A DNA stretch of 64,000 bases, from positions 17,112,001 to 17,176,000 of the forward strand of contig OZ024765.1 in assembly GCA_964016885.1 (NCBI GenBank), written 5' to 3'. This DNA is from Eledone cirrhosa (Eukaryota). Below the pieces are notes generated by a model. It saw only the letters and a list, made by a program, of their open reading frames with translations. It searched no databases and was not told where the DNA came from. A program made the position numbers and the translations under genes. Position 1 is the first letter of the stretch. The number at the start of each line of letters is the position of its first letter. Shown here in pieces: positions 1 to 64,000 of this stretch.

Positions 1-178
1 ACATATATATATATATACATACACATATATACATATACACATACACATATATACATATACACATATACATATATACATATACATATATATATATATACAT
101 ATATACATATATATATATACATATATATATATACATATATATATATACATATATATATATATACATATATATATATAC

Positions 179-225
<47 letters not shown>

Positions 226-232
226 CATATAC

Positions 233-263
<31 letters not shown>

Positions 264-2228
264 CATATATACATATACATATACATATATATACATATAT
301 ATATATATACATATATACATATACATATATACATATACATATACATATATATATATATATACATACACATATGGTGGCTGCCAACTCGTTTTCGAGTACG
401 GCCACTACTTTATATCCATGTAGGAGAACCCCTACTGATGCGCTGAACGAGTGTGACTTTTTAGTCCAGCCAGCGACTTGAAAACTTTGGTACAAACACT
501 ACACTTGTGACAATTACTGACACATAGTGCTGGGCCCATGGTACCCTGTGATGACAAGTGCAGAGAGATCTCCAGATATAAATCAATGCCTGTGCCGTGA
601 AGCTTTTATAGTGAGCAAAGGCACTGCACAAAGCCAGTCCCACTCTCTTAACCAAGATGATATTTACCAAAAAGAAGAACAAGTCAACATCATTGGATAC
701 CATCAGGGTTGCAGGTGTTATATCAGAGTTTTCCTTCTCCTAGAATTCTGCCTTGACAAAGGCTAAGGGGTCATCTCTCCCGGTGATTTTGGATGGCCAT
801 TGACTCTTAAGAGCTCCTTTGCCCTTTGACAGGTTTTGTTTTTAGTCCTGCAGGATGTCCAAAGTCACCCTCCTCACCAAGAAACCTTGGCGGGGTTGCC
901 AGTTCAGTCGCCAACGACCCGACCGTGGGACAGGTTGTACTGGGATACATGTTACCAGTAGCACCAACTGGTGACCTGACCATATATATATATACATACA
1001 CATATACATATATATATACATACACATATATATATATACATACACATATATATATATACATACACATATATATATATACATACACATATATATATATACA
1101 TACACATATATATATACATACACATATATATATATATACACATATATATATATATACACATATATATATATATACACATATATATATATATACACATATA
1201 TATATACATACACATATATATATATATACACATATATATATATATACACATATATATATATATACACATATATATATATATACACATATATATATATATA
1301 CACATATATATATACATACACATATATATATACATACACATATATATATACATACACATATATATATACATACACATATATATATACATACACATATATA
1401 TATACATACACATATATATATACATACACATATATATATACATACACATATATATATATATACACACATATATATATATACACATATATATATACATACA
1501 CATATATATATACATACACATATATATATACATACACATATATATATACATACACATATATATATACATACACATATATATATATATACACATATATATA
1601 CACATATATATATACATACACATATATATATATATACACATATATATATACATACACATATATATATATATACACATATATATATACATACACATATATA
1701 TATATATATACACATATATATATATATATACACATATACATATACATACACATATACATATATATATATACATACACATATACATACACATATACATATA
1801 TATATATACATACACATATACATATATATATATATATATACATACACATATATATACACATATACATATAGATATATACACATATACATATATATACATA
1901 CACATATACATATATATATATACATACACATATATATATACATACACATATACATATATATATATATATACATACACATATATATACACATATACATATA
2001 GATATATACACATATACATATATATATACATACACATATACATATATATATATATATATATATACATACACATGTGTGTGTGCATGTAAAAGGCAAACTA
2101 GATAATACAAACATGCATGTATATTTATACATATATACACGCACGTATACAGGTATACAGGTACACACACATATATACATGTGCGTGTGTATATATAACA
2201 TAAGTATATATATATATATATATATATG
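1..2228. repeat. (TA)n/(TACA)n/(CA)n compound microsatellite flanking the retroposon
   Basis: Direct reading; the YI/HT/CV-repeat ORFs are artefacts. Confidence 0.95.
373..981 (-). mobile_element. ~610-bp non-autonomous retroposon (RTE-5'UTR-like), longest copy
   Basis: Near-identical to 55736-56344 and to shorter copies at 55408-55623 and 59801-60201. All share the left end (atggtggctgccaactcg; atggtgcctg in the 59801 copy), differ at the right end and sit in (TA)n/(TACA)n. The minus strand carries CTAGGAGAAGGAAAACTCTGA, a motif I recall from RTE 5' UTRs (recalled, not searched). Confidence 0.65.
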
Positions 2229-2361
2229 TAGATAAATCTACCAAGAGTTTACGGTAGTGTCCAATCCGTATGAAGAACTCAACGTAATCCGGATATCATG
2301 GAAAGAAGAGATGCAATGAAAAATCACTTTCGGTGAAAGATAAACGGAATACAGAGTCAAG

Positions 2362-2448
2362 ATAAAATATTAAAAAAATAATGAATAAAACAATGAAACA
2401 GTTCCTTATATAAGGAACTGTTTCATTGTTTTATTCATTATTTTTTTA

Positions 2449-2458
<10 letters not shown>
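2362..2458. repeat. Near-perfect ~97-bp palindrome (fold-back of the tail of the 59331 HHR family)
   Basis: ataaaatatt...aaacagttccttata|taaggaactgtttc...aatattttat. The arm resembles 59481-59520 and 12800-12845. Confidence 0.8.
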
Positions 2459-2479
<21 letters not shown>

Positions 2480-2684
2480 CACAGGAGAAGATAAATTTAC
2501 GAGTCATGAACTGGTGTTTATTTACGAAATTATTTCCCCCCACGACCCTACAAATGTTTGGCCATATTTGGCCTATGTTAGAACATATTATTATTGTTGA
2601 AAATCATGTTATAAATTATTCCGTCAGAAAGAGTATAGCGCTGGGAAAATATATGAGAGAAAATACCTTGCGGTACTGACTTAC

Positions 2685-2744
2685 CTGCGTCCCTTTATAT
2701 TCCAACGTCAACTCCTTGAATGTTGATGTATGCTTTCATCTCAC
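2685..2744 (-). other. Possible 60-nt spliced exon (non-coding/UTR)
   Basis: Minus strand ...ttattgataacAG|GTGAGATG...GGGACGCAG|GTAAGTCAG in unique sequence; stops in all three frames. Confidence 0.3.
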
Positions 2745-2829
2745 CTGTTATCAATAATGTAAAACAAGACACCGGTTAAGAAGTTGGAAGGCGAATCGAT
2801 TAAATTAAATCAAGAGTAATACTCCTTTA

Positions 2830-3450
2830 GTGTAAGGCTTTGTGGTTAAGGTGTTGGATTTACGATCATAATGCCGTGGGTTCGATTCCTAGGCTGGGTT
2901 GTGTGACGTGTTTCGAACAAAACTCTTCATTTCATGTCACTCAAGTTTGTTAAGGTGTGGGTCTTACGATCATAACGATTCCTGGACTGGGTTGTGTGTT
3001 GTGTGCTTGAGCAAAACAAACCATTTCACGTTGCTCCAGTATACTCAACTGAAAACGAGTACCAGCAATAGCTGGTGGTTTAACCCTGCGAGGGACTGCC
3101 GTCCTGTCCAGGGGAACGCCTGTACTCTCAGTCACTTAACACCACCGAACGCGGGTTAAGAACCAGGCGGATGAGACTCCGGGCTCGAGACAGACTTTGA
3201 CACTCTAATGGACTGGCGTCCTGTCCAGAGGGATGGTTTTGAAGTCTTGTACTCTCAGTTGCTTCACGCTATTAAGTCCAGGATTAGCATCAACCTGTTG
3301 AGCTTCCGGGCTCGAGAGAGACATTAAAACTGCGATGACTAGCGTCCTGTCCAGGGCGAAGTCTTGTACTCTCAGTCACTTCTTGCTATTTAAACCGGGA
3401 TAAGCCCCAGCTTGTTGAGCTTCCGGGCTCGAGAGAGACCGTAGACGTTT
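2830..3450 (+). mobile_element. tRNA-derived SINE (family 2) with duplicated head and tail segments
   Basis: gtggttaaggtg...ggttcgattcc (A/B-box-like), followed by cttgagcaaaaca...catttcacgttgctccagt...gagtacc. Reverse copies at 8720-8935 and 13803-14065. Confidence 0.7.
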
Positions 3451-3560
3451 GTTTAGGCAATTCACCTTCAACTCATAAATATGTGGCCTTGTCTTGTGCT
3501 ACAGTTGTTTTAAAATAATATTAATATTGTTGATGTTAGTACAATTATTTATGTTACTCT

Positions 3561-4680
3561 AGGGCGGTTGACTGATAGAATCGGTAGAGCGGCGGACTAA
3601 ATTCTTCGCAGATATTTAGTTACGACTCTCTAAGTTACGAGTTCAAATCCCGCCGAGGTCAACTTTTCCTTTCATGACGGTGGATTGACAGAATTAGTGG
3701 AGCGTCGGAACAGCATGCTTTACAGCACAGAGTTTCGGCGCTTTACGTTCTGAGTTGACAGTCCGCCGAGGCTAGCTTTGCCTTTCATCCTTTCGGGATC
3801 GATAAAATAAAGTACCAGTAACGTACTGGGGTCGATATATTCGACTTGTCCCCCTCTACAAAAAAAATTGTTGGGGTGAACTGGCAGTGTTGGTAGCGCG
3901 TCGGACATAATTCTTTAAGACTTTCTACTTTCTAAGTTCAAATCCCATCGAGGTCAACTTTCCCTTTCATCCTTACAGGGGTCGATAAATAAAGTACCAG
4001 TAACGCACTGGGGTCGATTAAATCAACTTTTCCCCTTCCCCAAATTGTTGGTCTTGTGCCTAAATCAGAAACTGTTATTTATATTGCTTTCATGACAAAT
4101 AAAGAAATATGTATTATCGTTGTTGTTGTTGTTGTTGTTGTTGATGTCATTTCAATGTTATTTTTTATTCAATGGCGGTGGACTGGCAGTATCAGTAGAG
4201 GGTCTGACGCCATGCTTTGCAGCATAGGAGTTATGGCCCTTAACGTTCTGAGTTCAAATCCCGCTGAGGTTAACTTTGCCTTTCATCCTTATGGGGTCGA
4301 TAAAATAAAGTACCAGTAATACACTGGGATAATTGCTGGCCTTGTGCCAAAAGTAGGAACAGTTATTACGGGGTTGATAAATTAAAGTACCAGTAATACA
4401 CTGGTGTTAATTGCTGGCCTTGTGCCAAAAGTAGAAACAGTTATTTCGGGGTTGATAAATTAAAGTACCAGTAATACACTGGTGTTAATTGCTGGCCTTG
4501 TGCCAAAAGTAGGAACAGTTATTACGGGGTTGATAAATTAAAGTACCAGTAATACACTGGTGTTAATTGCTGGCCTTGTGCCAAAAGTAGAAAGAGTTAT
4601 TACGGGGTTGATAAATTAAAGTACCAGTAATACACTGGTGTTAATTGCTGGCCTTGCGCCAAAAGTAGAAACAGTTATTT
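3561..4680 (+). mobile_element. Cluster of 4 tRNA-derived SINEs (family 1); the last has a ~78-bp tail amplified ~5x
   Basis: Repeated ggcgg..gactg..aga...gagttcaaatcccgccgaggt.aactttgcctttcatcct..cggggtcgataaaataaagtaccag with B-box GTTCAAATCC. Confidence 0.85.
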
Positions 4681-4893
4681 TTTATTCAATCTGAACCAAA
4701 CAAGCAAGTCAACTCCGATCAATGTTTAAGTCTCTCATAGGCTTACTCACTTGATAATGGGTTTTTAAACTCGAAAATACTTGAGATAATTGAAGTGGCT
4801 AAGGTAAGATTCTTTCGTTATCTTAGCGATTGAATTTTCTTTCCCGCCCATTGTTTGGTTTTCAAAATTATTTAAATGTGTTTTCTATTCAAC

Positions 4894-5140
4894 AATGCTT
4901 CAAGCAGGGCTGGGCAAATGGTTAACAAGTTCACTCCACAAATATAAGGTCCCAGGTTCGATTCAATTGTGTGAGAATGCTTCAAGCAGGGCTGGGCAAA
5001 TGGTTAACAAGTTCACTCCACAAATATAAGGTCCCAGGTTCGATTCAATTGTGTGAGAATGCTTCAAGCAGGGCTGGGCAAATGGTTAACAAGTTCACTC
5101 CACAAATACGAGGTCCCAGGTTCGATTCAATTGTGTGAGA
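4894..5140 (+). repeat. 82-bp tandem repeat x3 (SINE-head derived)
   Basis: aatgcttcaagcagggctggg recurs at 4894, 4976 and 5058; contains ggttcgattc. Confidence 0.85.
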
Positions 5141-5319
5141 TTTTGATTAAATGTCATTTACCACAGTTTCTGGTCGACGTCGACCTATGTCTTCTCACGT
5201 GAATAATGAGTAAAAGTTATCTAGTTACGTTACGAGTTCAAATCCCACCGAGGTCAGCTGTGCCTTTTATGGCGGTAGATTGACAAAATTAGTGGAATGT
5301 CGGACAACATGCTTTACAG

Positions 5320-6605
5320 CAGGGGGCGTGCTACAGGCAACCCGCGGATCACAATCCGGCCTGCCAGACCTGTCAGAGTGGCCCGCGATGACCGTTTTTA
5401 ATTTCTATCTTGTAGGCTTATTTTATAATTTTTTTCGTAACCGTAATACAATTTTCTGTTAGTTGACCTATACTAAAGGGCTTTACTGATAGGGTTATGT
5501 GTGTTATAATTTCCCAGTCCCATGTTATGAAAAGAAGTTGTGGTGAATCTTTGGAATAGTGCTTAATAAATATTGCTGGCCCTAATAGTTGTTCTGATAG
5601 GGTTATGTGTGTTATAATTTCCCAGTTCCATGTTATGGAAAGAAGTTGTGGTGAATCTTGGGAATAGTGCTTAATAAATATTGCTGGCCCTAATAGTTGT
5701 TCTGATAGGGTTGTGTGTGTTATAATTTCCCCAGTTCCATGTTATGGAACGAAGTTGTGGTGAATCTTTGGATTAGTGTTTAATAAATATTAATGGCCCT
5801 AATAGTTGTTCTGATAGGGTTGTGTGTGTTATAATTTCCCCAGTTCCATGTTATGGAAAGAAGTTGTGGTGAATCTTTGGAATAGTGTTTAATAAATATT
5901 AATGGCCCTAATAGTTGTTCTGATAGGGTTGTGTGTGTTATAATTTCCCCAGTTCCATGTTATGGAAAGAAGTTGTGGTGAATGTTTGGAATAGTGCTTA
6001 ATAAATATTAATGGCTCTAATAGTTGTTCTGATAGGGTTATGTGTGTTATAATTTCCCAGTCCCATGTTATGGAAAGAAGTTGTGGTGACTCTTTGGAAT
6101 AGTGTTTAATAAATATTAATGGCCCTAATAGGGTTATGTGTGTTATAATTTCCCAGTTGACCACATACTAAAGGGCTTCACTGATAGGGTTGTGTCTGTT
6201 ATAATTTCCCAGTTCCATGTTATGGAAAGAAGTTGTGGTGACTCTTTGGAATAGTGTTTAATAAATATTAATGGCCCTAATAGTTGTTCTGATAGGGTTA
6301 TGTGTGTTATAATTTCCCCAGTTCCATGTTATGAAAAGAAGTTGTGGTGAATCTTTGGAATAGTGCTTAATAAATATGAATTGTTTCTATTTTAGGCACA
6401 AGGACAGCAATTACTCAGTGCATTACTGGTACTTTATTTGATCGACCCCTTAGTGCTTAATAAATATTAATGGCCCTAATAGTTGTTCTGATAGGGTTAT
6501 GTGTGTTATAATTTTCCCAGTTCCATGTTAATAAATATTAATGGCCCTAATAGTTGTTCCAATATTCAAAAGTGCCCCGCCAATGGAATATGTTGTACAT
6601 CCCTG
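5320..6605. mobile_element. Non-autonomous hAT (Charlie-like) DNA transposon nested in a SINE
   Basis: Starts CAGGGG and ends CCCTG. 8-bp TSD CTTTACAG at 5312-5319 and 6606-6613. Subterminal ggcccgcg/ccggcc motifs. The SINE sequence resumes exactly after the TSD. Confidence 0.8.
5486..6560. repeat. ~108-bp minisatellite inside the hAT element
   Basis: ctgatagggtt.tgtgtgttataatttccc recurs at about 5486, 5594, 5702, 5811, 5920 and onward. Confidence 0.9.
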
Positions 6606-7201
6606 CTTTACAGCATAGAGTTACGGCCCTTTATGTTGATTTCAAACCCTGTTGAGGTTAGCTTCGCCTTTCCTCCTTTCGGTATCGATAAGATACAGTA
6701 CCAGTAACGTACTGGGGTGGAGATAGTTGAATGTCATTTACCAGTTTCTGGTCGATCCATGTCCTCTCACGTAAGTGATGAGTGAAATTTGGTAGACGTA
6801 AACTATTTGGAAGCCCGTCGAATTAGATCGTTTCTTATTTCAAACATGCACTCCTGTCATATACTGTGTTACACTGAATCTCCCTGAGGATTACATTAAG
6901 TGTACACGTGTTAGTGGAATGTTTGGACACCTATATTATAATAAAAGATGAACTGTACTTGAAATTTAAAAGTCCACTATTGTCACATAGTGATTCACTG
7001 AATCTCCCTGAGAATTACATTAAGCATACACGTGTCTGAGGAATGGAACACACAGCCACTTGCACATTAATTTCAAGAGTAGGCCGGAACATCGAAGGAC
7101 CAACTGCAACACTCAGCATCGAAACTGACGGAAGTCCAATAAATATAGTTAGAAACTCGAACGTTGAATACATCTACGTGTAAAAATATGTTTTAAGGTC
7201 C

Positions 7202-7740
7202 TTCACCGTGTTAAAATAGGAGCTAGTGATGTGGGTTCTTTGGGGCTCTTTTTGTAGAAATATTTTCAGCAGGTTACCATTAACTGGTCCCTAAACATTT
7301 AATCATTCACCCTGTTAAAATAGGAGCTAGTGATATGGGTTCTTTGGGATCCTTTTTGAAGAAATATATTTCGGCAGGTTGCCATAACTGGTCCCTAAAC
7401 ATTTAGTCATTCACCGTGTTAAAGCAGGAGCTAGTGATATGGGTTCTTTGGGACCCTTTTTGAAGAAATATATTTCGGCAGGTTGCCATAACTGGTCCCT
7501 AAACATTTAGTCATTCACCGTGTTAAAGCAGGAGCTAGTGATATTGGTTCTTTGGGGCCCTTTTTGAAGAAATATTTTCGGCAGGTTGCCATAACTGGTC
7601 CCTAAACATTTAGTCATTCACCGTGTTAAAATAAGAGCTAGTGATGTGGGTTCTTTGGTGCCCTTTCTGAAGAAATATTTTCAGCAGGTTGCCATAACTG
7701 GCCCCTATATATTTAGTCATTCTCCCTGCTAAAACAAGGG
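7202..7740. repeat. ~104-bp minisatellite x5
   Basis: ttcaccgtgttaaa..aggagctagtgat...ccataactggtccctaaacatttagtca repeated. Confidence 0.9.
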
Positions 7741-7970
7741 ATAAGTAAGCAGGTCCCACATGATCCTTTTTGCAGCCTGTTGCCTCATACAACAAGCAGG
7801 GATACATTATTTCGAGACATAACTTGCTACATACTTTATGGATATTTTCTACAGACAGAAATGATACTTGTGTTTTTCTGAATTTCGGCTGGTTTAGAAA
7901 AGTTCTGTTGCGATTGTGTGGATTGAATAACAACACCGAGACACTGTCTAAATCGACAAAGTTCGACACG

Positions 7971-8490
7971 ACCGGTGTTTATTCCGGGTTCCGTGGCATG
8001 AGAGGACTGAGCGTACAAGACTCCCACATGATAGTTTATCCGACATTCTACCAATATCCACCACTCAACTGTTCTGTTCGTGGGTAGTCTTGAACGCTCA
8101 GTTCTCTCATGCCACGGGACCCGGGATAAACACCCGTCCGAATCTACAAGGTTCGTCAGACCGGTGTTTATCCCGGGTTCCGTGGCATGAGAGGACTGAG
8201 CGCACAAGACTCCCCCATGATAGATTATCCGACATTCTACCAATATCCACCACTCAACTGTTCTGTTCGTGGGTAGTCTTGAACGCTCAGTTCTCTCATA
8301 CCACGGGACCCGGGATAAACACCGGTCTGAATCCACAAGGTTCGACACGACCGGTGTTTATCCCATGGTTCCGTGGCATGAGAGAACTGGGCGTACAAGA
8401 CTCCCCCATGAACAGAACAGTTGAGTGGTGGATATTGGTAGAATGACGGATAAACTGTCATGGGGGAGTCTTGTACGCTCAGTCCCTCAC
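7971..8490. repeat. Three tandem ~190-bp MITE-like hairpin units; core inverted in the third
   Basis: Arms ccggtgtttatcccgggttccgtggcatgagag.actgagcg.acaagact and their reverse complement flank a ~50-bp core. The core reads in reverse at 8410-8460. Confidence 0.75.
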
Positions 8491-8719
8491 TAAGATTAAC
8501 TTTGACTTTCATCCTTCTAGGTGGGGTCGATAAAATATAGTACCAGTCATGTCTCTAACACCCGTGGACATGGTCACAAAATCAGAAAACAGCGCAGCTT
8601 CCATGACGATGCTGACAATGATAATGATGATGATGATGGACACACACACAGACACACACGCACGCACGCACACACACACATATATATATATATATGTATG
8701 TATATATAAATATCTAAGT

Positions 8720-8935
8720 CTAAAGTCTGTCTTAAGCCAGAAGGCTCATTTTGGCGGTGCTTACCCAGGTTTCATGGCGTGAAGCAACTGAGAGTACAAG
8801 AATCCCCCTGGAGATTACGCCAGTCCCTCGAGGACTAAATCCCTATGTATTATCCTTGGTACTCATTTTCAGATGAGTATACTGGAGCAACGTGAAAAAT
8901 GGTGTCTCAAAAGGGACCCCATGATGAAGATTAAA
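8720..8935 (-). mobile_element. tRNA-derived SINE family 2 (reverse)
   Basis: Similar to 13803-14000 (gccagaaggctcatt...ggtactcattttcag.tgagta.actggagcaacgtgaaa). Confidence 0.7.
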
Positions 8936-9178
8936 ACTGTTATGGGGCACAACCACCATCACCATCCCCACAATCATCATTACTACCACCACCTTCACCA
9001 GCACCATCATCATCGCTATCAACATCACAACCACGAATAGGAAATAAAAAAAATATAAACACAAAAAGTAAAATGGTTGACTTTCTCACCCCCACACTCA
9101 CACCTTTCAATTTCAGAAGAAAAAAATTCTCTACAACTCCTGGAATAAATATATATATATATATATATAAATGTAGGA

Positions 9179-9222
<44 letters not shown>

Positions 9223-9447
9223 GAGCGATACACACACAACCATATATAAATGGTAAATTTAAAGATAGCTTAATATTAGCTGACATATTTTAATTTAAAA
9301 ACGGTAAGCGTGAATTTAATTCCAAAAGCTTTCAGACTGTGAGTGTAGATACATATGTATCCAAACACACACACACACACATCAGGCGTTAAGCTAATAT
9401 ATATACCTTCCACATACTGTACCGATTGTGTTGTTATTTCTGTTTAC

Positions 9448-9492
<45 letters not shown>

Positions 9493-9516
9493 GTATGTAT
9501 ATATATATATATATAT

Positions 9517-10241
9517 CTAGGGTGGGTAAAATTCCCGAGATCCACGTACGAGTTCTCTACAGCGGTCTCTGTCCCTCATTATCGCAGCCATGTCCCGCGT
9601 CTCCAACAGACCAGTGTCTGTCCTTAGGGCATCAATATACGTTAACCTTGGTCTTCTCCTTCCATTGTGTCCATGTAGGGGCTCCCACAGGAGCACTGAG
9701 TGCAATGTCAACTCTGGATGTCGGTGAGCATGACCAGCTAATTTCAGTCTCCTCTGTGTCACTTTTGAGCTGACTTTTGGGATGCTCCCATACAGCTCTG
9801 AGTTTTTCATCCTCAGTGTATACTGATTAATGTTCAGAGCCATCCTCAGCATTCTCGTGCAGCACCCATCCACCATCTGAGTGAGTTTCATGGTCAGTGT
9901 CCAAGTCTCAGACCCGTACAGCAGCACAGACCCCACTACAGCAATGAAGAGGCGGATTTTCAGGCCTTTACGAAGGTCCGACTTCCACACCGATCTCAAG
10001 CTGTGGTACGCCGCCCAGGCTTTGCTCTTCCTCTCAACCACATCATCTTCCGTATTCCCAATCTTTGCTCCCAAATACAGGAAGTCCTGAACCAATTCTA
10101 GCGGCTTCCCGCCTACATTAGTGATCCCCTCTGGCTTCTCAACATTCTCTACCAGATATTTTGTTTAGTCTCATTCATTCTCAGCCCCACACTCATCGAC
10201 ACAGTCTCAACCTTCTGCATCAAATCCTCTGCCTCATTCAC
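9517..10241 (-). pseudogene. 5'-truncated RTE-clade LINE (RT thumb/C-terminus)
   Basis: GLRMNETK...(frameshift)...VQDFLYLG...SVLLYGSETWTLT...[34 protein letters not shown] are typical RTE C-terminal motifs. The stop codon runs directly into (TA)n, and both flanks are (TA)n. Confidence 0.85.
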
Positions 10242-10273
10242 TATATATACTTTATATATACGTGTATATATAT

Positions 10274-10314
<41 letters not shown>

Positions 10315-10489
10315 GTAATAATAATAAATTTGAAGACTAAAATCCAAAGAGCGCTCGAAAAGGATAAATATATATCAAATATATAAGAACCGTAGAGCAA
10401 ATATTTCAGAAGATCCCGTTAAGGGGGAAAGCAGCGATTCTTTGCTTAAACTTTAATCTGTTATTTTAATAAATATATATATAATATAC

Positions 10490-10521
<32 letters not shown>

Positions 10522-11297
10522 GTATATACTATAAATTATGTCCATAGAATCATTTAATGAGATATATACTCCATTTCCTCTCCCAATTAGCATAATCAAT
10601 CACACAAAAAACCAATTAAACCTGGCCATAAGATTAAAAGGCACCTTTGAAGAAATAATAGATAAATAAACGACAGCCATCTATTCGTGATCAACAGCCA
10701 TAGAATATTTACCCAGCATTTCAATAGCACGTGGAAATAGATTAAATATATCGTCAACCATACACAATTAGGTATAAAGTTAAAGTTAGAAGAAAAATGC
10801 ATATACTCATAGCATACACATACCATACACATATAGATACATGTGTGTGTGTGTGTGTGTGCGTGTGTGTGTGTGCGTGTGTGTGTGTGCGTGTGTGTGT
10901 GCAGGGTTGGAGTTAGATCTGGAGGATAGGGGAGTACTTCAGTTGCCCCAATTTTTACATACCAAAATTAGCTTGAGGTAAGTAATTGGAATTGAAAAGT
11001 TATACATAAATGTATTAAATTTAAAAATTCTAACCATACTAAAACTAAAAAGCCTTGTTAAGGGCACAGATGAATTGTTATGGCTGTCGCTGGTGGGGTC
11101 CCCACTGAAGGGGACCCGGCGAAATTGGTGCCTTTGCCCTCATTAAATCCGATAATATGTGTGTGTGTGTGTCTATGTTGGTGTGTCTGTGTATAACAGG
11201 CATAGAGAATGTATGTGTGTCTATCGGGTGTGTGTGTTTGTATATCGGTGTATGTATGTGTAATAGACATAGTGAATGTGTGTGTGTGTGTGTATAT

Positions 11298-11822
11298 TTT
11301 TCTCTCCCTCCCTCCATCTCTCAAACTCTCTCCCTCCCACCACCTCTCAAACTCTCTTCTCGCCATGCCTCCATTTCTCAAACTCTCTCTCTCTCTCCAT
11401 CCCTCCATTTCTCAAACTCTCTCTCCATCCCACTACCTGTCAAACTCTCTCTCTCTCCATCCCACCACCTCCCAAACTCTCTCTCTCTCTCTCCATCCCT
11501 CCATATCTCAAACTCTCTCTCCATCCCACCACCTCTCAAACTCTCTCTCTCTCCATCCCTCCACCTCTCAAACTCTCTCTCTCTTCATCCCTCCACCGCT
11601 CTCCCTCCCACCACCTCTCAAACTCTCTCTCTCCATCCACCACCTCTCAAACTCTCTCTCTCCGTCCCTCCACCTCTCAAACTCTCTCTCTCTCTCTCCA
11701 TCCCTCCATTTCTCAAACTCTGTCTCCATCCCACCACCTCTCAAACTCTCTATCTCTCTCCATCCCTCCACCTCTCCCTCCCACCACCTCTCAAACTCTC
11801 TCTTTCTTTCATTTCTCTCTCC
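11298..11822. repeat. CT-rich minisatellite (ccatcccaccacctctcaaactctctct variants)
   Basis: Direct reading. Confidence 0.9.
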
Positions 11823-12262
11823 ATATTTCAGAGTGCACGAATTTCTCCGGCCGTTACTGCAGGAGGCCCCGGGCAATTGCTCCCTTTGCTCCCCATTAAA
11901 CCCGGCCCCACCCACATGTCCATATAGTGTCTCCTTACACGGAGAAAACTTCAATAATTTACGTAAATACACTTGTAACCCTAATGGACGTCCCTACTTC
12001 TGGCAGAGTTTCATATATAAACACGAAAACCAAATAAACACACACGTGTGTGTAGGGGTGGTATCTGGTATGTAGGGGTGGGGAGTATCTGGTGTGGGTG
12101 GTATCTGTGTGTATGTGCGCATGCGCTTATTTGTTTCTCTATGTGGAGGTTTGTTGGTATGTGTGTGTGCGCGCGGGCATGTGTGCGTACGTGTATGTAG
12201 TGTGCGTATGCATTTACTTTCTGTATAATTCTTCCCACCAGTCTAAGAGACATTGAAAAAGA

Positions 12263-12300
<38 letters not shown>

Positions 12301-12349
12301 ACATACACACACATAAATGTAATCTGAATTTTTCGAATATTAGTAATAA

Positions 12350-12521
12350 ATGTTTCTACTTTTGGCAAAAAGGCCAGCAATTACCCCAGTGCATTACTGG
12401 TACTTTATTTTATCGACCCTCGTAAGGATGAAAGGCAAAGTTAACCTCTGCAGGATTTGAACTCAGAATGGCAAGGGCCGTAACTCTATGCGTCAAAGCA
12501 TGGCGTCCGACCCTCTACCGA
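12350..12521 (-). mobile_element. SINE family 1 (reverse) inserted in one arm of a long inverted repeat
   Basis: ggatttgaactc and tactggtactttattttatcgaccc. Outer IR arm ttttcgaatattagtaataa (12329-12349) pairs with 12696-12715. Confidence 0.75.
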
Positions 12522-12681
12522 TGCAATTATGCAAACAGCCTCTTTAAAGCCATGTTAGTAGACTGAACCCTTCATTCTTGCTCTTGTACTGGCTTGTAAA
12601 CAGTTTACAAGCCAACACAAGAGCAATAATGATGGAGTCATTCTCCTAACATGGCTTTAAAGAGGCTGTTTGCATAATTGC
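12522..12681. repeat. ~160-bp imperfect hairpin
   Basis: tgcaattatgcaaacagcctctttaaagccatgttag...tggcttgtaaac-a-gtttacaagcca...ctaacatggctttaaagaggctgtttgcataattgca. Confidence 0.85.
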
Positions 12682-12757
12682 AAAGGAATCGAATATTATT
12701 ACTAATATTCGAAAACTTATTTATTGTATTCAGCCATGTAGAGCAATAAACCATTTG

Positions 12758-12797
<40 letters not shown>

Positions 12798-57182: not shown

Positions 57183-57380
57183 TCCAGTTGACATTGCACT
57201 CAGTGCTCCTTTGGGAGCCCCTACATGGACACACTAGAAGAGGAAGACCAAGGTTAACGTATGTTGATGCCCTAAGGACAGACACTGGTCTGTTGGAGAC
57301 GCAGGACATGGCAGCGATAATGAGGGACAGAGACCGCTGGAGAGAACTCATCCATGGATGTCGGGAATTTTACCCGCCTT

Positions 57381-57382
<2 letters not shown>
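57183..57382 (+). pseudogene. 3' end fragment of the same RTE LINE as 9517
   Basis: [62 protein letters not shown], then (TA)n. Confidence 0.85.
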
Positions 57383-57437
<55 letters not shown>

Positions 57438-57522
57438 CATATATATATATATATATACATACATATATATATATACATACATATATATATATATATATAC
57501 ATACATATATATATATACATAC

Positions 57523-57554
<32 letters not shown>

Positions 57555-58134
57555 ATATACATACATACATACATATATATATATATAGATACACATACAT
57601 ACATATATATATACATATATAGATACACATACATACATATATATATACATATATAGATACACATACATACATATATATATATACATACATACATATATAT
57701 ATACATACATACATATATATATACATACATACATATATATATACATACATATATATATATATACATACATATATATATATATACATACATATATATATAT
57801 ATACATACATATATACATACATATATATATATACACATATATATATATATATACACACACATACATATATATATACACACACATACATATATATATACAC
57901 ACACATACATATATATATACACACACATACATATATATATACACACACATACATATATATATACACACACATACATATATATATACACACACATACATAT
58001 ATATATACACACACATACATATATATATACACACACATACATATATATATACACACACATACATATATATATACACACACATACATATATATATACACAC
58101 ACATATATATATACACACACATACATATATATAT

Positions 58135-58171
<37 letters not shown>

Positions 58172-59330
58172 AATATATTCTACTACTGATGAACTACATA
58201 ATTCTGCTTTAAAAATTATAAACCTAATTAATATACACTTTTGAAATTAATATATAAACTATTTTTAATTTAGTTAACCTATAATTAATATTCTACTACT
58301 GATGAACTACATAATTTTGCTTTCCTTCTTACAAATATCATTTCCTAAAACTAATACCATTAAGTAAACATATATAATGCTTTAACTTCAGGTTATGACT
58401 ATGTTCCTTGAAAACTATATATATTTACTATTTCTCACTAGTAAATTTAATCCCCCCCCCAATAATTATATGTATATATAAGTGTATATGTGTGTGTATA
58501 TGTATGTGTATGTATGTATATATGCATGTATATATCTATGTATATATATATATATATATATGTGTATGTATATGTATATGTATGTGTGTATGTGTATATA
58601 TATGTATATATATAAGTGTATATATATATATATATGAGTGTATGTGTATATATATGTATATATATATATATATATGTATGAGTATATATATATATATTAT
58701 TTTTATATTCTTTTAATTTCCCCTTATCTTTAACAACACTTTTCAACTGCATCTAACTCTTATTTATCATATCTATATGTATTAGTATAATTTTATCAAT
58801 ATAAATATACCCATCAATTAAATTAATTTATATTCTTTTCATAGATGTATTTTTTTCACTAACATTCTTATCTTAAAACTTGAGTCACCTTAGATATTTG
58901 TATTGGCATTACTATTTTATAACAACAACTGCTTGTATACCTTTTACTGACCACCTGTCCTATTTTCACCCCTAAAATAAGCTTCAATTACTATTTTACC
59001 ATTTGGCCAATTATTAACTTTCTATTGGTTAATTCTAAACCTCTTACCAAACAGACAGAATATATTAGATCTTTGTTGGTTTTATTCAATGGAAAAATAA
59101 AATTATTTCTGAGGTCAGCATAAGACCTATTTCTTCCCTAAAATAATCCTTCATTCATAATATTCATTTCCATCCAAAACTGAAATCTACCTTCCTCTAC
59201 CCATAATTTAAGGTTCTTCTACAACTATATTACTATCCTGACCCTCACTATCTCTCAATTGGTCAATTCAAAACCTGTTCCCAAACAGACCTATTGTATT
59301 GAATCTTTGTTTTTTTCAATAAACAAGTAT

Positions 59331-59470
59331 CATTATTTCTGAAGACAGCATATATATGTGTAGGTATGTATATTCCCTCTGATAGTTTGTATAAATATTG
59401 TACATAGATCTATAGAATATGCATACCAGCTCTAACACTAATATATCCTAGAAACGATCGTAAAATGATG
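59331..59470 (+). ncRNA. Atypical type I hammerhead with a ~105-nt stem II domain
   Basis: CAUUAUUU-CUGAAGA-cagc...GGUAUGUAUAUUC.../...GAAUAUGCAUACC...ccua-GAAA-CGAUCG-UA^AAAUGAUG. 8-bp stem I, palindromic ACGAUCGU. Confidence 0.7.
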
Positions 59471-59586
59471 AATTGTTTTAATATAAGGAACTGTTTCTTT
59501 GTTTATTCATTATTTTATTAATTTATATACATACATATATATATATATATACATACATACATATATATATATATATACATACATAC

Positions 59587-59624
<38 letters not shown>

Positions 59625-59644
59625 ATACATATATATATACATAC

Positions 59645-59723
<79 letters not shown>

Positions 59724-59800
59724 CGTGTATATATATACATACATATATATATATATACATACATATATACATACATATATATATATACATACATATATAT

Positions 59801-60201
59801 ATGGTGCCTGCCAACTCGTTTTCGAGTACGGCCACTACTTTATATCCATGTAGGAGAACCCCTACCCATGCGCTGAACGAGTGTGACTTTTTAGTCCAGC
59901 CAGCGACTTGAAAACTCTGGTACAAACACTACACTTGTGACAATTATTGACACATAGTGGTGGGCCCATGGTACCATGTGACGGCAAGTGCAGAGAGATC
60001 TCCAGATATAAAGCAATGCCTGTGCCGTGAAGCTTTTATAGTGAGCAAAGGCACTGCACAAAGCCAGTCCCACTCTCTTAACCAAGATGATATTTACCAA
60101 AAAGAAGAACAAGTCAACATCATTGGATACCATCAAGGTTGCAGGTGTTATATCAGAGTTTTCCTTCTCCTAGAATTCTGCCTTGACAAAGGCTAAGGGG
60201 T
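59801..60201 (-). mobile_element. 5'-truncated copy of the RTE-related retroposon
   Basis: Similar to 373-771. Confidence 0.75.
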
Positions 60202-60394
60202 ATATATATATAAATACATACATACATACATCTATATATACATACATATATACATACATACATACATACATATATACATACATACATACATACATATATA
60301 CATACATAATTACTATTCTTTTACAACCTTGCCACCAGGAAGGTGGCCGATCAAAAAAAAAAATACTCGAAATTAAGAGAAAGAGATAAAATAT

Positions 60395-60427
<33 letters not shown>

Positions 60428-60434
60428 CATATAC

Positions 60435-60467
<33 letters not shown>

Positions 60468-61661
60468 CATACATACATATATATATACATACATATATAC
60501 ATAAATATATATGCATACATATATATATATACATACATATATACATACATACATATATACATAAATATATATGCATACATATATATATATACATACATAT
60601 ATACATAATAAAAAAAGCATACATATATATATAGATACATATATATACACACACATATACATAAATATATATGCATACATATATATAGAGATACATATAG
60701 ATACACACATATACATATGCATACATATATATATACATACATATATATACACACATATACATATGCATACATATATATATACATACATACACATATATAT
60801 ATATACATACATATATATATATACATACATATATATATATACATACATATATATATACACACATATATACACATATATATATATACATACATATATACAC
60901 ATAGATATATATATATACATACATATATACACATAGATATATATATATACATACATATATACACATAGATATATATATATATATACATACATATATACAC
61001 ACGCATATAGATACATAAATATATATGCATACATACATATATACACATATATATCTGCATACATACATACATATATACACACGCATATAGATACATAAAT
61101 ATATATGCATACATACATATATACACATATATATATGCATACATACATATATACACATATATATATATACATACATATATATATATATATACACATGTAC
61201 ACATATATATATATATGTATATATAAATATATATATTCCACCATCACAATTGAAGCCAACACCAATACACGCCCCAACACCACCAGCACCACCACCATCA
61301 CAACCACTTCCACCATAACACCACCAACACCATCACCACAACTACCCCCCCCCCCCCTCCACCAATATTCTAATTGGGTGCCGGCCCTAATTTCGATATC
61401 ATTATTAATTTATCTTGGAATTTTATCAGTATCACCATGGTCACCACACTTATTCGGCCCTGGTTACCAAGGTTACAATTCTAAAACAAAAAAAGCAGAC
61501 GTCATATTTGTAATTTTCTTTAGAACTATTTTAATTTATTTAATTAGCTAAAAACACCTGTAAACCCCCAAACACATCAACAAACATGGATATGTGTTTA
61601 TATATATAATATAAGTTGAAACAATGTAATGAAAAATCAAGTTATCAGAGATATACTTCAC

Positions 61662-61797
61662 TGCTTTACGATCGTTTCTAGGTGATGATAATACATTGTA
61701 GCTATAGTCCGTTATTGATCTATGTAAGGTTAGTTACAACATATCAGATAAAGAGAATATTTACTTACATGCGTATCACCAGCTGTTTTCAAAAGCA
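61662..61797 (-). ncRNA. Degenerate long-stem-II hammerhead (relative of 59331)
   Basis: UGCUU-UUGAAAA-cagcuGGUGAU...AUCACCua-GAAA-CGAUCG-UA^AAGCA; core mutated. Confidence 0.5.

Positions 61798-64000
<2,203 letters not shown>

Follow-up and report, generated by a model that had tools for sequence, protein, structure and literature searches.

A hammerhead ribozyme motif with a predicted stem II of about 105 nucleotides in a probable Penelope-like terminal repeat of Eledone cirrhosa

Identification of a long-armed hammerhead motif

In a stretch of 64,000 nucleotides from Eledone cirrhosa (GenBank assembly GCA_964016885.1, contig OZ024765.1, positions 17,112,001 to 17,176,000 of the forward strand; henceforth the window) we identified a type I hammerhead motif with an unusually long arm in place of the compact stem II. 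Our preferred reading, which we hold with moderate confidence, is that this is an intact-core type I hammerhead with a predicted stem II rod of 105-107 nt, that it is part of the pseudo-LTR (pLTR) of a Penelope-like retrotransposon, and that it would be cut after position 59462 only as a dimer or with the assistance of a protein. This reading builds on what the DNA directly displays, namely the core, the stems, a palindrome, three copies, the abundance of the repeat, compensating base changes and a mismatched position 4 in stem II. The features are collected in Table 1.

Table 1. Features of the long-armed hammerhead repeat and related elements in the window
Feature	Position	Strand	Remarks
Copy 1, complete long-armed type I hammerhead motif	59330..59471	+	sequence, fold, descriptor search
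Copy 1, stem I 5' strand	59330..59338	+	9-bp pairing to 59463-59471, one pair being U·G
Copy 1, core C3-A9	59339..59345	+	CUGAAGA; no variant among those listed
Copy 1, stem II region	59346..59450	+	105 nt: C·A, A-U, G-C, C·C, then interrupted rod, 35 predicted pairs
Copy 1, two overlapping splice-donor-like hexamers	59360..59369	+	putative; starts 59360 and 59364
Copy 1, tip module common to copy 2	59378..59410	+	UCUGAUA, hairpin, UACAUAGAUC
Copy 1, G12-A14, stem III and H17	59451..59462	+	8-nt palindromic stem III (59454-59461), H17 = A59462; predicted cut 3' of 59462
Element 3' tail	59472..59527	+	ends at (TA)n microsatellite; common to copy 3
Whole copy 1 repeat fragment	58690..59527	+	between two (TA)n tracts
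Upstream half copy	59109..59119	+	degenerate 5' core half and CAGC, without 3' half
Copy 2, diverged family	61662..61797	-	directly after (TA)n
Copy 2, tip module	61717..61748	-	donor-like hexamer from 61768; acceptor-like G residues 61720, 61702
Copy 3, copy 1 family, truncated at the 5' end	12798..12923	-	retains 3' arm, palindrome, 3' strand of stem I and tail
Tandem Penelope-like element of the window	~22950-30260	-	RT and C-terminal GIY-YIG; 822-aa open stretch cut by assembly gap
Six solo short-armed hammerheads	13046(-), 39740(+), 41245(-), 41390(+), 50532(-), 50770(-)		stem II regions 26-36 nt

An earlier note on this DNA had described a perfect core and a stem II domain of about 105 nt, and both descriptions are borne out: CUGAAGA stands at 59339-59345, GAAA at 59451-59454 and A59462 at H17, A15.1-U16.1 is present, and 105 nt separate the two core halves. 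The 13-bp helix that it had placed in the arm is likewise found (59363-59375 / 59415-59427), comprising 12 Watson-Crick pairs and one U·G, while stem I, given as 8 bp, in fact extends to 9 bp. The announced diverged relative at 61662-61797 was recovered on the minus strand; its core is UUGAAAA (61792-61786; U3-A8), its stem II region spans 107 nt (61785-61679), its H17 is 61667, its stem I has 5 bp, and its 3' half is the same as that of copy 1. A third, truncated copy had been placed near 12850-12920, and we found it, 5'-truncated, at ~12798-12923 on the minus strand, where it is embedded in the (TA)n tail belonging to a different hammerhead element; the alignment of its tail to the copy 1 family beats 2000 of 2000 shuffles.

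A hammerhead descriptor with the spacer set to 60-200 nt matches exactly copies 1 and 2 in the window; 150 block-wise shuffles average 0.047 matches, and 1/150 reaches two. A 15-mer common to the copies occurs three times versus 0.01 expected, and 0/100 shuffles reach three. With nhmmer only the three copies were found in the window, the next E-value being 0.32. No Rfam hammerhead family matches copy 1 or copy 2 at E<=10, which agrees with the suspicion that standard models would miss the variant; yet at the gathering score Rfam returns nothing across the whole window, and as it misses every short hammerhead there as well, being missed is not special to the long-armed form. Beyond the window, viral contigs gave no relatives (nor any of the window's own Penelope-type protein), metagenomes gave four matches, all lacking stem I, stem II and the palindrome and together close to chance expectation, and prokaryote genomes gave none in one search and two matches without an upstream core in another.

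Fold and covariation of the long arm

When the stem II regions of copies 1 and 2 are folded in isolation they share the same base, namely C·A, A-U, G-C and C·C, followed by a helix of 6 bp in copy 1 and 8 bp in copy 2, with pair probabilities of 0.72 and 0.79 in copy 1 and 0.66 and 0.72 in copy 2. The segment CAGC...CCUA, previously drawn as an unpaired CAGC...UA junction, is thus folded into this base in both copies. Similarly, the GGUGAU/AUCACC helix once proposed for stem II of copy 2 is seen only in a whole-motif fold with a mispaired core; in the register that matches copy 1 the helix is instead UGGUGAUA/UAUCAUCA, 8 bp with pair probabilities of 0.81-0.92. The predicted rod has 35 pairs in copy 1 and 38 in copy 2, and carries the same 4x3 internal loop under the terminal hairpin.

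The covariation that had been suspected between the copies is evident, with two sequences as its base in the long arm: stem I and the basal part of stem II are replaced and still pair, 5/6 pairs at stem II positions 5-10 (paired in both copies) are changed, and C3-G8 in the core of copy 1 corresponds to U3-A8 in copy 2, a compensatory change, while the CAGC and the 3' core half are the same despite the different stems. The core of copy 2 departs from CUGANGA in this compensatory manner, a point on which the earlier note is silent. U3-A8 is a natural, active hammerhead covariant in the accessible part of PMC3088659 (section 8), and the accessible text of PMC4209133 gives it as common in schistosome Penelope hammerheads. 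Taken together, sequence comparison supports the view that copies 1 and 2 represent a hammerhead-type motif under structural selection.

Of the features typical of type I hammerheads, the 3-8 pairing in the core, G12-A13-A14, A15.1-U16.1, H17 and an open-ended stem I are all present, and stem III is predicted to be stable as a palindromic dimer, not as a monomer hairpin. The 8-bp palindrome is favourable as a duplex (-10.0 kcal/mol) and unfavourable as a monomer hairpin (+1.4 to +2.4 kcal/mol), a known sign of dimer-type hammerheads; the predicted energy of the active fold exceeds that of the mispaired monomer minimum by 1.9 kcal/mol (copy 1) and 3.6 kcal/mol (copy 2). Both copies have C·A instead of a pair at 10.1-11.1, the base of stem II, and pairing starts at 10.2. 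G10.1-C11.1 is highly conserved in Penelope hammerheads as far as the available text of PMC4209133 goes, and U·U is the best-tolerated mismatch at this position according to the available part of PMC3088659; given the published natural exceptions, the C·A lowers the expected activity more than it lowers the case for hammerhead membership. An extended stem I was considered and dropped, as 69/300 shuffles are as good in copy 1 and only one of seven motifs reached 1/300.

Compared with shuffles, the whole-motif fold is matched in 3/200 cases for copy 1 and in 69/200 for copy 2, and the stem II region alone in 2/300 and 24/300, respectively. These values bear on whether the arm might be a neutral hairpin, or a microsatellite-derived loop insertion, in an ordinary hammerhead that was amplified, with the likeness of the tips due to descent. 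The fold of copy 2 being no better than shuffles would fit such an origin, as would the basal helix of copy 1, which consists of trivially pairing (AU)n and (GU)n/(AC)n-like runs, and the altered tips of some copies; but the basal helix of copy 2 is non-repetitive, the two arms agree in length (105 vs 107 nt) and in pairs (35 vs 38), and the identity of the tips exceeds that of the tails, which cannot be aligned. We consider a neutral insertion highly improbable and give it the least credence of the readings weighed here. The interior of stem II shows a likeness between copies 1 and 2 above that of shuffles (3/2000), whereas the 3' tails do not (485/2000), suggesting that the tip probably carries a signal. 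Two identities for the tip were tried and rejected: a SECIS element or K-turn (UGAU/AGAU might form a tandem G·A quartet) would require a flanking helix, bulge and apical adenines that are not matched in both copies, and Rfam was negative; and as a nested second hammerhead it has neither GAAA nor stem I. A GATA-type promoter motif acting in the DNA is a further possible reading of the tip.

Copies and variants in public assemblies

The carrier of the motif is a high-copy repeat. Public runs compared at 80% likeness under three organism labels yielded 1,700 repeat contigs in X1, which may not be independent of the window, 30 in X4 and 25 in X6, and one raw-read run had a single read for the repeat. 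Summed depth in X1, which is not a copy number, is ~0.25-0.5 million at the two core halves versus 2,000-36,000 upstream of 59263.

At least 12 variant sites fall within 59330-59471, which we classed against the predicted fold. Among those listed, five maintain or re-establish a pair (59375, 59425, 59439, 59440 and 59467), including a G>A change at 59467 that turns the stem I U·G of copy 1 into U-A, although transitions readily yield G·U pairs, which weakens this count; four lie at positions unpaired in the fold (59362, 59429-59431), and two break pairs at helix ends (59361, 59394). At H17 the only variant among those listed is A to U, still non-G, and the 26 core-proximal positions have no variant among those listed, which by chance would occur with a probability of ~0.09 and is not significant alone. 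The copy 1 of the window has private changes at 59327, 59429 and 59439-59440, and is hence a slightly decayed family member; in some copies the tip sequence is changed, as seen at loose ends.

A mismatch shared with short-armed neighbors

Scanning the window with a short spacer recovered 15 motifs versus 0.02 expected, nine of them in a 422-bp tandem array and six solo. The 105-nt arm is 3-4 times the length of stem II in these six short-armed neighbors. Together with copies 1 and 2 the six have an 8-nt palindromic or near-palindromic stem III and A17, so that H17 is non-G in 8/8 motifs. Across the eight, stem II positions 2, 3, 5, 6 and 7 are always paired (8/8) and position 4 never (0/8), being invariably C·C or C·U with the C on the 5' side; a C·A at position 1 is confined to the two long forms. 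The eight motifs make up five to six sequence families, and do not therefore amount to eight independent events.

Because the C·Y at position 4 is common to the six short neighbors, the long form falls into a broader subclass present in this window, probably of the Penelope type. The conserved C of CAGC accordingly reads as a feature of the class and the long arm as a family-specific extension, and the position-4 mismatch is a candidate loop 1 - loop 2 contact. Of the earlier suggestion of a possibly undescribed hammerhead variant, the part that stands is the ~105-nt stem II, which we did not find described in the accessible portions of the literature; the supposedly novel CAGC junction does not, its C·Y mismatch being shared locally. 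Several of the short-armed solo motifs adjoin inverted pieces of their own ends.

The carrier as a probable Penelope-like terminal repeat

The architecture of the repeat suggests that it is a pLTR of a Penelope-like retrotransposon; we class it as likely derived from such an element, not as a proven member. The hammerhead lies ~60 nt from the (TA)n-bounded 3' end of the repeat, and a (TA)n run begins 44-73 nt after the cut site in 6/8 motifs; copies 2 and 3 are 5'-truncated, and the targets are microsatellites. Within 58690..59527 (+) there is a partial tandem duplication, 58968-59122 being ~71% like 59199-59352, which is of pLTR size and holds only the 5' core half. The position of the hammerhead close to the 3' end, the truncation of copies at the 5' end, the insertion at microsatellites and the partial tandem repeat correspond to how pLTRs are built, and the inverted pieces beside the short-armed relatives represent a further trait of terminal repeats. 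No partner ribozyme with the palindrome stands in tandem with copy 1, the upstream repeat having the 5' half only. In the G-poor plus strand of 58690-58967, a strong bias, one minus-strand frame is stop-poor over its last 56 codons, with no protein match.

Beside copies 1-3, Pfam in six frames detected no RT or GIY-YIG remnant, tblastn and a profile (60 of 120 Penelope-type proteins) detected no Penelope ORF remnant, and a full HMMER scan of one frame near the long-armed repeat gave 0 hits; the reading frame of copy 1 past the cut site meets a stop after 18 codons. An origin from Naiad elements, which lack canonical hammerheads, was rejected after three octopod Naiad 3' ends compared by eye gave no match and term searches were negative. 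A non-LTR retrozyme was likewise set aside, since it would need a complete hammerhead in each tandem unit and the upstream unit has the 5' half only. Given that no ORF remnant was found, the dissimilar Naiad ends and the different hammerhead of the window's own Penelope element, the Penelope link is drawn from architecture.

That element encodes a protein whose best match is an Octopus vulgaris entry with 66% identity, and its pLTRs carry a minimal hammerhead (23156-23190 and 27453-27487), unlike the long-armed type, with a solo relative near 38322 (+). The window as a whole is AT-rich and full of (TA)n and (TACA)n tracts. It also holds head-to-head arrays of a 422-bp unit at 18706-20865 (-) and 20864-22451 (+), with 5.1 and 3.8 copies and 99-100% matches, whose nine compact type I hammerheads have U·U or C·U at 10.1-11.1 and are retrozyme-like. 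Fragments at 9517-10164 (-) and ~57200-57400 resemble the C-terminal part of a non-LTR retrotransposon ORF.

Splice-like signals in the arm

Scanning the arm with the splice donor and branch-point consensus showed that both copies have three elements in the same order, a donor-like hexamer followed by CUGAU and then UAG. This holds for the ribozyme strand alone, and the geometry is nearly equal, at 44-48 nt for copy 1 and 45-49 nt for copy 2. In copy 1 the branch-point-like CUGAU (A59382) and the acceptor-like UAG (G59407) belong to the tip module. This raises the possibility, to our mind rather doubtful, that the arm is a short spliceosomal intron in stem II, so that unspliced RNA would be long-armed and spliced mRNA would be short-armed, or dead as a ribozyme if the acceptor were at G12. 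CUGAU (5/5) and UACAUAG (7/7) are identical between the copies, compared with 5/13, 8/17 and 16/36 in neighboring segments. Under criteria set post hoc, 148 and 117 of the 3000 shuffles (~4-5% each) also contain the donor-branch-acceptor triple.

A donor in stem II or an A at 11.1 is seen in both long motifs and in 0/6 short ones, and A11.1-G12 provides both long motifs with a second possible acceptor, for an intron of 88-92 nt. Copy 2 without its 67-nt GU-AG segment would be left with a 40-nt hairpin, near the size of the short class; depending on the acceptor, the putative intron would be 44-49, 52-67 or 88-92 nt long. The U-rich tails of copies 1 and 2 could either of them be the 3' part of an intron with its acceptor beyond the copy end; that of copy 2 (61600-61661, -) has a second CUGAU followed by a U-rich tract. 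Most animal spliceosomes need introns longer than 44-49 nt, and both this length and a donor-branch distance of 18-24 nt fall below most such minima. The donors align locally but 0/6 globally, T59361A frequently alters the upstream donor of copy 1 (13-47% of depth), and the copy 1 donor is buried in the 13-bp helix; copy 3 lacks the acceptor that the 67-nt form would use, and G59429 is a private change of the window's copy 1. No joint skipping the putative intron was seen among the two contig joints listed, which represent DNA only, and several other motif readings had been tried before this one. A precedent exists in the Penelope of Drosophila virilis, for which the accessible literature reports a 75-bp pLTR intron ending at hammerhead helix I.

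Relationship to known hammerheads

The occurrence of hammerheads in Penelope-like elements is common and already known; neither the long arm nor the position-4 mismatch was found in the accessible print sources. In the available text of PMC4209133, the D. virilis-type pLTR hammerheads resemble the present motif in their type I topology, a palindromic helix III that implies dimers, an interrupted large helix II, U3-A8 and solo truncated ends. They differ in a helix II of 6-8 bp, as opposed to a region of 105-107 nt here, and in a G10.1-C11.1 pair and a single extra base after A9 where the long-armed copies have C·A and C·C mismatches and no linked ORF was found. The hammerheads of the Hydra and PLE-X clades of Penelope-like elements (PMC8557442 Files S1/S2, in the portions available) are alike in their (TA)n preference and in a ribozyme near the 3' end, and their rows frequently have a 10.1-11.1 mismatch (U·U; C·A in PLE-X1_cBra), like the long-armed copies. 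The longest stem II tabulated in the accessible part of PMC8557442 is, by our own count, ~55 nt (PLE-X1_sMoe), against 105-107 nt here; by eye, its accessible rows list no position-4 mismatch, and the palindrome has 0 hits in the supplement text, where line breaks could hide one.

The Poseidon element PAc of Anolis, in the accessible text of PMC11167929, likewise has a hammerhead in its pLTR, upstream of the site at which copies stop, but its ORF starts at stem II, while the long-armed copies have no ORF after the cut site. Non-LTR retrozymes (PMC7229834; bioRxiv 10.64898/2026.07.22.740005, in the parts available) are comparable as non-coding animal repeats with a type I hammerhead; their units, in contrast, are arranged head to tail with a ribozyme in each, and the three long-armed copies are solo ends. 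In the accessible text of the literature searched (including PMC6765202, PMC6155905, PMC13725137, PMC3846280, PMC2377424 and PMC5680766) neither a long stem II nor a cephalopod hammerhead turned up.

Proposed mechanism

By analogy with published Penelope hammerheads, the element would be transcribed as a tandem RNA, in which two ribozymes may pair via the 8-bp palindrome and then cleave 3' of H17, possibly only with the protein of the element. Reverse transcription would start a few dozen bases downstream of the cut, which would explain the point at which the copies end. The long arm would be peripheral to catalysis, its base kept for pairing, and the conserved tip may act as an additional terminal-repeat signal that the ribozyme encloses. 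The insertions seen in this window have probably decayed. The accessible text of PMC11167929 describes, for a Poseidon element, protein-assisted cleavage with an RT start downstream, along with the finding that cleavage is not needed for in vitro insertion.

This last observation also admits a reading in which the fold is kept for recognition by a protein of the element or the host and rarely or never cleaves, the tip being a binding site. It would accord with the C·A at 10.1-11.1 in copies 1 and 2 and the same 4x3 internal loop near both tips, with the absence of an effect of Poseidon catalytic mutants on in vitro insertion and of RNA-seq reads ending at the cut site (in the available text of PMC11167929), and with the weak in vitro activity of Penelope hammerheads (in that of PMC4209133). 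Nevertheless, the U3-A8 covariant and a non-G H17 in 8/8 motifs, along with the A-to-U variant, are what selection on the chemistry is expected to produce, and we judge pure recognition to be very unlikely.

Implications

The published descriptors use spacers of 7-17 nt, and up to 35-50 nt, in the accessible methods of PMC8557442. As short-spacer descriptors cannot see an arm of ~105 nt, which is roughly twice the longest stem II that we found tabulated in the accessible sources, censuses of ribozymes in invertebrate repeats may undercount, and this may extend to the claim that some clades lack hammerheads. Should the arm hold an intron, the unspliced long-armed form would be the one copied into the genome, an acceptor at A11.1-G12 would remove the catalytic G12, and intron retention and the hammerhead of a Penelope-like element would form one testable switch; the role of retained introns in Penelope-like elements would thereby become directly testable. 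The fixed C·Y at position 4 across five to six families offers a mutational handle on the folding of the weak dimer-type ribozymes.
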